IMG/VR virus record: IMGVR_UViG_3300042197_001007
Source of the DNA: a virus
Length of the DNA stretch: 64,000 nucleotides
Reading direction: 5' to 3' (one strand)
The notes beneath the pieces are model-generated. The model made no database searches and was not told the DNA's origin. It saw only the letters and a list, made by a program, of their open reading frames with translations. Each line of letters begins with the position of its first letter. The stretch's first letter is position 1. The position numbers and the translations under genes are program-made. This document shows positions 1-64,000 of this stretch, piece by piece.

Positions 1-3000
1 AACGATCCTGTCTTACCAACCTCAAGACCTTTAATAAGAACATCACCTGGGCGAGGAGTTACACCACCATAAGTTATAAACTGTGCTGAAGAAATACGAG
101 TTCCGCCTTGAGCAATTAGAGCAGTTTGATTTGGAGTGATGTTTGAGGGAATTCCAGCAGATGTGTGGGTCTGGAACATATATGCCTGACCATTTCCTCT
201 CGCATTAAATCCAAATACAGCAGATTGAACTCTGTTTTTGCTGATACGAATATCACCGTTTGTTGGTGGTCTAAATGCTGTCCTATCAAGTCCTTCGTCT
301 TGCTCCAACTGTGTTACAGGATCAACAGAAGAAACATTTGAACGAATGATGAGAACATCACGTTGCTGTGTAAGATCTTCATCTTGAACAGCAATTACAA
401 GAGGTGCCTCAACAGAACTTACAAGTGATCCATCACCACCAACGATTGTAATATTTTGGTTGAAGGTAACAGGAGTATCAAATGTTGTGACAAGACCGCC
501 AATAACATCGTTCTCGTCACCATCATCAGCAAGAACAGCAGCATCAATGAATGTCTCTTCACCAGTGATAGCATTAATTCTTCTATTACCGATGTAGAGG
601 TCACCCTGAGAGTTGATACCTGTGTAGAAGACGATACCAGCATCTTGCTTCTTAGATTGAGCATAGAAGTCCTGATCTGGTGTTAGAACGACTTCCTGAC
701 GAGCTGGGAGACCAGTGGAGTAGTTACCAGGACCGAAACCAAGGTATTCAAACGTGTGGTTACCAGCACGAGCAATAGATGGTCTGCGAAGTTCAACATA
801 GTATCTCTGATCAGACAGAACACTGCTATTACCAGCGATTGGAATGAGACGATCTTCTGAACCAGAAGTTGCGTTACCATCCTGTGCTTGAATTGCGTTT
901 GCTCCGGAGTATTCATTTTCAATGAAAGCACTCTGAGTGATAAGATCTTCAACAAGTTCTCTTGTTACGGAGTTCTTGTAGTCATTAACAGTAACAAGAC
1001 CATGTGTATAGTTGTCAGCAGCAGAGAATGCCTGTGGTGGGTCAATTAAGGCAGCATAGTAATTCTTCTCTTCATTTGTTGTTCCGTTCTTCTGGAACCA
1101 AAGAGGATCATTTCTGTAGTTTAGAGGATACAGTCTGCTGACTGGTTGTGAGAACTTGAAGTTCTTGAAGTTGTTGATAACTCCAGCACCAGTTGGGAAT
1201 GGAGAAATGTTACCGCGAAGAGCTGTGAGATAGTAGATACCATCTTGCTGTCCAGCAATACGACGTTGTAGGGTCTCAGAAGCGAAGATGTAGAATGTAT
1301 CTTCAATGATGCCAGCATCAGCAACGCTTTCGACGTAGTACTCAACACCAGCATCGTCCTGAATACGATCACCAGGAGTAATCGTATAAACGTTAGCACC
1401 ATTCTGTCTCCAGTAGTATTCTGGATATCCCTTACGAATGAGTGTCTTGAGTGGCAACGATTTGCCCATATCCTGATCTTCAAGCATATCTGCGAAGACC
1501 GAACCTTGAGTAAATCTTACATTGTCATACTCGCTGTACTCTAACTTGCCACCGCGAACGTTCTTGATGATTAGATAGTGATCGCCACCAACACTATAGT
1601 ATGCGTGAATGTTAGCAAGACCAGAAGAATAACCAGAGAAACTGACTTGGTTAGCAGTGATGCTTTGTGTCTTGTTGGTTACAAACTCTCCACCTTGAGG
1701 AGCAGTAATCTTTACCGTCGTAAAGATTTCGTTTCTTAGACCAGGGAAGTTTGTAGCATCTACAGCATGATCATAAACAGTAAGTTCAAGATACTTGATG
1801 TTTGGATTGAGATCATCTGCTACATAACGACCACTCTGAATAGTTGCTTGAATACCAGATGTAAAGCGAGCAAAAGCACGATACTCAATACCTTGACCTG
1901 TTAGATCCTTCTTGTATGGATCGTATGCGGCATCTTCATTAAGATTATTTGTCGCAAACTGTGCTGCTGTATAACCAATGTATTCACCAGCTTGAACTGG
2001 GTTTTCAAATCTCGCACCATATACCGATCCAGTAACTGGCTTAAGAAGAACTTTCTGTGGAATTAACTTACGAGTATCGTCAGTTCTTGTCTTAAGGACA
2101 AATCCGTTGATAGGATCTCTTGCGTTCTCAAGATACTTAGGAATGACATAACGGATCTTGTATGTTCTGTCATCTGCTTCTCTTGTATCTTCAAGACGCT
2201 CATACCACATATCAGTGGTTCTTGGTCTGTCCGAATAGTCAGACTGATGTAATCTCCAGAAAATATTTTCTTCCTGAACTGAAGTTGGTTGAGCAGTTAC
2301 TTGATCCTTACACTGAATATACCACTTACCAGTGCTTGATACAGCATCAGTAAATGCTGGATCAAACTTCATTGGCGATCTACGCTTGTTCGCAAATACA
2401 TCAAAGACAAGTCCTACCTGACCGGAAGCAAATGTAATTGGATTTACATTGTTAATCGCATCAGCATGTGTCTTGTGAATGGTAAATACTTTGTCATTTT
2501 GATAACGAGCAAAGAATTCAATCTGAGGATTAATTCTTCCTACGTTTGCGTTCTGTGGATTTGTAACAGCAACGGTAGCATCGTTAGAATAGGTTGATGC
2601 TACAAGAGGTAACTGTCCACCCTCAACTGCCCTAAAGAATACTCTATGTGGAGTTGTGGAAGCAGATGGAACGTCAAAGATGTGTGATACGTCAGTCTCA
2701 ATACCAGCATTAACACTGTTGGTTAGATTACACTCATAGCTATGTAAAGTATACTTATCATCAAGAACAAATTGATAGAGGTCAATTTCTACGTTAGGAT
2801 CAATGCTTGATGTTTCCGACGCATAGATGTAGATACCAGCAGCAGCATTCTCCTTAGAAGTTGCCAACATCAACTTGGTCTGATCACTTCCATTGAAGAA
2901 AGTTGTTGTGCTGTAATCTTCTGGTTGAGTTCTTCTACCAGGAGCAATCACATAATAAGTTCTGTTTGTTTCAAATCCTTTTGGAAGTCTGATAAGACGC

Positions 3001-6000
3001 TTATCAACTTCAACATACTTACCAGTGTCAACATCAAAACGAGGACGTGGAACAAGTCTTACAGGAGTTCCAGTCTCAAAGTTGTGAGCATTGGTAGAAC
3101 CATAACCAGTTGTATCAATTGTAAAGACAGTCGCTCTTGAAGAAAGAAGTGCTGTATTTACAGTCTGTTCTTGACGAGCAACTGTTCCAAGACCGCTGTT
3201 GATGATTGTAGTGATGTTTCCAACCAAAGTTTCAATTGCGTTGGCAACACCAGCACATTCTCTCTGTGTTGGAGCAGAAGGTGTGTATGCTTGAGTATCT
3301 TGAATAACATCTGGATTAGATGCTTCTGGTCCTACAGTAACTGTCTTAGGTAGAATATTTGCCCACTGACCTTTTTCAAATGTGAAGTATAGTTTGGTTG
3401 TAGTGCTGTTCTGTAGAGCATTTACTGTATTGCCAGTGGTAAGTCTTGCGTTGGCAACACCCAATTCAATTTGAGTATTGCTTACAATTCTCTTAACAAA
3501 TGTATCTTTAGGAATATTGCTGTAAATAGCAACAGCATTAGATTGTAGCAATCCATTGACATATGGAGTTGGAGATGTAGCATACTCAACAACTCTCATA
3601 CCAATGACAATACCACGAGTATCAGCAACATTAACAATTGCTGAACCAGATGTTGTTACACAGTTGACAGCAAGAACATCAAAATTACGCATCGCAGCAG
3701 TTGCGAGCTGACCAACATAGTTCCAAGCATCAATTGTTTCTGGTTTTTCTCCATCAATATAAGTTAGATTATTTCCAACATAGTATGCTTCACCTGCTTG
3801 AATGCTATTGATGTTACCACCAAGTCTAAGGTCATTAACAAGAGCATCAACAATATATGATACGTCACGATAACACTTAGATTGAGTGGCATTAACAATG
3901 AAGTCACCTGGATTTGCTGTTGGTAGACCAGCAAGAGATCCTGTGCTGATCGCATCGGTAACAATATCAAATAGGTTCTCAATGGATGAACGAACGTTGG
4001 CACAATCCCACTCTCCATTGCTGAGAGGTGGAAGAGAATTGAGATTACCAGCATAAAGACTATCAACAACAATGCTGATCAGAACATCAATTGTTGCTAA
4101 AACATCAGAGCAATTACCAAGGGCATAAGTTGTTGGTTGTACTGGAGCGGTTCTGGTGATGCCAGTTAGATTGCCAACACCACCATCATTACCGATTGCT
4201 TGAATGATAATACCAAACAGAGTATCAGTAGCAGCAATCGCAGATCCGCACTTAGGTAGAAGTTCATCAGCATCCCAGTCATGAGTTTGAGTGAAATCAA
4301 ATACCTGAGTTTCGTTATTTCCTGCTGTTGGTGTTACAGCGACATTGTTGATAACATCAATGGTTACTTTCTTTGCTTCTAAGAATACTTTAGCAGCTTC
4401 ATCACGCTCAGCATCAATAAATGTCTGAACTGGTTGACCATTGAATACGTTTGTTACATAAACAAGAGCAGCATCATAGGTCTTAGAGTTTCCACCAAAC
4501 TTAATATCATATGCGATTTGATCTAATACATCATAAACATCGTCAAGACAATCTTGCTCTGTATTGCCAGTTTGTGGAACATATGAAGGATATGCCAACT
4601 TCATACGCTGATATGCTTCTTTCGCAATAAACTTCTTGTTGTCCATAATGGTCAAGAAGACATTGCTATGAATGTCAGAGAATACTGCTGGTTCTTCAGT
4701 ATTATCCAGTGTGATTGTTAGATCTCTATCATAGTACTGATTATTTACAGCACGGTTCATAAGATCCTGTGCTCTTCTAAATGCTGTAATGGAAGGTCCA
4801 GTTTCTCCAGCAACACCGTTTGTAAGCAGAGTTGTTGCGTTGGTGAAATATTCCTTCGTTGCTGCGATAGTATACTCGTTACCACCAAACCAAAGGTCTT
4901 GAGCAACAGCATCAACAATGTGACCGATATCTCTACGGCACTTAGTTTCACCAGTCAAGAATGTTCCAGCATTCTCAGCAGGAAGAGAGTTTAGGTTACC
5001 AGCAGTTACAGCAGCAGTGACAATACCAGCAAGAGTTGTGATTGCTGACTGAACGTTAGCACATGAAGTTGGATCTACATTACTACCAGTCGCAGGATCG
5101 GCAGTGATTGTGAGATCCTTATAGTAGAGTTGATTGGTGATTGCTCTACGCATGAACTCAGCAGCTTCATTGAATGCTGTATTGCTCTGAGCAGTTTCTC
5201 CAACTAAACCGTTGCTGATTGGAGTTGTGGCATTCGTGAAATACTGTTGAATGAAAGTTCTGGTGTGCTTGTTACCGCCAGTGAATACGTCAACTGAAAT
5301 CGCATCAATAAAGTATCCAATGTCACGAGCACACTTCTTCATACCAGCAGGAGCAGATCCTTTGTTGATTTGAAGAGGAAGTGAATTTAGATTGCCATCA
5401 TTAATAATTGTTGTGATGATGCCACTCAAGGTATCAATTGCTGAACGAACGTTAGCACATGAAGTTGGATCTGTATTGCTTCCAGTCGCAGGATCAGCAG
5501 TAATTGTAAGATCCTTAACTGTAAGTTGGTTGGTGATAGCAGACTTCATCAAAGTCTTTGCTTGGTTGAAAGCATAGATGCTTTCTGTTACTTCGCCAAC
5601 TAAACCGTTGCTGATTGGTGTTGTAGCATTTGTAAAGTATTCAGCAGCAAATCTGTATGAATACTCGTTACCACGAATGAAGAGGTCAAGCGAAACAGCA
5701 TCAACAAAGTATCCAAGATCTCTCTTACACTTTGTTTCAGTTGAAGCAACACCAGGATATTGTGTGACCATGTTGGTCCAAGCAGTGTTGACAATCTCTG
5801 TCTTGTTCTGTTGGATTAGACGGTAGCTATCATAGAAACGCGAATCTGCTGTTGTTTGTGCGTCACCAGGGAAGTAGAAATCTGGATAATCAACCGCAAT
5901 CTTCGCAAGTGCTCTATCAGCAATCTCTTTGCTGTTACGACGAATGAGACGGAACGCATCAGCAAAACGTGATTGTGCGTTGCTCTGTGTATCACCAGGA

Positions 6001-8651
6001 ATGTAGAAGTCTGGATGATAAACAGCAATCTCAGCAAGTGCTGCGTCAAGAATGAACTCTCTGTTGTCAATAATTCTATTGCGAGCATCCTTGTAGCGAC
6101 CAGCAGGATCTTGCTTATTCGCAGCATCAACAGTTACACCTTCACTGTTCAATCCAAGTGCTGCTGAACCAGTGCTACCAGCAATTACACCATAAGGAGC
6201 TAGAATACTGGTTGGATCTGGATCATAAATGTCTGCCTTTACAGTGAGTAGGTTAGCAACTGCTTTCTTACATAGATCTCTTGCTCTATTGAAAGCAAAT
6301 ACAGCATAGTTCTCTTCGCCCACCAGACCGTTCTGTAATGGCGTTCCATCGCCATTGAAGTAGAACTTGGTAGCTTCAATCGTATTGAGGTTTCCACCGT
6401 CTCTGAGGTCTTCTGCGATGGCATCAACGATGAAACCAATGTCACGCTTACACTTACCATTCGCAACACCTTGGATATTACCAATACCAAATGTATCAAC
6501 CATCTGCTGGAATGCCGTATCAACAATCTCTTGACGATTGTTGAGAATTAGATTACGAGCATCAAAGTAACGACCAGCAGCAGGATTTAGACCAGGATTA
6601 ACATAAGGAATGTTCTGAAGTCTTGGATACTTTTCAAGAATATATCCAAAAACTTCCTCTTGGATCATTGTGCGATTGCTTTCAATCAGATTAGCAGCAT
6701 CAGCATAGACACTATTGATTGAAATACCGGTTGGATTGAGAATAGATCCTTTAGCAATATACTTTAGGAAACCAGTTGGTTCTAATTCAACATTAAAGAT
6801 TTCTCCAGTTCCTGGTGCTGGATCAAGTTTTACATATAGTTTGTCACTTGATTTCGCACCAAGTCTGTAACCATCAATTGTAGCAGCAGGTCTATCAGCA
6901 GGAGTAATGATGTCATCACTGCCCAAGAATAGTTTTGTATAGTTGTTAGGGTTCTGAATAGTTCCCTGAATATCAACAGTATAATATGCGATCTTCTCAA
7001 TATTTTCAGATCCTTCAACTGCTCTCTTTGGTGGAATAATATCAGTAATGTATCCACCTTTATCTTGGTTGAAAGCAAATCCTTTGAAACCAATTGCGTG
7101 TAGAGATGTATTACCAAAGTTTGAGTTGGAGTTGGTGATGGACATGTCTCCACCACTTTCCATTAAGAAGTGATCCGCAAAACCAACCGCGAAGATAGAA
7201 ACGTTCTGAATGAATGCGTCTTCTGAAGCACGAACGTGGAAGTTTCTCCACTCATCTTTCCAGTAACTGTCGCCCTTTGCGTGATAAGGAACCGTAGCAA
7301 ATGCGTCAGTCAGTGATGCCTGGTTCCAAGTGTTTGAATACTCGTCGTAACGAATGAATGCTCTATCGTCTTTCTGTAGAGAAACACCAGTATACTGAGC
7401 AATAACCATGGATCTAAATCCAGTGGCTTTTAGACCATTTGCCCAGATACCACAGATACCCCAGGTAGAACGAATTGAAACGTTGAAGACGTATGGAGAA
7501 GCAGATTCGACGCTATCAACCTCAGCAAGAGTTTGTGCGTTTTGTCCAAGAGCAGGAGTTGTATCTACACTGATTGTTTGTCCTGATACAATATTATTGC
7601 CAATTCCACCTACAACGAAAGGAACTTCGTATGTGAATTTACGAGGATCGTTTTCATCAATTTCTTTGATTGGGAAAAATCCTTCAAGAACATCATCAAT
7701 GTTGGTGTTTGAAATTGAAACAAACTGACCAGCAAAATATCCGTGATCAACTTTGGTTGTTACTTGAACTTCCGTTGTTGAAGCAGGAATACTTGGATCA
7801 GTTGTCGCATCGACAAGTTTCAAACTTTCAATAACACGACTGTCAGAAAGAGGTCCAACAATTCTGTTCTCTTGAATACTGAAATCAAACTCACCAGGAT
7901 CGTCAATTGTTGGTTGATATGCTGAGAATGCCTTAGCAATCTTTCTATAGAACAGTCCTAGCTCTTCACTATCAGCATATTCAAATACTGTTAGTTTGTG
8001 GTGAGAATAGTTAGGAGCAGTAAGTTTGGTGAAGTCAGTTGGATCGTAATAAACTTCACCAGTTCCAGCAGCAGAGTTGTAAAGAGGTGATTCTGAAGTT
8101 GTCTGACCATCTTTAATCGTAAACTGCCAGAAATAGCAACCACCAGTTACATTGAAGATCGCAGAACGTGGAACAGTAACAGATGCTGGATCTGGAACGT
8201 AGAGAGGTCTGATCGTTGTTCTACGAAGATCATAACCAACAAGTGATGAACCACGAGGAATGATCGCACCACCTTCAGTGTTGTTAAACTTATAAAGTAC
8301 GTTGTTTGGATTTGAAATATCAAGAATGCTATTATCAGTCCAAGCATTCAGAGCTTGATCAAAACCAAATACATCAATGCCAGTAGTATCTACAAGACCA
8401 GGACGGTTGTCAATATAGTGAATACCAGGCATCAGCATGATGCTGAACTGGTCAAAACGGTCATTATCCTTACCAGGAAGATAAGAATATCTTGCGATTT
8501 CTAAGAAAGCACGTTGGATACTTTTGAAAGGGGTGATTGGTGAATTACCTCTGTTCGATAACGCATCTGTTGCGTTAAAATCATCAGGCGAAACATAAAG
8601 ATACTTACCAGTTTTTGAACTGATAAGGTTATCCAGACGTGTTAATGGCAT
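1..8651 (-). CDS. Giant virion structural / tail-fibre-like protein, over 2880 aa, 3' end beyond the window
   Basis: ATG at 8651 reads MPLTRLDNLISSKTGKYLYVSPDDFNATDALSNRGNSPITPFKSIQRAF, a typical cyanomyovirus fibre-like N-terminus. The same frame is open at the window edge (..TPRPGDVLIKGLEVGKTGS). Late promoter TATAAATA at 8692-8699. Absent from the ORF track, probably because no stop lies in the window; interior continuity not checked codon by codon. Confidence 0.85.
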   Translation of the reverse strand, partial: MPLTRLDNLISSKTGKYLYVSPDDFNATDALSNRGNSPITPFKSIQRAFLEIARYSYLPGKDNDRFDQFSIMLMPGIHYIDNRPGLVDTTGIDVFGFDQALNAWTDNSILDISNPNNVLYKFNNTEGGAIIPRGSSLVGYDLRRTTIRPLYVPDPASVTVPRSAIFNVTGGCYFWQFTIKDGQTTSESPLYNSAAGTGEVYYDPTDFTKLTAPNYSHHKLTVFEYADSEELGLFYRKIAKAFSAYQPTIDDPGEFDFSIQENRIVGPLSDSRVIESLKLVDATTDPSIPASTTEVQVTTKVDHGYFAGQFVSISNTNIDDVLEGFFPIKEIDENDPRKFTYEVPFVVGGIGNNIVSGQTISVDTTPALGQNAQTLAEVDSVESASPYVFNVSIRSTWGICGIWANGLKATGFRSMVIAQYTGVSLQKDDRAFIRYDEYSNTWNQASLTDAFATVPYHAKGDSYWKDEWRNFHVRASEDAFIQNVSIFAVGFADHFLMESGGDMSITNSNSNFGNTSLHAIGFKGFAFNQDKGGYITDIIPPKRAVEGSENIEKIAYYTVDIQGTIQNPNNYTKLFLGSDDIITPADRPAATIDGYRLGAKSSDKLYVKLDPAPGTGEIFNVELEPTGFLKYIAKGSILNPTGISINSVYADAANLIESNRTMIQEEVFGYILEKYPRLQNIPYVNPGLNPAAGRYFDARNLILNNRQEIVDTAFQQMVDTFGIGNIQGVANGKCKRDIGFIVDAIAEDLRDGGNLNTIEATKFYFNGDGTPLQNGLVGEENYAVFAFNRARDLCKKAVANLLTVKADIYDPDPTSILAPYGVIAGSTGSAALGLNSEGVTVDAANKQDPAGRYKDARNRIIDNREFILDAALAEIAVYHPDFYIPGDTQSNAQSRFADAFRLIRRNSKEIADRALAKIAVDYPDFYFPGDAQTTADSRFYDSYRLIQQNKTEIVNTAWTNMVTQYPGVASTETKCKRDLGYFVDAVSLDLFIRGNEYSYRFAAEYFTNATTPISNGLVGEVTESIYAFNQAKTLMKSAITNQLTVKDLTITADPATGSNTDPTSCANVRSAIDTLSGIITTIINDGNLNSLPLQINKGSAPAGMKKCARDIGYFIDAISVDVFTGGNKHTRTFIQQYFTNATTPISNGLVGETAQSNTAFNEAAEFMRRAITNQLYYKDLTITADPATGSNVDPTSCANVQSAITTLAGIVTAAVTAGNLNSLPAENAGTFLTGETKCRRDIGHIVDAVAQDLWFGGNEYTIAATKEYFTNATTLLTNGVAGETGPSITAFRRAQDLMNRAVNNQYYDRDLTITLDNTEEPAVFSDIHSNVFLTIMDNKKFIAKEAYQRMKLAYPSYVPQTGNTEQDCLDDVYDVLDQIAYDIKFGGNSKTYDAALVYVTNVFNGQPVQTFIDAERDEAAKVFLEAKKVTIDVINNVAVTPTAGNNETQVFDFTQTHDWDADELLPKCGSAIAATDTLFGIIIQAIGNDGGVGNLTGITRTAPVQPTTYALGNCSDVLATIDVLISIVVDSLYAGNLNSLPPLSNGEWDCANVRSSIENLFDIVTDAISTGSLAGLPTANPGDFIVNATQSKCYRDVSYIVDALVNDLRLGGNINSIQAGEAYYVGNNLTYIDGEKPETIDAWNYVGQLATAAMRNFDVLAVNCVTTSGSAIVNVADTRGIVIGMRVVEYATSPTPYVNGLLQSNAVAIYSNIPKDTFVKRIVSNTQIELGVANARLTTGNTVNALQNSTTTKLYFTFEKGQWANILPKTVTVGPEASNPDVIQDTQAYTPSAPTQRECAGVANAIETLVGNITTIINSGLGTVARQEQTVNTALLSSRATVFTIDTTGYGSTNAHNFETGTPVRLVPRPRFDVDTGKYVEVDKRLIRLPKGFETNRTYYVIAPGRRTQPEDYSTTTFFNGSDQTKLMLATSKENAAAGIYIYASETSSIDPNVEIDLYQFVLDDKYTLHSYECNLTNSVNAGIETDVSHIFDVPSASTTPHRVFFRAVEGGQLPLVASTYSNDATVAVTNPQNANVGRINPQIEFFARYQNDKVFTIHKTHADAINNVNPITFASGQVGLVFDVFANKRRSPMKFDPAFTDAVSSTGKWYIQCKDQVTAQPTSVQEENIFWRLHQSDYSDRPRTTDMWYERLEDTREADDRTYKIRYVIPKYLENARDPINGFVLKTRTDDTRKLIPQKVLLKPVTGSVYGARFENPVQAGEYIGYTAAQFATNNLNEDAAYDPYKKDLTGQGIEYRAFARFTSGIQATIQSGRYVADDLNPNIKYLELTVYDHAVDATNFPGLRNEIFTTVKITAPQGGEFVTNKTQSITANQVSFSGYSSGLANIHAYYSVGGDHYLIIKNVRGGKLEYSEYDNVRFTQGSVFADMLEDQDMGKSLPLKTLIRKGYPEYYWRQNGANVYTITPGDRIQDDAGVEYYVESVADAGIIEDTFYIFASETLQRRIAGQQDGIYYLTALRGNISPFPTGAGVINNFKNFKFSQPVSRLYPLNYRNDPLWFQKNGTTNEEKNYYAALIDPPQAFSAADNYTHGLVTVNDYKNSVTRELVEDLITQSAFIENEYSGANAIQAQDGNATSGSEDRLIPIAGNSSVLSDQRYYVELRRPSIARAGNHTFEYLGFGPGNYSTGLPARQEVVLTPDQDFYAQSKKQDAGIVFYTGINSQGDLYIGNRRINAITGEETFIDAAVLADDGDENDVIGGLVTTFDTPVTFNQNITIVGGDGSLVSSVEAPLVIAVQDEDLTQQRDVLIIRSNVSSVDPVTQLEQDEGLDRTAFRPPTNGDIRISKNRVQSAVFGFNARGNGQAYMFQTHTSAGIPSNITPNQTALIAQGGTRISSAQFITYGGVTPRPGDVLIKGLEVGKTGS

Positions 8652-8694
8652 GATTAATACTGACCCGTAGATTATGATTTATCCTTGGATTTAT

Positions 8695-8814
8695 TTATAC
8701 GCCAGGATCGTAGTTGTTCCGCAATATTAGAATTCTTGAAATTTCTCTAAGGCAAATAAAAATATAATTAAACTGTTCTTTCCAGGTTACATCTCCGCGA
8801 ATTTTGTCTAACAT
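8695..8814 (-). CDS. Small hypothetical protein (39 aa)
   Basis: MLDKIRGDVTWKEQFNYIFICLREISRILILRNNYDPGV with GGAGA RBS; the longer track ORF overlaps tRNA-Asn. Confidence 0.6.
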   Translation of the reverse strand: MLDKIRGDVTWKEQFNYIFICLREISRILILRNNYDPGV

Positions 8815-8828
8815 ATTTTTCTCCAAAA

Positions 8829-8901
8829 CTCCCCCACCTGGACTCGAACCAGGAACCCCAGAGTTAACAGCTCCGTGCTCTGCCAATTGAGCTATAAGGG
8901 A
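8829..8901 (-). tRNA. tRNA-Asn(GUU)
   Basis: Cloverleaf, anticodon loop CTGTTAA, TTCGAGT T-loop. Confidence 0.95.
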
Positions 8902-8907
8902 ATGAAA

Positions 8908-9078
8908 TTAGGACTGTTTGGTGTCCATTAGATATTCTACAGTGTTTGCTATATCATTCATAGCATCACGTAGATGTGGTTGTTGTCCGCTTTCCTGACG
9001 AACAATTGGTCTATGATCATCTGTAAGTGACCAGCGCCATTGTTTCATTATAGCACAGTACCACAGATTAATTTTCAT
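8908..9078 (-). CDS. Hypothetical protein (56 aa, MKINLWYCAIMKQWRWSLTDD..)
   Basis: ORF between tRNAs; start moved to the internal ATG coupled to the upstream gene. Confidence 0.7.
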   Translation of the reverse strand: MKINLWYCAIMKQWRWSLTDDHRPIVRQESGQQPHLRDAMNDIANTVEYLMDTKQS

Positions 9079-9223
9079 TTTTGAAACTTTCCAATCGTAA
9101 CCAATTAGCGAGGGCGTTGAGTTGCATTCTTTTGTCTTCAGTGAAATCATGTTGTTTATTGAAAAGATAGAAATCAATAGCCTCTAGTGCTAGTTGTCTG
9201 TCTGCTTGTGAAATGAGTGACAT
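9068..9223 (-). CDS. Hypothetical protein (51 aa, MSLISQADRQLALEAIDFYLF..)
   Basis: ATG downstream of tRNA-Ala; the upstream part of the track ORF is tRNA. Confidence 0.7.
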   Translation of the reverse strand: MSLISQADRQLALEAIDFYLFNKQHDFTEDKRMQLNALANWLRLESFKNEN

Positions 9224-9242
9224 AGTGAGTATAAAGAACTCA

Positions 9243-9315
9243 TGGAGAATAGGAGACTCGAACTCCTGACAGCCTGCTTGCAAAGCAGGTGCTCTACCAA
9301 CTGAGCTAATTCCCC
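9243..9315 (-). tRNA. tRNA-Ala(UGC)
   Basis: GGGGAATTAGCTCAGTTGG.., loop TTTGCAA, G3-U70 pair. Confidence 0.95.
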
Positions 9316-9392
9316 TGGGGGCGGGAGTTGGATTTGAACCAACGACCTGCGGCTTATGAGACCGCTGAACTACCAGACTGTTCCATCCCGCT
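9316..9392 (-). tRNA. tRNA-Met(CAU), initiator-like
   Basis: 1:72 mismatch, A11-U24 pair, loop CTCATAA, encoded CCA; anticodon stem has G29-G30-U31 instead of GGG. Confidence 0.85.
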
Positions 9393-9493
9393 ATAAGGTG
9401 CCGCTAGTGCCAGCGGCACACCAGGCACTTGGTTGTTTCGGATATGATGATCCCGAAACATATGATAAGATCGGATATTTCCAACCTTATCAA
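9393..9493 (-). ncRNA. Candidate structured RNA (four hairpins, complementary loops) between tRNA-Thr and tRNA-Met
   Basis: Stems TGATAAG/CTTATCA, GTTTCGG/CCGAAAC, ACCA/TGGT, GTGCCGCT/AGCGGCAC; loops AGTGCC and GGCACT are complementary. Confidence 0.45.
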
Positions 9494-9567
9494 AGCCCAA
9501 GGTCGGACTTGAACCGACGACCTACGGTTTACAAAACCGTTGCTCTATCCAGCTGAGCTACTCAGGC
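9494..9567 (-). tRNA. tRNA-Thr(UGU)
   Basis: Cloverleaf, loop TTTGTAA. Confidence 0.95.
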
Positions 9568-10082
9568 ATTCTGACAAATTTAAATGCTCCCCAATCAGAT
9601 CCCCATATTTTAGCATGAGTTTCGGCATGAAGACCACGATCAACTACATGATATTCAGTTTTAGTGAGAGTGACTTCGTTTTGAACATAGGTTTTTACAC
9701 CCTGCCAATCAACCCAGCACTCACAGGTGGAGGTGCCACCTTGAAACATTTCAGGTCCCGTCTGCGTAATAATAATATCACACCCCTCTCGGTATGTCAA
9801 GATGTCATCTGTGATAAGATCAAGATTTTGACATTCAACAAACCGTTTTGGATCTTCAATCTCGTAATTCTTGAGACGGAACTGACCCTTCTCAATCACT
9901 ACATCAATTACAAACTGACGATATGGGTTATTTAGAAGATAGTTATAAGCTTGTTCACCATAGAAGCGATAATCGGAAATTTTCCGATGTTGTACCCGAA
10001 TATGAGCATAACGAGTTGGATGAGATTGTGCTTGATGTTTATTGGCAAAAGTGCCTTCAAGATATTCAAGAAACTGGTTCAT
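9558..10082 (-). CDS. cpeT: CpeT/CpcT-family phycobilin lyase
   Basis: Motifs FANKHQAQSHPTRYAHI, EQAYNY..PYRQ, DRG..WGSDWGAFKF. Confidence 0.9.
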   Translation of the reverse strand: MNQFLEYLEGTFANKHQAQSHPTRYAHIRVQHRKISDYRFYGEQAYNYLLNNPYRQFVIDVVIEKGQFRLKNYEIEDPKRFVECQNLDLITDDILTYREGCDIIITQTGPEMFQGGTSTCECWVDWQGVKTYVQNEVTLTKTEYHVVDRGLHAETHAKIWGSDWGAFKFVRMPE

Positions 10083-10347
10083 CTGGCAAAACTTCGGGAT
10101 TAACTAAGTCCAATTCAAATAACACTGGATGGCATTCTTCAGCAATAAGATAGTCAGAATAACGAAAAATTTCGTCCATTGTATATTCTTGATTGAGTGC
10201 TGCTTCTGCCAAGATCCATTTGTCTTGTTTTTCCTGTTCTTCTAATATATCAAATGCGAACGGAATATTCTCAATATAATACATCAAAACGGGTTCATTG
10301 TCAACAAAGACATGCTTCCGAGTGATTGTATATCTGAAAACTGCCAT
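10066..10347 (-). CDS. Hypothetical protein (93 aa)
   Basis: ORF track; overlaps the cpeT start. Confidence 0.75.
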   Translation of the reverse strand: MAVFRYTITRKHVFVDNEPVLMYYIENIPFAFDILEEQEKQDKWILAEAALNQEYTMDEIFRYSDYLIAEECHPVLFELDLVNPEVLPDEPVS

Positions 10348-10390
10348 TACATTTGATCTCTCAAAATTTCCTGTTACTATTTAACAGGAA

Positions 10391-10463
10391 TACCCGTGGT
10401 CGGATTCGAACCGACACTGGAGGGATTTTAAGTCCCCTGTCTCTGCCGTTGGACTACACGGGC
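10391..10463 (-). tRNA. tRNA-Leu(UAA), short variable arm
   Basis: Loop CTTAAAA, 73 nt, A73. Confidence 0.85.
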
Positions 10464-10468
10464 ATAGG

Positions 10469-10541
10469 TGCTCCTTGAGGGGATCGAACCCACCTTAGCC
10501 GAATTATGAGTTCGGTGCATTCACCAGATTGCTAAAGGAGC
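10469..10541 (-). tRNA. tRNA with CAU anticodon (elongator Met or Ile2)
   Basis: GCTCCTT/AAGGAGC acceptor, loop CTCATAA. Confidence 0.85.
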
Positions 10542-10543
10542 GA

Positions 10544-10615
10544 TGGGGATGCTGGGAGTTGAACCCAGACTAACCCGTTATAAGCAGGCCGCTCTAACCA
10601 TTAAGCTACACCCCC
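10544..10615 (-). tRNA. tRNA-Ile(UAU)
   Basis: GGGGGTG/CATCCCC acceptor, loop CTTATAA. Confidence 0.85.
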
Positions 10616-10622
10616 ATGGGGT

Positions 10623-10748
10623 TCATATACTTAACAGTTTTTTCTTTAACGCCTGACGACGTGCTTTTGCTTGGCGTATCGCCTGTGGTTTCAGACTACG
10701 CTTCTGCTGCTTTTTGCTGTGATGCTGCCAGTTGGGAAGCGTAGTCAT
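10623..10748 (-). CDS. Small basic protein (41 aa, MTTLPNWQHHSKKQQKRSLKPQAIRQAKARRQALKKKLLSI)
   Basis: Manual translation; lies downstream of a sigma70 promoter with a GAGAA RBS-like site. Confidence 0.7.
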   Translation of the reverse strand: MTTLPNWQHHSKKQQKRSLKPQAIRQAKARRQALKKKLLSI

Positions 10749-10774
10749 TGTTCTCTGGTGTTCTGTATGTATGT

Positions 10775-10803
10775 ATAATACCCGATTATTGGGCGTTCGT
10801 CAA
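10775..10803 (-). promoter_or_regulatory. sigma70-type early promoter
   Basis: TTGACG-N17-TATTAT. Confidence 0.75.
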
Positions 10804-10926
10804 GGGCAGTGTGACAGTTGCTTTTCTGGCACTCTGCTGGGCAATAAATGCCCGAAGCTCTGGGCTTTCTTCCCATTCCCAGGTACGACCTTTCTTATCA
10901 ATCCATTGCTTTTTAGGATTACTCAT
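10786..10926 (-). CDS. Small hypothetical protein (46 aa, MSNPKKQWIDKKGRTWEWEESPELRAFIAQ..)
   Basis: Manual translation; AGAGGA RBS; lies downstream of the promoter at 10959-10987. Confidence 0.65.
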   Translation of the reverse strand: MSNPKKQWIDKKGRTWEWEESPELRAFIAQQSARKATVTLPLTNAQ

Positions 10927-10958
10927 ACTCTAATTTCCTCTGAACTTTGGACAGAGTT

Positions 10959-10987
10959 ATTGTACTCGGTTTCTGAGGTTATGTCAA
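10959..10987 (-). promoter_or_regulatory. sigma70-type early promoter
   Basis: TTGACA-N17-TACAAT. Confidence 0.8.
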
Positions 10988-10991
10988 GGGG

Positions 10992-12038
10992 TCAGTTGAG
11001 CAGGATCAGAGCACCTTTGATTGATACATCTGCTGTAGCAGTGATATTGACATCTGTTCCAGAAATAATATCAATACTTCCTGCGCCAGAACTAATCAGA
11101 ATATCTCCAGTAGCAGATGCCAAATCAATACCAGCAACGCCATAACCATAAAATCCACCGGTTGTTGCCGTAAATGTAATATCTTCTGTAGCAGCAGTAA
11201 ATCTAATGCCACCAAGAAGTGTGCTAACTTGATATGTTTCTGATCTATCTTTAATCAATGGAGGAACTGGTTTACCGCCAGCAACAACCTGTTGAGATGC
11301 TCCACCAACCCACTGTTTATAATCTCCAAGTATTTTCCAATTCACATGACCAGGAGAAACCCAGTTGACTGAAGCACGAGGATCAAATTGTAAGTTGGTT
11401 GTTTCGGATGCTCCAAAAGTCATCTTTTGACCAGATACAACTTCCTTATCATTTGTTGTAACTTTTTCTACATTTCCAGCGTATAATTCAATACTACCAG
11501 CACCATTATTAGCTTGTATTTTTACTGTTTGACCTGCTAAAATAAGTTCTTCTGCGGCAGATATAATAATTTTTTGTGCGTAAATGTGCCGTTCACTTCC
11601 AGTAGCACTTTCAATTACATCACCATAAGCAATAATGTTGAGTGCTTGCCCCTCTCCATCAGTTCCAGCACTATATTCAATATCAGTTCTTTCAAGATGT
11701 TGTTGTTGCTGACCGTATGTTTTGATTGATAATTTGCCACTACCAGCACCAATTTCAGGATCATGAATTCCTGTTACAATCTTAATGCTACCAGTATTAT
11801 CAAATGTAATAAATCCATCACTTGGACCATCAATACGCAAAGCACATGTCTGCCCATCAGGAAACATTCTTTCATAGATTTCAGATCTAGTTAGAGCTCC
11901 TTTATACCAAGTGTTGTATCTTGGTTTATCAGTTAATTCCTGAGTTTCATCTGGTGTAGTTGGTTTTGCTGGACCATTTGTGTATAAGGTATCATATACT
12001 CTTTTACTGGCAGCATAAGAATAATTCGTCATGGGCAA
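10992..12038 (-). CDS. Baseplate spike protein (gp5 C-terminal-like beta-helix)
   Basis: Beta-helix-like repeats (DVNITATADVSIKGALILLN); ATGA coupling to gp5. Confidence 0.65.
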   Translation of the reverse strand: MPMTNYSYAASKRVYDTLYTNGPAKPTTPDETQELTDKPRYNTWYKGALTRSEIYERMFPDGQTCALRIDGPSDGFITFDNTGSIKIVTGIHDPEIGAGSGKLSIKTYGQQQQHLERTDIEYSAGTDGEGQALNIIAYGDVIESATGSERHIYAQKIIISAAEELILAGQTVKIQANNGAGSIELYAGNVEKVTTNDKEVVSGQKMTFGASETTNLQFDPRASVNWVSPGHVNWKILGDYKQWVGGASQQVVAGGKPVPPLIKDRSETYQVSTLLGGIRFTAATEDITFTATTGGFYGYGVAGIDLASATGDILISSGAGSIDIISGTDVNITATADVSIKGALILLN

Positions 12039-14881
12039 TCAACGTAACGTCCAGTTCCAATCTTCGTAGAACCAATGGTGGATAGTGCTTCTGTATCTAG
12101 GCAAGCAAGAGATGGAAGAAGTTTTGCTCCATATCCACCGCCACCAACAACAACGATTTCTGGGAATTTATCAAAAGTTCTTGTTCTGTCTAAAACTCTT
12201 GCTCCGATCACAAATCCATTGTCATCAAGCAATGCTTCGGCAACACCAAGTTCACCATTCACATACAAATCTGGAGTTTTTGTATATCCAATGCCTGGTC
12301 TAATCACAGTAAAAGCATCAATAATACAACGGACACCATTATCTGTTGCTAAGTTTTTACGATAACCGTAACCACTTGACTTCACACGAATTTCTGTAAT
12401 AAATCCATTTTGATCTAAAAGTGCGGTAGCAGTGGCTCCAAATCCTTCCCCACCAATGAACACATAAGGAGGTTCTGCCCAGGGAGAACCAGAATTATCA
12501 ATTGGTATCTCAATAATTCCACCATTATCATCAGTAATAATTTTGTTTGTATCTACTGTTGGTTCTACAAATCCTGTAAAGACAGTTTCTGGACTGTCGC
12601 CAACTGATGTATCAAAATCTTCAAGGTTTGCTCCATTTCCATCATTTGGAAGAATTAATACACTCACAGCAGCGCCAGTGCCATTGATTGTGAATGTTAA
12701 TGTCTCTTCATCCTCTGGTGTGTTGTCTTCTTCTATTCCAACTGTTACATAGGCAATGTTGTTATTGATAACAAAACTTCCCGTAAGATTTCCTCCAATA
12801 ATATCTTCTGATGTTATACCATCGCCAGATAATGTATAATAAGCAATTGTGCCACTCTGTACATTTGTTGTGGTAATTGTATAAATGACGAACTCTCCTT
12901 CTTTAACTGTGCTTCTATCTGAAGTGACCTTATAAGTAGGACTTAATTCGCTGTTTGATTGTGAAGGATCTTTGGTTCCAGGACCATCAGTTAGAATATC
13001 AACTTCATCGGGAGGAAATACATCAGGAAGTGATCCTGTTGGGTTTACATCTTTTGGTACATATGGATTTCCTGGTTCTAAAATATTTCTTTCAACAATA
13101 CGACATCTGCCAATGTTCTTAGCAAAGTTAGTTTTTATTCCTCCAGTTGGAGTTGGTGTATTCAATGAAAGGGAAATAAAGAAATCTTCATCACTTTCTG
13201 ATTGAACATTATAAAATGTTTTGATTGTGATTTGTTTTGTTGTTTCATTTGGAGCAAATCCTAAAATTCCCTGATCAGAATAATAATCTGTTCCTGGTGT
13301 AGCTGTTCCTTTCGTTAAAGTTTTGTATGTAACAGAAGAAGATCCAACAGTGTATCCAGATCTCGTCACCGTAAATGTGGCATCCCCTCCCTCTTCAACT
13401 TCAATATCATCAATTGTATAATTGATTTTTGGTGCTTGAGTTGTAGATCCACTACCTCCTGGCAATGGAACACCGCCAGTAAAACCAATTGTAGTAATTG
13501 CTAATGGACCACCAGCATATGCTTCAGCACATGTGTATTGTGTATAGTCAGCACCAGTTGCTGGAAATAGATTATCAATACTGGACAATAATCCATCTAA
13601 AAAGTCTTCGTCATTCTCTCCTTCTTTCTTACTTCCGTCAACACAGACACGCTTGTATTTCGCACAAGTTTGATCTGGACCAGAACAAGAGATACCAAGC
13701 AAGTTTAATACAAAGCTGATTGCTCCGCCAATAATATCTAATGGTCCAGCAATTGTTTGTAAGATTGCTTGTAGCGGACCCAAAACAGCATCTAACAATT
13801 CATTCATTAACGAATTTATCTTAGAAAGAATGCCGTTGACAAGTGTATCAATCTGACAAACAGCAGCACGATAAATCTGATTGACAAGATCCATCAATAC
13901 ATTTGTTAACCACTCCGCCAAACGATCTCCAAGATCTGCCATTCTACATCCAAGATCTTTCAGAAGATTGTTAAACCATTGCGTTACTGGTGTTAGAACA
14001 TTACCTTCTTCTGATGGATAAATTAATGCCTTGATTAAATCGTTGACTGCTGCTTTCAATTTATCAATAATAAATCCTTTAACTTTAGCAATGAAATGGT
14101 TGATTACTCTCAAAAATTTGTTAATATATCTTCTTACAATATTAACACTGCTATAAACTACTCCCGTTGATTTGTTAATAAGATATGATCCGATGTTTCC
14201 ACCGTTGTTCTTCAATTCATTGAATAACTCAGAAAGAATACTTGTTGCTTTTGTTTTGATGTCTTCTTTAGAACACTTTTCTGCGACTGTTTGGCACCAG
14301 TTTTCTCTATTTGGTCCTTCGTTTGTTCTTGGAGATACTGGAACTCTTGGTTTACCATCTTTTCCTATTGTACCGTCTGGTAATCCACCAGTGCTTTTAT
14401 TTGTCTCTGATGATTGACCGCCTTGTGGATTTTCTGGTGCTGGTAGCCCATCTGTTGCTGGATTTACCGTTGGTGGAATAGCAGTTATAAATGGCAGATC
14501 ATCTGGTCTGGCATTTTTAACGATCGTTGTAGCACCAGGAGTTTGACCAATTGAACCCATGATGATAGGTTTTTGTCTTTCTGGATCTAAGTAAAATCCA
14601 ACAACCCAACATCCTGGTTTTAGTTGTGAGTTTGCTCCACCTTCATTTCCTGGCATGAATGGAACGTTCACAGGCATCATGACATTACACCATGGCAAAT
14701 CCTTAGTCGGCAATAACTCAAAGCTCTGTGGATGCTCGCCAACAATTCTTACCTTGTAGCGAGTTCCTCCCTTGTTATTTGGTTCATCAGCGGCAGTTCC
14801 TTCTACTTGACCTACCCACCAATTAAAACCATCGCTTCCAATTCTGTTAATTGGATATATTTGAGCTAATGCCTGATCCAT
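12029..14881 (-). CDS. gp5: Baseplate hub protein gp5 (OB-fold N-terminus, Calx-beta domain)
   Basis: FNWWVGQVE..RYKVRIVGEH..LPW..GCWVVGFYLD..QKPIIMG; Calx-beta motif VEEGG..TVTRSG..TATPGTDY. Confidence 0.85.
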   Translation of the reverse strand: MDQALAQIYPINRIGSDGFNWWVGQVEGTAADEPNNKGGTRYKVRIVGEHPQSFELLPTKDLPWCNVMMPVNVPFMPGNEGGANSQLKPGCWVVGFYLDPERQKPIIMGSIGQTPGATTIVKNARPDDLPFITAIPPTVNPATDGLPAPENPQGGQSSETNKSTGGLPDGTIGKDGKPRVPVSPRTNEGPNRENWCQTVAEKCSKEDIKTKATSILSELFNELKNNGGNIGSYLINKSTGVVYSSVNIVRRYINKFLRVINHFIAKVKGFIIDKLKAAVNDLIKALIYPSEEGNVLTPVTQWFNNLLKDLGCRMADLGDRLAEWLTNVLMDLVNQIYRAAVCQIDTLVNGILSKINSLMNELLDAVLGPLQAILQTIAGPLDIIGGAISFVLNLLGISCSGPDQTCAKYKRVCVDGSKKEGENDEDFLDGLLSSIDNLFPATGADYTQYTCAEAYAGGPLAITTIGFTGGVPLPGGSGSTTQAPKINYTIDDIEVEEGGDATFTVTRSGYTVGSSSVTYKTLTKGTATPGTDYYSDQGILGFAPNETTKQITIKTFYNVQSESDEDFFISLSLNTPTPTGGIKTNFAKNIGRCRIVERNILEPGNPYVPKDVNPTGSLPDVFPPDEVDILTDGPGTKDPSQSNSELSPTYKVTSDRSTVKEGEFVIYTITTTNVQSGTIAYYTLSGDGITSEDIIGGNLTGSFVINNNIAYVTVGIEEDNTPEDEETLTFTINGTGAAVSVLILPNDGNGANLEDFDTSVGDSPETVFTGFVEPTVDTNKIITDDNGGIIEIPIDNSGSPWAEPPYVFIGGEGFGATATALLDQNGFITEIRVKSSGYGYRKNLATDNGVRCIIDAFTVIRPGIGYTKTPDLYVNGELGVAEALLDDNGFVIGARVLDRTRTFDKFPEIVVVGGGGYGAKLLPSLACLDTEALSTIGSTKIGTGRYVDCP

Positions 14882-14886
14882 ATCAC

Positions 14887-15099
14887 TCAGCTATCATAAA
14901 TTTTACATTCTGGAGCATCTGGATGAGCATCACAAAATAGATCCAATGCGGTTGGATCTTCATGTTTGTCTGGATGATTTTGTTTGTAAGCTTCCAATGC
15001 TGCTAACTCTTCTTCAATGTGCCTACGTGATTGTGACGACGTTTGTGGATCATCAAGAATTAATTTGTCTCTCTCTATATGTTGATCAATACTATCCAT
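14887..15099 (-). CDS. cp12: CP12 Calvin-cycle regulator
   Basis: C-terminal FCDAHPDAPECKIYD CP12 motif and ..RRHIEEEL..; start at the internal ATG. Confidence 0.85.
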   Translation of the reverse strand: MDSIDQHIERDKLILDDPQTSSQSRRHIEEELAALEAYKQNHPDKHEDPTALDLFCDAHPDAPECKIYDS

Positions 15100-15119
15100 A
15101 TTGGTTACCTGCCAATACA

Positions 15120-16538
15120 TTATTTAGTGCCATGCTGTGATACTCGGTTCTTAATTCCATGAGTATCTCTAGCAAGACGAAGGGTTGTGGTAAATCTACC
15201 GTTTGATCCAACCAATGTATTGTATTCGTGAGTTACTTCCATGACAAGATACACACCACTGTTCTCTGGATCAAAAGGATCTTTCTTGGCAGTCTCTGAT
15301 GGTAACTTGTTAATAATTCTGATATCTACCTTATCTCCCGCACAAATCTTTGAGTTGCCAGGAATAACCGCCGTTGCTGTCTGATTTGATAAAGTATCAT
15401 ATCTTACGATTGACTGAGCAGCAAATTCTAAATGTCTATCAGCATATGGAGAAGGACTGGTGCTTCCATCTTTATCATATGGAGATGCTGGAGTTTGATC
15501 GTTATACCAAGTTTCATGATCTAACAAGAATGACATTATTCCAGTTGGATAATCTGCCAGAGTTTTATTGTTGCCAACTTTGATTAAAGATGGTTCTTCT
15601 TGACTTCCAAGATGCTTCATATCTTCAAATGCGTCTTTCATACTATAAACATACTCATCATACTGACCAGTTGAATGATTGAAGAAACACATTTTCGTTG
15701 AATATCTTCCCATTCTGAGACCAGTAATCAAATCAATTTCAGATCCGTAAGTTATGCTTGAAATTGTAAATCTGTCATCTGCTCCATCTGATTGATTGAC
15801 AATCTTTTCAACATATGGACCCCATGGTTTTCCATCATAAGCAGGAGTTGATGTTTCTGAACATAGTGTATCAACTGAAAAGAAATTAAAACCTCTTCTA
15901 TTTTCCCAGAAGAAATATCCAGCACTTCCAGAAACTTTTTGTTCTTGTTCTTGAGTTGGTGTGTTTGAAGTATTTGATGAAGTTTTTGGTTTTGGATTTA
16001 TAGCTGGAACACTCTTTGCCATTAACATTGATGCCACATCAAAAACTCTTCTTCTCGCAGCAATCAATCTTGTGGAAAAAAGACATGGTTCCGAATAAAA
16101 TGTCTTTTGTGTTTTCAATATTTCTTTCAGCATCTTTGCGATGATCTCATCTGGTTTTCCTTCCAGCGGTTGAACAATTCTGGCAAATTCATCATTCAAT
16201 GCTTCTTCCGAAACCAATCCTAATGTATATGCTTGATCTTGGTTCTTGACATATCTATTAGCAATTTTCCAGACACGCATTGTATATTCAAGTCCATCGG
16301 GATCAGCATTTGTTTTTACCTTAGCTCTTACAATTTCTCCACCCTGAATTGGCAACTTATTCAATAGACCGCCGCTATCAACGACGATCATTGATCCCAT
16401 CACACAAGGATAATCCACGCTTTCAATATAAGAGAATACTTGAACAAGTTGCTTGATTTGATATCCCTTGGATCCATCACCTGGGGAAATTATGACACTT
16501 GAAAGTTGGAAGTCAGTTGTTGATTGAAATTCTGCCAT
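15120..16538 (-). CDS. Baseplate hub protein (gp27-like)
   Basis: Position between tape-measure-like gene and gp5; motifs GYFFWEN..GFNFFSVD, IPGNSKICAGD..SGVYLV. Confidence 0.65.
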   Translation of the reverse strand: MAEFQSTTDFQLSSVIISPGDGSKGYQIKQLVQVFSYIESVDYPCVMGSMIVVDSGGLLNKLPIQGGEIVRAKVKTNADPDGLEYTMRVWKIANRYVKNQDQAYTLGLVSEEALNDEFARIVQPLEGKPDEIIAKMLKEILKTQKTFYSEPCLFSTRLIAARRRVFDVASMLMAKSVPAINPKPKTSSNTSNTPTQEQEQKVSGSAGYFFWENRRGFNFFSVDTLCSETSTPAYDGKPWGPYVEKIVNQSDGADDRFTISSITYGSEIDLITGLRMGRYSTKMCFFNHSTGQYDEYVYSMKDAFEDMKHLGSQEEPSLIKVGNNKTLADYPTGIMSFLLDHETWYNDQTPASPYDKDGSTSPSPYADRHLEFAAQSIVRYDTLSNQTATAVIPGNSKICAGDKVDIRIINKLPSETAKKDPFDPENSGVYLVMEVTHEYNTLVGSNGRFTTTLRLARDTHGIKNRVSQHGTK

Positions 16539-16540
16539 GT

Positions 16541-19501
16541 TTATCTCCTGGCAGCCTTCCAATTAAACAAAGTATTAGAAGCAGTTGCTCCAGGAGACAG
16601 AGAATTGCTCATTGGAGATGCTTGTTGACCACCAGGACCACCATAAATGTTATTAATGATGTTGCCAGTTGGGGTATTCATTCCCATTGCCATCATTGAT
16701 ACTTGACCAGATGCTTGTGCTAAACTTGCTCCAGTATTTTGATTTGCTGGTGCCGCTTTTAATTTAGCAGCATTTTCTCTCATAATAGCAGATTTATCTT
16801 TAGGTGGCGCAGATGCTGTTGGAGTTGGAGTTCCAACTGGTTTTCTTCCTTTTGCTGCCAAACCACCAGGCATTCTATAAATCTTGCCCTTTCCACCATA
16901 ATAAGAATTATAAGCAGCAATAGTATCAACCCAACTAAACTGTGCTCCACTTGAAGAATTGGAAATCACTTTTCCATCTGGTGTTATAACTCCAATATGT
17001 TTCTGACCAGGAGCAACATAAAGATCTCCAGCTTGTGGAGAAGATACTTGAGAATATCCAGCCTTTATCATCATTTCTTCTGCTGTAGGAACATATTCAG
17101 ATGTTCCCCATGGAGTAGGAATACCAGCTTTAGCAAATACTTTATTTACCGCCCACACACAAGCATTCCTGCCTCCACTGGGACCAGATCTGCTAGACAT
17201 TCCTTTCATAGAAGCAGCTGCTTGTGCTAAAGCAGCAGCACCACCAGATCCTCCCGATACTGGAAATTCTGGAGCGGCAGAAACTGCGTTTAAGGAAGCA
17301 GCTTTAGTTCCTTGTGCTGCTCCAAAGAAATAATTTCCGCCCTGAGATCTTCTTCTTGATCCCGCTGTTTGATATCCCCTGAATGACATTGCTCCACCAA
17401 CAAATTGAGCAGACGATTTTGACATTGCTCCGCTTGTTTCAAAATCAGCAAGAACTTTAGATGCTTCTGATCCACTACCAGCACCAAATAATTTTTGAAG
17501 TTCTGCTAATCCATTTGGTTTTCCAGCAATTTCTAAAAGTTTTGCTTTTCTTTCAGCAGCATTTTTTCCTAATTTTTCTCGGATTTTTCCATATTTGGCA
17601 TCTGCGGCGTCATCTCCTGTTTTTCTGTCGTAGATGGCAGCAGCAAATGGACTAAATTGACCTTGTGCTGTGATTTGATCAAATAAAGTAGTTCCATATG
17701 CCTTCATGGAACCACCAGATTTTGCGTTAGCAGTTCTATTCAACATTACTTGGAAAGTGTCAGCAGCAGTTTGACCACCTCCACCTTCTAAAGTAGATAA
17801 AAATGCTGCGGCATTTCTCTCAGCAGTACTGCCTCCAATGCCACCATCCAAATAATCTGCTGGGTTACCATTAGGAGCAGCTTGAGCAGATCCTCCCATC
17901 AAAGAAGTTAAAGTTCCTCCAAAAAGAGCACCAAGAACACCAGTGACTTTACTAAAAACCTTAATCAAACTTTTTCCTAACTGATCTCCACCACCTTCAT
18001 TTTCATAATACTGTTTTAGTCCTTGGGATTGAATTCTAGCAAAATCTCTACTATTTGCTTTTTGAGCATCAATCATTCCTTCACCAAACAATTTAAACAT
18101 TTGTTTGGATTTTGCTTTATCTCCACCAACTAAACCACCTTCAGCGTATCCTTTGCCTCCAGTTGGTTTGTTGGCTCCACCTCCCATTGCGTTCATTGCC
18201 AATAATGTTCCTCTACCCCAGGCATTACCAGCAGAGTTGCTCATCACAACTTCTCCTTCATCGGCACGAATGGGAACATCATCAACAACACTCTTCTTAC
18301 CACCAGTAACAAGACCACCTCTAGCCATTCCAGAAGCAGCATCCTTTGCCATCAGAGCAGCATCAATACCAAGAGACGCTGCTGTTCCAAAACCAGGAAC
18401 CGTGCTTGCTGCCCCTGATGCCAATTCCATTCCGGCACCCGCCCAGTCGCCTCTCATTGCTCTACCAGCAGCAAATAGTCCACCAAGACCCAATCCAAGC
18501 AATGGAATTTTTTTACCAGCAATACCGAGTGCCTTTAGACCCAATTTGCCAGCAACCTTAGATCCCATCTTGGCACCTTGTTTTCCAGCAACCTTTGCTC
18601 CATAGCGAGTTGCCATTCTACCAATACCACGTTTTGCTATAGCATTCGCTGCTACCTTACCACCAAGTCCAAGACCAGGACCACCACCAGCACCTCCGCC
18701 CATTCCTCCTTGAGCAGCATTTCCTCCCAATTGAATACCACCAGATGGAGTAATAAATCCAGAATTATCTGCTGCCCCCTCTAATGCCTTTTCTTCTTCT
18801 CTAGCTAATGCTCTATTTGCTAAAGTATCTGCTTTTGCTGCTTCCTTATCAGAAATTTGTTTCTGTGCTGCTGTTTGTGCTTTTACAGCATCAACAAGAG
18901 ATGTTACTACTTTAGTAAGATTTTCTACCGATCCTACAACTGCTTCATCACCTTTAGTTATCAAAGAAGCACTTGAAATGCCAGAAGCTCCAGCAGATGC
19001 TACACTCGCAGTAGCATTCATCTGTGATTTTGATTTTTTCAGATAATCTTTTCTTTCTTCCGAACTTAAATATCTGCCAGTTTCTGGATCTACACCAGTT
19101 TGTGCTGCTTTGAAAAATACTTCACTATCTAATTTTTTGGGAGCAGCAGAAATACCAGGAATATTTGTAAATGTTCCACCTTTTGATGGAGCAGCAGGAG
19201 GTAACGCAGGTCTTCCTTGAGCAACAATATTACTTGAACCAGCACCAATCATTTTGGCAACTGGAGAACCTTTAAGCATAGTTGCTGCTTTTGGTTCTTG
19301 TTTTTGCCCTACTTCAGTAACTCTTACTGCTTTTACTGATGGATCATAGATATCTGGTTTTGGAGTTGTTGCTAATGCGCCACCTTTTTCTTTTTCTTCT
19401 TTCTCTTCTTTCTCTTTGTTTAATTTTTTCCACAACCATTCAACGTTTTTCCAGAAGTTATCTCCTGATACTGGTGTAGGTGTAAGAAAACCGTGTGCCA
19501 T
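16541..19501 (-). CDS. Tape-measure / baseplate hub-like protein with cell-wall hydrolase domains
   Basis: Ala/Gly-rich helical region, SleB-like QVMLNR..QGQFSPF, CHAP/NlpC-like NACVWAVNKV..HIGVI. Confidence 0.65.
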   Translation of the reverse strand: MAHGFLTPTPVSGDNFWKNVEWLWKKLNKEKEEKEEKEKGGALATTPKPDIYDPSVKAVRVTEVGQKQEPKAATMLKGSPVAKMIGAGSSNIVAQGRPALPPAAPSKGGTFTNIPGISAAPKKLDSEVFFKAAQTGVDPETGRYLSSEERKDYLKKSKSQMNATASVASAGASGISSASLITKGDEAVVGSVENLTKVVTSLVDAVKAQTAAQKQISDKEAAKADTLANRALAREEEKALEGAADNSGFITPSGGIQLGGNAAQGGMGGGAGGGPGLGLGGKVAANAIAKRGIGRMATRYGAKVAGKQGAKMGSKVAGKLGLKALGIAGKKIPLLGLGLGGLFAAGRAMRGDWAGAGMELASGAASTVPGFGTAASLGIDAALMAKDAASGMARGGLVTGGKKSVVDDVPIRADEGEVVMSNSAGNAWGRGTLLAMNAMGGGANKPTGGKGYAEGGLVGGDKAKSKQMFKLFGEGMIDAQKANSRDFARIQSQGLKQYYENEGGGDQLGKSLIKVFSKVTGVLGALFGGTLTSLMGGSAQAAPNGNPADYLDGGIGGSTAERNAAAFLSTLEGGGGQTAADTFQVMLNRTANAKSGGSMKAYGTTLFDQITAQGQFSPFAAAIYDRKTGDDAADAKYGKIREKLGKNAAERKAKLLEIAGKPNGLAELQKLFGAGSGSEASKVLADFETSGAMSKSSAQFVGGAMSFRGYQTAGSRRRSQGGNYFFGAAQGTKAASLNAVSAAPEFPVSGGSGGAAALAQAAASMKGMSSRSGPSGGRNACVWAVNKVFAKAGIPTPWGTSEYVPTAEEMMIKAGYSQVSSPQAGDLYVAPGQKHIGVITPDGKVISNSSSGAQFSWVDTIAAYNSYYGGKGKIYRMPGGLAAKGRKPVGTPTPTASAPPKDKSAIMRENAAKLKAAPANQNTGASLAQASGQVSMMAMGMNTPTGNIINNIYGGPGGQQASPMSNSLSPGATASNTLFNWKAARR

Positions 19502-19695
19502 TAGCGTTGTGCTGCTCGTTCTTGTTCTTGTTTAACTTGATCCAGATACTGCATCAGGAGAGTAGTATAAACCTGCCTCTCCCAAGGCATCATATTTTCA
19601 ATGTCAGTCAAGCTATATTTATGGTGCTGCATCAAGGCAAAGTTAGTTTTATAGTACCCTTCCAAACTATTATGGAAGAGTGCTATCCGAAAAAA
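19501..19695 (-). CDS. gp51: gp51-like baseplate/tail assembly protein, probably reached by -1 frameshift from gp26
   Basis: Reads RIALFHNSLEGYYKTNFALMQHHKYSLTDIENMMPWERQVY; no ATG before MQHH; TAATG coupling to the next gene. Confidence 0.8.
   Translation of the reverse strand, partial: FFRIALFHNSLEGYYKTNFALMQHHKYSLTDIENMMPWERQVYTTLLMQYLDQVKQEQERAAQR
19656..19695 (-). promoter_or_regulatory. Putative -1 ribosomal frameshift signal (gp26/gp51)
   Basis: U UUU UUC at 19695-19689, 7-nt spacer, stem ACUCUUCCA/UGGAAGGGU. Confidence 0.65.
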
Positions 19696-20399
19696 TTTGT
19701 TAATCCTACAATTGTGTATTCTGATGTTACACCTGTTTTTGGATTTTTCAGTGAGAATGTATGCTCAAGTCTTGGTGTTTCATCAAAAAATTGTTTAACC
19801 TGTTCAAATTCTTTGTTTGTCAGACCTTCAATCCATTCAATAAATTCTTTCTTGCTGGTAGTTGAGCTATCATAGACTTCTTCGTTATCAAATATCTGAT
19901 CAACACAGGATGCCATTGCTTCAATCACACTGTCTGCTGTTGGTGAAGCACCAAGAATTGAATTTCTGACAAAATCATCAAATGCTGGATATTTCATAAT
20001 CATACCAGTTGTGTCAGAAAGCATAATTTTATTACTATGACCTTCTGGTTTTGTGACAGTAACTTTTGTGAGATCTAAGACATATTTTACAACAGTCTCT
20101 TCATCATCTCTACAAGTGATATTCATCTCAACTGTCTCTCCAACGGAAACAGCACGAATTTGGAGAAAAATGTATTCTAAGTCAAAAGATGGCAATTCTT
20201 CAATTTTGATGCCTTTTGTAAGAATACAATTTTTAAGTAATGTCTTAAGTGCGTCTTCTACCGCTTTTTCATCATTTGTTTCCAGTGCCAACAAAAGTAG
20301 TTTTTCTTCTTTTACTACAAATGGGCGATATTTGATTTTTTTACCAGATGATGGAATTTCTAGCTCGTAAGTTGGAAGAGCGTGTTGTGGTAATGCCAT
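19683..20399 (-). CDS. gp26: Baseplate hub assembly protein gp26
   Basis: MALP..LPTYELEIPSSGKKIKYRPFVVKEEKLLL..FDLEYIFLQIRAVSVGE. Confidence 0.9.
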   Translation of the reverse strand: MALPQHALPTYELEIPSSGKKIKYRPFVVKEEKLLLLALETNDEKAVEDALKTLLKNCILTKGIKIEELPSFDLEYIFLQIRAVSVGETVEMNITCRDDEETVVKYVLDLTKVTVTKPEGHSNKIMLSDTTGMIMKYPAFDDFVRNSILGASPTADSVIEAMASCVDQIFDNEEVYDSSTTSKKEFIEWIEGLTNKEFEQVKQFFDETPRLEHTFSLKNPKTGVTSEYTIVGLTNFFG

Positions 20400-20491
20400 T
20401 ATACCTAAATCAGATCATATGTATATTTAGTGCGTCTTTTTTGACGATTTTTTGGCGGAAAAAATTTTTCGGGTTTTGAGGAATTCAGATA

Positions 20492-21214
20492 TCAATTTCG
20501 GTTTCCAGGAACCACTCGTTGCTCTACGTCTTTCTTCTGAGATGGACTATACATTCCGTTGAGTGTTCCTGCTACAGATGTAATGTTATTTGGAATTGTA
20601 TAATGTCTCGCATATGAGAATTGTGCTGAGACTTTTGCTATCTGCGAATTGCCATATGATAATGGAACAGCATCAACAGCATAAGGGTATGCTTCTTCTA
20701 AAACATATGTGAGAGGAACTCTTTGATTTGGAGCATATGGACCTTGCTCCGTTTTGCTAATCAAAATAGTTCTGGCATATTCATTTTTATATCTCAATCT
20801 AATTGATCTATTTTTTGCTCGTGGATTTGTGGATGCTAAAGATTGAATTTGCGCGAGAGATCTATTAGTCAATTGATCACTAAATTCTTTACTTTGACCA
20901 CTAAAAATAAAATCCATCCACTTGTTCAAAAATTTCAAAGCAGATAAATTAGCATCTAACATAAATCCAAATTGGATCTCAGTGTATACTCTGGTATGAG
21001 GGTACTGAACTGATCCACTGCCAAGATACAAACCATTGATAGACCCCTGAGCAGTGTTTGTATTTGGTAGTTGAGCTTCATCACAAAACAAAGAAACAAT
21101 CTCATTAATCCCCTTATACTCTACCGGTGGATTAATGATTTTTACTTCAAAATTATTGCTAAATGACATTCCGCCATACTTAGCTACCGTGTTGATGAAG
21201 CTATTAATAGACAC
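20492..21214 (-). CDS. gp54: Baseplate tail-tube initiator gp54-like
   Basis: GGMSFSNNFEV..LFCDEAQLP..YVLEEAYP..KVSAQFSY. Confidence 0.7.
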   Translation of the reverse strand: MSINSFINTVAKYGGMSFSNNFEVKIINPPVEYKGINEIVSLFCDEAQLPNTNTAQGSINGLYLGSGSVQYPHTRVYTEIQFGFMLDANLSALKFLNKWMDFIFSGQSKEFSDQLTNRSLAQIQSLASTNPRAKNRSIRLRYKNEYARTILISKTEQGPYAPNQRVPLTYVLEEAYPYAVDAVPLSYGNSQIAKVSAQFSYARHYTIPNNITSVAGTLNGMYSPSQKKDVEQRVVPGNRN

Positions 21215-21216
21215 AC

Positions 21217-21246
21217 TAAATACCTATGTTGGTCCAACTATATTTA
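21217..21246. promoter_or_regulatory. Face-to-face T4-type late promoters for gp4 (+) and gp54 (-)
   Basis: TAAATA on + at 21217-21222 and on - at 21241-21246. Confidence 0.65.
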
Positions 21247-21677
21247 TGGCGTACTCTGGATTATACAAACCCGTAAATCCCAGCAAGTATCGCGGAAACC
21301 CAACTCGTGTTATCTATAGATCTCTATGGGAACGAAAGTTCATGGTTTTCTGTGATAACAATCCCAGCATCATTGAATGGGGTAGCGAAGAGGTAATCAT
21401 TCCATATCGTGCCCCAGATGGAAAAGTGAGAAGATACTATCCAGATTTCTACATTAAGGTCCGTGAAAAGGATGGCAAGATCTCCAAGTATATCATAGAA
21501 ATTAAACCTAAAAGACAGACACAACCACCGAATGAAAAAAATAGACGAACCAGTGCCTATCGTGAAGCAGTTTTAACATACGCAAAGAACCAAGCTAAAT
21601 GGTCTGCTGCTCGTGAGTATTGTGAAGATAGGCAAATGAACTTCTTGATACTCACCGAAGACCATTTAGGAGTATAA
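21246..21677 (+). CDS. gp4: Head completion nuclease gp4
   Basis: MAYSGLYKP.NP.KY.G.PT.VIYRSLWER..WGSEE..IPY..YYPDF..EIKP. Confidence 0.95.
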   Translation: MAYSGLYKPVNPSKYRGNPTRVIYRSLWERKFMVFCDNNPSIIEWGSEEVIIPYRAPDGKVRRYYPDFYIKVREKDGKISKYIIEIKPKRQTQPPNEKNRRTSAYREAVLTYAKNQAKWSAAREYCEDRQMNFLILTEDHLGV

Positions 21678-21679
21678 CG

Positions 21680-22366
21680 ATGGCACAAGGATTTGGAGAA
21701 ATTCAAAGAAATAAAGTCAACAAAGAACCAGGATACAAAACATTATTTGAAAGAGTAACAACAGCAACTGGCGGAGAAAAGAAAAGTTACAGTTGGTATC
21801 TTGCTGCGGTAAAATCAGAGGCAGGAAAATACAAGAAAAATTTTAACAAATATACTTTAGACGAGAAAGGAGATAAGACAGGACTTGTAGAGGAACAAGA
21901 TCAAAATCAACTTAGAAAATATGTTGTTGAAGGTCACCTTTACATGTTTGAATACAAGGCAAAGATGAAATGGTTGCCTTACTATGATAGATTTCCTCTT
22001 GTTTATATAATTAAGTCACAAAAAGAAGAGTTCTGGGGTGCTAATTTACATTACCTTCCAATCAAAAAGCGAATAATCTGTGTCAAGAAATTGATGGAAG
22101 GAAAGATTGATATACCTAAGGTGTGTTTCCATAAATATATACACGCTCACGTTGATGGTTTGTATATTGATCTCGCTACAATTGAATGGGACACTGCCAT
22201 TCTATTGCCTACTGAAGATTTTGTGAAGGATGTTAGAGGAGTGAAGTTTCCAATCAATAAAGAAGAGGTTTGGAAGGAAACGAGCGAAAAATACTATGAC
22301 AAAATCACTGGTCACAGAATTGTAAAAGGATACGGAACAAAACAAAGTAGGGAGATGTCACAGTAA
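21680..22366 (+). CDS. gp2: DNA end protector gp2
   Basis: FEYKAK..LPYYDRFPL..GANLHYLP. Confidence 0.9.
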   Translation: MAQGFGEIQRNKVNKEPGYKTLFERVTTATGGEKKSYSWYLAAVKSEAGKYKKNFNKYTLDEKGDKTGLVEEQDQNQLRKYVVEGHLYMFEYKAKMKWLPYYDRFPLVYIIKSQKEEFWGANLHYLPIKKRIICVKKLMEGKIDIPKVCFHKYIHAHVDGLYIDLATIEWDTAILLPTEDFVKDVRGVKFPINKEEVWKETSEKYYDKITGHRIVKGYGTKQSREMSQ

Positions 22367-23505
22367 TGGGATATGGATATGAGCCGGGGCAAGAAGGATT
22401 ACCTCCTATAGGCGGAACGATCTCACCCCAAACACAATTCACAGACACTTCTGGTAGACCGGTTGTTGCTCCTTCTCAGGCATCTGCGGATAAAGCAAAA
22501 GAGGAGCAGGATAAAGCAAAGAAAGATCAAGAAAAATTAACCATTCTTGGACCAAAAAGTCCAACCTTGGATAAAAAATATGGCGTATTAAAATATCCTG
22601 GTGATATGATTGATGCTGATACTGATTATGTTATGTTTCAATTCAGTGAGTATAGTCCACCATTTAAAGCAGACAGTAATGATGTAAGTAGAAATGTAAA
22701 TCCCACAGCAAGTTATAATTCTTCTGGACAAGAGTATAAACCAACTGGATTGCCAACTATTATTCTCTACATGCCAGAGGATATTAGCACTGGATTTAAA
22801 GCAAACTGGGGTGGTAAAAACTTCAGTAATATTGGTGCTAATATAATGAAAACTGCTGGAGGTCAAGATTTAAGCTCTAAACTAACACAAATCACAACAG
22901 GACTAGATGAAGCTCTCACTAATGCTATACCAATGGCAGGAGCACAAATTGTTAATGCTGCGATTGGAAAAATTACAGGAGAAAGTGTTTCACTTGATGA
23001 ATTTTTTGGTGGCACACGAGGAGTAATCCTTAACCCAAATTCCGAACTACTTTTCTCTGGTTTGGATATGCGTAATTTTTCTTTAAATTATAAACTTGTT
23101 GCTAGAAGTGCTGAAGAAGCAACAATCATAGAAAATATCATCAAAACATTTAAAATGGGAATGCTTCCATATGGAAATTCTGATTATAGAGATGTTGGTG
23201 GAGCATTTTTTGCTAACGCATTAACAGGAGATGTTGGGGCATTATTTGGTGGAGAGAATAATTCATTAGCAGCCAATTATATCAAAGTTCCAGATGTTTG
23301 TAGAGTATCATTTATGCGAGGTGGAACATTAAATAAAAACGTGCCACAATATAAAATGTGTGCTCTCACTCAAGTTGATGTTAGTTATACTCCAGATGGA
23401 ACATATGCTACAACAAGAGATGGACGCATGGTTGCTTATCAAATGAGTTTAAACTTCCAAGAAACAAAACTCATCTTCAGAGAAGACGTAAAGGCAGGTT
23501 ACTAA
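22366..23505 (+). CDS. gp48: Baseplate tail-tube cap gp48
   Basis: LKYP..IILYMPEDIS..NPNSELLFSG..VSYTPDG..L.FQETKL. Confidence 0.9.
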   Translation: MGYGYEPGQEGLPPIGGTISPQTQFTDTSGRPVVAPSQASADKAKEEQDKAKKDQEKLTILGPKSPTLDKKYGVLKYPGDMIDADTDYVMFQFSEYSPPFKADSNDVSRNVNPTASYNSSGQEYKPTGLPTIILYMPEDISTGFKANWGGKNFSNIGANIMKTAGGQDLSSKLTQITTGLDEALTNAIPMAGAQIVNAAIGKITGESVSLDEFFGGTRGVILNPNSELLFSGLDMRNFSLNYKLVARSAEEATIIENIIKTFKMGMLPYGNSDYRDVGGAFFANALTGDVGALFGGENNSLAANYIKVPDVCRVSFMRGGTLNKNVPQYKMCALTQVDVSYTPDGTYATTRDGRMVAYQMSLNFQETKLIFREDVKAGY

Positions 23506-23506
23506 A

Positions 23507-24136
23507 ATGTTCTTTTCAATCGTTCCTAACATCTCATACGACGAGAAACCAATCAGTTATCCTTTTTCAGAAGCAGACTTTATTACTGCCAAGAATTTTT
23601 TTCGCAGATACAAAGTCAATGATGAAATATTCTCATACGTTGTATTCTTCACAAAATATACAATCGTAGATGGTGACAGACCAGACACACTTGCCGACAA
23701 ACTTTATGGTGATCCATTCTATGATTGGGTCATCCTTCTGACAAACAACCTTGTCAATTCACAGTATGATTGGCCAATGACAAATTATACCTTGAGTAAA
23801 GTTATTGAGAAAGAATTTGATGATCCATATGGAACCATTCATCACTATGAAACCTATAAGTATGGTCCATATCCAGAAGGATTACATGTAGATGCTACTT
23901 TCTACAACGCAACACACAAATTAAATATAGATGGTCAAATTGTAACTAAATCTGGTAATGAATTATCCAGACCAGTTACAATCATTGAGCACTATACAGC
24001 AGAAAATGAAAAGAAACGTGAAATCTATTTGCTAAAACCAGTATACCTACAAGCATTTGTAGATGATTTTAGAAAGCAAAACCTCTATAAGAAGTCTGGT
24101 AACTACGTCACTCAGCAGCTCAAAAAGACTGGTTGA
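23507..24136 (+). CDS. gp53: Baseplate wedge gp53
   Basis: KNFFRR..RPDTLA.KLYGDPFYDWVILLTNN..WP. Confidence 0.9.
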   Translation: MFFSIVPNISYDEKPISYPFSEADFITAKNFFRRYKVNDEIFSYVVFFTKYTIVDGDRPDTLADKLYGDPFYDWVILLTNNLVNSQYDWPMTNYTLSKVIEKEFDDPYGTIHHYETYKYGPYPEGLHVDATFYNATHKLNIDGQIVTKSGNELSRPVTIIEHYTAENEKKREIYLLKPVYLQAFVDDFRKQNLYKKSGNYVTQQLKKTG

Positions 24137-24153
24137 ACTTTTTAGATAAAAAA

Positions 24154-24181
24154 ATTGGCGGAAAATTTTTTTCCCGCCAAT
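24154..24181. terminator. Bidirectional terminator-like hairpin between convergent gp53 and gp32
   Basis: ATTGGCGG/CCGCCAAT inverted repeat with flanking A/T runs. Confidence 0.6.
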
Positions 24182-24205
24182 GAAAATCATTTATTGATTT
24201 TGGTT

Positions 24206-25117
24206 TCAGTCATCTTCAGCTAGACGAGCGAAGTAACTGAGAGCATCGTCATCATCAACGACTGCTTCTTCCTTCACTGGAGCAGGAACTGCTGTAACAC
24301 GAGAACGGAATGAAGGCAGGGCAGGTTCTTCTGCCACAGGTTCAAACTCTTCCTCATCTTCATCATAGGATTGACGAGCAGGACGGGAAGTAACACCAAG
24401 CACAAGGTTCAGACGTGCCTCAAGTTCTTCGTAGGTCTTGAAACTATCAGGAGCAGTAAAAGCTGCGAGAGAGTATTCACTCTTCCAGACTTTTTCAAGT
24501 TCAGTGTCATCTGCCGACAGAGCAGACACACTATCAAACTCAGAACTATCGTAGTTCCAATAACCAGCAACTTTCTTGATCTTCAGTTTGAAGTTAGCAC
24601 CTTCCCAAAGATCAAACACATTCACGGGTTCTTCATCTTGGAACTCAGGTTGCATCGCAGCAAGGATCTTATCATGGATCTTCTTGCCGTACTTATACAG
24701 GAACACACGACCCTCGTTCTCAGGGTTCTTAGGATCTTTCACGACGTAGATGTTGCTGTAGTAAGAGAGCTTGCGCTTCTGCTTACGAGCAGTCTCTTTA
24801 TCTTCATCACTACCGCTGTTCCACAGGCGGCGGTTGATCTCACCAACAGGATCTTTCTCGTTGAGAGTAGTCAGACTATTCTCAATATACCATCCACCAG
24901 GACCTTGGAAGGCATGAGAATAGACTTTCGCCCAGGGCACCGTCTCCCCTTCAGGAGCAGGCAGAAACCGGATCACGGCATAACCGTTACCAGCAGCATC
25001 AACCTCGGGCTTCCAGAACCGCTCATCGACATTCTTGCCGCTGGCAGACTTCTCAAGTTCCTTCTGAAGAAACTCAAAGTTGTTCTGGGATTTGCGCTTT
25101 AGATCAGCAAAGGACAT
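24206..25117 (-). CDS. gp32: ssDNA-binding protein gp32
   Basis: DERFWKP.VD..GNGYAVIRFLP..WYIENSLTT..YGKKI.DKI..NYD.SEF. Confidence 0.97.
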   Translation of the reverse strand: MSFADLKRKSQNNFEFLQKELEKSASGKNVDERFWKPEVDAAGNGYAVIRFLPAPEGETVPWAKVYSHAFQGPGGWYIENSLTTLNEKDPVGEINRRLWNSGSDEDKETARKQKRKLSYYSNIYVVKDPKNPENEGRVFLYKYGKKIHDKILAAMQPEFQDEEPVNVFDLWEGANFKLKIKKVAGYWNYDSSEFDSVSALSADDTELEKVWKSEYSLAAFTAPDSFKTYEELEARLNLVLGVTSRPARQSYDEDEEEFEPVAEEPALPSFRSRVTAVPAPVKEEAVVDDDDALSYFARLAEDD

Positions 25118-25173
25118 AGGATTACCTCGGATTTGTTTTGGATTTGGTCTGTGTGACGCCCAATCACTTACTC

Positions 25174-25203
25174 ATAATATCATGGCGCAGAGGCGGGTGT
25201 CAA
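25174..25203 (-). promoter_or_regulatory. sigma70-type promoter for gp32
   Basis: TTGACA-N18-TATTAT. Confidence 0.65.
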
Positions 25204-25541
25204 TCCTCTGTGCCACTTTCCAGTTTGGATTTCATGACCTTTACTTTCTCAAGTAACTCGTCAAACATGTGTTCAATTGGAGTATTAGGAGTTGCTCCCA
25301 ACATAATTACTCCTTGTTTCATTGTTTCGGCAACCGATTTAGCTTCGGGATCATCGCTCAGTTTAATACGAGCATAGAATATTTTTTGTTTTTCAATTAG
25401 TGTTTCAAGTGCTTCAAAATATTCAAGTTTTCTATCGGCATCTAACAGAACAAAGTTCATCGCAGATCTAAAACAGAACTGTTGTAGTTCCACCATTTTT
25501 TGAATATCACCACGCACTAATTCAGATTGAAAGAAGCTCAT
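25200..25541 (-). CDS. Conserved cyanophage protein (DUF1825-like)
   Basis: MSFFQSELVRGDI..LIEKQKIFYARIKLSDDPEA. Confidence 0.75.
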   Translation of the reverse strand: MSFFQSELVRGDIQKMVELQQFCFRSAMNFVLLDADRKLEYFEALETLIEKQKIFYARIKLSDDPEAKSVAETMKQGVIMLGATPNTPIEHMFDELLEKVKVMKSKLESGTED

Positions 25542-25792
25542 ACTAACATTAACTTGGCACGACTTGTTTTTTTAATAAAATTGAGTTGCTGTGCCTCGTG
25601 GCGAAGTTTTTCCTTCAAAGGTTTGCTAATCAATTTATTAACACTATCTAGTTCAATTTCATTAGTTTCACAGTAATGGATAACCGAATCAATGTAATTC
25701 ATATCTGGATTGCTCAAAGCAATCTTTTCCACTTCCTGCGAAAATTTCGCAGATGTCATAAACTTATCCTCTAATAATTGTTTTTTGTCCAT
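25538..25792 (-). CDS. gp33: Late transcription coactivator gp33
   Basis: YIDSVIHYCE.NEIE..KLISKPLKEKL..EAQ.LNF. Confidence 0.9.
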   Translation of the reverse strand: MDKKQLLEDKFMTSAKFSQEVEKIALSNPDMNYIDSVIHYCETNEIELDSVNKLISKPLKEKLRHEAQQLNFIKKTSRAKLMLV

Positions 25793-26459
25793 ATCGTTCT
25801 TGGTATTCGTCGATGTAACTCATGAGTTTAACGAAAAATTCTTTTTTAGGTGGAAGCACCTTGACTTGAGTTTCTCCATTTTCACAAGCAACGATAGTTA
25901 CAAGTTGTTTTACTCGTAACCCATATAGTTCTTGAAGCATACAAGCATATGCTGTCTCTTGAACAAAATAGTCGTAAAGATACTGTTCTTTTTTTGGTTC
26001 TGCTGCGGTCTTAAAGTCAATGATGGATAATTCGCCATCAAATTCAGCAATACAATCAACCCTTCCCGCCAACTCCAAATGTTTTGAATAAAGAGCTGCT
26101 TCTTGGAGGTATATGTTATTTATACGATCCAAAACTTCCCGACTGTGTTGAAACATTAACACAGGCAGTGGGAATTTCTGATACTTCTTGAGATCAAGGG
26201 CATTGTTGAGGTAATCTTCTACGATAGAATGATACTTTGTTCCACGATTTGTGGAACGAGAAGAAATGTTGTTTGCTTTTTCTTCTCCAACACGCTCACG
26301 CCAGCGAGCAATGCCTGCCATCTTTTCACGATTGCTACTAATCACAGTGGTGACTGACGCAAACTGACCTTCTGGTGTTGGATAAAGGCGTTTGCCATCT
26401 ACCATTACGGCATCCAATACAATTGGCGTCAGACCACCAACATGATTAAACAATTTCAT
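25764..26459 (-). CDS. PD-(D/E)XK exonuclease (exonuclease A type)
   Basis: SVTTV..RGTKYH..QEAALYS..AGRVDCIAEFDGELSIIDFKT. Confidence 0.9.
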   Translation of the reverse strand: MKLFNHVGGLTPIVLDAVMVDGKRLYPTPEGQFASVTTVISSNREKMAGIARWRERVGEEKANNISSRSTNRGTKYHSIVEDYLNNALDLKKYQKFPLPVLMFQHSREVLDRINNIYLQEAALYSKHLELAGRVDCIAEFDGELSIIDFKTAAEPKKEQYLYDYFVQETAYACMLQELYGLRVKQLVTIVACENGETQVKVLPPKKEFFVKLMSYIDEYQERYGQKTIIRG

Positions 26460-27208
26460 AGACCAAGATTGATTTTATTAATAAGATAAGACTTGACAAG
26501 ACCAGAACGAACAATGTCATCAATACCAAATTCAACAAGAGAGAACTCGGGCATATTCTGTAGAATTCTCTGGAAATCTAAGATACCAGAGCGTTCATTT
26601 ACTCGGATCAAATCTGTTTGAGAAGCATCTCCACAGAAAATAATCCTTGTATCTTGACCAACACGAGTAATTATACTATCTAATTCGTGAAAATTCAAGT
26701 TTTGACATTCATCAATAATTACGATTGAGTTATCAAGTGTAGTACCACGAATAAAGCTGGTGCTCCAGAAAGAAATTGTTTCCTGTTGCTTTAGACTGGT
26801 GTAAAGCATTTCATAGGAATTATCGTCCGGCATTTCAAACATGGATTGAACCATGTTTTTGTATGGGATCTGATAGAGAGAAGATTTATCTTCATGGTCT
26901 CCAGGAAGAAATCCAATCTCTCGTGTTGCCACAAGAGAACGGACAATATAAATCTTTTCGTATGGTGTGTATTCATTCAGAACATCTTTCAGTGCTTTGT
27001 AAAGAGCAATGAATGTTTTTCCTGTTCCTGCTACACCGTAAGCATAAAGCATCTTACCTTTATCCCACTCATCAAAAAATACTTTTTGATTGTGAGTGAG
27101 TGGTTCTACCTGAACCATGTAGTCTTCGCTGATTGGTTTACGGCGCTTTTTTTGTTTAGCACTCATACCCTGACCAGGAGTTTTTACAGTTTTCTTTCTT
27201 ACTGGCAT
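26456..27208 (-). CDS. phoH: PhoH-family ATPase
   Basis: G.AGTGKT, GFLPG, FIRGTTLD, IIDECQNL, CGDASQTDL. Confidence 0.97.
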   Translation of the reverse strand: MPVRKKTVKTPGQGMSAKQKKRRKPISEDYMVQVEPLTHNQKVFFDEWDKGKMLYAYGVAGTGKTFIALYKALKDVLNEYTPYEKIYIVRSLVATREIGFLPGDHEDKSSLYQIPYKNMVQSMFEMPDDNSYEMLYTSLKQQETISFWSTSFIRGTTLDNSIVIIDECQNLNFHELDSIITRVGQDTRIIFCGDASQTDLIRVNERSGILDFQRILQNMPEFSLVEFGIDDIVRSGLVKSYLINKINLGL

Positions 27209-27209
27209 A

Positions 27210-27476
27210 TCAGTACTTATCAGTGATGGTTTTGTTGTTGTAACGAGCTGCTTGTGGTTTGATTTTATTTTTCATAATATCTGTCCAACCAGGATGGGTT
27301 TTTGCCATCTTGTCACGCCACTCACCAACCTCTCCAGAACTGGGGCAGGTTGATGGATCACTCCAATCTCTTTCCCATTCTGGATTATCGGTTTTCCATT
27401 GTTCCCAGTCATGAACACTAAGAACAACTTCTTTTTGCTCTCCGGTAACTGTATTGTAAACTGGATATGTTGCCAT
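27210..27476 (-). CDS. Conserved hypothetical protein (MATYPVYNTVTGE..)
   Basis: ORF track; ATGA-type coupling to thyX. Confidence 0.75.
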   Translation of the reverse strand: MATYPVYNTVTGEQKEVVLSVHDWEQWKTDNPEWERDWSDPSTCPSSGEVGEWRDKMAKTHPGWTDIMKNKIKPQAARYNNKTITDKY

Positions 27477-28123
27477 TATGCCCACTCCAATGCTTCAGCA
27501 CAAATAGGAAATTGACCAGCAAATATACATTGACATTCTTTAGCAATTTCCATATGTTCCTTTTGAGTTCCATTCGCAGTTCTCAATTGTATATAGTGGA
27601 TCCACGAACGCACAGATCCTGTCATGTAGATGCGAGTAGGTGTTGCTAAAGGAAGAACAAAGCGAGCACATTCTTTCGCAATACCACCGTCAAGAAGTTC
27701 ATTGTAAAGAACCATTGCCTGATTAAAGTGCTCGGCAATTTTGACTTGAAGTTGTTGCTTCGTTTCTTCAGGAATATCATCAATTGAGTTCTGTCTGTTC
27801 TTGGTATCCTGACTACGCAGATCAGGAACTGGAATACCACTCTCCAACCAATTCACATCAGCATAACGCTGCGAAAATTCTTGAAATGTAAACGAACGAT
27901 GCCTCAGAATTTGAGCTGCGATACCTCTTGTGGTTTCAATCTCAAGTGTCATATGTGCTTGCTCAAATACAGACCAATGATTATGTTTGATACAGTATTT
28001 GAGCAGACCAGCAACGTTAGGGTTCTCCTGGTTCTGTGGATTGCTCACTCTCGCTACATACCCCATCGTCTGTTCTGCTTGAGGTGTCACTGATACGAGT
28101 TTTACTGGTCCATTTTGTCGCAT
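27476..28123 (-). CDS. thyX: Flavin-dependent thymidylate synthase
   Basis: HWSVFEQA..QILRHRSFTFQEFSQRY..ECARFVLP..LRTANGTQKEH. Confidence 0.95.
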   Translation of the reverse strand: MRQNGPVKLVSVTPQAEQTMGYVARVSNPQNQENPNVAGLLKYCIKHNHWSVFEQAHMTLEIETTRGIAAQILRHRSFTFQEFSQRYADVNWLESGIPVPDLRSQDTKNRQNSIDDIPEETKQQLQVKIAEHFNQAMVLYNELLDGGIAKECARFVLPLATPTRIYMTGSVRSWIHYIQLRTANGTQKEHMEIAKECQCIFAGQFPICAEALEWA

Positions 28124-28292
28124 TTGGTTTAAATCCTTTACTCATGAGGTCTCGTGTTTCTTGAAGATCAATCTTTGCTTGTCTCAAAGATTTCTTCATG
28201 TAAATAATCTCTTCATTGCTATAAAGCATTGGGTTTTGCTCAGCGAGCTTTAATGCTTTCTTTGCTGCTCGGATGACATCCCTAATCACCAT
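28017..28292 (-). CDS. Hypothetical protein (MVIRDVIRAAKKAL..)
   Basis: Internal ATG; 3' tail overlaps thyX by about 100 nt. Confidence 0.6.
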   Translation of the reverse strand: MVIRDVIRAAKKALKLAEQNPMLYSNEEIIYMKKSLRQAKIDLQETRDLMSKGFKPNATKWTSKTRISDTSSRTDDGVCSESEQSTEPGEP

Positions 28293-28497
28293 TCTTATTC
28301 TCCATGTATAGTTTGTACTCTGTGAGTATCTGTCTGTCAACGACATCTAACGATCCTAAGTCAAACTGGTAGTTTTTGTCAATCATATAGTCACAAAAAT
28401 TTCTAATATCTTTTGTGATTGATATTCTCATTCTTGTAAATCCACTTAATATAAAAGATCTCTTTTGAAAATTTGGATCTTTAGTCTGGATATCCAT
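28282..28497 (-). CDS. Hypothetical protein
   Basis: ORF track, coupled to neighbours. Confidence 0.6.
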   Translation of the reverse strand: MDIQTKDPNFQKRSFILSGFTRMRISITKDIRNFCDYMIDKNYQFDLGSLDVVDRQILTEYKLYMENKNGD

Positions 28498-28639
28498 CGT
28501 CATCATCCGATATGGAATAAGGTTTGTCTGGACTTATTTTGGATGTGTAAGATTGTGGGTCGGAATAGATTTCTGCTTCTAAAGATTGAACAAGAAGTTT
28601 TAGATTTTTTACAATTAATTTAAGGCGGTCTTTGTCCAT
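28481..28639 (-). CDS. Hypothetical protein (52 aa, MDKDRLKLIVKNLKLLVQSLEAEIYSD..DDDDGYPD)
   Basis: Manual translation. Confidence 0.7.
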   Translation of the reverse strand: MDKDRLKLIVKNLKLLVQSLEAEIYSDPQSYTSKISPDKPYSISDDDDGYPD

Positions 28640-28674
28640 GATGGCACATTATTATTTAACAGATATTATAGGAT

Positions 28675-28702
28675 AAAAAAAGGGAGGTGTAACCCTCCCT
28701 TT
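28675..28702 (-). terminator. Rho-independent terminator
   Basis: AAGGGAGG/CCTCCCTT hairpin followed by a U-run on the minus strand. Confidence 0.7.
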
Positions 28703-28731
28703 CGACTTCCTTCACACGGAAGTATATTCTA

Positions 28732-28818
28732 TCACATTTTCATTGCCATGGCAAGCTGTGCCTGCTTTAGCTTATTCTGTTTTTGAATTTGTCTACGAAT
28801 AATCACTAACCAGTTCAT
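28732..28818 (-). CDS. Small basic peptide (28 aa, MNWLVIIRRQIQKQNKLKQAQLAMAMKM)
   Basis: AAGGAGG RBS; TAATG overlap with the upstream gene. Confidence 0.65.
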   Translation of the reverse strand: MNWLVIIRRQIQKQNKLKQAQLAMAMKM

Positions 28819-28976
28819 TATACTACCTCCTTGTTATTGTTACAAGGACGATAGGCAACACCACGATATGTATTAGTTGGATGTGCTGGTGCGTGGGTCT
28901 GTGAATACCAACGCTGATATTCTTGCTTAGCGGTGTCAGTATTATACTGGCAACCGCGATAGGTTGCTTGTGACAT
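28818..28976 (-). CDS. DUF4278-like small protein (52 aa)
   Basis: MSQATYRGCQYNT..TYRGVAYRP; two YRG motifs; AAGGAG RBS. Confidence 0.75.
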   Translation of the reverse strand: MSQATYRGCQYNTDTAKQEYQRWYSQTHAPAHPTNTYRGVAYRPCNNNKEVV

Positions 28977-29007
28977 TAGGTTTTCTCCTTAATTTTGAGG
29001 CTAAAGA

Positions 29008-29100
29008 GCGTTCCTTCAGTCGTTTGCGTTCGCTATTCGGAAATAGCGAATGAACGATCCGTTCCGCGACTTACTTCCGTCGCATAATGCGATGAACGTA
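29008..29100 (-). ncRNA. Glutamine riboswitch family element (glnA / Downstream-peptide type)
   Basis: CGUUCA..CGGAAGUAAGUCG..CGACUGAAGGAACGC conserved core directly upstream of the DUF4278-like gene. Confidence 0.75.
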
Positions 29101-29106
29101 TATCTA

Positions 29107-29137
29107 ATTATACCACAAATTTTGTAAAATGAGATAC
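29107..29137 (-). promoter_or_regulatory. Promoter with TATAAT -10 and overlapping NtcA box
   Basis: TATAAT at 29112-29107; GTA-N8-TAC(A) at 29137-29124. Confidence 0.6.
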
Positions 29138-29141
29138 CGTT

Positions 29142-29408
29142 TTAATTACCAGAGAGATAAAAAGAAGAACCTCTTGCCAAACATACACGCTTTACTTCAG
29201 CATCATATTTTGGTTCTGGTTCTACAGTAATTAAATTTTTGGCAAACTCCCACGCATCATGATATCTCACAAACTTAAAGACATCATCATATGTCTTTGC
29301 CGATACAAGAACTCCATCACTGCGTTGTAACTTCATTACATACCAGTTAGTTGGATCTTGTCTTTTACAATAACGAATACACCAATTGCCGCGTGGATCT
29401 GAGTTCAT
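29142..29408 (-). CDS. Hypothetical protein (MNSDPRGNWCIRY..)
   Basis: ORF track, internal ATG. Confidence 0.7.
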   Translation of the reverse strand: MNSDPRGNWCIRYCKRQDPTNWYVMKLQRSDGVLVSAKTYDDVFKFVRYHDAWEFAKNLITVEPEPKYDAEVKRVCLARGSSFYLSGN

Positions 29409-29656
29409 TTTCTTTTCTTTTGTTGTGGTCCCCACATTTTGGGATTTACTCTTCCTTCTGTTTGTTTGAAGGAAATTAAACCTTCTCTATACTTATCCCA
29501 ATAATAATCAAAAATATCTACTTTTTTATTTGCGATGACGATATCATAATTGTATTGTTCATCATCATAATATTTTACTATGTACGCAGTGTATGGCAGT
29601 GTTTTATCATCCGCCAAGTTTGGATCACAGTTTTGATGAATAATTCTGACACTCAA
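29405..29656 (-). CDS. Conserved cyanophage hypothetical protein
   Basis: CDP.LA.D..LPYTAY..IFDYYWDKY..GR.NPK.W. Confidence 0.75.
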   Translation of the reverse strand: MSVRIIHQNCDPNLADDKTLPYTAYIVKYYDDEQYNYDIVIANKKVDIFDYYWDKYREGLISFKQTEGRVNPKMWGPQQKKRK

Positions 29657-30084
29657 CTTCTATTACCCCATTGAATTTGTGGAAAAGCTTCTTCAACACA
29701 TTGCTTGGTAATCTTCCAACGCTTACCAAGTTTCTTGTCCTTCATAAGACAAAGAACTTCTGCTTCTCCTTTATGTAAACCCTCAAGAAGTTGAACGAAC
29801 AACATCTCGCGGCGGTTCTGAGAGACGTTTGCGCCGCCCTTGAAGAAGAGATAGAGCTTTCTATACTCATGTACCAGTTTGGTGTGTTCCGTGCCCTCTG
29901 GTGCCTCATTAGGGGTGTATGGCACGTCTCCTTCTGGTAGCATCGAGATGATGCTTTCGTCAAAATTGGCAATCAAAACAGATCTAAGTGCGGGAGTGTT
30001 GTACTCCCGCAAAAGAGAGATCTTTTCTGCTTTTGTTTTTGCGTTGCTTACTTTTTGTAGCACTTCATTGATTAATAACTGCAT
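29653..30084 (-). CDS. Conserved T4-like hypothetical protein
   Basis: LINEVLQKVSNAKTKAEKI..LPEG.VPY..RRE.LF.QLLEGLH..EA. Confidence 0.8.
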   Translation of the reverse strand: MQLLINEVLQKVSNAKTKAEKISLLREYNTPALRSVLIANFDESIISMLPEGDVPYTPNEAPEGTEHTKLVHEYRKLYLFFKGGANVSQNRREMLFVQLLEGLHKGEAEVLCLMKDKKLGKRWKITKQCVEEAFPQIQWGNRS

Positions 30085-30111
30085 GACCTAATGTTGGTGA
30101 CATATGTGTAT

Positions 30112-30351
30112 TTAGTCTTCGTATTCTTCTTCCTCCTCATCCTCTTCGACAAATCGGACAGATAGCAATTCTTCATTAATCCACTGACCTTCTTCATCAT
30201 ACATTTCTGGATGTAGTCTTCCTTCTTCCTCCTGATTGGCATAAAGAAATTCGTGCATCTTCTCGTTTGCCGTCCATCCAGCTATCACACCAATACAAAG
30301 GAAAATGAACGAGACTGTTGCCGAGAAGTAAACGATTACTGATTGTGCCAT
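30112..30351 (-). CDS. Small membrane protein
   Basis: N-terminal TM helix, HPEMYD motif, acidic tail. Confidence 0.75.
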   Translation of the reverse strand: MAQSVIVYFSATVSFIFLCIGVIAGWTANEKMHEFLYANQEEEGRLHPEMYDEEGQWINEELLSVRFVEEDEEEEEYED

Positions 30352-30365
30352 TGTTCAACTCCGAA

Positions 30366-30533
30366 CTATTTTTCTTCTTTCTCCCACCTAAGTTCAAAAT
30401 TGAAATAAACTTGTTTGCTTAGGAAAGAAAACACTTTGTTGATTACTATTCCTCCCAAAGGAGGATCTTCTTTTTTTGGTCTCTCCCCCCTAAGCATGAG
30501 TTCGACACCTCTATTTATTTTCAATTCCTTCAT
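30366..30533 (-). CDS. Hypothetical protein (55 aa, MKELKINRGVELMLRGE..)
   Basis: Manual translation; coupled to glutaredoxin. Confidence 0.65.
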   Translation of the reverse strand: MKELKINRGVELMLRGERPKKEDPPLGGIVINKVFSFLSKQVYFNFELRWEKEEK

Positions 30534-30787
30534 TTTTGGGGAGCAGACACCAAACCCCTTTGAAGAAATAGTTTAGCAACAGGAACAAGACCTCCAACAA
30601 ATTCTCCATCAATGACAGCAGCAGGAAAACTTTCCACATTTGGATATTGTTCTCTGAATGCTGCTCGTTCTTCTTCTGTCATGTCCCCATATGAAATTTC
30701 TTCATATTCAACATTAGCTCTAGCAAACAACTCCTTGATTTTTAAGCACCAAGTACATCCAGGAGAAGTATAAACTGTGATTTCCAT
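30530..30787 (-). CDS. Glutaredoxin-like protein
   Basis: VYTSPGCTWC..FPAAVIDGEFVGG. Confidence 0.85.
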   Translation of the reverse strand: MEITVYTSPGCTWCLKIKELFARANVEYEEISYGDMTEEERAAFREQYPNVESFPAAVIDGEFVGGLVPVAKLFLQRGLVSAPQK

Positions 30788-30804
30788 AACTTTTATTGTA
30801 TGTA

Positions 30805-30833
30805 TAAAAAATGGGGAGATTTCTCTCCCCGGT
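30805..30833 (-). terminator. Terminator after psbA
   Basis: GGGGAGA-GAAA-TCTCCCC followed by A and a U-run. Confidence 0.7.
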
Positions 30834-30858
30834 AGTTTATCAGAGTTTAACTTATCTG

Positions 30859-31941
30859 TCAACCAATAGCAGGTGCTGTAAGAGCAACAGGTGTCATATC
30901 AGCAGCAGCAAGGTCAAGAGGGAAGTTATGGGCATTACGCTCATGCATCACTTCAAAACCGAGATTAGCACGGTTGAGAATGTCTGCCCAAGTGTTGATC
31001 ACATGACCCTTGTTGTCAAGTAGTGACTGGTTGAAGTTGAAACCATTCAGGTTGAATGCCATCGTGCTAACTCCAAGAGCAGCAAACCAAATACCAACGA
31101 CAGGCCAAGCAGCCAAAAAGAAATGTAGAGAGCGAGAGTTGTTGAAGGACGCATATTGGAAGATCAAACGACCGAAGTATCCATGAGCAGCAACAATGTT
31201 GTAAGTCTCTTCTTCTTGTCCGAACTTGTATCCATAGTTCTGGCTTTCTACTTCCGTGGTTTCACGAACGAGGGAACTAGTGACCAGAGATCCATGCATA
31301 GCAGAGAAAAGAGAACCGCCAAATACACCAGCCACCCCAAGCATATGGAAGGGGTGCATGAGAATATTATGCTCCGCCTGGAAAACAAGCATGTAGTTAA
31401 ATGTACCTGAAATGCCGAGAGGCATACCATCAGAGAAGGAACCTTGTCCAAATGGATATACGAGGAACACTGCAGTAGCAGCAGCAACGGGTGCGCTGTA
31501 GGCAACACAAATCCAAGGACGCATACCAAGTCGGTAAGAAAGTTCCCATTCACGACCCATGTAAGAGAAGACACCAATGAGGAAGTGGAAGACCACTAGC
31601 TGATAAGGACCACCATTATATAGCCACTCATCAAGTGACATCGCGTTCCAGATGGGATAGAAATGAAGTCCGATAGCGTTGCTAGAAGGAACAACAGCAC
31701 CAGAGATGATGTTGTTGCCATACATCAGGGAACCAGCAACAGGTTCTCTGATCCCGTCAATGTCAACGGGTGGAGCAGCGACGAAAGCAACAATGAAACA
31801 GATCGTAGCAGCGAGAAGAGTAGGGATCATCAGCACACCAAACCAACCCACATAAAGGCGGTTGTTAGTGCTGGTTACCCACTCGCAGAACTGTTCCCAT
31901 GTATTGCTCCCATCGCGGCGTTGTGCGATAGTTGCTGTCAT
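30859..31941 (-). CDS. psbA: Photosystem II D1 protein, intronless, 360 aa
   Basis: Unambiguous D1 sequence (..[13 protein letters not shown]). Confidence 0.99.
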
Positions 31942-32021
31942 AGAAATACTCCGAGTAATTGGGGGAATGTATAAGGAACAGAATGTTACGAATTATGAGG
32001 AATTCGTAACATTTGTTAACC

Positions 32022-32056
32022 TATTTAGTATACAGCATCACATCAGATGCTGTCAA
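32022..32056 (-). promoter_or_regulatory. Composite psbA promoter (sigma70 plus late TAAATA)
   Basis: TTGACA-N18-TATACT immediately followed by an overlapping CTAAATA. Confidence 0.65.
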
Positions 32057-32110
32057 GCCCAAAAAAGGAGTATAAATACTCAATTGATCCAGTTAAAAAA
32101 GTGGCACACA

Positions 32111-32150
32111 AAAAAGGGACCGTCCTGTTATTTGGCAGGGGTCCCTTTGG
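32111..32150 (-). terminator. Terminator after the hli operon
   Basis: AAAGGGACC/GGTCCCTTT stem followed by a U-run. Confidence 0.65.
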
Positions 32151-32180
32151 CTTGCGCCGACGATATTCAATTACTATTTA

Positions 32181-32300
32181 TCACCAAACACCAGGAATAA
32201 TTTGCCCAGTAGTCATGTAAGTGCCAACAGCAATGACGAAACCGAGCATTGCCAGACGAGCATTGAGGATCTCTGCCTCAGGGGTAAAACCAAATTTCAT
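32181..32300 (-). CDS. hli: High-light-inducible protein (39 aa)
   Basis: MKFGFTPEAEILNARLAMLGFVIAVGTYMTTGQIIPGVW. Confidence 0.9.
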   Translation of the reverse strand: MKFGFTPEAEILNARLAMLGFVIAVGTYMTTGQIIPGVW

Positions 32301-32311
32301 GATTGTTCTCC

Positions 32312-32398
32312 TTAATAAGTTTCAGAAAGATTTTCTATAGCATAACACAGTGTTACTAAAAAAGCAACAGAGGTTACTGTCCAAATAACTTCAGTCAT
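32312..32398 (-). CDS. Small hydrophobic peptide (28 aa) between the hli genes
   Basis: MTEVIWTVTSVAFLVTLCYAIENLSETY; overlaps the upstream hli stop. Confidence 0.6.
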   Translation of the reverse strand: MTEVIWTVTSVAFLVTLCYAIENLSETY

Positions 32399-32592
32399 CA
32401 GAAGACACCGAAGAAGAGTTTGCCAGTGAGAGCATAAGAAAGAGCCCCAGCAATAATGCCGAGCATAGCCCAGCGTCCATTGTACTTCTCCTTTACTTGA
32501 TTGGGGGTATCCATCCCGTAGTTTTCGTAGTACATGGTGGGTTCTTTTGCCCACATATTTTGCTGACCACGATCGTTAGTAGTAACAGTCAT
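32398..32592 (-). CDS. hli: High-light-inducible protein (64 aa)
   Basis: NMWAKEPTMY..EKYNGRWAMLG..TGKLFFGVF. Confidence 0.92.
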   Translation of the reverse strand: MTVTTNDRGQQNMWAKEPTMYYENYGMDTPNQVKEKYNGRWAMLGIIAGALSYALTGKLFFGVF

Positions 32593-32618
32593 TTCACATT
32601 GTAACTTTTTACAACAAT

Positions 32619-32647
32619 ATTATATAGCAATTGTAAAGGATTGTCAA
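32619..32647 (-). promoter_or_regulatory. Consensus sigma70 promoter of the hli operon with HLR1-like direct repeat
   Basis: TTGACA-N17-TATAAT; TTGACAAT-CC-TTTACAAT at 32647-32630. Confidence 0.75.
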
Positions 32648-32650
32648 GTA

Positions 32651-35600
32651 TTATGCCTGAGCTTCTGTCCAAGAAATTCTAGCGTCAATGTTTCTAGAAT
32701 TTGTATCAATATTAGTTGCTCTAATTACGATAACTTCAGGACCATCTGGAAAGATACCAGTTGGATTCGGAGCAGTGGAAGTAGAATAAGAAGTTCCGCC
32801 GCCGCCAAGAATAGAATTTGAAATTTCTTTTACAATTGAAAGATCATAACTGTTGACGCCATTATCAGCATAGAAACCATAAATGACTTCACCACCAGTC
32901 AAGGTAGTCGTTGTTGAAAGAATAGCATACTGAGCAAGACTTGTTCCGCCAACATTTACCCAGTTGTTATTAGCACTAGGGACTGGATTGAGTAGAACCT
33001 CAATAAAGAATTTGCCAGTTGCTGAGGTATCAATTGCTCGTAAAACCAACTGCATTCTATTGACTAATTCTCTCGTTCCAAAGTTTCCAATCTGACTATT
33101 ATCTACAGAAGGTGCCACACGAAGAGCAACAATACCAATAGAAGCACCAGAAGCAATAGATCTTTGTGTTTTAGAACCAACGGTATACACATAAGCACGA
33201 TCATCATCATAACGCCCTTCCATAATAACCGACGAACCCCAGTGTGAGATTGTTGGAACAGACGTTGCCCTTAGCAATTCAATACCAATTGGTCTAGTGG
33301 CACTATAAGTAAATGTCTGTGCTGCACCTGCGCCAAGAGTTGAGAAAGTAACACCAGTTGGGTTTGCTGCTGTGACTGCTTTACTAAGAGTGATATTAGT
33401 TCCAGAAATAGAATGAACAAAAGTATCATCTGGAATGTTAGCGGCAACAACAACTTGTCCTTTCTGAATACCAGTTCCAGAACTCACAGTTCCACTAGAT
33501 GAACCAGAAGCAATTGTCAGTGATCTACCAGTAGCACCTGCTTGCTCTCTTGTTACACCAGTAAATGAACCACTCTCAGCAACTGCTAGTGGTGATAGAG
33601 CAGATCCAGTAGCAGTTGTAATGGATGCTGGAGTTGAACTACCAGCAACTGTAGTGATTGTAAATGTGGTTGAGCTTGGAACTGAGGCAACATAATATGT
33701 TTTTTCAGAAACAATATTTGAGAATGGACGATCAAATGTGATTGTCTGTGTACCACCAGGAACTAATCCTGTAGTAGAAGCAACGGTAAGAACATTACCA
33801 GAAGAATTTGCCGATATAATATCTTGTCTAAATGAGGTTGTACCAGTATAGTTTACATATTCAATCACGCCAGTTGTTGATCCAGTTGCTTGTTTGATCT
33901 TCAACGTTCCAGAAGTTGGGAAACTATATGGTGCTTTGTTTACATAGATTGTAGTAGCTCCAGAAGCAATTGAAGTTGTTGCTGTTACAAATGGGGGAAT
34001 AGTATTGACTTCATAACGAGCAGGTAAGTTACCCGATCTCATATAAGCTTCAGTATTGAAGTTGTTGTTTGGAATCTTGTGAGCATAGATTACGTTACCA
34101 TCTGTACCACGGAAACCCCAGCGAATAAATCCAGCACCATACCAAGAATAGTCCATATAGAACATCTGCATCTTGGTAAGGTCTAGATCATAACCAGACT
34201 TGCCAGTACCATCACAACGATCAATATTCCATTCTGCTTGCTTCCATTCTACTTCTGTGGTCTTAGAAACAGGAACGTTGCTAGCAGAAGGACCACGATA
34301 GTCTGGGAAGATTACAATTTGAGTATCAGAAATAACACCATCAACACGGTAAGAAGAACCACGAATAACAATATAATCACCAGGAACCAACTGCCTACCA
34401 AACTTAGTGCCTTGACCGTTTGGTGTGGTGTAGCTAGAGACGAGTGAACTGCCAGCAGTTACAGTTACTTTACCTGATAACTGGAATGTAGATGATCTAC
34501 GAACAACGCTGAGATGTCCATTCGCATAACGGAAGAAGATACCGTTTTGCTGATCCATCATACCAATCTCAAGTTTGGTTCCATAAGAATTGATTGGAGA
34601 AATTGTATAGTTACCAGCACCAGTTGATTCTTGTGGTGCTGTTGTTGCTGTGTATTGGAATGTATATGGATTAGTAACGTTAGTTACTTGGAACTGTCCA
34701 TTATAATTGTTGTCATTTACTCCACGAACGCTAACAATTGTGTCTCTAGTTACGTTATGAGCAACGGCACAGACAACTGTTATCGTGCTTCCAGATGCTG
34801 TGATGCTATCAATATTTTCAATCGCAGGAGCAAGAATAGAACCAGTAGAGAATGCTACGCCTTTACCAGACTGATAGCGGAAGTAACGTTTTGTCTGACG
34901 GATTGCTGCTTGATTAGCAGAAAATGTATTAGTAGAGAACTTTACACCACCATCAAATGCTCTGTGAATTGAGTTACCCTGTGGTCTTGGATAAAGCTTC
35001 TTAGTGCCACTATCAACAGATCCAGATGGTGCTGCGTCTGGGAAGTAGTAGAAACGGACAGGACTTTCAACTCTTGCTACAGTCCAAGAACCATTTACAT
35101 TTGTTCCAGAAGAACCAGTAACAGCGATTTCGTTACCAACTTCTAGTCCGTGAGCATTTGTACAATCAACACGAACAGAACCATTCATAACACCAGAAGC
35201 AATTGCTGTAAGTGTAATTGTTCCGCCAATATCAGAAGCAGTATAGTGTACACCAGCATAGATAGCAGTTCTAGAAGAATCATAGATGCCACCATTACCA
35301 GCAACCCAGGGGAATGATGCTGTGTACTTGAATGTACTTTGTGCTGACTGTACGCTGTCTACGATGAACACACCGTTAGCACCAGGGAAGTCAGTATCCT
35401 GTACAAAGATCGCAGCTCCAGCAGCAGGTAAAGCAGTAACTAATGTGTTGACAGAAACAGTAACTGTTTTGCTGTTGGTTGTTACCTGAACATCAGTTAC
35501 AGCATAAGGAGTTTCACCCTTGTAGGCAAATGGGTTGTTGTTGATTGTAGCGAGACCTTCCCATTTGGTGCTCTGAGTACCATATTCAAAGTCAGTATCC

Positions 35601-35953
35601 ATCTGAGACTGTGGTTGAGAAATTCTCAACTTGTTCACAGCATCGTGGTATGTTTCTGCTGGTGCGAAACTCTCTTCAAATTCATCATAAACAATCTGGA
35701 GTTTGTCAGTTGCTGACATCGTTGTGGTGTCATATGCCAACGTTACTCTCGTTGTAGTAACGTTACGAATATCAGTAGCGATAGTATAAGCAGTAGCAGT
35801 AAGCTCTGGGTCAGAGAAGTTATAGATTACTTTGTTGTCAGTAACGTTCGTAATCAGTACAAGTTTCTCTCTTGTGATACCACCAGGAATAACAACAACT
35901 CTATTCGCTGGATCAAAAATGTAGTAATTGTTTAGAATGGATTTTCTCGCCAT
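32651..35953 (-). CDS. Large virion structural protein (1100 aa)
   Basis: Ser/Thr-rich beta protein, DTDFEYGTQSTKWE, IRQTKRYFRYQSGKG; late promoter TAAATA at 35991-35996. Confidence 0.8.
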   Translation of the reverse strand: MARKSILNNYYIFDPANRVVVIPGGITREKLVLITNVTDNKVIYNFSDPELTATAYTIATDIRNVTTTRVTLAYDTTTMSATDKLQIVYDEFEESFAPAETYHDAVNKLRISQPQSQMDTDFEYGTQSTKWEGLATINNNPFAYKGETPYAVTDVQVTTNSKTVTVSVNTLVTALPAAGAAIFVQDTDFPGANGVFIVDSVQSAQSTFKYTASFPWVAGNGGIYDSSRTAIYAGVHYTASDIGGTITLTAIASGVMNGSVRVDCTNAHGLEVGNEIAVTGSSGTNVNGSWTVARVESPVRFYYFPDAAPSGSVDSGTKKLYPRPQGNSIHRAFDGGVKFSTNTFSANQAAIRQTKRYFRYQSGKGVAFSTGSILAPAIENIDSITASGSTITVVCAVAHNVTRDTIVSVRGVNDNNYNGQFQVTNVTNPYTFQYTATTAPQESTGAGNYTISPINSYGTKLEIGMMDQQNGIFFRYANGHLSVVRRSSTFQLSGKVTVTAGSSLVSSYTTPNGQGTKFGRQLVPGDYIVIRGSSYRVDGVISDTQIVIFPDYRGPSASNVPVSKTTEVEWKQAEWNIDRCDGTGKSGYDLDLTKMQMFYMDYSWYGAGFIRWGFRGTDGNVIYAHKIPNNNFNTEAYMRSGNLPARYEVNTIPPFVTATTSIASGATTIYVNKAPYSFPTSGTLKIKQATGSTTGVIEYVNYTGTTSFRQDIISANSSGNVLTVASTTGLVPGGTQTITFDRPFSNIVSEKTYYVASVPSSTTFTITTVAGSSTPASITTATGSALSPLAVAESGSFTGVTREQAGATGRSLTIASGSSSGTVSSGTGIQKGQVVVAANIPDDTFVHSISGTNITLSKAVTAANPTGVTFSTLGAGAAQTFTYSATRPIGIELLRATSVPTISHWGSSVIMEGRYDDDRAYVYTVGSKTQRSIASGASIGIVALRVAPSVDNSQIGNFGTRELVNRMQLVLRAIDTSATGKFFIEVLLNPVPSANNNWVNVGGTSLAQYAILSTTTTLTGGEVIYGFYADNGVNSYDLSIVKEISNSILGGGGTSYSTSTAPNPTGIFPDGPEVIVIRATNIDTNSRNIDARISWTEAQA

Positions 35954-35996
35954 TACTGACTGCCTCTAGATAGATATTCTTTGCTCTATCTATTTA

Positions 35997-38123
35997 TCAG
36001 ACACCATACTTGGCACGGGTAGCGTTGAAGTTCTGGGATACTTCTACCGCTGATAATCCTTTGCTGTATAGTCTGAAGCTCCCTAGTCTAGCATTCAGTT
36101 CATATCCAGCAGTATTGAAACTAGCAATATACAAAGTTCCAGTATTAGTAATATTATATCCAGTAGTTGTTCCAGTCATAGCAACAGCAGCATTATTCAC
36201 ATATACTGTTAGTGCTCCAGCAAGGTATCTGACTACAATATGGACCCAGATATTTGAGTTGATTGGATTTGATGTTCCAGCACTACTACCATGAAAATAA
36301 ATGTTATTAGTAGCACCATTCAAGTAAGCATCAAGAGAAGATGTATTGTTATTGACAGAAAACAACCTTCTATTAGTACCAGGATTGCTTAAGATATATA
36401 CCCACATTTCTACAGTTCCATTTGCCCCGAACCCCCAAGCACCATTTGTTGGAACAGTAATGTATTGGTTTGTTCCATTCAAAGTTAAATACCCACCATT
36501 AGAACTGCTGTAACTAGGTGTATTAAAAATTGATCCAGTATGACCAACACCACTAATATCATAAATCACATTTCTATTTCTAGGACTTGGATAAGATATA
36601 GATGGTTCAAAATATAAAACTAATTGATCTGTTATGATTCCAGAAGATGTAGTAATTTTTGCTACCTGTCCATTAGGAACATAATTCAATCCACTAAAAG
36701 TATTGATTTCATTTACTTGAACTTTCTTGTTAGCAACTTGTGTGGCAAGATCATCAAACAAAATCTTATTGGCACCAAAAGGATATGTAACTAGATCACT
36801 AGTATCTTGTCTCACAGATCCATCAGATAATCTACCGATGTTATCTGTAATATTCAGAATTGTATAGTCATAGTTTGTTCCCCCAGAGGAATATTGGAAA
36901 GCACCAAATCCATTACCAGAAGTACTTACTTTACCGAATGTATAAGTGTCAGGTTCTCCAGTTACTACATTTGTTGCCTCATCTGTAAACAACAAATAGA
37001 AAAATGATGGGTCAGCATCCAACGAAACGTTACCAATTGTTTGATCTAAGCTACTATAAAGAGTTCTAGTCCAAAGCAACGTTCCATCTTGGGAATACTT
37101 GTTTAGTAATACAAAATCGTCGTTGTTATATGTAAATCTTCCAGCAACTATAGTTTGCTGTGTTTCTCCATCAGATTTAACACCATAAAATTCAAAATTT
37201 CTATCTAACTTAGTTTCTTTTTGCCATACAATATTTCCTTCTGGAGAATACTTAATGAGAAATCCTCTTGATTTATTGCCAATAGTATCACGAATTGTTC
37301 CTACAACATAGATCTGATCTTTACTATCAATATAAACATCTGTACATTCTGTTTGCCAGTATGAAGATGACGTTGCCAATCTCGGATCTTCTATAGTTCT
37401 TTCCCACAATAATGTGCCATCGGTAGCATTAACTTTAGCAATATATCCTTTATTTTTTATAGTATCAGATACTTTGCCAACAACTACAACTTGCCCTCTA
37501 GAATTAGTATCACATTTCACAAACGTTACTGGTCCGTAAGTAGATCTACTATCTTTTCCCCAAAAGAAAGCACCACTTATATCAGTAGTGTTTGGTATTC
37601 CGCCAAAACCATCTCCGTGTATTTTTTCAAGATATCCTCTGTTTAAACTAGAACCACAAACGTAGATATTATTACTATTATCAACGGCAATCCCAGTATA
37701 TCCAAGTCCAGCAGTATTAGATGCTACTTGCCACGAAATATCACCACCATTTGAATACTTGGCAACCCAAGCTCTTGTTCCTGTTTTTCCACAAACAATC
37801 AAATTGTTACTGCTATCCAGATCAAGAGCAGTAAGAGTTGTATTAGTGCTGTTTAATGTTGATTCTATTTCTACCTTCCAATCTAATGTTCCATCATCAG
37901 ATCTTTTTTCAAACCACCCCTTTCCTTTGGATGAAGCAGTTTCATTTGATCCTGCTAGCAAGAACTTTTGATCTGGAACATTATATCTAATCTCATCTGG
38001 TAGATAAACACCATCAGTTCCTGCTGACTGATCTATTCTACGAAAGAAGTTTGTAACTACCTGTGCTCCTGTGGATCCCAACAGGAATAAATTTCTGGCA
38101 GGACTATTGAAACCTACTGGCAT
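35997..38123 (-). CDS. Virion protein with beta-propeller repeats and a C-terminal LamG/ConA-like domain
   Basis: Repeated KYS..G...W; NGTNQY..VEMWVY..WVHIV..RLYSKGLS. Confidence 0.75.
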   Translation of the reverse strand: MPVGFNSPARNLFLLGSTGAQVVTNFFRRIDQSAGTDGVYLPDEIRYNVPDQKFLLAGSNETASSKGKGWFEKRSDDGTLDWKVEIESTLNSTNTTLTALDLDSSNNLIVCGKTGTRAWVAKYSNGGDISWQVASNTAGLGYTGIAVDNSNNIYVCGSSLNRGYLEKIHGDGFGGIPNTTDISGAFFWGKDSRSTYGPVTFVKCDTNSRGQVVVVGKVSDTIKNKGYIAKVNATDGTLLWERTIEDPRLATSSSYWQTECTDVYIDSKDQIYVVGTIRDTIGNKSRGFLIKYSPEGNIVWQKETKLDRNFEFYGVKSDGETQQTIVAGRFTYNNDDFVLLNKYSQDGTLLWTRTLYSSLDQTIGNVSLDADPSFFYLLFTDEATNVVTGEPDTYTFGKVSTSGNGFGAFQYSSGGTNYDYTILNITDNIGRLSDGSVRQDTSDLVTYPFGANKILFDDLATQVANKKVQVNEINTFSGLNYVPNGQVAKITTSSGIITDQLVLYFEPSISYPSPRNRNVIYDISGVGHTGSIFNTPSYSSSNGGYLTLNGTNQYITVPTNGAWGFGANGTVEMWVYILSNPGTNRRLFSVNNNTSSLDAYLNGATNNIYFHGSSAGTSNPINSNIWVHIVVRYLAGALTVYVNNAAVAMTGTTTGYNITNTGTLYIASFNTAGYELNARLGSFRLYSKGLSAVEVSQNFNATRAKYGV

Positions 38124-38133
38124 TTATCTATCC

Positions 38134-41100
38134 TCAGCTGAAGTTTGTATTGCCTTGACCGAATACTCTAACGGTTCCAGAAGCATCCTGAACGATAATA
38201 AATGTAAGAATATCTGTGTTTGATGTAGCAAGTGGTGGAGAACCACCAGACCAACGAACACCATTTGATACTGCTGTTCCATCAACAGTACAAGCATCTC
38301 CATATGTAGCAGCAGTATTGCCTTCTAGGATCAACGTAATTGTTTTTGATTGACCGTTAGTAAGACCAACACCAGTAAATGCCCAGGTGTTGATAGCAGT
38401 TGTAGTTGGTTTTCCAAGAAGTGTGTTGGCACCAGCAGTACTGATTGTAAGAGTATTGGAAGTTGGTGTAAGTGTTGTTGTAAAGCTGTTGAATACTTTT
38501 TCAGTAACGACACCACCAATCTTTACAAATCCATCAACAGTTAGATTTGTAAGTGTTCCTACAGATGTGAGTGAAGAGTTGACAACTGTGGTTCCAAGTG
38601 TGGTTGTATTGAGAACAAGTTGGTTACCAATTACAAACTTCTTACCAGGCGCAAGTTCAAGGTTCTCTGAAATTACCCAGTACTTATCAGTTCTGCTGTG
38701 GTCGTACAGAATAGTCTTGTTTGTCGCTCCCTTCAGAATAATACCACCACCATCAGCTCCAAGATCAGTTGGACCAGTTGCTTCAAATGTGGCAGTTCCA
38801 GTTGATCCAGAAACAGCAGCAGATAGAACAGCAGTATTGCCAGTAATTGAAACGATATATGTTCCTGCTGGGACCGAGATACCACCAGTCAGGGAAACCA
38901 GCGTCATACCAGGAATTAATCCTGATGTTGGAGTAATCGCCGTGATTGTTGTTTGACCATTTTGAACGTTTGCTGTAAATGTTGTAGTAACTACAGCAGC
39001 AAGTTCAATATTTTTATCATCAACAGTCATTATGTTTGAATTAACTGTTGTTGTCGTTCCATTTACAGTTAGGTTACCATCAATAGTTGTGCTTCCATTT
39101 ACTCGGAAGTCTTTTGGAATGGTAACGTTAAAAGAACTATCTCCACGGATCCATGCTTCAGTTCCAGATGCGATAACTAATTGGTTGCTTCCACTTGCGC
39201 TTGGAGGAAGATACGTTGGGTTAGTAGCATTTTCATCTGGTGCTGGTCCAATTAGAACATTTCCACTGCCAAGCAATCCATATCCAGCAAAATGACCAAT
39301 ACAAACATTATAATTTCCGCCAATATTTGATTCTAAAGAATTTGATCCGATCGCAACATTACCATCTCCGTCCTGGTTAAGAAGTTGCGAATCTCTTCCA
39401 ACTGCTACGTTAGAAAATCCAGTAGAATTTGCTCTCAGTGCTCTGTACCCAACTCCAACATTACTTGCTCCAGATAAATTTGTAAGTAAAGTTTCAAATC
39501 CAACGGAAGTATTCTGTGATCCAGAAGTATTGTTTTCTAAGCAGTTAAATCCAATTCTTGTATTTGTATTGACAGCACCTCCACCTCTACCAATTTTCAT
39601 TGGTGATGATCCACCGCCACGAATAGTAATATCAACATTCGCAAAGTTTGCTGTACCATTTACAGTAAATGTATCTCCAGAAACTGTATTAGCAGTAAAG
39701 TTCTTAGAAACTGTTAGAGAGTTAGCAATCGTTGTTGTTCCAGTAGAAGCAGCAAAATTCAACGATGTAGCAGCACCAAAGGCATTCACAGTTGTTGCCG
39801 ATGTATCAAACATAGAGAAAGTGCTGCTGTTTGTAGTAACACTTGTGTTAAATTGTGGGCTAGAAGAGAAGACAAGAACACCAGTTCCTGTACTATCAGA
39901 AACAACACCTCTCAATTGAGTAGAAGTTGTAGTGGCAAATGAAGCAAGAGTGTTTGAAGAGTATGCTACTTGAGCACCAGCGCCGCCGCCAGTACCAAAG
40001 TTAATTGTAGAACCATCAGTTCCATTAAAAGTTAGTGTATTGTTTAAAGTAATTGTCTTTAAGTTTGCGACAGTAACAGTGGCATTTGCTGTGGTTGTAA
40101 TTGCCAATCCATTGATGGACGTTGCTGTAGCAGCACCAAGAGCAGGAGAAGTTAATGTTGGAGATGTAAGTGTCTTGTTTGTTAATGTTTGCGTTTCATT
40201 TTCAGTAACAAATCTTTTGGCAACAGATCCATCATAGGATCTCCAATATGCTCCAACTTCATACCATTCTAATCTATTAAAACCAGTTACAGTTCCAGAA
40301 GAGTTTGTAGTTCTATTAACTTGGATACCAGCATCAGTTCCAGTAAGACTATTACCTCTTCTTAGTTCAACAATATTATCGGCAACAGATAATGTAGTTG
40401 TTTCAATAACTGTATTTGTTCCAGTTACGTTTAAGTTTCCATTAATTGTTACAGTTGTTCCGTCATCAGTAATAATCGCATTTGCTAATTGTCCATTAGC
40501 ATTATCCCACTTAATAATTCTGTTATCAATTAAGTTAGCAGCATTTTTAATTGAATATTCTGTGCCGCCAGTAAGTGTTAATCCTTCCCCTGCGCTAAAA
40601 GAAGCACCAGTATCAGTATTAACTGAACTAATTTCAATAGTTGTTACTCCAGCAGCACTTGTTTGCGAAATACTAGAAGCACCAGAAGCAATAAATCTAA
40701 AGTTACCAGCAGCAAGAACATTAGATGGACCAGATGCTATTTGAGTAACAGTATTGGTGTCTGTACTATCAATAGAAATCGTATTACCACTTTGAGATAC
40801 TGTTACATTTCCCCCAGATCCACCTTGAATTGTAATATCTCCAGATTGAAATGATCCAGATCCACCACCCTTTAATCTTGTTACTGTATCAGACGAGGTA
40901 ACTGTTATTGTTGGTTTGCTATCAACATCAACCCCTTGTGTAAGACTTACAGCAGTTCCAGCTAAAAATGTGAAATCTCCAGGCGCAAATGCTTGTCCAG
41001 TTCCAGCACGTAGACGAGTAATTGTATCGTTATCTACTGTATTAATTGTAATTGTTCTTGTTCCAGCATCTTGTGATACCGTAGATGCTCCAGTAGCAGC

Positions 41101-41724
41101 AATAGTAATTGCTCCAGATTGAGCAGTACCACCAGTCGCTGATTGAATTGTAGTTACAGTATTATTATCAACAACATGTCCAGAAATCGTGATCGTATCA
41201 TCTGTTCTATCTAAAAATAAAGAAACGGCATTAGATCCAGCTGGAACTGATGCTGGAGTTGTTACAGCAATTGTTACATCATCAGTAACCCCAGCACCAG
41301 AATTTCCACCAGATGTTAAACGAATTCTTTTTTGTGCGGCAGATGTTCCATCAATTGCTGAAATAGCATATGTTGTATTATTATCAGGTGTTGTTACTGA
41401 TCCACCAAGAGCAATTGTAACACCATTGATAGTAATGCCAGAATTAATTAGAGAACTATTTGAAATATTGGTGAGAATATTATTACTTCCAGATATAACG
41501 CACGTCTCAAGAGTTTTATTAGTAATAGTCTGTGCTTGCGTTAGATATACATCACCTGGCGTCCCCCAGAAAACTGTAGATCCATTACTAGTTAAATATT
41601 TTCCATTGCCACCATCCCCACCAATAACGATACCATTACCAGTGAATTCTATTCTATCTCCAGATGCTATTTCTTCAATCTTTCTGGAAACAGCATTAAC
41701 GATTAATGGAAAGCGGTCAGCCAT
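38134..41724 (-). CDS. Tail fibre protein (1196 aa)
   Basis: MADRFPLI N-terminus, YadA-like N.AVG repeats, VDDKNIEL, ADGGGIILKG. Confidence 0.8.
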   Translation of the reverse strand: MADRFPLIVNAVSRKIEEIASGDRIEFTGNGIVIGGDGGNGKYLTSNGSTVFWGTPGDVYLTQAQTITNKTLETCVISGSNNILTNISNSSLINSGITINGVTIALGGSVTTPDNNTTYAISAIDGTSAAQKRIRLTSGGNSGAGVTDDVTIAVTTPASVPAGSNAVSLFLDRTDDTITISGHVVDNNTVTTIQSATGGTAQSGAITIAATGASTVSQDAGTRTITINTVDNDTITRLRAGTGQAFAPGDFTFLAGTAVSLTQGVDVDSKPTITVTSSDTVTRLKGGGSGSFQSGDITIQGGSGGNVTVSQSGNTISIDSTDTNTVTQIASGPSNVLAAGNFRFIASGASSISQTSAAGVTTIEISSVNTDTGASFSAGEGLTLTGGTEYSIKNAANLIDNRIIKWDNANGQLANAIITDDGTTVTINGNLNVTGTNTVIETTTLSVADNIVELRRGNSLTGTDAGIQVNRTTNSSGTVTGFNRLEWYEVGAYWRSYDGSVAKRFVTENETQTLTNKTLTSPTLTSPALGAATATSINGLAITTTANATVTVANLKTITLNNTLTFNGTDGSTINFGTGGGAGAQVAYSSNTLASFATTTSTQLRGVVSDSTGTGVLVFSSSPQFNTSVTTNSSTFSMFDTSATTVNAFGAATSLNFAASTGTTTIANSLTVSKNFTANTVSGDTFTVNGTANFANVDITIRGGGSSPMKIGRGGGAVNTNTRIGFNCLENNTSGSQNTSVGFETLLTNLSGASNVGVGYRALRANSTGFSNVAVGRDSQLLNQDGDGNVAIGSNSLESNIGGNYNVCIGHFAGYGLLGSGNVLIGPAPDENATNPTYLPPSASGSNQLVIASGTEAWIRGDSSFNVTIPKDFRVNGSTTIDGNLTVNGTTTTVNSNIMTVDDKNIELAAVVTTTFTANVQNGQTTITAITPTSGLIPGMTLVSLTGGISVPAGTYIVSITGNTAVLSAAVSGSTGTATFEATGPTDLGADGGGIILKGATNKTILYDHSRTDKYWVISENLELAPGKKFVIGNQLVLNTTTLGTTVVNSSLTSVGTLTNLTVDGFVKIGGVVTEKVFNSFTTTLTPTSNTLTISTAGANTLLGKPTTTAINTWAFTGVGLTNGQSKTITLILEGNTAATYGDACTVDGTAVSNGVRWSGGSPPLATSNTDILTFIIVQDASGTVRVFGQGNTNFS

Positions 41725-41776
41725 TTATACTTACCAACAGATACTAGTTCTCTGGTTTATTTATGTCTGTCAAAAA

Positions 41777-41847
41777 AGCGGACAACGGGGATCGAACCCG
41801 TGATTTCAACTTGGAAGGATGACGTGTTACCGCTACACCATGTCCGC
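41777..41847 (-). tRNA. tRNA-Gly(UCC)
   Basis: Loop CTTCCAA, U73. Confidence 0.95.
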
Positions 41848-41871
41848 AAGGTGGGGGATGTCAACCCCCCG

Positions 41872-41945
41872 TGCTAGGCTCGCCACCTAGTTTTGACTGA
41901 ACTAGGAAACAGGCGGGAGAGAGTCCCATCCGCACCACCAATTCT
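41872..41945 (-). ncRNA. wcaG/manA-type cyanophage structured RNA
   Basis: UGGUGCGGAUGGG..CCCGCC..CCUAGUU/AACUAGG..GUGGCGAGC matches the recalled consensus; not confirmed by a covariance model. Confidence 0.6.
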
Positions 41946-41962
41946 TTGAGGAAATTGGAAAC

Positions 41963-42172
41963 CTACTTCGGTTCGGAAACGAAGTTGTTAATGATATCTG
42001 CTTGTTTGAGAACTTCATTTAGTGTAGGAAACTCAGGAAGTTTTAGTTCCTGCTTTCCAGTTTTTTCATTCCATTCTCTAGCAGTATCATATTTTACGCA
42101 GAACTCATCGTTCAGCATATGATATGCTTGCTTGAAAATTTCAAAGCGAAGCTCGTAAGGTGTTTTGGACAT
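41963..42172 (-). CDS. Hypothetical protein (MSKTPYELRFEIFKQA..)
   Basis: ORF track; AGGAG RBS. Confidence 0.8.
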   Translation of the reverse strand: MSKTPYELRFEIFKQAYHMLNDEFCVKYDTAREWNEKTGKQELKLPEFPTLNEVLKQADIINNFVSEPK

Positions 42173-42194
42173 TTTGTATCTCCTGTGTGTATGT

Positions 42195-42300
42195 GTGTGT
42201 TATCGAGGGGGTCCCGACCAGGGTTTTTTACGTGTCTCCATCACGGGCATTTACGGGGATGACTCCACCAGGATAAGTTTATAGTCTTTCCAGGACTTAA
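42195..42300 (-). ncRNA. Candidate structured RNA (manA-like 5' part)
   Basis: GC-rich intergenic GGAAAG..CUUAUCCUGGUGGAGUCAUCCCCGUAAAUGCCCGUGAUGGAGACACG..CCCUGGUCGGG; CGUG/CACG hairpin. Confidence 0.4.
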
Positions 42301-42302
42301 TA

Positions 42303-42617
42303 TCAAAGTTTTAGAATGTCATCTGACATACCACCACGAACATTACTAAAACTGATTACATTATCATATGGTTGTTCATCAAGACCACTAAGGGTATAAT
42401 TTACATAACCATTAGAAAGATAATCCGAGGTCAGTTTGAATTTATAATCGCTGGTATTATCAGTAAAGCGAATAGGATAAGCATTCAAAATACTCTTCAC
42501 TTTACCAAGAGCATCAAACAGTTCAGACAGTTGAACATCTTGCTTTTCAGCGAGAGAATTGATCAGGGCTTGGCGCAGTGCTTCTTCAGCAGTTTCAATA
42601 TGAGAACGAACAGTCAT
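42303..42617 (-). CDS. Hypothetical protein
   Basis: ORF track. Confidence 0.7.
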   Translation of the reverse strand: MTVRSHIETAEEALRQALINSLAEKQDVQLSELFDALGKVKSILNAYPIRFTDNTSDYKFKLTSDYLSNGYVNYTLSGLDEQPYDNVISFSNVRGGMSDDILKL

Positions 42618-42622
42618 GGTAA

Positions 42623-42862
42623 TCAATCAAATTTACGGTAAGCACCCACTTCTGGGTCGGGATCTAACCACTTGGTATATTCTGGATCTTCCAAGCACAC
42701 ATCAAGTTGCATCTGGTTGTCAAGGAAATACATGTCAGTATAACGCTTGGTCCATTCATTGAACTTTTGGATACGATAGTCAGGTTTGCCGTTGATCTCT
42801 AGGAGACCACACTGGACATAACGATAAGGGGAACGTTCAAGAATTACAGTGGGTTTGGTCAT
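42623..42862 (-). CDS. Conserved cyanophage hypothetical protein
   Basis: ILERSPYRYVQCG..PDYRIQK..KWLDPDP. Confidence 0.75.
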   Translation of the reverse strand: MTKPTVILERSPYRYVQCGLLEINGKPDYRIQKFNEWTKRYTDMYFLDNQMQLDVCLEDPEYTKWLDPDPEVGAYRKFD

Positions 42863-43107
42863 GAAGCATCGTCGTGATCAAAGTAATTATCCCACAGTTC
42901 ATCGTCGTTGTCAAGAGGTTGTGCCGCTTTTGAAATTGTCTTGAGGTCAATTCCAGCTTCCTCAACCATAGATGCTGGGATCATGGCAACAGCAGATCCA
43001 TCATCTCTACGAATGATGTATGTTTCTCCCTGTTCTACACGCTCAACGATTTCATCAAAATTTTTTTCAAGTTCAAGTTCAGTGATTTCAATAGTTTCTT
43101 CAGACAT
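42859..43107 (-). CDS. Phd/YefM-antitoxin-like protein
   Basis: ITELELEKNFDEIVERVEQGETYIIRRDDGSAVAMIP resembles the Phd fold. Confidence 0.55.
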   Translation of the reverse strand: MSEETIEITELELEKNFDEIVERVEQGETYIIRRDDGSAVAMIPASMVEEAGIDLKTISKAAQPLDNDDELWDNYFDHDDAS

Positions 43108-43351
43108 TACAGCAGATATCATTTTTTTGTAGATATTTAACAGTTTCTTGGCATCCACCAAGTTGAATACCATCTAAGGTAATTTGTGGGAATGTAGATC
43201 CTTCACCAAATTCAGCATAGAATTCATCAATGGTAAAATCTTTATCTAATTCATAAACAACATGGGTAAAACCTTCATGTTCCATTACAGCAATACATTT
43301 TTCGCAGAATGGACAACCTTGTTTTGAATAGATTGTAAAAGACATTGGCAC
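43100..43351 (-). CDS. Glutaredoxin
   Basis: YSKQGCPFC..TFPQI..GG. Confidence 0.9.
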   Translation of the reverse strand: MPMSFTIYSKQGCPFCEKCIAVMEHEGFTHVVYELDKDFTIDEFYAEFGEGSTFPQITLDGIQLGGCQETVKYLQKNDICCNV

Positions 43352-43373
43352 CTAAAAAATTATATAGTAAAGA

Positions 43374-43447
43374 TCGGGGTGATAGGATTTGAACCTACGG
43401 CATCTCGCTCCCAAAGCGAGTGCTCTACCAAACTGAGCTACACCCCG
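43374..43447 (-). tRNA. tRNA-Pro(UGG)
   Basis: CGGGGTG acceptor, loop TTTGGGA. Confidence 0.95.
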
Positions 43448-43477
43448 ATGAAAGGGAGGTTTCCCTCCCAGTATATA

Positions 43478-44359
43478 TCAGAACTTGATACCGAGACCAG
43501 TGGTGAACACAGGCGAATAGGTTCCGTTAGTAGCACCGTAGCTGTTAGCAGCATTGGTGGTGGGGAACTTCAGATCAGCAAAACCAACCAGTGAGTTGGT
43601 GATACGACCTTCAACGCCAAGAGCAAGCACAACCTGTCCACGATTACCAACAGCAGACTGATAGTTAGCATCAGAATTGTTCACGAAAGGAACCTGATAA
43701 CCAACACCAGTATAGAGATTGGCACGGCTCACACCAGACTTAGCACGAGAAATGCTCCAGTCATAAGACACGAGAGCACCACCAGCACTACCGATGTTGC
43801 CAGAAGGACCAGCAACAGCATTCAGGTAAGGGCGAACAGACACAGCATTCTGGTTGCTAAAGGTCTTCACAGCGTAGCGAGCCTGGAGGGTAGCACCACC
43901 AATGGTCTTCTGAGCGGTCTGACCAGCACCAGCAACACCCTGTTGGTTCAGCAGCGCACCAACGCCAACATAGTTGCCAACGCCCTGTGCCTTCTGAGCA
44001 GCAGCAAGTTCAAGAGCACTTACACGCTTGTTGGTAGCAGCGAGCTCACGGGAGAACTCGGCACGAAGAGCAGAGGCAAGACGAGCATCAGCTTCACTGT
44101 AGAAAGTGGTGATGTTGTCAAGGCAAGCGTTGGTGAGAGCAGCAAGTTCAGCACGGGTGGCAGTACGACCAGCCTGGAAAGTGCCATTAGGATAACCAGC
44201 AACACAACCATAACGTGAAACCAGATTTGAGATTGCCTGATAGGACCACTCAGTAGGTTGAACATCTTTCAGTTGTGAAACACTGGTGACTTGTGCCATG
44301 GCAGGAGCTGCGATAGAAGCAGCAGCAATGCCAGCGGCGAGAAATGAACGAATTAGCAT
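43478..44359 (-). CDS. SLH-domain outer-membrane protein (cyanobacterial porin-like N-terminus plus small beta-barrel)
   Basis: Signal peptide; SVSQLKDVQPTEWSYQA..RYGCVAGYPNGTF..TRAE; C-terminal GLGIKF. Confidence 0.8.
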   Translation of the reverse strand: MLIRSFLAAGIAAASIAAPAMAQVTSVSQLKDVQPTEWSYQAISNLVSRYGCVAGYPNGTFQAGRTATRAELAALTNACLDNITTFYSEADARLASALRAEFSRELAATNKRVSALELAAAQKAQGVGNYVGVGALLNQQGVAGAGQTAQKTIGGATLQARYAVKTFSNQNAVSVRPYLNAVAGPSGNIGSAGGALVSYDWSISRAKSGVSRANLYTGVGYQVPFVNNSDANYQSAVGNRGQVVLALGVEGRITNSLVGFADLKFPTTNAANSYGATNGTYSPVFTTGLGIKF

Positions 44360-44404
44360 AATTTCCTATAAAAAGAGCGACATGTCATCCCTAAAATTAG
44401 GGAA

Positions 44405-44491
44405 CGGAAGGTGGGAGAGTCGAACTCCCAAGGGCTTTAACACCTCAACTGTTTTCAAGACAGGTTCCGTCGCCAATCGGATTGACCTTCC
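44405..44491 (-). tRNA. tRNA-Ser(UGA)
   Basis: Long variable arm, loop CTTGAAA, G73. Confidence 0.92.
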
Positions 44492-44670
44492 ATATATTGA
44501 AATTGTCCTTCGGTATTATAGAACAATTTGTGGTTTTCTGTCAATACATAGTAACCTGTCAATTCCTTTCCATCATCTGTCCATCCATATGAAATAACTT
44601 TTTCATTCACCCGATCATGTTTTTTGTCCGTGTGAAGATAGTGATTATAACGTTGATGGAGATTGATCAT
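44455..44670 (-). CDS. Hypothetical protein overlapping tRNA-Ser
   Basis: ORF track; the last 12 codons lie within the tRNA. Confidence 0.65.
   Translation of the reverse strand: MINLHQRYNHYLHTDKKHDRVNEKVISYGWTDDGKELTGYYVLTENHKLFYNTEGQFQYMEGQSDWRRNLS
44515..44544 (-). promoter_or_regulatory. sigma70 promoter for tRNA-Ser and the porin-like gene
   Basis: TTGACA-N18-TATAAT. Confidence 0.7.
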
Positions 44671-44921
44671 TAGCGTACCTCAAAGTCTAGTTTGCGAACT
44701 TTACGTTTGCGTCGTTCTTCTTGGTATTTTAGGTCAGCATTTGATAACATTGGTTGTTTCTTAACATTCTTTTCAGAATTGATTAACACAACTTTGGATA
44801 GGTCAAGAGCAGATATTTGATCTCCTCTAACAGATGTCATGTTTGGACATCCACAACACTTAGTTTTCGTTGGGTGAGCCTCTAACTCCTTCCCGCAGTT
44901 CTTGCATCTGATTGATAACAT
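44670..44921 (-). CDS. Zn-finger-like hypothetical protein
   Basis: CKNC..CGCPN. Confidence 0.75.
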   Translation of the reverse strand: MLSIRCKNCGKELEAHPTKTKCCGCPNMTSVRGDQISALDLSKVVLINSEKNVKKQPMLSNADLKYQEERRKRKVRKLDFEVR

Positions 44922-45021
44922 TTTTCAGCATTCCTTTAATTTCGTCAAGTTCTTCGTGAATATCTTGATGGTGGAACCGCAAAGGTCCCTGAATAAGTTT
45001 GTTAAAAGTTTTCTTTTTCAT
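44860..45021 (-). CDS. Hypothetical protein (MKKKTFNKLIQ..HHQDIHEEL)
   Basis: Internal ATG after tRNA-Val. Confidence 0.65.
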   Translation of the reverse strand: MKKKTFNKLIQGPLRFHHQDIHEELDEIKGMLKNVINQMQELREGVRGSPNEN

Positions 45022-45037
45022 AGTTTGAGATGAAAAA

Positions 45038-45109
45038 TGGGCGATACTGGAATCGAACCAGTGACTTACCACTTGTAAGGAGGCCACTCTACCGCTGAGT
45101 TAATCGCCC
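45038..45109 (-). tRNA. tRNA-Val(UAC)
   Basis: Loop CTTACAA. Confidence 0.92.
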
Positions 45110-45112
45110 ATA

Positions 45113-45195
45113 TGCTCCAGAGAAGATTTGAACTTCCACGCTTTTTAAGGCGGCGGATTCTAAGTCCGCTGTGTCTACCGTTCCACCACTAGAGC
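45113..45195 (-). tRNA. tRNA-Leu(UAG), long variable arm
   Basis: Loop CTTAGAA. Confidence 0.92.
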
Positions 45196-45209
45196 ATAGT
45201 TACTGGGTA

Positions 45210-45238
45210 ATTCTACAGTATTTAGATCATCTTGTCAA
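45210..45238 (-). promoter_or_regulatory. Composite promoter inside the tRNA array
   Basis: TTGACA-N17-TAGAAT with TAAATA in the spacer. Confidence 0.7.
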
Positions 45239-45251
45239 GGGCATTTGAAAG

Positions 45252-45325
45252 CGTCCTCTGTAGGATTTGAACCTACGACACATCGGTTCGTAGCCGATTG
45301 CTCTATTCCACTGAGCTAAGAGGAC
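45252..45325 (-). tRNA. tRNA-Arg(ACG)
   Basis: Loop CTACGAA. Confidence 0.93.
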
Positions 45326-45328
45326 AGG

Positions 45329-45400
45329 CGAAGGGTGAGGGATTTGAACCCCCATCGCAAGGTTTTGGAGACCTGCATCTTACCATTAGACCAACCCAAC
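45329..45400 (-). tRNA. tRNA-Trp(CCA) with mismatched acceptor stem
   Basis: Loop CTCCAAA; U2-U71 and U3-U70 mismatches. Confidence 0.75.
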
Positions 45401-45404
45401 AAGG

Positions 45405-45478
45405 TGTCCGTGAGAGGATTTGAACCTCCAACAAATAGATCCTTAGTCTATTGCCTCTTCCAATTGGGCTACACGGAC
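45405..45478 (-). tRNA. tRNA-Leu(AAG), short variable arm
   Basis: ATAGA-CTAAGGA-TCTAT anticodon arm, A73. Confidence 0.8.
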
Positions 45479-45480
45479 AA

Positions 45481-45551
45481 CTGAGAAACTAGGACTCGAA
45501 CCTAGATAAACTCCTTCAAAGGGAGTTGTCCTACCATTAGACGATTTCTCA
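45481..45551 (-). tRNA. tRNA-Gln(UUG)
   Basis: U1-A72, loop CTTTGAA. Confidence 0.9.
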
Positions 45552-45555
45552 TTAG

Positions 45556-45631
45556 AGTTCAGGGTGGGATTTGAACCCACGGTGATAGAAGTTTTGCAGA
45601 CTTCCGCATTCGACCACTCTGCCACCTGAAC
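45556..45631 (-). tRNA. tRNA-Cys(GCA)
   Basis: Loop CTGCAAA, U73. Confidence 0.92.
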
Positions 45632-45633
45632 GG

Positions 45634-45705
45634 GGTGTCGTATGGGATTTGAACCCATCTACCCAGTTTCACAAACTGGTTCCTTGACCACTAGGATAAC
45701 GACAC
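45634..45705 (-). tRNA. tRNA-His(GUG)
   Basis: Loop TTGTGAA, C73, no encoded G-1. Confidence 0.88.
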
Positions 45706-45706
45706 A

Positions 45707-45778
45707 TAGCAGTAGGTAGATTTGAACTACCGACCATAGGCATATGAGACCCGTGCTCTACCACTGAGCTATACTGCT
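45707..45778 (-). tRNA. tRNA with CAU anticodon (Met or Ile2)
   Basis: Loop CTCATAT; weak anticodon stem. Confidence 0.8.
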
Positions 45779-45782
45779 AAAA

Positions 45783-45864
45783 TGGACGCTGACCTGATGG
45801 ATACTCTTTCTGCGGAGGGAGGCGTCAGTCTTTTATATCCTAGCAAGCACCTTGCTGGAGTCCA
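45783..45864. ncRNA. Candidate pseudoknotted non-tRNA element in the tRNA array
   Basis: TGGAC/GTCCA, CTGAC/GTCAG, AGCAAG/CTTGCT and crossing GGATA/TATCC pairings. Confidence 0.45.
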
Positions 45865-45865
45865 A

Positions 45866-45948
45866 CGGAAGATGTTGGGATCGAACCAACGGAGGTTTTA
45901 TCCTCACGGTTTAGCAAACCGCTGCATTAACCACTCTGCCAATCTTCC
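45866..45948 (-). tRNA. tRNA-Ser(GCU)
   Basis: Loop TTGCTAA, long variable arm. Confidence 0.9.
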
Positions 45949-45951
45949 ATA

Positions 45952-46023
45952 TGGAACCGACAAGATTTGAACTTGTGACCGCTCGGTTATCAGCCGAGTG
46001 CTCTACCACTGAGCTACGGTTCC
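45952..46023 (-). tRNA. tRNA-Ile(GAU)
   Basis: Loop CTGATAA. Confidence 0.93.
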
Positions 46024-46027
46024 AAAG

Positions 46028-46100
46028 TGGGAATTGGTGGACTTGAACCACCCACGCAAGGTTCTTCAAACCTTCGCTCTACCAGATGAGCTAAATTCCC
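46028..46100 (-). tRNA. tRNA-Phe(GAA)
   Basis: Loop TTGAAGA. Confidence 0.9.
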
Positions 46101-46104
46101 AAAG

Positions 46105-46176
46105 TCCAGAAGGTTGGATTTGAACCAACGTCCTCACCGCCCCAAACGGTGCCGTCTACCACTGACTTACTCCTGG
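46105..46176 (-). tRNA. tRNA-Pro(UGG), second divergent copy
   Basis: CACCG-TTTGGGG-CGGTG anticodon arm. Confidence 0.85.
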
Positions 46177-46180
46177 ATGA

Positions 46181-46252
46181 TAGTCTCAACGGGACTTGAA
46201 CCCGTGTCTACACTGTGAAAGAGTGTTGTCCTAACCACTAGACGATGAGACC
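46181..46252 (-). tRNA. tRNA-Glu(UUC)
   Basis: Loop CTTTCAC. Confidence 0.9.
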
Positions 46253-46256
46253 AAAG

Positions 46257-46329
46257 CGACCCTAACGGGATTTGAACCCGTGATACCACCGTGACAGGGT
46301 GGCGTGATAGACCACTTCACTATAGGGTC
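46257..46329 (-). tRNA. tRNA-Asp(GUC)
   Basis: Loop CTGTCAC, G73. Confidence 0.92.
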
Positions 46330-46333
46330 AAGG

Positions 46334-46424
46334 TGAGAGAGGAGGGAATTGAACCCCCGATGGTTCCAATGTAACGGTTTTACAGACCGCAGCCACACGT
46401 ATTGCCAACAGTAGCCACTCTCTC
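46334..46424 (-). tRNA. tRNA-Tyr(GUA) with enlarged D-loop
   Basis: Loop CTGTAAA, long variable arm, D-loop of about 16 nt. Confidence 0.85.
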
Positions 46425-46427
46425 ATA

Positions 46428-46500
46428 TGGGTTTGGTCGGGGTCGAACCGACGACTTACAGGTTAAAAGCCCGCTACTCTACCAACTGAGTTACAAACCC
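46428..46500 (-). tRNA. tRNA-Lys(UUU)
   Basis: Loop CTTTTAA. Confidence 0.93.
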
Positions 46501-46622
46501 AAATAATGTGATAAATATTCAGTTGTCAAGGTGCTGGTGGTCTCTCGACCACTTGATTAGAATACCACCGTTTGGTCTCTGGGGAGGGACTGGTGGACAC
46601 TTGAAGGACCGTCACAAGCAAC

Positions 46623-46658
46623 AAAAAAGGGGAGGAAACTTTTGGTTTCTCTCCCCGT
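46623..46658 (-). terminator. Rho-independent terminator upstream of the tRNA array
   Basis: GGGGAG..CTCCCC followed by TTTTTT. Confidence 0.7.
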
Positions 46659-46684
46659 TCTTTTGCTTTTATGAATTACATATC

Positions 46685-46783
46685 TTACATATGCTTATCC
46701 ATATCCGCAAACAGGGGAGATCCCTCAATATGCCAATAGCGGCAATCGAGAATACTAAACTGTTTGGGCATTGGATAAGACAT
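46685..46783 (-). CDS. Small peptide (32 aa, MSYPMPKQFSILDCRYWHIEGSPLFADMDKHM)
   Basis: Own late promoter TATAAATA (46806-46813) and terminator. Confidence 0.6.
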   Translation of the reverse strand: MSYPMPKQFSILDCRYWHIEGSPLFADMDKHM

Positions 46784-46832
46784 TGTTTTCGACCTTTAAT
46801 GTGTTTATTTATAAGAGTTTTTGAAAACTCAA

Positions 46833-46906
46833 CGCCTCAGGTTGGATTCGAACCAACGGCTAACCGCTTAGAAGGCGGATACTCTAGTCCACTGAGTTAC
46901 TGAGGC
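46833..46906 (-). tRNA. tRNA-Arg(UCU)
   Basis: Loop CTTCTAA. Confidence 0.93.
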
Positions 46907-46920
46907 ATGTAGATAGTATA

Positions 46921-47319
46921 TCAGTGTTTGGGGCAAGTGTCAATCCACGGAGAGCACAACCTGATTTCCCCTCCCAGTGATCGACACTCATCAGTATAGC
47001 ACACAGAGGTGTCCACTGGTTTTTCTGAGTATCTTGGAGATGGCATTTTAACAGTTCCATCGTCTCCTGTCAATCGTTCATAATCTCTGATCGCTTTATC
47101 GACAGTTCTCTTTACTTTGCGTTCTATGATACCAGGATCTTTCTGTAGTTCTGGTATCAAAGGAGAATCTGGTTGATACTTTACTAATGTTTCGTAAATT
47201 ATATCCCAGATATGTTTATCCTCTATCTTGAGGCAAGATGAGAGTGATGCTACAACTAATGTAAGTATTAGTATTGTTTTTATAGATGTTTTCTTTTTAC
47301 CAAAATTAAAATTAAACAT
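46921..47319 (-). CDS. Putative lipoprotein / secreted hypothetical protein
   Basis: Hydrophobic N-terminus ending LSSC; C-terminal CY..C..C..C. Confidence 0.7.
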   Translation of the reverse strand: MFNFNFGKKKTSIKTILILTLVVASLSSCLKIEDKHIWDIIYETLVKYQPDSPLIPELQKDPGIIERKVKRTVDKAIRDYERLTGDDGTVKMPSPRYSEKPVDTSVCYTDECRSLGGEIRLCSPWIDTCPKH

Positions 47320-47353
47320 AAAAAAAGGAAGAGCTGCGGCACCACTCTTCCTT
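47320..47353 (-). terminator. Terminator after the rlpA-like gene
   Basis: AAGGAAGAG/CTCTTCCTT followed by a U-run. Confidence 0.7.
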
Positions 47354-47376
47354 ATTTATTACGAAAGTAAGATTGA

Positions 47377-47739
47377 TCAGATCCTACTATAGCATACAGT
47401 TGTCACACCTTGCCCTGGGTGAGCAATAGAAGAGAACGCACCATAAGACAGGTCAAGATCCCTATCTCCAACATAGGGTCCGCGATCATTTACACGCACA
47501 ATTACAGATCTACCATTTCGTTGATTCGTAACTCGTAATCTGGTTCCGAATGGAAGCCATCTGTGTGCTACCGATTTACCGTATGCGTTATACTTTTCGC
47601 CATTAGCAGTTGTTTGCCCATGATATCCATCACCAATTCCATAATGTGAAGCGAGGGAACATCCGCTCGCTGCCTTTGCTGTTACGGGTGCCAATCCGAC
47701 GAGACCAAAGGCAAGAATTGAAAGTGTTTTAAGAAGCAT
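47377..47739 (-). CDS. RlpA-like (DPBB) lytic transglycosylase with signal peptide
   Basis: ASHYG..TANGE.Y..AHR.LPFGT.LRVTN..VRVNDRGPY..LDLS. Confidence 0.9.
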   Translation of the reverse strand: MLLKTLSILAFGLVGLAPVTAKAASGCSLASHYGIGDGYHGQTTANGEKYNAYGKSVAHRWLPFGTRLRVTNQRNGRSVIVRVNDRGPYVGDRDLDLSYGAFSSIAHPGQGVTTVCYSRI

Positions 47740-47750
47740 TAATTTACATT

Positions 47751-47866
47751 GAACTCTACATCCCAATAGAGAAAGCGCACTTCCCCCCTCTCAAGGGGCA
47801 ATCTCCTGGGCTCTAATTGTCACTCACTCTCTCATTATGAGAAAACCCGCCGAATTTGACGGGTAT
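47751..47866 (-). ncRNA. Structured 5' leader of the rlpA-like gene (riboswitch-like candidate)
   Basis: Three-way junction CCCA/UGGG, GGAGA/UCUCU, CCCC/GGGG, AAG/CUU; alternative helix CUCUAU/GUAGAG. Confidence 0.45.
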
Positions 47867-47872
47867 GAAATC

Positions 47873-47901
47873 ATTATAAGTGATTATTTAGGTTTTGTCA
47901 A
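47873..47901 (-). promoter_or_regulatory. Composite promoter for the rlpA-like gene
   Basis: TTGACA-N17-TATAAT with TAAATA in the spacer. Confidence 0.75.
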
Positions 47902-47936
47902 GATTTTCCTAAATACCCCTGGCAACGAGGGCACAG

Positions 47937-48176
47937 ATGAAACTCAATCTAAATAAGCTCATTTTTATCGTATGCGTATCAGCAGTTGGATTTGTTGGTC
48001 TCAACTTTGTTGCCTGTAACTTCATGATACCAGGATCTATCATTAGTGCTAATGTGTTAGGAGGACTAAAAAATCCTCCTCCCCTGGATTGTAAAGAATC
48101 CGAGAGAAGAGGATATGAAACTTTATTGGCAATTCTGACTACTGTAATTGCTCTAAGAACTAAAGTAGAAGATTAA
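47937..48176 (+). CDS. Small membrane protein convergent with the lysin
   Basis: Two hydrophobic segments; late TAAATA near 47910. Confidence 0.7.
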   Translation: MKLNLNKLIFIVCVSAVGFVGLNFVACNFMIPGSIISANVLGGLKNPPPLDCKESERRGYETLLAILTTVIALRTKVED

Positions 48177-48673
48177 GAAACCCAGAGTTTACCTTCTGCT
48201 TTTCTTCTTCTAAGTAATCCTGCTTCAACTTTGCTGCCAGGATTACGATACATCTCTAATACTTTTGGTACATCATTCCATTTGTGATCTTTGAGTATTC
48301 TTGAGATCGTGTCAAACCCAGGACTGTTAAAAAAGTTAGCCCCGAGATTGTAAGCAAAAGATAATAATGCTCCACGCTGGTTTTCATTCATCTCTCCCCA
48401 ATACGGTATTTTTGCGAGTGTTGGAATGTATTCTTTTTTAATTTGAGAGATTAGCAGATCATCAGCAACTTTTTGGGAAATCTTTTGACCGAGTTTAAAT
48501 GGTTTTCCATTAAAATCTCTGGTGCTTCCCCATCCTATAGTAATAGGTAATCCGCCAGTACGAGGGTCTGGATAAGCAGTTAATTCACAACCCTCAAATT
48601 CTTTAATGAGTTCTACTCCTTTTGCGGGTAAAGTGTATTTACCTGTAAAAGGAGTAGAACTTGTTACTTTTTT
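48173..48673 (-). CDS. Phage lysozyme (GH24-like) domain, no standard start, -1 frame relative to the upstream peptidase
   Basis: GVELIKEFEGCELTAYPDP..TIGWGST..ALLSFAYNLG..GLLRRRKAEGKLW; the frame opens after TGA at 48679-48677. Confidence 0.9.
   Translation of the reverse strand, partial: KKVTSSTPFTGKYTLPAKGVELIKEFEGCELTAYPDPRTGGLPITIGWGSTRDFNGKPFKLGQKISQKVADDLLISQIKKEYIPTLAKIPYWGEMNENQRGALLSFAYNLGANFFNSPGFDTISRILKDHKWNDVPKVLEMYRNPGSKVEAGLLRRRKAEGKLWVS
48609..48673 (-). promoter_or_regulatory. -1 programmed ribosomal frameshift signal
   Basis: A AAA AAG (48673-48667), 5-nt spacer, perfect 15-bp stem 48661-48647/48623-48609. Confidence 0.85.
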
Positions 48674-49365
48674 GCATCAAAAATCCTTCCCCATCCATCG
48701 TTACCCTTAGGGCACCATCTACGAACAAGATCAGACTTTTTATATACAGCACCTTTGCCATTGGTTACAGCACCAGTGTATCCATCATTTAGTGAACCAT
48801 ATGGATCATTCACCACATAATCACCAGAAGGTGTCTTACCAATCACTACACACATGTGCCCACCAGTAGGAGCAGATAAAGAACCCCTGTGGAGAATACC
48901 AATAACAACGGGTCTGTTAGCAGCAAGCTCACGATCAAGGTCATTGAAAGTAAGACTATAGCTAAACTGTGACTGAATACCATAAGACGCCAGAGCACGG
49001 GTTTGAACCAAGTGATCTGTTGTATCACCGATTGAGAATACTTTTTGAACATAAGCATCATCACCCTTTGCTCCTTTTAAAGTACCAGGCTTGAAGTATT
49101 CAAGTACCATAGCACAAGCAGAAGAATTACAGGTTCTATCAGCATCTCTATAGTTGTCTGTCTGAGGAAAGAAAGGAACATCAAGAATTGATGTTCTTGG
49201 TTTGTCTGGTTGTGATCTAAAAATCTTCACCCAGTTTGCTGTATCTTCCATTTCTTCTGGTGCTTTTTTGTCAAGCGTCTTTTCCAGTTCTTCTACAGCA
49301 GCGCGATGTTTTGGGTTATTTTCATCGTAGTGTTTAAAAAAATTGTGAAGGTCAATCTTGGGCAT
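48664..49365 (-). CDS. Peptidase C39-like (papain-fold) protein
   Basis: LDVPFFPQ..TCNSSACAM..GGHM.VVIG..VVNDPYG. Confidence 0.85.
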   Translation of the reverse strand: MPKIDLHNFFKHYDENNPKHRAAVEELEKTLDKKAPEEMEDTANWVKIFRSQPDKPRTSILDVPFFPQTDNYRDADRTCNSSACAMVLEYFKPGTLKGAKGDDAYVQKVFSIGDTTDHLVQTRALASYGIQSQFSYSLTFNDLDRELAANRPVVIGILHRGSLSAPTGGHMCVVIGKTPSGDYVVNDPYGSLNDGYTGAVTNGKGAVYKKSDLVRRWCPKGNDGWGRIFDAKK

Positions 49366-49699
49366 TGGGTTCTCCATAGAGGTTTATAAAATATTCCGCA
49401 TCAACTACAACTAATGGACTTTCTCCATTCTTCTTTATAACCACAATTGGTTCATAATTTCCTTTGTTGGCAACAGCTTGTTTGTATGCCTCCCAGATAT
49501 TTAGTTTCTCCACATTCTTACACTCAATACTGTGAGGAAATTTTGACCTGGCATCCCTTGCCATAATTAGATCCTCACCTCCCGCGCCCATACTACGACT
49601 TTCAATATCTTCGGGATGAATATTAAGACATTCTATTAATTTTTCACGTACCCATTGTTGAAGACGACGACCTTTTGCTTTAGCAGATTGTGGACGCAT
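49352..49699 (-). CDS. PD-(D/E)XK endonuclease, resolvase-like
   Basis: SAKAKGR..SMGAGGEDL..SIECKN.EKLN.W. Confidence 0.8.
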   Translation of the reverse strand: MRPQSAKAKGRRLQQWVREKLIECLNIHPEDIESRSMGAGGEDLIMARDARSKFPHSIECKNVEKLNIWEAYKQAVANKGNYEPIVVIKKNGESPLVVVDAEYFINLYGEPNAQD

Positions 49700-49734
49700 A
49701 ATAAAAAACCTCCTTCACGGAGGTATTTATCTAT

Positions 49735-49920
49735 TCAGTTAAACCAGGGGTCTGGAATTTTTTCAGTAGAATGTCTAATATCCACCTTTGTTGATGGTTT
49801 AGATTTTCTATATTCTGCTGCTGTTGTTCCAGTTTCTCCTGTATCTTTTTTATTTTTTTCTTTCTCACAGTTTAAAACCAGCGAAAGTATCTTTCTTAAC
49901 ATCTTGTTTAATGCTCCCAA
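49735..49920 (-). CDS. Hypothetical protein
   Basis: ORF track; overlaps the nrdB end; C-terminal IPDPWFN. Confidence 0.5.
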   Translation of the reverse strand: MGALNKMLRKILSLVLNCEKEKNKKDTGETGTTAAEYRKSKPSTKVDIRHSTEKIPDPWFN

Positions 49921-51043
49921 TTAAATAGCTCTCAACCTCTGTCTCTTGAGGAGCAACCTGCATTCCCTTAGAAGATAACCAATGCTCTGTCCAAGGAAGA
50001 GGATTGTTAATAATAGGAGTGTCAAAAATTGCTTTGAGACCGATAGACTTCAGACGGCGGTTAGCAGTCCACTCAACATACTTAGCAAGCAGTTTGTCAT
50101 TCAGACCAATAATAGATCCATCCTTGAACAGATATTCTGCCCATTGCTTTTCTTCATCAACACATTCTCTAAACATTTGATACACTTGTTCTTTCTCTTC
50201 TTTGGCAATCTGAACCATATCAGGATCATCACCTTCCTTCCATTTGTTTAGAATGTTCTGGGTGATGGTCATGTGTTGGCTTTCGTCTCTTGCGATAAGT
50301 CCGATGATTTTGGCACTTCCTTCCAAGAGTTTAAGTTCACCAAAAGCGAAAGAGCAGGCAAACGATACGTAGAACCGAATTCCTTCGAGGATATATACGT
50401 TCGCAACCGCTCGATATAGTTTTCTTTTGAGATCATAGAGTGTATCTTTTGCTGATGGTGTTCCTTCCAATTCGTGTTGCCATTGGTTTCCTGCTCCCCA
50501 TTCTGTTGCTGCCTGTAAAAACTCATCATATGAACGAGTTACAGAGCGAGCACGTTGAAGGATCTTATCATCATCAAGGATCGTATCAAACACCTCAGAG
50601 GGGTCAGCATAAACATTCTTGATGATATGGGTGTAGGAGCGACTGTGAACCATCTCCATCGTCTGCCAGATGTTCATAGCACCCTCAAGTTCAGGAAGGG
50701 AACAGTAAGGCATAAATGCCATACCAGGACCTCTACCCTGAACACTGTCAAGAAGAATTTGATACTTCAGATTGGAAGTAAAGATATGCTTTTGTGCGGT
50801 ATTTAAAGTTTGATAATCAGCACGATCTTTCTGAAGGGATACCTCTTCAGGTCTCCAGAAATATCCAAGCTGCTGTTGTGTCAGTTTGTCAAATACAGGA
50901 TACTTGAACTTATCATAACGCTGAACCCCCAGAGGAGGTCCAAAAAACATTTTCTGTTTTGTGGTATCAACTTTATTTGTGTTGAATACAGTCATACCTT
51001 CTACGTTTTGTGGTTCTGTAACTCTAAATTTTACAACTGTCAC
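49865..51043 (-). CDS. nrdB: Ribonucleotide reductase beta subunit
   Basis: FWRPEEV, LDSVQGR, HSRSYTHI, LEGIRFYVSF, RDESQH, APQETE. Confidence 0.97.
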   Translation of the reverse strand: MTVVKFRVTEPQNVEGMTVFNTNKVDTTKQKMFFGPPLGVQRYDKFKYPVFDKLTQQQLGYFWRPEEVSLQKDRADYQTLNTAQKHIFTSNLKYQILLDSVQGRGPGMAFMPYCSLPELEGAMNIWQTMEMVHSRSYTHIIKNVYADPSEVFDTILDDDKILQRARSVTRSYDEFLQAATEWGAGNQWQHELEGTPSAKDTLYDLKRKLYRAVANVYILEGIRFYVSFACSFAFGELKLLEGSAKIIGLIARDESQHMTITQNILNKWKEGDDPDMVQIAKEEKEQVYQMFRECVDEEKQWAEYLFKDGSIIGLNDKLLAKYVEWTANRRLKSIGLKAIFDTPIINNPLPWTEHWLSSKGMQVAPQETEVESYLIGSIKQDVKKDTFAGFKL

Positions 51044-53345
51044 AATCTTCTTCCTCCGTTTTGAAAATGTCGTCTAATAGATCTTTGATTGAATTTTTCT
51101 TTTCTTCTTCTGTTAAGAGAAGTTCATCACTCTTGATGTCATATGTATTCTGATAGTATGAGGTCTTCCAACCATATTTGTAGGTCTTCAGAAGATCGCC
51201 AGCCATTACAGATACTGGAACTTCGTTGTCATCATAGTTTTCTGGATTATAACTCCAGTTACCAGAAATTGCTTGGTCAAAGAATTTCTGCATCGCAGCA
51301 ACGATTTTGATATAACCATCATTATCTTTCATGTCCCAAAGAAGAGTGTAGTTATTTTTGAGAGACCCATACTGCGGAACAATCTGCTTAAGGGGTCCTT
51401 TCTTACTCTTCTTAGTGGACATATAACCTCTTGGTGGTTCAATTCCGTTTGTGGCATTTGACACAACGGAACTGCTTTCTGAAGGCATTTGTGCTGACAG
51501 TGTGCTATGTCGTAATCCAAATGTTTGTATCTCGGAACGTAGAACTTCCCAATCATACTTCAGCGTTGGATCACAGAACTCATCAATGTCGCGCTTGTAT
51601 GTATCAATTGGGAGGATACCGTCAGCATATTTGGTTCTTGAGAAGTACTCACATGCTCCCTTCTCCTTGGCGAGGGTATTGGAAGACTTGAGAAGATAGT
51701 ACTGGAAAGCTTCAGTAAGGTCGTGGACGAGTTGCCATGCTGCTGGATCATCATAGTGTTCTCCTTGTTTTGCGAGATAGTGTGCCAATCCAATGTAACC
51801 AATGCCAAGAGAACGACGAGCTAGCGTAGATCTTCTGGCAGCAGCAACTGGATATCCCTGATAATCAATCAATTCTTCAAGACCGCGAACAGCAAGATCG
51901 CAAAGTTCTTCCAGATCATCAAGAGTTTTTAGTTTACCAACATTGATCGCAGACAAAATACAGAGAGCAATCTCTCCTTCTTTGTCATCAATATGATTAA
52001 TTGGATCTGTTGGCAGGGTAATCTCCTGACAAAGATTTGACATATTAACCTTATCTTTGAAAGAAGAGTGAGAGTTACAATGATCAATATTCATAATGTA
52101 AATGCGACCAGTCTCTGCTCTCTCCTTCAGGAGGTCCAGAATGAGTTCTTGAGCGCCAATAGTTTTTCTTGGAATAGTTGTATCTCGTTCAAAAGATACA
52201 TATAACTCGTCAAATCTATCAGTGCCAAAAGCATCATACAGACCAGGAACATCATGGGGAGAGAAGAGTGAGATTTCTTGATCTTGGATGAAACGTTCAT
52301 AGAACAGTTTTGAGATTTGAATTGAGTAGTCTAACTTACGAACACGATTATCTTCGGTTCCTTTATTGTTTTTTAATACAATAATATCTTCTATTTCTTT
52401 GTGCCAGATTGGAAAGTGGACAGTAGCACTTCCACCGCGAATCCCGTTTTGTGTACAGCATCTAACAGTTGCTTCAAACTTTTTGAGGAATGGGATAACA
52501 CCTGTATGAGTAACTTCTCCCCCTCTGATCTTGCTGTTGATGCCACGGATGCGACCTGCGTTGATACCGATGCCCGCCCTTTGACTAACATAGTAGCCGA
52601 TAGCCATGTCACTGCTAAAAATGCTATCGAGGGTGTCATCAACATCAACAAGAACACAGCTAGCAAATTGTCTGAGTGGTGTCCTAACGCCCGCCATAAT
52701 GGGGGTAGGGATGTTGATCTTGTGCTTTGAGATTGCGTCGTAGTATCTCTTGACATACTCTAACCTGTCCTTGCGATAGTTCTGGAACAAAGTCGCAGCA
52801 ATCATCATATACATGTATTGTGGAGTTTCATAAAGATCCCCACTGCTACGATCTTGAACGAGATACTTATCTACAACCTGACGTAAACCAGCATAGGTAA
52901 ATAAGAAATCTCTTTCATGATCAATAAAGCTGTTGATCTTGTCCCATTCTTCTTTAGTATATTTACCAAGAATTTCTTTGTCGTAAATTCCCTTCACAGC
53001 ACACTTGAAGGCATGATCCAATATGTGAGGATAACCATTCACCCAAGCAGATCCAAATACTTGTTTGCGAAGTCCGAATAAAAGTAGTCTGGCAGCAACA
53101 AATTGATAGTTTGGACTATCAAGGCTGATCAAATCACTGGCAGAACGAACAAGAATTTCTTGAATGTTTTTGGTTTCAATACCATCAAAGAATTGAAGAC
53201 CGGAATTCATTTCCACTTGAGAGGCACTCACACCGCTCCCTAACCCCTCGCAAGCTTCTTCTACCATCTTATGGATCTTATCAAGATTAAGAGGTTCTAC
53301 AGACCCATTACGCTTGCGAACTTGAATGTTGTATCCGTTTGTCAT
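51024..53345 (-). CDS. nrdA: Ribonucleotide reductase alpha subunit (class Ia, ATP-cone)
   Basis: PTPIMAG, FASCVL, SNLCQEI, MPSESSS, C-terminal CDSCKI. Confidence 0.97.
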   Translation of the reverse strand: MTNGYNIQVRKRNGSVEPLNLDKIHKMVEEACEGLGSGVSASQVEMNSGLQFFDGIETKNIQEILVRSASDLISLDSPNYQFVAARLLLFGLRKQVFGSAWVNGYPHILDHAFKCAVKGIYDKEILGKYTKEEWDKINSFIDHERDFLFTYAGLRQVVDKYLVQDRSSGDLYETPQYMYMMIAATLFQNYRKDRLEYVKRYYDAISKHKINIPTPIMAGVRTPLRQFASCVLVDVDDTLDSIFSSDMAIGYYVSQRAGIGINAGRIRGINSKIRGGEVTHTGVIPFLKKFEATVRCCTQNGIRGGSATVHFPIWHKEIEDIIVLKNNKGTEDNRVRKLDYSIQISKLFYERFIQDQEISLFSPHDVPGLYDAFGTDRFDELYVSFERDTTIPRKTIGAQELILDLLKERAETGRIYIMNIDHCNSHSSFKDKVNMSNLCQEITLPTDPINHIDDKEGEIALCILSAINVGKLKTLDDLEELCDLAVRGLEELIDYQGYPVAAARRSTLARRSLGIGYIGLAHYLAKQGEHYDDPAAWQLVHDLTEAFQYYLLKSSNTLAKEKGACEYFSRTKYADGILPIDTYKRDIDEFCDPTLKYDWEVLRSEIQTFGLRHSTLSAQMPSESSSVVSNATNGIEPPRGYMSTKKSKKGPLKQIVPQYGSLKNNYTLLWDMKDNDGYIKIVAAMQKFFDQAISGNWSYNPENYDDNEVPVSVMAGDLLKTYKYGWKTSYYQNTYDIKSDELLLTEEEKKNSIKDLLDDIFKTEEEDCDSCKI

Positions 53346-54340
53346 ACCTTTTTCCAATTGTTTAATTTGAGAGTTGCTTCTAATCCACTGTAGATATTAC
53401 ATTCTACTATATTTTGAACGTCTCGACCAGCAAGGGACATATCGTTCAAATCTTTTTCTACTACACCGTTAGGATAAATCACCACTGAATATCCTGCTTT
53501 AATTACCTTCTCATATTTTGCTACAATCTCTTTGTTACGTGGTTCATTATCAAATACAAATACAGTATCTTTTGAAAATTGAGACAATGAAACATCAGAA
53601 CCCGCCATTGCTAATCCGTTCTTTATGAACATACTATCAAAGGGTCCTTCTGTTACAAATAATCTCTTGTCGTAATTTACTCTGTCCTGTCCGAAAATCT
53701 TTGGTTGCCCTTCGTCCAGCATGATCGTGATGTATCTGAGTTTTGCTTTAGGAGCTAGCGATCTGCCTTGGTATCCAAAAAGGTTACCTTCTTTGTCTCG
53801 GAAAGGAATGATAATTCTGGGACTATCTTGACGAAGAGTTTCAAAGATTTTCTTTTGTTTATTTGTCCACTCTTTAAACTTTGGACAATAATAGAAATAA
53901 TCTAAATCTTTGATACCTCTATTTTCAAGATACTCTCTCGCCGGGTGAGAAATATTTAGGTCCGAAATTTTTTCAAGATCAATTGAATTTTCAGTTTTAG
54001 TGAAAAACTTTGGTTCCTGAAAATTAAAGACTGGGTTTGGAATTGTGGTTCCTTTGCCAGTCTTGCCATCCTTGAATTTTTCCATCACGTATTGATCATG
54101 AAGGAATGTGTCTTGGTCTTTTAGAAAGTTAGAGAGGGTTCTACCTGCTCCACAATTATGACACTTAAACACAAAATCATTCTTGATCTTGAACAAATAT
54201 CCTCTTGCCTTATTTCTACGCTTCTGACTATCTCCACAGTATGGGCACCTGAAATTATACAGGTCTGCTTTTTTGCGTGTAAAGAGAATAAGGCGAGAGG
54301 ATACAAGTTGAATGTATTTTACATCAATAAAAGAACTCAC
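53342..54340 (-). CDS. gp61: DNA primase gp61
   Basis: RCPYCGDS..FKCHNCG, TEGPFDS, DNEPRN, KDLND. Confidence 0.95.
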   Translation of the reverse strand: MSSFIDVKYIQLVSSRLILFTRKKADLYNFRCPYCGDSQKRRNKARGYLFKIKNDFVFKCHNCGAGRTLSNFLKDQDTFLHDQYVMEKFKDGKTGKGTTIPNPVFNFQEPKFFTKTENSIDLEKISDLNISHPAREYLENRGIKDLDYFYYCPKFKEWTNKQKKIFETLRQDSPRIIIPFRDKEGNLFGYQGRSLAPKAKLRYITIMLDEGQPKIFGQDRVNYDKRLFVTEGPFDSMFIKNGLAMAGSDVSLSQFSKDTVFVFDNEPRNKEIVAKYEKVIKAGYSVVIYPNGVVEKDLNDMSLAGRDVQNIVECNIYSGLEATLKLNNWKKV

Positions 54341-54771
54341 TTAACAAGGTCTATACTTTCCTGTATATTAGCATCTCGCTGAGGCATTGTCAATATACTG
54401 CCAAAAAATTCAGCAGATCCAAGAATTATGACCGCAGCCATAGATACTCCAACCACCATCCATCTAAATTTAATGAGTTCAACAACTCTATTTTCTACTT
54501 TTTCAATTCTTTCAATTACAGCAGCATGTTCTTTGCTATTGCTTTCGCGCATTTCTTCGACCATCTTAACGATTAGTTCGTCTGCGCGAATGCCTTGCTC
54601 TATTTTTTCCTCATGCTTTGCGAGGATAAGTGCGACTTTTTGATTACCTTCGCTAATTTTTTCTACCGCTCTTTCAAGTTTGTCAAGCATCTCTTTAGAG
54701 AGATCTTCATAGATCTGAAATTTTCCTTCTAGAACAGCAAGATCTTTTTGCTTGTCTAAACCGAATGGCAT
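54337..54771 (-). CDS. Coiled-coil protein with C-terminal TM segment
   Basis: ORF track, internal ATG. Confidence 0.7.
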   Translation of the reverse strand: MPFGLDKQKDLAVLEGKFQIYEDLSKEMLDKLERAVEKISEGNQKVALILAKHEEKIEQGIRADELIVKMVEEMRESNSKEHAAVIERIEKVENRVVELIKFRWMVVGVSMAAVIILGSAEFFGSILTMPQRDANIQESIDLVK

Positions 54772-54787
54772 TGTAGTAGTCTCCTCT

Positions 54788-55498
54788 TTAAACGTTGCGA
54801 ACAGCAAAGTCAAGAGCAGATTGGAATGTGGAAGCATCCTTATTCAATAGGTAACGGAACTGGTTTTGCTTCTCATCATCTAGCTGAGCATAACAAGCGG
54901 CAATGCGTTTTGCCGAGAAGTTGTCTAAGTTTTGAGTGCTGCCATCGCTAAACTGAATTTTAGCGAAAGAAGCTTCACCGCTTGGGTTCAACTCAGATGT
55001 TGCTACGTCTAAAGCAACCTGTATAACATCTTGATTTTCCATCATCATATTTCCCGTTGGTTCAAATGAGTTTTTTTGTACGCGCTTCTGCTGCTCAGAT
55101 GCTTTCTTTTTAAAATCAGCAAGACGAGCTTTCATGAGAGTATCCATTTCTCTCGTCTTGTTCATCATCTTTTCTTTCGCTTCTTTACGCTTCTTCTGAA
55201 GATCTTTCTGACGGTTCAGCTTCTTCATCTGACCGATTTGCTTTTGTGCTCTCTCTGTTTCAGAGGGAACTGCTTCAGAAATAATTTGTTCTTCTATATG
55301 TTCTTTCATTTTTCTGCGTTGAATACGATTAAAGAGAGCACGAGCACCTTTTGTGCGTCCGTCGATTTTTTCTTGGTTTGCCTTCTTATATCTACGATGT
55401 TGTTTAGGATTGATTAATACAAAAGCAGGTGGTAACTGAAGGGATGAACCATCACCGGCAACCATTTCATTTAGATTAAGTTCAGACTTTTCAGACAT
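54788..55498 (-). CDS. Conserved hypothetical protein
   Basis: DGRTKGAR motif; charged coiled coil. Confidence 0.75.
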   Translation of the reverse strand: MSEKSELNLNEMVAGDGSSLQLPPAFVLINPKQHRRYKKANQEKIDGRTKGARALFNRIQRRKMKEHIEEQIISEAVPSETERAQKQIGQMKKLNRQKDLQKKRKEAKEKMMNKTREMDTLMKARLADFKKKASEQQKRVQKNSFEPTGNMMMENQDVIQVALDVATSELNPSGEASFAKIQFSDGSTQNLDNFSAKRIAACYAQLDDEKQNQFRYLLNKDASTFQSALDFAVRNV

Positions 55499-55827
55499 TC
55501 CTGGTCAACATCCTCGTTAAGTGAAGGGGGTAATCTATTTAGAAACAACATAAATGCTCTAATTTGTGACCAATATGTTGCTTCAGTTTTATAAAAAAGC
55601 AGCGGTGTTGCTGCGTCATCAAATACATTATACAATACTATCACATGATTTAGAATGAGATGAGTTTTCAATTCACCCGTCGTTTCGTATCTCTTAAGTA
55701 ATCTTTTGATGTATTTGAAGCGTTTTAAGTCTTCTTCAAAATCAGCGTAAGTTACAGACGACGGGTTATGATAATTTTGAATGGCAAAGAACAACCAATT
55801 CTCATGATTTAATTCACTAATATTCAT
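55471..55827 (-). CDS. Conserved T4-like hypothetical protein
   Basis: FAIQNY.NP..F.EDLKRFKYIKRL..HLILNH.IVLYNVF. Confidence 0.8.
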   Translation of the reverse strand: MNISELNHENWLFFAIQNYHNPSSVTYADFEEDLKRFKYIKRLLKRYETTGELKTHLILNHVIVLYNVFDDAATPLLFYKTEATYWSQIRAFMLFLNRLPPSLNEDVDQECLKSLNLI

Positions 55828-55832
55828 TTAGA

Positions 55833-56675
55833 TCATGCTGCGGTAACAGTTAAAGTTGCTGCGTTAGAAACAACTTCTTCGGCACCAGCAGATGATGTAA
55901 TTCTGACACGATACTGATAACCGTTTGCTGTTGTTGTAAGACCGGTGAGAGCAAGTGAAGAACTTGTAGCACCAGAAACGTTTGCCCACTTAGCAGTGCT
56001 GCCTGCTTTACGCTGCCATTGATAAACAAGAGATCCAGTGGTAGCAGAAGCAGTAACAGAGAATGTATGAGCAGCAGTAGCAACAGTAGCAACAGTGATT
56101 GTGAGATCATTGGTTGGTGAAGTTCCACCAAGAGCTGTTCCAAGAACTGTAATGGTATCATTAGCAGCAAATCCGGAACCAGCAGCAGTTTGTGTAACTG
56201 TGTAAGTTCCGCCAGCACGAGAAACATTGAATGTTGCTCCAGTTCCAGAACCACTTGTTGTATAAGCAACGTTGGTGTAGGAAGCAGTTCCAGCAGCAGC
56301 AGTTCCAGCAACAGTTCTGGTTAGAATACCACCAGCTGGTGTGTATGTAGTAGCACTTGCTGGTTGTCCAGAGATAGTGATGGCAGATGCTACGTCTGCT
56401 GCGATGGTGTCATCGGACTGAGTTTCGTTAGCATTGGTATCTGGATTAGCAATGGTAACGAGATGCTCTGCTTTATGGCGAGTGTTGCCTTCACAATCAG
56501 TATATGTAAAATACGACCACCAACCAGGAGCGTTAATTCCACGCTCTTTATTTTCTGATAATGCGGCTTCGGTATTATCTACAAATACAATTGTTTTTGC
56601 TTGTGATGACGCAGCAACGCCTCTTTCAGCTTTTGTTTTATTGGTGTTGCTGTCAGTTCTTCCGTACAGAGACAT
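55833..56675 (-). CDS. Virion protein with C-terminal Ig-like domain
   Basis: MSLYGRTD..PGWW; YQWQ..YQYRV. Confidence 0.75.
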   Translation of the reverse strand: MSLYGRTDSNTNKTKAERGVAASSQAKTIVFVDNTEAALSENKERGINAPGWWSYFTYTDCEGNTRHKAEHLVTIANPDTNANETQSDDTIAADVASAITISGQPASATTYTPAGGILTRTVAGTAAAGTASYTNVAYTTSGSGTGATFNVSRAGGTYTVTQTAAGSGFAANDTITVLGTALGGTSPTNDLTITVATVATAAHTFSVTASATTGSLVYQWQRKAGSTAKWANVSGATSSSLALTGLTTTANGYQYRVRITSSAGAEEVVSNAATLTVTAA

Positions 56676-56744
56676 CTAATTTCTCCAATGAGATCTATTT
56701 TCTAATTTTATTTATAAAAAAGGGGGATTGGATCCCCCTTCTTA

Positions 56745-56921
56745 TTACTTACAGTTCTTGAGAAGAGCTGTTCTTACAGTGCCAGCAATCAAGTTATCAA
56801 CGTCATTATCGGTTGATGCTGCGTAGCGATCTAAAAGATCACATACAAGTTTTTTTGTGTGGCAAGAGGCAATAGCAGCAAATAAAAGTGGCTTAACAAG
56901 TTCTACGAGTTGACCGAGCAT
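56745..56921 (-). CDS. Small protein (58 aa, MLGQLVELVKPLLF..STDNDVD)
   Basis: Manual translation; late promoter at 56947-56952; terminator-like hairpin at 56716-56741. Confidence 0.65.
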   Translation of the reverse strand: MLGQLVELVKPLLFAAIASCHTKKLVCDLLDRYAASTDNDVDNLIAGTVRTALLKNCK

Positions 56922-56956
56922 GATTAGAGACCAAAATCTACAAAATTATTTATGAT

Positions 56957-57355
56957 TTATTTGCCTCTAACACTCATCATGTAATCGGTAGCTGTCTGAA
57001 CATAGTCTGCTGCCATCGTGATTTTCGATTGAACCCACTCAGGTAGATTGTCAGCAGGTTGTAACATATCATGTAATTCCTGAGCATTACGAATAATTCC
57101 TTTCAATTGGGTCTTTGCCATATCTCCTTCATAATCATATTCACCCCTGTCATAATTTTCTTTCTTGATATCTGGGTGAGGAGAATAAAGTGGTCCTTTG
57201 TAGTTGCCAGCAAATCCTTCGTTTGTAGCTCTGGTGGTCATACCCTTCTGACCATCGTTGATTGTTGGCATCACTTCAACGGTTGCTTTCTTTTTACCTT
57301 TGCTTTCTTTCTTTTCGCAACCGCACTCTTCACAGAATTTCTTAAAGGATTTCAT
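56957..57355 (-). CDS. Hypothetical protein
   Basis: MKSFKKF start; GDMAKTQL..LPEWVQSKIT. Confidence 0.75.
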   Translation of the reverse strand: MKSFKKFCEECGCEKKESKGKKKATVEVMPTINDGQKGMTTRATNEGFAGNYKGPLYSPHPDIKKENYDRGEYDYEGDMAKTQLKGIIRNAQELHDMLQPADNLPEWVQSKITMAADYVQTATDYMMSVRGK

Positions 57356-58065
57356 GACTTCTTCATTGCCATAATTTTACTAATCTTCTTGCGACGAGCA
57401 GCAAGATACTTATCTGACTTATCCTTGTCACCGTCGTTATCAATATCTCCATCTTCCTTGCCGACAGGATCCATACCTTCTTTCTTCATCTTGTTCTTAT
57501 GCTTCCAAGCAGTAGCATAAGCAATTGACTTTTCTTTATCAGTCAATTCACCATCCTTAGAATATGACTTCTTGATGTGCTTGACCATACGCTCTGACTT
57601 AGCACCAGGAGGAGCAACTTCAGCAAGATCTTCTCCACCTTCTGGTTCAAAACCAGCCTTGACACAATCATTAACTTCTTTGCCACCCTTTACTTTGGTG
57701 CCAACTTTCTTGTAACCTTTCCAGCAAGTTTTGAAACCGTTGTCATCTTTACCGTCCATCTTGACTTTCTCAATGACATAGACTTCACCATCAATCTCAT
57801 ACTCTTCTCTTTCAAGAACTTCGTACTCTTCTTTGGTTGCTAACTGTGCCTTTGGACTTTCTTTCTTAGCAGTCTTTTTCTTGGTAGTGGTGCTCTCAAT
57901 CTCTGCTCCATGTGACTGAGGATCCATGCCATCAAATGGTGCTTCACTGATTGTATTTGGAGTTTGGAAACCGTCACCCTCCATCCAACGACCAAATGCT
58001 TCCATCAATCCGGAAGAAAACTCATCATTATTTTGAACTGTATTAACTGGCTTCTGATACTTCAT
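57352..58065 (-). CDS. Hypothetical protein (possible internal head protein)
   Basis: CWKGYK, AYATAWK, DGDIDNDGD motifs. Confidence 0.7.
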   Translation of the reverse strand: MKYQKPVNTVQNNDEFSSGLMEAFGRWMEGDGFQTPNTISEAPFDGMDPQSHGAEIESTTTKKKTAKKESPKAQLATKEEYEVLEREEYEIDGEVYVIEKVKMDGKDDNGFKTCWKGYKKVGTKVKGGKEVNDCVKAGFEPEGGEDLAEVAPPGAKSERMVKHIKKSYSKDGELTDKEKSIAYATAWKHKNKMKKEGMDPVGKEDGDIDNDGDKDKSDKYLAARRKKISKIMAMKKS

Positions 58066-58297
58066 TGTTGTAGTGAAAGGTTCTCTTTTGATTATTTATA
58101 GATCTTACATTCCTAATCCACTCACGGAACATTTCACCATCTTCTGTAATGATGATCGCATAATTTCCACCAACTCTATGAATTATTCCCTTCTCTCCGT
58201 TGCGTGAAGACATAACAACATCACCTTCCTTAAAAACTTCCTGCTGCCTTTGTTGTTGGCGCAGTGCTTCTTCTCGTAGTTTTTTAAAATCCTTCAT
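58043..58297 (-). CDS. Hypothetical protein (SH3-like)
   Basis: FKEGD.V..G.I.RVG.NY..W. Confidence 0.7.
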   Translation of the reverse strand: MKDFKKLREEALRQQQRQQEVFKEGDVVMSSRNGEKGIIHRVGGNYAIIITEDGEMFREWIRNVRSINNQKRTFHYNNEVSEAS

Positions 58298-58848
58298 TTA
58301 ATCCCCAATCCTTCCCTAACTTCTTTCATTAAATTCATCATTTCTTTGTCGTCTAAAGTAGATGGTATACCTTGTCTAAACACAGCAACATTTGCGTTTG
58401 TTGCTGCCTCTCTCATTTTGCTAGCTGACATTCCAGTTGCTCCATCAGCATCAGGATCTCGTTCGCCAGCAGATTTTGTTTCAAGAGATCTAAATGTATA
58501 CTCAGTTCCGTTATAACGTTGAATCAAAGTGTCCATTTCTGCTACACGATCACTACCAACAACAAGAGTAAGATCTGAGTATTCACCTTGTAGACTTTGA
58601 AGAACTTTAATAATCGTCTTCAAGTCCGTATCTAACATAATATGATCCTTGTGTGTTGGAAACATTTTTTTCATGTATCCCACTTTTTGAGCAGAAGTTA
58701 AAGGATTTTTTTTCTTATCTTGAGTGTGACTGGTATAGATTTTATAGTCATCGGTTCCAGCAATCCTCGCCACGGCATTGATCAATTTTTCATGACCAAT
58801 CGTGGGAGGATTGAAGCGACCGAAAGTAATGACTACTCTCTTAAACAT
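58294..58848 (-). CDS. Cytidyltransferase-like (HIGH-motif) nucleotidyltransferase
   Basis: FGRFNPPTIGH, VVGSDR, SAGERD, MSASKMR. Confidence 0.9.
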   Translation of the reverse strand: MFKRVVITFGRFNPPTIGHEKLINAVARIAGTDDYKIYTSHTQDKKKNPLTSAQKVGYMKKMFPTHKDHIMLDTDLKTIIKVLQSLQGEYSDLTLVVGSDRVAEMDTLIQRYNGTEYTFRSLETKSAGERDPDADGATGMSASKMREAATNANVAVFRQGIPSTLDDKEMMNLMKEVREGLGIK

Positions 58849-58860
58849 TTTTATTAGTAT

Positions 58861-60072
58861 TTAGTTTCCTTTCACCCAGTTCTTTTGGAGAGTAAAGTTT
58901 GCCTGACTGAATTCAAGGCGGTCAACTAACTTGGTAGCAGAACCATCCTTGATAGCTACAAATCCTTCTGGAGCAGTAACTTTAAATCCATCATCAGTGC
59001 GAAGGAACGTGCGAGTGCTGTCAGCAGATTCCAATTTCTTCACAAAGAGATTTTTGGCATTCTGAAGAATGACGTAGAGAGTAATCGTTGCCTTGAAACC
59101 AGCGATGTTAGATTCCACGAACTCGATACCATCATAGAGTTTCTTCAATTTAGCAGCCTTGGTTTTCTCCTGCTTCACTTTGTTAACTTCCTTCATCATC
59201 GTTTCATGATAAGCATTCTTAAAGTCATTGATAAATTTGTTGACATTATTGATACGTTTGCCTTCTCTTACATAGGTATTGAAGTAAGTTTTCAAACGAG
59301 TGCCAACGCTAAAGTTATCGTTGGAATTAATTTGGGCAGATACTTCATCCAAGAAAGAACCGGCACTGCGAAGAGCAACAGGAGCAGTTCTCTTCATATT
59401 CTGAAGAGTTTTACGCTCGTTAACAGTCAAGATCATATTGCTGCCTAAAGTATCAACCTCAGCACTAATTACAAATACATCATCACTATTGGTAAAAGTA
59501 TTTACATCGACCCCAAACGTCGCGTAAGAACTGGCAATACTTCCACCAACATAACGAGTATGAAATACAACACCAATCTTAGATCGCTTTGCTTTATTGT
59601 ATGCCGAAGTTTCTTTGGGTATGGCATATGTAATAGTGTTAGGAGTAAAGGTAAGATAATCTACTCCGTCTATCTTCTCTACTTTAGCATCGTCAGTAAA
59701 AAGTAAATCTCCTTGAATAATACCTCTGATATTAAGTTTAGGAAAATACTTTAGAGCAACTTTAAGTTTTTCAACAAGACCAGGAGAATTACCATGATTT
59801 TTTTCAATATCATCATTGGTATAATTTATCTTAGGTTCTGTCTTATTAAAAACAGATTTAGTACCAACAAAAAATTTTTTGTTTTCCGGATCAATGCCGC
59901 AAATTATAGCAGGAGCTCCATCCCACTTCGTCGTGATTTTAAAGTTACTGGTTTGAGTGCCACTAAAAGTTTTGGTGAGGGCGTCAAGAAAAGCAAACGC
60001 ATCCTTAGCACCTTCCTTTCCATCAAAAAGGATACTGTCTTCTAAGTGTTCTAAGTGCGTGTTCTTGCTCAT
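58861..60072 (-). CDS. Conserved T4-like hypothetical protein (403 aa)
   Basis: HLEHLED, TKWDGAPA, QGDLLF, PEGFV, KLVDRLEFS. Confidence 0.8.
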   Translation of the reverse strand: MSKNTHLEHLEDSILFDGKEGAKDAFAFLDALTKTFSGTQTSNFKITTKWDGAPAIICGIDPENKKFFVGTKSVFNKTEPKINYTNDDIEKNHGNSPGLVEKLKVALKYFPKLNIRGIIQGDLLFTDDAKVEKIDGVDYLTFTPNTITYAIPKETSAYNKAKRSKIGVVFHTRYVGGSIASSYATFGVDVNTFTNSDDVFVISAEVDTLGSNMILTVNERKTLQNMKRTAPVALRSAGSFLDEVSAQINSNDNFSVGTRLKTYFNTYVREGKRINNVNKFINDFKNAYHETMMKEVNKVKQEKTKAAKLKKLYDGIEFVESNIAGFKATITLYVILQNAKNLFVKKLESADSTRTFLRTDDGFKVTAPEGFVAIKDGSATKLVDRLEFSQANFTLQKNWVKGN

Positions 60073-61352
60073 GCTGGGTTCATTTGATAGTTTCCGTTGC
60101 GATCTTTTGATACGATGAATTTAGCGGAGCGGCTCGCTCTCGGTTGAACCACCACTCTAGCACCTTGGATGCCATACTGTCTTCTGTCGCCTTTGTTAAT
60201 AAGCATTAATACTGGTTCATAATCGCCAGTCATAGGAGTTGGGTTCATAACCAAATGAGCGGACATTTCTAATTTATATTTACTTCCTATTTTTCTTAAT
60301 GATGGTGTTCCTTGTAAAACCCCAGTACAATTAGATATTCCATATGTAGAAGTTCCAAAATTTTTCCCATAAACAGATTCCATTTTTAAAGCATTATCTT
60401 GAATTTCCATCATCGCAGTAAAACCCTTTCCACTAGATTGTTGAAAATCATACTGCATTCCAGAACCGCAAAAATAAGAAAGATATTTTGCGAAAGATCT
60501 AATTTCCGGAAATTTATCCAACGTTTCATCTGCGCCATCCTTATCATTTGCGTAATGACTAACGCCACCCCATTGTTGAAAATGGCTTGCGCGTGATCCT
60601 TGCTTATGAGAAAACCAAGCAACATCTACAAGTTTTCTATTTTCTAAAGCAACAAAAGCAAGATCCGCTTTAACGTTTCCTTCAACTTTATTAACTCCAA
60701 CAATATTAGAAAAAGTTTTATTTCCTATTTGTAAATCTATCATAGGAACACCAAGATCATCAAGTGCTTTATTAAAGGTGTTTATAAAATCTGCTTCTCC
60801 CTGTTCAGTCGCTGATGGGTTATTCAATGAATACGAAGAGTCAATTGTATTCACATAAAATTCTAGTTTACCCCAATATATTCCAGGTTTACTTCCACCA
60901 GAAACTTTTCCCCCAAAACCAACATCTATTCCCATTCCATTATCTTTTAAAATTTTTCCACTATTAACAGAACTAGCAGTTGATTTTGTTGTTGTTGTGT
61001 AAAAGTTTACACGAAAAGGAGCTTTAGCTAGATCATATGGATTATTTTTAATTAACTCTTCTATTTTTTTTAATATACCATTTTTTCCAGAATAAAAATT
61101 TTCAAATGAAGTGAACCTTTTTGGTTCAAATTCTATAAACTCTTTACTTTGTTTCCACCTGCCATTTACTTTTTCTGGTATACTAATACCAACCATTTTG
61201 AAATAAACTTCAACACCGCTATCTTCAGACAATCTATTTCTATCTAACAAAATAAATGGTCTATTATTTTTAATTCTATTGTATATGACCTCAAAACACT
61301 GTTTGTATCTTTTGGTAATTTCTCCCCAAGTTAATCCTTTGCCGCCAGCCAT
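60069..61352 (-). CDS. Hypothetical protein with possible PD-(D/E)XK-like C-terminal domain
   Basis: 427 aa, visibly AT-rich; KADLAF..FSHK pattern; own TAAATA at 61374-61379. Confidence 0.6.
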   Translation of the reverse strand: MAGGKGLTWGEITKRYKQCFEVIYNRIKNNRPFILLDRNRLSEDSGVEVYFKMVGISIPEKVNGRWKQSKEFIEFEPKRFTSFENFYSGKNGILKKIEELIKNNPYDLAKAPFRVNFYTTTTKSTASSVNSGKILKDNGMGIDVGFGGKVSGGSKPGIYWGKLEFYVNTIDSSYSLNNPSATEQGEADFINTFNKALDDLGVPMIDLQIGNKTFSNIVGVNKVEGNVKADLAFVALENRKLVDVAWFSHKQGSRASHFQQWGGVSHYANDKDGADETLDKFPEIRSFAKYLSYFCGSGMQYDFQQSSGKGFTAMMEIQDNALKMESVYGKNFGTSTYGISNCTGVLQGTPSLRKIGSKYKLEMSAHLVMNPTPMTGDYEPVLMLINKGDRRQYGIQGARVVVQPRASRSAKFIVSKDRNGNYQMNPA

Positions 61353-61394
61353 ATAAAAATACCTCCCTGCTAGTATTTAGAGGGAGGTTTATAA

Positions 61395-61808
61395 TTACAG
61401 ATCGTCCTCTGCTCGGTTTTCACTGTAGTAGATATCAAACTGACCACCAGGATATCGCTTCTCCAGCTTCTCTACATTACGAGCAAGAACTTCATCAAAG
61501 GAAATATCAAGAGCAAGAGTTGCCTGAGCAACATACCACATAATATCACCCAACTCAATAATCAGATGCTCTCTGTTATCATCATTCCAGGGTTTACCTT
61601 GAAAGATCATCTTCTTAATAATCTCAAGAAACTCACCACCTTCAGCATTAATACCAACACCAGCAGTCAACAGGCGTTCAATATTGGCTCCTTGTCGATC
61701 AAGTTCCACAATGCGATCGGCAAAATCAACAAAGTTTGTTGAGGCATCCGAGGTGACGGCAGCAACAAATTCTTTGTAACGATTAAAATCAATAGTCATA
61801 CATTCCAC
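61395..61808 (-). CDS. mazG: MazG nucleotide pyrophosphohydrolase
   Basis: EGGEFLEI.KK..ELGDIMWY..N..KL..RYP. Confidence 0.92.
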   Translation of the reverse strand: MECMTIDFNRYKEFVAAVTSDASTNFVDFADRIVELDRQGANIERLLTAGVGINAEGGEFLEIIKKMIFQGKPWNDDNREHLIIELGDIMWYVAQATLALDISFDEVLARNVEKLEKRYPGGQFDIYYSENRAEDDL

Positions 61809-63178
61809 TCAGCAAATTTAGATAAACGGTTTTGTGTTTGGGCAAATTGAGAAAACTCTTCGCCGGGGTCTTCACTATCAATGCTGATAGCGGAAGCATC
61901 ATCTGCTACATCATACAGCTTCATCTTCGCTCTGTCAATTCCCACCATGAATTTTCGTGAGGAAGTTGGGTCATTGTATCGGTTTTTAAGTTGTTTGACC
62001 ATGAGGCGACCTTGTTGTTCAAGTTCCTCAGTAGAGATAAGGGCAAACATAAAGTCAGCAGTGGCAGGAAGACCAAAAGACTCAGAAGTATCGGTAAGGT
62101 CAGGGTCAGAATTACCGTAACCACTACGAGTAGTTTGAGTAGCAGAGACAATTGGTACATTATTCTCCACAGCAAGACCGCGAAGCTCTTCAGCAATCGC
62201 TTTGACATACGTGTAAGAATTAACAATCGCACCCTTATACCTCGCGCTCGCGCAGATGTTAAGATAATCTATGAATATTATATCAGGTTTGAAACTTTTT
62301 TTCAAGGACAAATCTGAAAGTAATGCCTTAAAATGACCAGCATGGGCAGATGCCGTTGGATATTCTTTGATAATAATTTTACCTCTGGTCTTTCTGGCAA
62401 TCTCCTGAACTTTTGAAGTGAAAAGAACTTGAGGAAGTTCAGCAAGATCTTTAACATTGACATTCAGTAGGTTCGCGTCAATTCGCTCAGCAATTTTCTC
62501 CTCTGCCATTTCACATGTAATGTAGAGTACGTTACGCCCCTGTGTGAGGGCGGCAGCAGCCATATGGCACATGAATAGACTTTTCCCGACACCCGTACCA
62601 GCAAGAGCGATGTTGAGAGTTTTATTAGGGAGACCACCTTTGGTAATAAAGTTAAACTTCTCAAGATCAAACGGGATCTTTTCTTCAACACGGTGGTAGA
62701 AATCATAACGGTCTTCTGCTTGTTCAATGTAATCGTGTCCTATGTGTTCGTCAAACGATACTGCCAGGGCCTCTTGTAAGATACTGGGGATCGCATCCTT
62801 TGATAATTTTTTATCACCTCCATCTGCGATCTTGATAGACTGCATGAGAGCGAGGTAGATAGCTCTGTCTTGGCACCATTTTTCTGTGGCATCAAGGAGC
62901 CATCCGTAGTCAACCCATTCGTCTCCAAGGGACTTGAGGGTAGATAACGAACTCTGAAATGTATCTTCTGTAAGATCGTTTCTGGACTGTAGGTTGATTG
63001 AGAGAACTTCTTGAGTAGGTACTTTGTCATACTTACTGGCGAAGTCAGCAACCTCTTCAAATAAGATGCGTTCATGGTATTCGTTGAAATAGTCTGCTTT
63101 TAGAAATGGAACTACCTTGCGGTAATACTCCTCATTGAAGAGAAGATTACGCAAGATAGTTTCTTCAATACGTTCCAT
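61796..63178 (-). CDS. gp41: Replicative helicase gp41
   Basis: AGTGVGKS, TCEMAEE, DYLNI, SATQTTR, SESFGLPATAD, KQLKNRY. Confidence 0.97.
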   Translation of the reverse strand: MERIEETILRNLLFNEEYYRKVVPFLKADYFNEYHERILFEEVADFASKYDKVPTQEVLSINLQSRNDLTEDTFQSSLSTLKSLGDEWVDYGWLLDATEKWCQDRAIYLALMQSIKIADGGDKKLSKDAIPSILQEALAVSFDEHIGHDYIEQAEDRYDFYHRVEEKIPFDLEKFNFITKGGLPNKTLNIALAGTGVGKSLFMCHMAAAALTQGRNVLYITCEMAEEKIAERIDANLLNVNVKDLAELPQVLFTSKVQEIARKTRGKIIIKEYPTASAHAGHFKALLSDLSLKKSFKPDIIFIDYLNICASARYKGAIVNSYTYVKAIAEELRGLAVENNVPIVSATQTTRSGYGNSDPDLTDTSESFGLPATADFMFALISTEELEQQGRLMVKQLKNRYNDPTSSRKFMVGIDRAKMKLYDVADDASAISIDSEDPGEEFSQFAQTQNRLSKFAEWNV

Positions 63179-63182
63179 TTTA

Positions 63183-63692
63183 TTATACTAATAATTGATT
63201 TGTCATCGGATAATAGTTTAGATTTATGACGCATCTATACTTTTCATCTGTACATGTTGTTCCAGAATGCTTTAAGTTACTGGGAAATATTACTATTCTA
63301 TTGAATTTACTATTTACAATATCACCATTTTCAAAATATGTGTATCCATTATTTGTGTTAATGTAATATATCGCTGTCAAAGCATTCGGAAAAGTATGAT
63401 CTGTATGTAAATGATTTTTTTCTATATTTTTTGTTTTTGATTGAAAGTTAGATTTAATTTTTATAAGAGATGCTATTGATAAATTTTTTATAAAACCAAT
63501 ATTAACTAAGTATTCATAAAATGGTGATACAGGTTGTCCCTCTTTATAAAAGAAATGAATAAATTGGTATCTATCATCGCATTGAGATGATACTATATTA
63601 TTACAAAAAAACCACGGAAACTTAGACGATAAAATCGTATTTTGTAAATCTAATGCCAATCGCTCATCTAAAAAATTATCAAGTATTTTCAT
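63183..63692 (-). CDS. 2OG-Fe(II) oxygenase
   Basis: HTD..TAIYY.NTNNG.T..NRIV.F..H.G..R..IN.NY. Confidence 0.85.
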   Translation of the reverse strand: MKILDNFLDERLALDLQNTILSSKFPWFFCNNIVSSQCDDRYQFIHFFYKEGQPVSPFYEYLVNIGFIKNLSIASLIKIKSNFQSKTKNIEKNHLHTDHTFPNALTAIYYINTNNGYTYFENGDIVNSKFNRIVIFPSNLKHSGTTCTDEKYRCVINLNYYPMTNQLLV

Positions 63693-64000
63693 TTATGATC
63701 CATAACCAAATTCTTTCCTTGCTGCTTCTTCTAATTGTGCCATCACTTCTTCCGTGAAATATTTCTCGGGATCGGCAAGAATAACAGAAGGATAAACAGA
63801 GGATTCACCAACAACGATACGATTTCCTTTACGAGTGAATACTCCGTGCTCCTCACCCAGTTCCAATAGTCCGTAATAGCGATCCAATCCACGCTCGTCA
63901 AAGAAAAGTCTTGTGGCAATTTTACTACCCTCCTTGGTTAGTCGTGACTTCTTAGCTTCACACTTAATAATGTTCCCCACCACTTCTGTGCCGTCCTTCT
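63693..64000 (-). CDS. uvsX: RecA-like recombinase UvsX, C-terminal part (5' partial)
   Basis: GNIIKC...KSRLTKEGS..RLFFD.RGLDRYYGLLELG..EF.YGS. Confidence 0.9.
   Translation of the reverse strand, partial: KDGTEVVGNIIKCEAKKSRLTKEGSKIATRLFFDERGLDRYYGLLELGEEHGVFTRKGNRIVVGESSVYPSVILADPEKYFTEEVMAQLEEAARKEFGYGS

Follow-up and report, generated by a model that had tools for sequence, protein, structure and literature searches.

A Lysozyme without a Start Codon

How can a phage translate a complete lysozyme whose coding sequence has no start of its own? This question is raised by a locus on the minus strand of the window, i.e., the whole 64,000-nucleotide stretch of viral DNA analysed here (IMG/VR virus record IMGVR_UViG_3300042197_001007). 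The answer favoured here, and a very probable one, is a programmed −1 ribosomal frameshift of the canonical bacterial dnaX/IS type at the end of the preceding peptidase gene; slippage on the ribosome is inferred, in the absence of any RNA or protein data.

The peptidase ORF (0 frame, 48664..49377, minus strand) ends with GCA AAA AAG TAA. It encodes a C39_2-type peptidase of 237 aa if translation begins at the first ATG, or 233 aa if it begins at the ATG at 49365, the likelier start, made of an N-terminal module of about 50 aa and a papain-like Peptidase_C39_2 domain, with ..FDAKK as its C-terminus. The slippery heptamer A AAA AAG (48673-48667, minus strand) is in the X XXY YYZ phase of the peptidase frame and is directly followed by the 0-frame stop TAA (48666-48664). 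The −1 frame (48173..48667, minus strand; 164 codons plus a stop at 48175-48173) encodes a 12-aa linker rich in Ser, Thr, Pro and Gly, then a complete GH24 (Phage_lysozyme) domain. No ATG, GTG or TTG that could start the lysozyme is found in the −1 frame of the window 5′ of the catalytic Glu codon (48595-48593). Since a TGA (48679-48677) closes the −1 frame two codons 5′ of the heptamer, slippage can be productive only at the heptamer, which lies inside the 13-nt overlap of the two frames. The heptamer and its phase, the TGA, the −1 frame and the complete but start-less lysozyme had all been reported in a preliminary description of the locus, and each of them is observed in the window sequence. 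It must be kept in mind that the heptamer by itself occurs about as often as chance predicts (26 copies in the window, 28 expected); its significance comes from its phase, its place in the 13-nt overlap, the hairpin and the conservation in relatives.

The predicted stimulatory hairpin (48609..48661, minus strand), delimited by RNAfold and as an inverted repeat, is separated from the heptamer by a spacer of 5 nt. Its outer stem is a perfect one of 15 bp (5′ arm 48661-48647, 3′ arm 48623-48609); a 6-bp inner stem (48643-48638 with 48632-48627) closes a 5-nt loop above a 3 × 3 internal loop. Both stems and their distance from the heptamer agree, in sequence and in folding, with what had first been described. 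Folding of 111 nt gives −31.1 kcal/mol (z = −4.05), with none of 200 shuffled sequences folding as well. Compared with synonymous recoding, the window hairpin has a z of −2.76 and 0 of 200 recoded sequences are as stable. The surrounding 5 kb contains no longer inverted repeat. The hairpin falls within the part of the lysozyme coding sequence that specifies the linker and the first helix. Searching the locus against the frameshift elements of Rfam (e.g., DnaX) gave no family match, only sub-threshold generic hairpins. A role as a terminator was ruled out, as no U-run is present on the 3′ side and the hairpin sits inside a conserved coding region. A role on the opposite strand was ruled out as well, that strand carrying no credible gene.

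A purine-rich element, GGGGAAGG (48692-48685, minus strand), is located 11 nt upstream of the heptamer, the position that the preliminary description had given for it. It corresponds to the codons of a conserved GWGR motif. As this motif is common to all architectural classes of relatives, the element does not discriminate between them. Its action as an SD-like stimulator has no independent support and remains unproven.

Identity and Integrity of the Two Enzymes

The peptidase half matches the Pfam family Peptidase_C39_2 (PF13529; 1.9e-12, 48.4 bits versus a cut-off of 24) and the lysozyme half matches Phage_lysozyme (PF00959; 2.8e-22, 79.8 bits versus a cut-off of 22.3). The PDB relatives of the lysozyme half are GH24 endolysins, and the Glu..Asp..Thr catalytic motif of GH24 is kept in all loci. 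A sequence search of solved structures with the peptidase as query gave no match. The AlphaFold model of an in-frame relative, which is moderate (pLDDT 65) and was used for fold class only, was matched by Foldseek to C39-like peptidases and to phytochelatin synthase. Furthermore, the Cys, His and Asp columns of the peptidase are nearly invariant in relatives. The peptidase is papain-like and of C39_2 type, its peptidoglycan stem-peptide substrate being inferred. PHROG 3617, a family of 405 positions with unknown function, spans both enzymes, the peptidase at 2-235 (3e-93) and the lysozyme at 245-404 (1.5e-54).

The start-less lysozyme ORFs that lie wholly inside a contig are all open over 155-172 codons (three more run off the contig end), and the catalytic motif is present in all start-less ORFs. 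Comparison of the first 60 lysozyme codons of the window with those of seven relatives gives dN/dS values of 0.02-0.25, with dS near or above 1. As far as sequences can tell, these ORFs are functional and under purifying selection, their activity being inferred.

Conservation of the Slippery Site and Hairpin

The comparison set includes about 100 related loci. They provide 40 distinct out-of-frame junctions; the start-less class counts 32 distinct junctions. Junction classes were set by the overlap of the lysozyme start with the stop, an in-frame GTG or TTG inside the linker or helix being counted as an ordinary Val or Leu codon. NNA AAA AAG occurs in phase at all the distinct out-of-frame junctions (40/40); codon usage in the same genes is 0.36 for GCA, 0.26 for GTA, 0.68 for AAA and 0.32 for AAG. 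In all A AAA AAG relatives, at most one codon separates the heptamer from the 0-frame stop. None of seven in-frame fusions carries the heptamer, and the codons found there vary (GCG AAA GTA, GCT AAG GTA and others). In the same way, the KK tail is missing from peptidases that have no lysozyme behind them or have one in front, which end with GWGR(I/V)F... Among 2034 homologues in a protein database, the tail is found at the end of about 95 of the best 120 cluster representatives.

In the S-CAM7 clade, the −1 layout is the same but the slippery site is U UUU UUU, within a T8 run, and the 0-frame stop comes two codons after this heptamer. The hairpin of the clade (8 + 5 bp) is unrelated in sequence and is also located 5 nt downstream. 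In the peptidase tree, this clade is placed among the in-frame fusions with 99% SH-aLRT. The resolution of the tree is poor, with 10 of its 72 branches starred; it was used only to place the S-CAM7 clade and the main ATGA clade, and no direction of change was drawn from it.

Hairpins are found at 30 of the 32 distinct start-less junctions, the median values being 14 bp for the hairpin and 5 nt for the spacer; the two exceptions, L101 and L102, have no significant hairpin. The classical distance between heptamer and stem is 5-9 nt. In some other start-less junctions, the predicted stem begins only 0-2 nt after the heptamer. At least six mutually unrelated stem sequences occupy the same site, and two or three compensatory pairs are present within each stem family. 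A joint alignment of two stem families yielded no consensus structure, which indicates that the stems are not homologous, and families were therefore folded separately. When compared with 200 synonymous versions encoding the same peptide, start-less junctions have a median z of −2.2, in-frame fusions of +0.08 and ATGA-start loci of +0.42, the class difference being highly significant (Mann-Whitney p = 5e-7). Such an excess, observed over recodings of the same peptide, shows selection on the RNA structure of the start-less class.

An alignment of homologous loci had been proposed as a check on the frameshift, and its outcome is favourable: the in-phase heptamer is conserved at synonymous sites, covarying or non-homologous stems stand in the same place and the lysozyme has no start. 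Homologues with an ATG start for the lysozyme and neither heptamer nor stem would have spoken against it. Some relatives do have an ATG and lack the hairpin, but they keep the heptamer; the absence of the hairpin where an ATG is available strengthens the frameshift reading rather than weakening it. In these ATGA-start relatives, the heptamer has to be accounted for in another way, e.g., by residual frameshifting or by recent descent.

Other Arrangements of the Same Enzymes

The two enzymes are found as separate genes, as ATGA-coupled genes, as in-frame fusions in either order and in the −1 frameshift layout. Single-ORF peptidase-lysozyme fusions with the same domain order (398-406 aa) are observed in seven distinct contigs and in the isolate ACG-2014f, whose Syn7803C17_205 (405 aa) has the peptidase first and then the lysozyme. 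Conversely, S-CREM1_9 (393 aa) is an in-frame fusion with the lysozyme first. In-frame homologues share with the window locus the N-terminal module, the peptidase and lysozyme domains and homologous junction residues, whereas they consist of a single ORF without heptamer and without excess structure. Their junction reads ..FDAK VEE.., in agreement with ..FDAKK VE.. at the trans-frame junction, and the two halves of the window locus tile an in-frame fusion at 58% and 61% identity. Stand-alone lysozymes of relatives bear their own copy of the N-terminal module of the peptidase (50% identity, E 6e-15). This suggests that the lysozyme needs the module, which it could obtain here only by fusion.

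Proposed Mechanism

On A AAA AAG, ribosomes translating the peptidase would have a stop as their next in-frame codon and, 5 nt downstream, the stable hairpin placed at the mRNA entry channel. Some of them would terminate and release the free peptidase of 233-237 aa. In others, the two tRNA-Lys would slip back one base onto AAA AAA, and reading in the −1 frame would continue through the 12-residue linker into the lysozyme. The resulting fusion of about 397-401 aa would comprise the N-terminal module, the peptidase, the linker and the lysozyme. Most likely, then, this one locus makes both a peptidase and a peptidase-lysozyme fusion; no protein was examined. In this S-PM2-like cyanophage and dozens of relatives, the lysozyme appears to be reachable only through a −1 slip at the end of the peptidase. 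As it has no start of its own, all lysozyme activity would come as fusion. The frequency of slippage, itself inferred like its efficiency and the roles of both products, would set the peptidase-to-lysozyme ratio; the "fixed ratio" put forward initially is an inference. To our knowledge, slippage on A AAA AAG has not been demonstrated on cyanobacterial ribosomes.

Alternative Explanations

The same fusion could arise during transcription if RNA polymerase slipped on the A6 (or T8) run, so that a fraction of the mRNAs would carry an additional base. Each of the two slippery sites is a homopolymer run, and the protein outcome would be identical. Furthermore, the T8 run of the S-CAM7 clade comes close in length to the runs on which bacterial RNA polymerase is known to stutter. 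However, A6 is short for efficient transcriptional slippage. The completing G, the exact codon phase and the selected hairpin are features of ribosomal slippage that a polymerase does not need, and so is a 0-frame stop 0-1 codon after A AAA AAG (two in the S-CAM7 type). Polymerase slippage is thus improbable compared with ribosomal slippage, without being excluded.

A second possibility, raised as a caveat in the preliminary description, is that a separate lysozyme starts at a non-canonical ATT (48607-48605, minus strand), the Ile codon of the LIKEFEG helix. The hairpin would then be a translational-coupling gate opened by terminating ribosomes. An AAGGAG does precede this ATT by 8 nt and lies masked within the 3′ arm of the hairpin, both in the window and in S-PM2, and the ATGA-start relatives indicate that a separate lysozyme is viable in the family. 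The caveat nevertheless fails across the family: an SD-like word precedes the codon at this position in only 12 of the 36 junctions of start-less or GTGA-overlap type, the hairpins are equally present in loci without such a word, and the codon itself varies freely between ATT, ATC and ATA, with TTA (Leu) in L044. Moreover, the helix and linker upstream of the ATT are open in frame, with no stops, in every locus. An ATT start would remove a conserved helix (..G-V/I-x-L) aligned to structured residues of solved GH24 endolysins. In the window, the translated stretch upstream of the ATT aligns to structured N-terminal residues of the solved endolysin 7m5i and, on this alignment, would belong to the lysozyme fold. 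Initiation at the ATT is very hard to sustain.

Finally, an artefact or decay, i.e., a one-base assembly error in a homopolymer run (where one extra A would restore a single ORF) or a lysozyme pseudogene left by a frameshift mutation, can be rejected with near certainty, as the same break is shared by an independent assembly, the S-PM2 record and 40 distinct junctions drawn from many metagenomes, the lysozyme ORFs remain intact with their catalytic residues kept and dN/dS of 0.02-0.25, and both structure and heptamer are under selection. The independent assembly (the nearest record, G001) is 98% identical and has the same A6G, stop and stem, and the same A6 run recurs in dozens of metagenome contigs; the assembly error named at the outset as a possible refutation is not borne out.

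Comparison with Known Recoding Systems

The components of the proposed ribosomal frameshift are well known. In the tau/gamma frameshift of E. coli dnaX, A AAA AAG is followed within a few nt by a stem-loop and preceded by a purine-rich element about 10 nt upstream. The window locus has the identical heptamer, a stem-loop and an upstream purine-rich element, and would likewise give two products from one mRNA. However, the shifted frame of dnaX stops almost at once and the protein is shortened, whereas here an enzyme domain of 164 residues would be added. No sequence or Rfam relationship was found between the two, and the role of the upstream element in the window is unproven. In IS elements of the IS3/IS911 type, A AAA AAG and a downstream structure fuse orfA and orfB into orfAB, the short product being functional as well. 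As proposed for the window locus, the only form in which the downstream domain is made is the fusion, but the frameshift controls transposition rather than providing a lysis enzyme, and the gene family is different. The tail assembly chaperones G/GT of tailed phages rely on a conserved −1 frameshift in a late gene, usually at other heptamers and often without a strong stem. Their frameshift is also kept across very divergent sequences and sets a product ratio; unlike the proteins considered here, they are structural chaperones and not enzymes.

Endolysins of enterococcal and clostridial phages and of mycobacteriophages can be made as two products from one gene by means of an in-frame internal start. 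As here, a full-length multi-domain enzyme is accompanied by a shorter product sharing one domain; the short product is C-terminal in these endolysins, whereas it would be N-terminal and due to recoding at the window locus. For the Alteromonas virus vB_AspP-H4/4, a putative −1 frameshift was mentioned between the endolysin and internal virion protein genes, as a one-line prediction in a genome announcement without comparative evidence (PMC5658483). This virus is a podovirus, and the partner is a virion protein instead of a second cell-wall hydrolase. No other paper tying a slippery sequence to an endolysin gene was found in the literature search. In particular, the search retrieved no frameshift joining two lysin domains, in line with the initial statement that none had been described for cyanophage lysins. 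The mechanism is a textbook one; within the reach of the searches, no publication describes it as joining two lysin domains. We know of few cases in which recoding joins two catalytic domains.

Evolution and Annotation of the Family

A wider reading, in which the lysin domain boundary acts as an evolutionary dial of stoichiometry, is tentative and, taken jointly, rather doubtful. Under it, A AAA AAG and U UUU UUU would mark at least two separate origins of the frameshift fusion. The active lysin, possibly a hetero-oligomer, would consist of free peptidase in excess and a minority of fusion. For its activity, the lysozyme would rely on the uncharacterised N-terminal module of the peptidase, and the phage's own tRNA-Lys(UUU) could raise the slip efficiency late in infection.

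The in-frame, coupled, separate and frameshifted forms of the family constitute a natural series in which product ratio and covalent linkage can be related to lysis timing. In addition, the requirements of bacterial frameshift stimulators can be studied on the many unrelated hairpins that occupy this single site.

Little is known of the lysis enzymes of T4-like cyanophages. The frameshift reading would provide a complete two-domain lysin for phages of the S-PM2 and S-CAM7 types and would correct the annotation of a large family. In the S-PM2 record, the locus is mis-annotated, the lysozyme being given as a 72-residue fragment behind a 270-nt "gap", and S-CAM7 is annotated likewise.

Organization of the Lysin Locus

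The window derives from a T4-like cyanomyovirus whose nearest named relative is Synechococcus phage S-PM2 (75% nucleotide identity over the lysin locus). Its peptidase ORF (49377-48664, minus strand) follows nrdB and a gene for a RusA-like resolvase. The encoded protein begins with a module of about 50 residues to which no Pfam family corresponds, and continues into a Peptidase_C39_2 domain (1.9e-12). The RusA-like gene ends in overlap with the first ATG, at 49377. The second ATG, at 49365, is the likelier start, since GGAG lies 6 nt upstream and since it agrees with the N-termini of most homologues; the protein is thus probably 233 aa long.

The peptidase ORF ends with GCA AAA AAG TAA. The -1 reading frame opens after a TGA (48679-48677, minus strand) and ends at 48173 after 164 codons, coding first for 12 residues rich in Ser, Thr, Pro and Gly and then for a complete GH24 lysozyme (Phage_lysozyme 2.8e-22), with no ATG, GTG or TTG in this frame before the catalytic Glu. 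The heptamer A AAA AAG (48673-48667) is followed 5 nt later by a hairpin (48661-48609, minus strand) made of a perfect 15-bp stem and a 6-bp inner stem. All the elements on which the preliminary description had based a frameshift fusion of a C39-like peptidase to a lysozyme, i.e., heptamer, stem, -1 frame and missing start codon, are thus present where it had placed them. The hairpin is the longest inverted repeat within 5 kb, and its energy has a z of -4.05 relative to dinucleotide-shuffled sequences. By count alone, the heptamer is no commoner than chance in the window (26 copies vs 28 expected), so the argument has to be made from its context and from comparison. Taken as a whole, it makes a -1 frameshift at the lysin locus highly probable, by a mechanism that is canonical. 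In E. coli, tRNA-Lys(UUU) is the shift-prone tRNA at A AAA AAG. The 28 tRNA genes of the window include a phage-encoded tRNA-Lys(UUU) (46427-46501, minus strand) and no tRNA-Lys(CUU).

Conservation of the Slippery Site and of the Hairpin

Two scans of IMG/VR led to a set of 105 loci, whose junctions were classified by script. The lysozyme follows out of frame in 42 distinct junctions; 40 of them carry NNA AAA AAG in phase and the other two U UUU UUU. This invariance concerns synonymous sites, since alternative codons are common in the same genes (GCA makes up 36% of Ala codons, GTA 26% of Val, AAA 68% and AAG 32% of Lys). None of the seven distinct in-frame fusions, in which a single ORF reads GCG AAA GTA, GCT AAG GTA or similar codons at the junction, has the heptamer. 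Peptidases without a lysozyme behind them end with GWGR(I/V)F and one to three residues, without a KK tail, and in relatives their gene is directly followed by a TATAAATA box, then by the RlpA-like gene. Judging from these termini, the KK tail is confined to loci where a -1 lysozyme follows. Among 120 cluster representatives, the best ones in a large protein database, about 95 carry it.

Three contigs (related loci L034:2187-2700 and L046, same region) carry an ATGA-overlap lysozyme with an additional N-terminal extension of about 55 residues, for which no family match was found; their peptidase has no KK tail.

Among the 32 distinct junctions whose lysozyme lacks its own start codon, 30 carry a hairpin just past the heptamer (median 14 pairs, median spacer 5 nt), the exceptions without significant structure being L101 and L102. 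At least six groups of stems can be told apart, whose arms are unrelated in sequence. As a rule, the first conserved lysozyme helix carries the 3' arm, and the 5' arm falls in a variable linker that has adapted to pair with it. RNAalifold predicts 11, 14 and 10 pairs in three stem groups, of which 3, 2 and 2-3, respectively, are kept through changes on both sides, so that the covariation sought in homologues is present within groups.

To tell selection on RNA from selection on protein, 200 synonymous versions of every linker-plus-helix were generated, with codons sampled according to their usage in the family. The start-less class is more stable than its recodings (median z -2.2), and none of the 200 recodings of the window's own linker-plus-helix is as stable as the real sequence (z -2.76). 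No excess stability is seen in in-frame fusions (median +0.08) or ATGA-start relatives (+0.42), in which an ATG overlaps the peptidase stop (Mann-Whitney p = 5e-7).

The same protein could also result from transcriptional slippage, which cannot be excluded without cDNA data. This remains improbable, because the site has the features of ribosomal slippage, namely its phase, its final G, the stop next to it and a hairpin under selection.

Probable Translation of the Shifted Frame

Start-less lysozyme ORFs lying wholly inside a contig are open over 155-172 codons, three more run off the contig end, and all of them keep the catalytic motif. Initiation at the ATT codon behind AAGGAG, at the edge of the stem, was rejected across the family. 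This codon is an ordinary Ile codon varying between ATT, ATC and ATA (Leu in L044), and an SD-like word precedes it in only 12 of 36 junctions. As the preliminary description had cautioned about the N-terminal helix, such a start would delete part of the lysozyme fold: the segment between heptamer and ATT has a conserved (I/L/V)P..G(V/I).L and aligns to structured N-terminal residues of a solved endolysin (7m5i). A pseudogene is excluded by selection data, dN/dS being 0.02-0.25, with saturated synonymous divergence, over the first 60 lysozyme codons of the window against seven relatives. A one-base assembly error, which would have refuted the frameshift, can be ruled out, since the same run occurs in an independent record of 98% identity and since many metagenome contigs also speak against it.

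The inferred fusion product of the -1 frameshift has natural counterparts. Placed one after the other, the two halves encoded by the window cover the whole length of an in-frame relative, at 58% and 61% identity, and ..FDAKK V.. at the trans-frame junction corresponds to ..FDAK VEE.. at the in-frame one. PHROG 3617 is a single 405-position profile spanning both halves.

Cultured Phages and Evolution of the Junction

A AAA AAG TAA also occurs in S-PM2, where a U-A pair of the stem is replaced by C-G, a compensatory change. In S-CAM7, the lysozyme is also in the -1 frame, behind U UUU UUU, which is followed 5 nt later by a hairpin of 8+5 bp of unrelated sequence. The references call only C-terminal lysozyme fragments starting at internal ATGs (S-PM2, NC_006820 116230-116717, 72 residues, named "putative lysin" and preceded by 270 nt without annotation; S-CAM7, NC_031927 156529-157037, 90 aa), leaving 240-270 nt unannotated after the peptidase gene. 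Ribosomal slippage is marked in no annotation examined among cultured relatives, and no account of this frameshift came up in full-text searches. Other phages have other arrangements: S-SRM01 keeps the heptamer with an ATGA overlap and no hairpin; ACG-2014f has a single 405-residue ORF with the domain order of the window; S-CREM1 has a single ORF with the lysozyme domain first; the peptidase is a stand-alone gene in S-SZBM1, DSL-LC02 and DSL-LC03, the last two having a separate lysozyme gene downstream.

The tree built on the peptidase core is unrooted and, apart from the following clades, poorly resolved. With 99% support, the U UUU UUU forms group together inside a well-supported marine clade that otherwise consists of in-frame fusions. 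The other main clade holds the A AAA AAG forms, and within these the main ATGA group is nested. It is most simply inferred from these positions that the two slippery sites are independent. The best tree requires at least 18 changes among seven junction states; several row labels were off in this count and well-supported branches force fewer changes. Beyond the independence of the two sites, the tree is taken to show only that the junction has changed state repeatedly.

Two loci in which GTG overlaps the stop have an intermediate hairpin and adjoin the main ATGA clade. GTGA junctions retaining a hairpin occur at L066:2193-2249, L081:2181-2237 and L011/L012:2193-2270. Both routes may be open to them, or they may represent an intermediate state between the frameshift and ATGA-coupled forms.

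Putative Functions of the Lysin and Its Neighbours

There is nothing unusual about the lysozyme, a GH24 muramidase. For the peptidase, a model of an in-frame relative, of moderate quality (pLDDT 65), indicates a place among papain-like enzymes, with C39-like peptidases, the Nostoc phytochelatin synthase-like enzyme and staphopain; its columns for Cys, His and Asp show almost no variation. A natural guess is a peptidase acting on peptidoglycan stem peptides, an activity that is untested.

The N-terminal module (49198-49365, minus strand; IDLHNFFK.YD...) has the appearance of a module, for targeting, wall binding or regulation, that is shared within the lysin system. Free-standing lysozymes of relatives carry their own copy (50% identity, E 6e-15; L112:2142-2300 and L113:2340-2500, in DSL-LC03 and DSL-LC02), which suggests, at the level of sequence, that the lysozyme works attached to it. 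In S-CREM1-type fusions, it lies between the two domains. In the window, the lysozyme can only gain this module through the fusion.

No signal peptide was found in the lysin. It is adjoined by genes for a 79-aa membrane protein (47937-48176, plus strand) and an RlpA-like lipoprotein (47377-47766, minus strand); a second predicted lipoprotein with a lipobox (PHROG 3316) is encoded at 46921-47319 (minus strand). These three neighbours (46921-48176) are consistent with a candidate lysis cassette.
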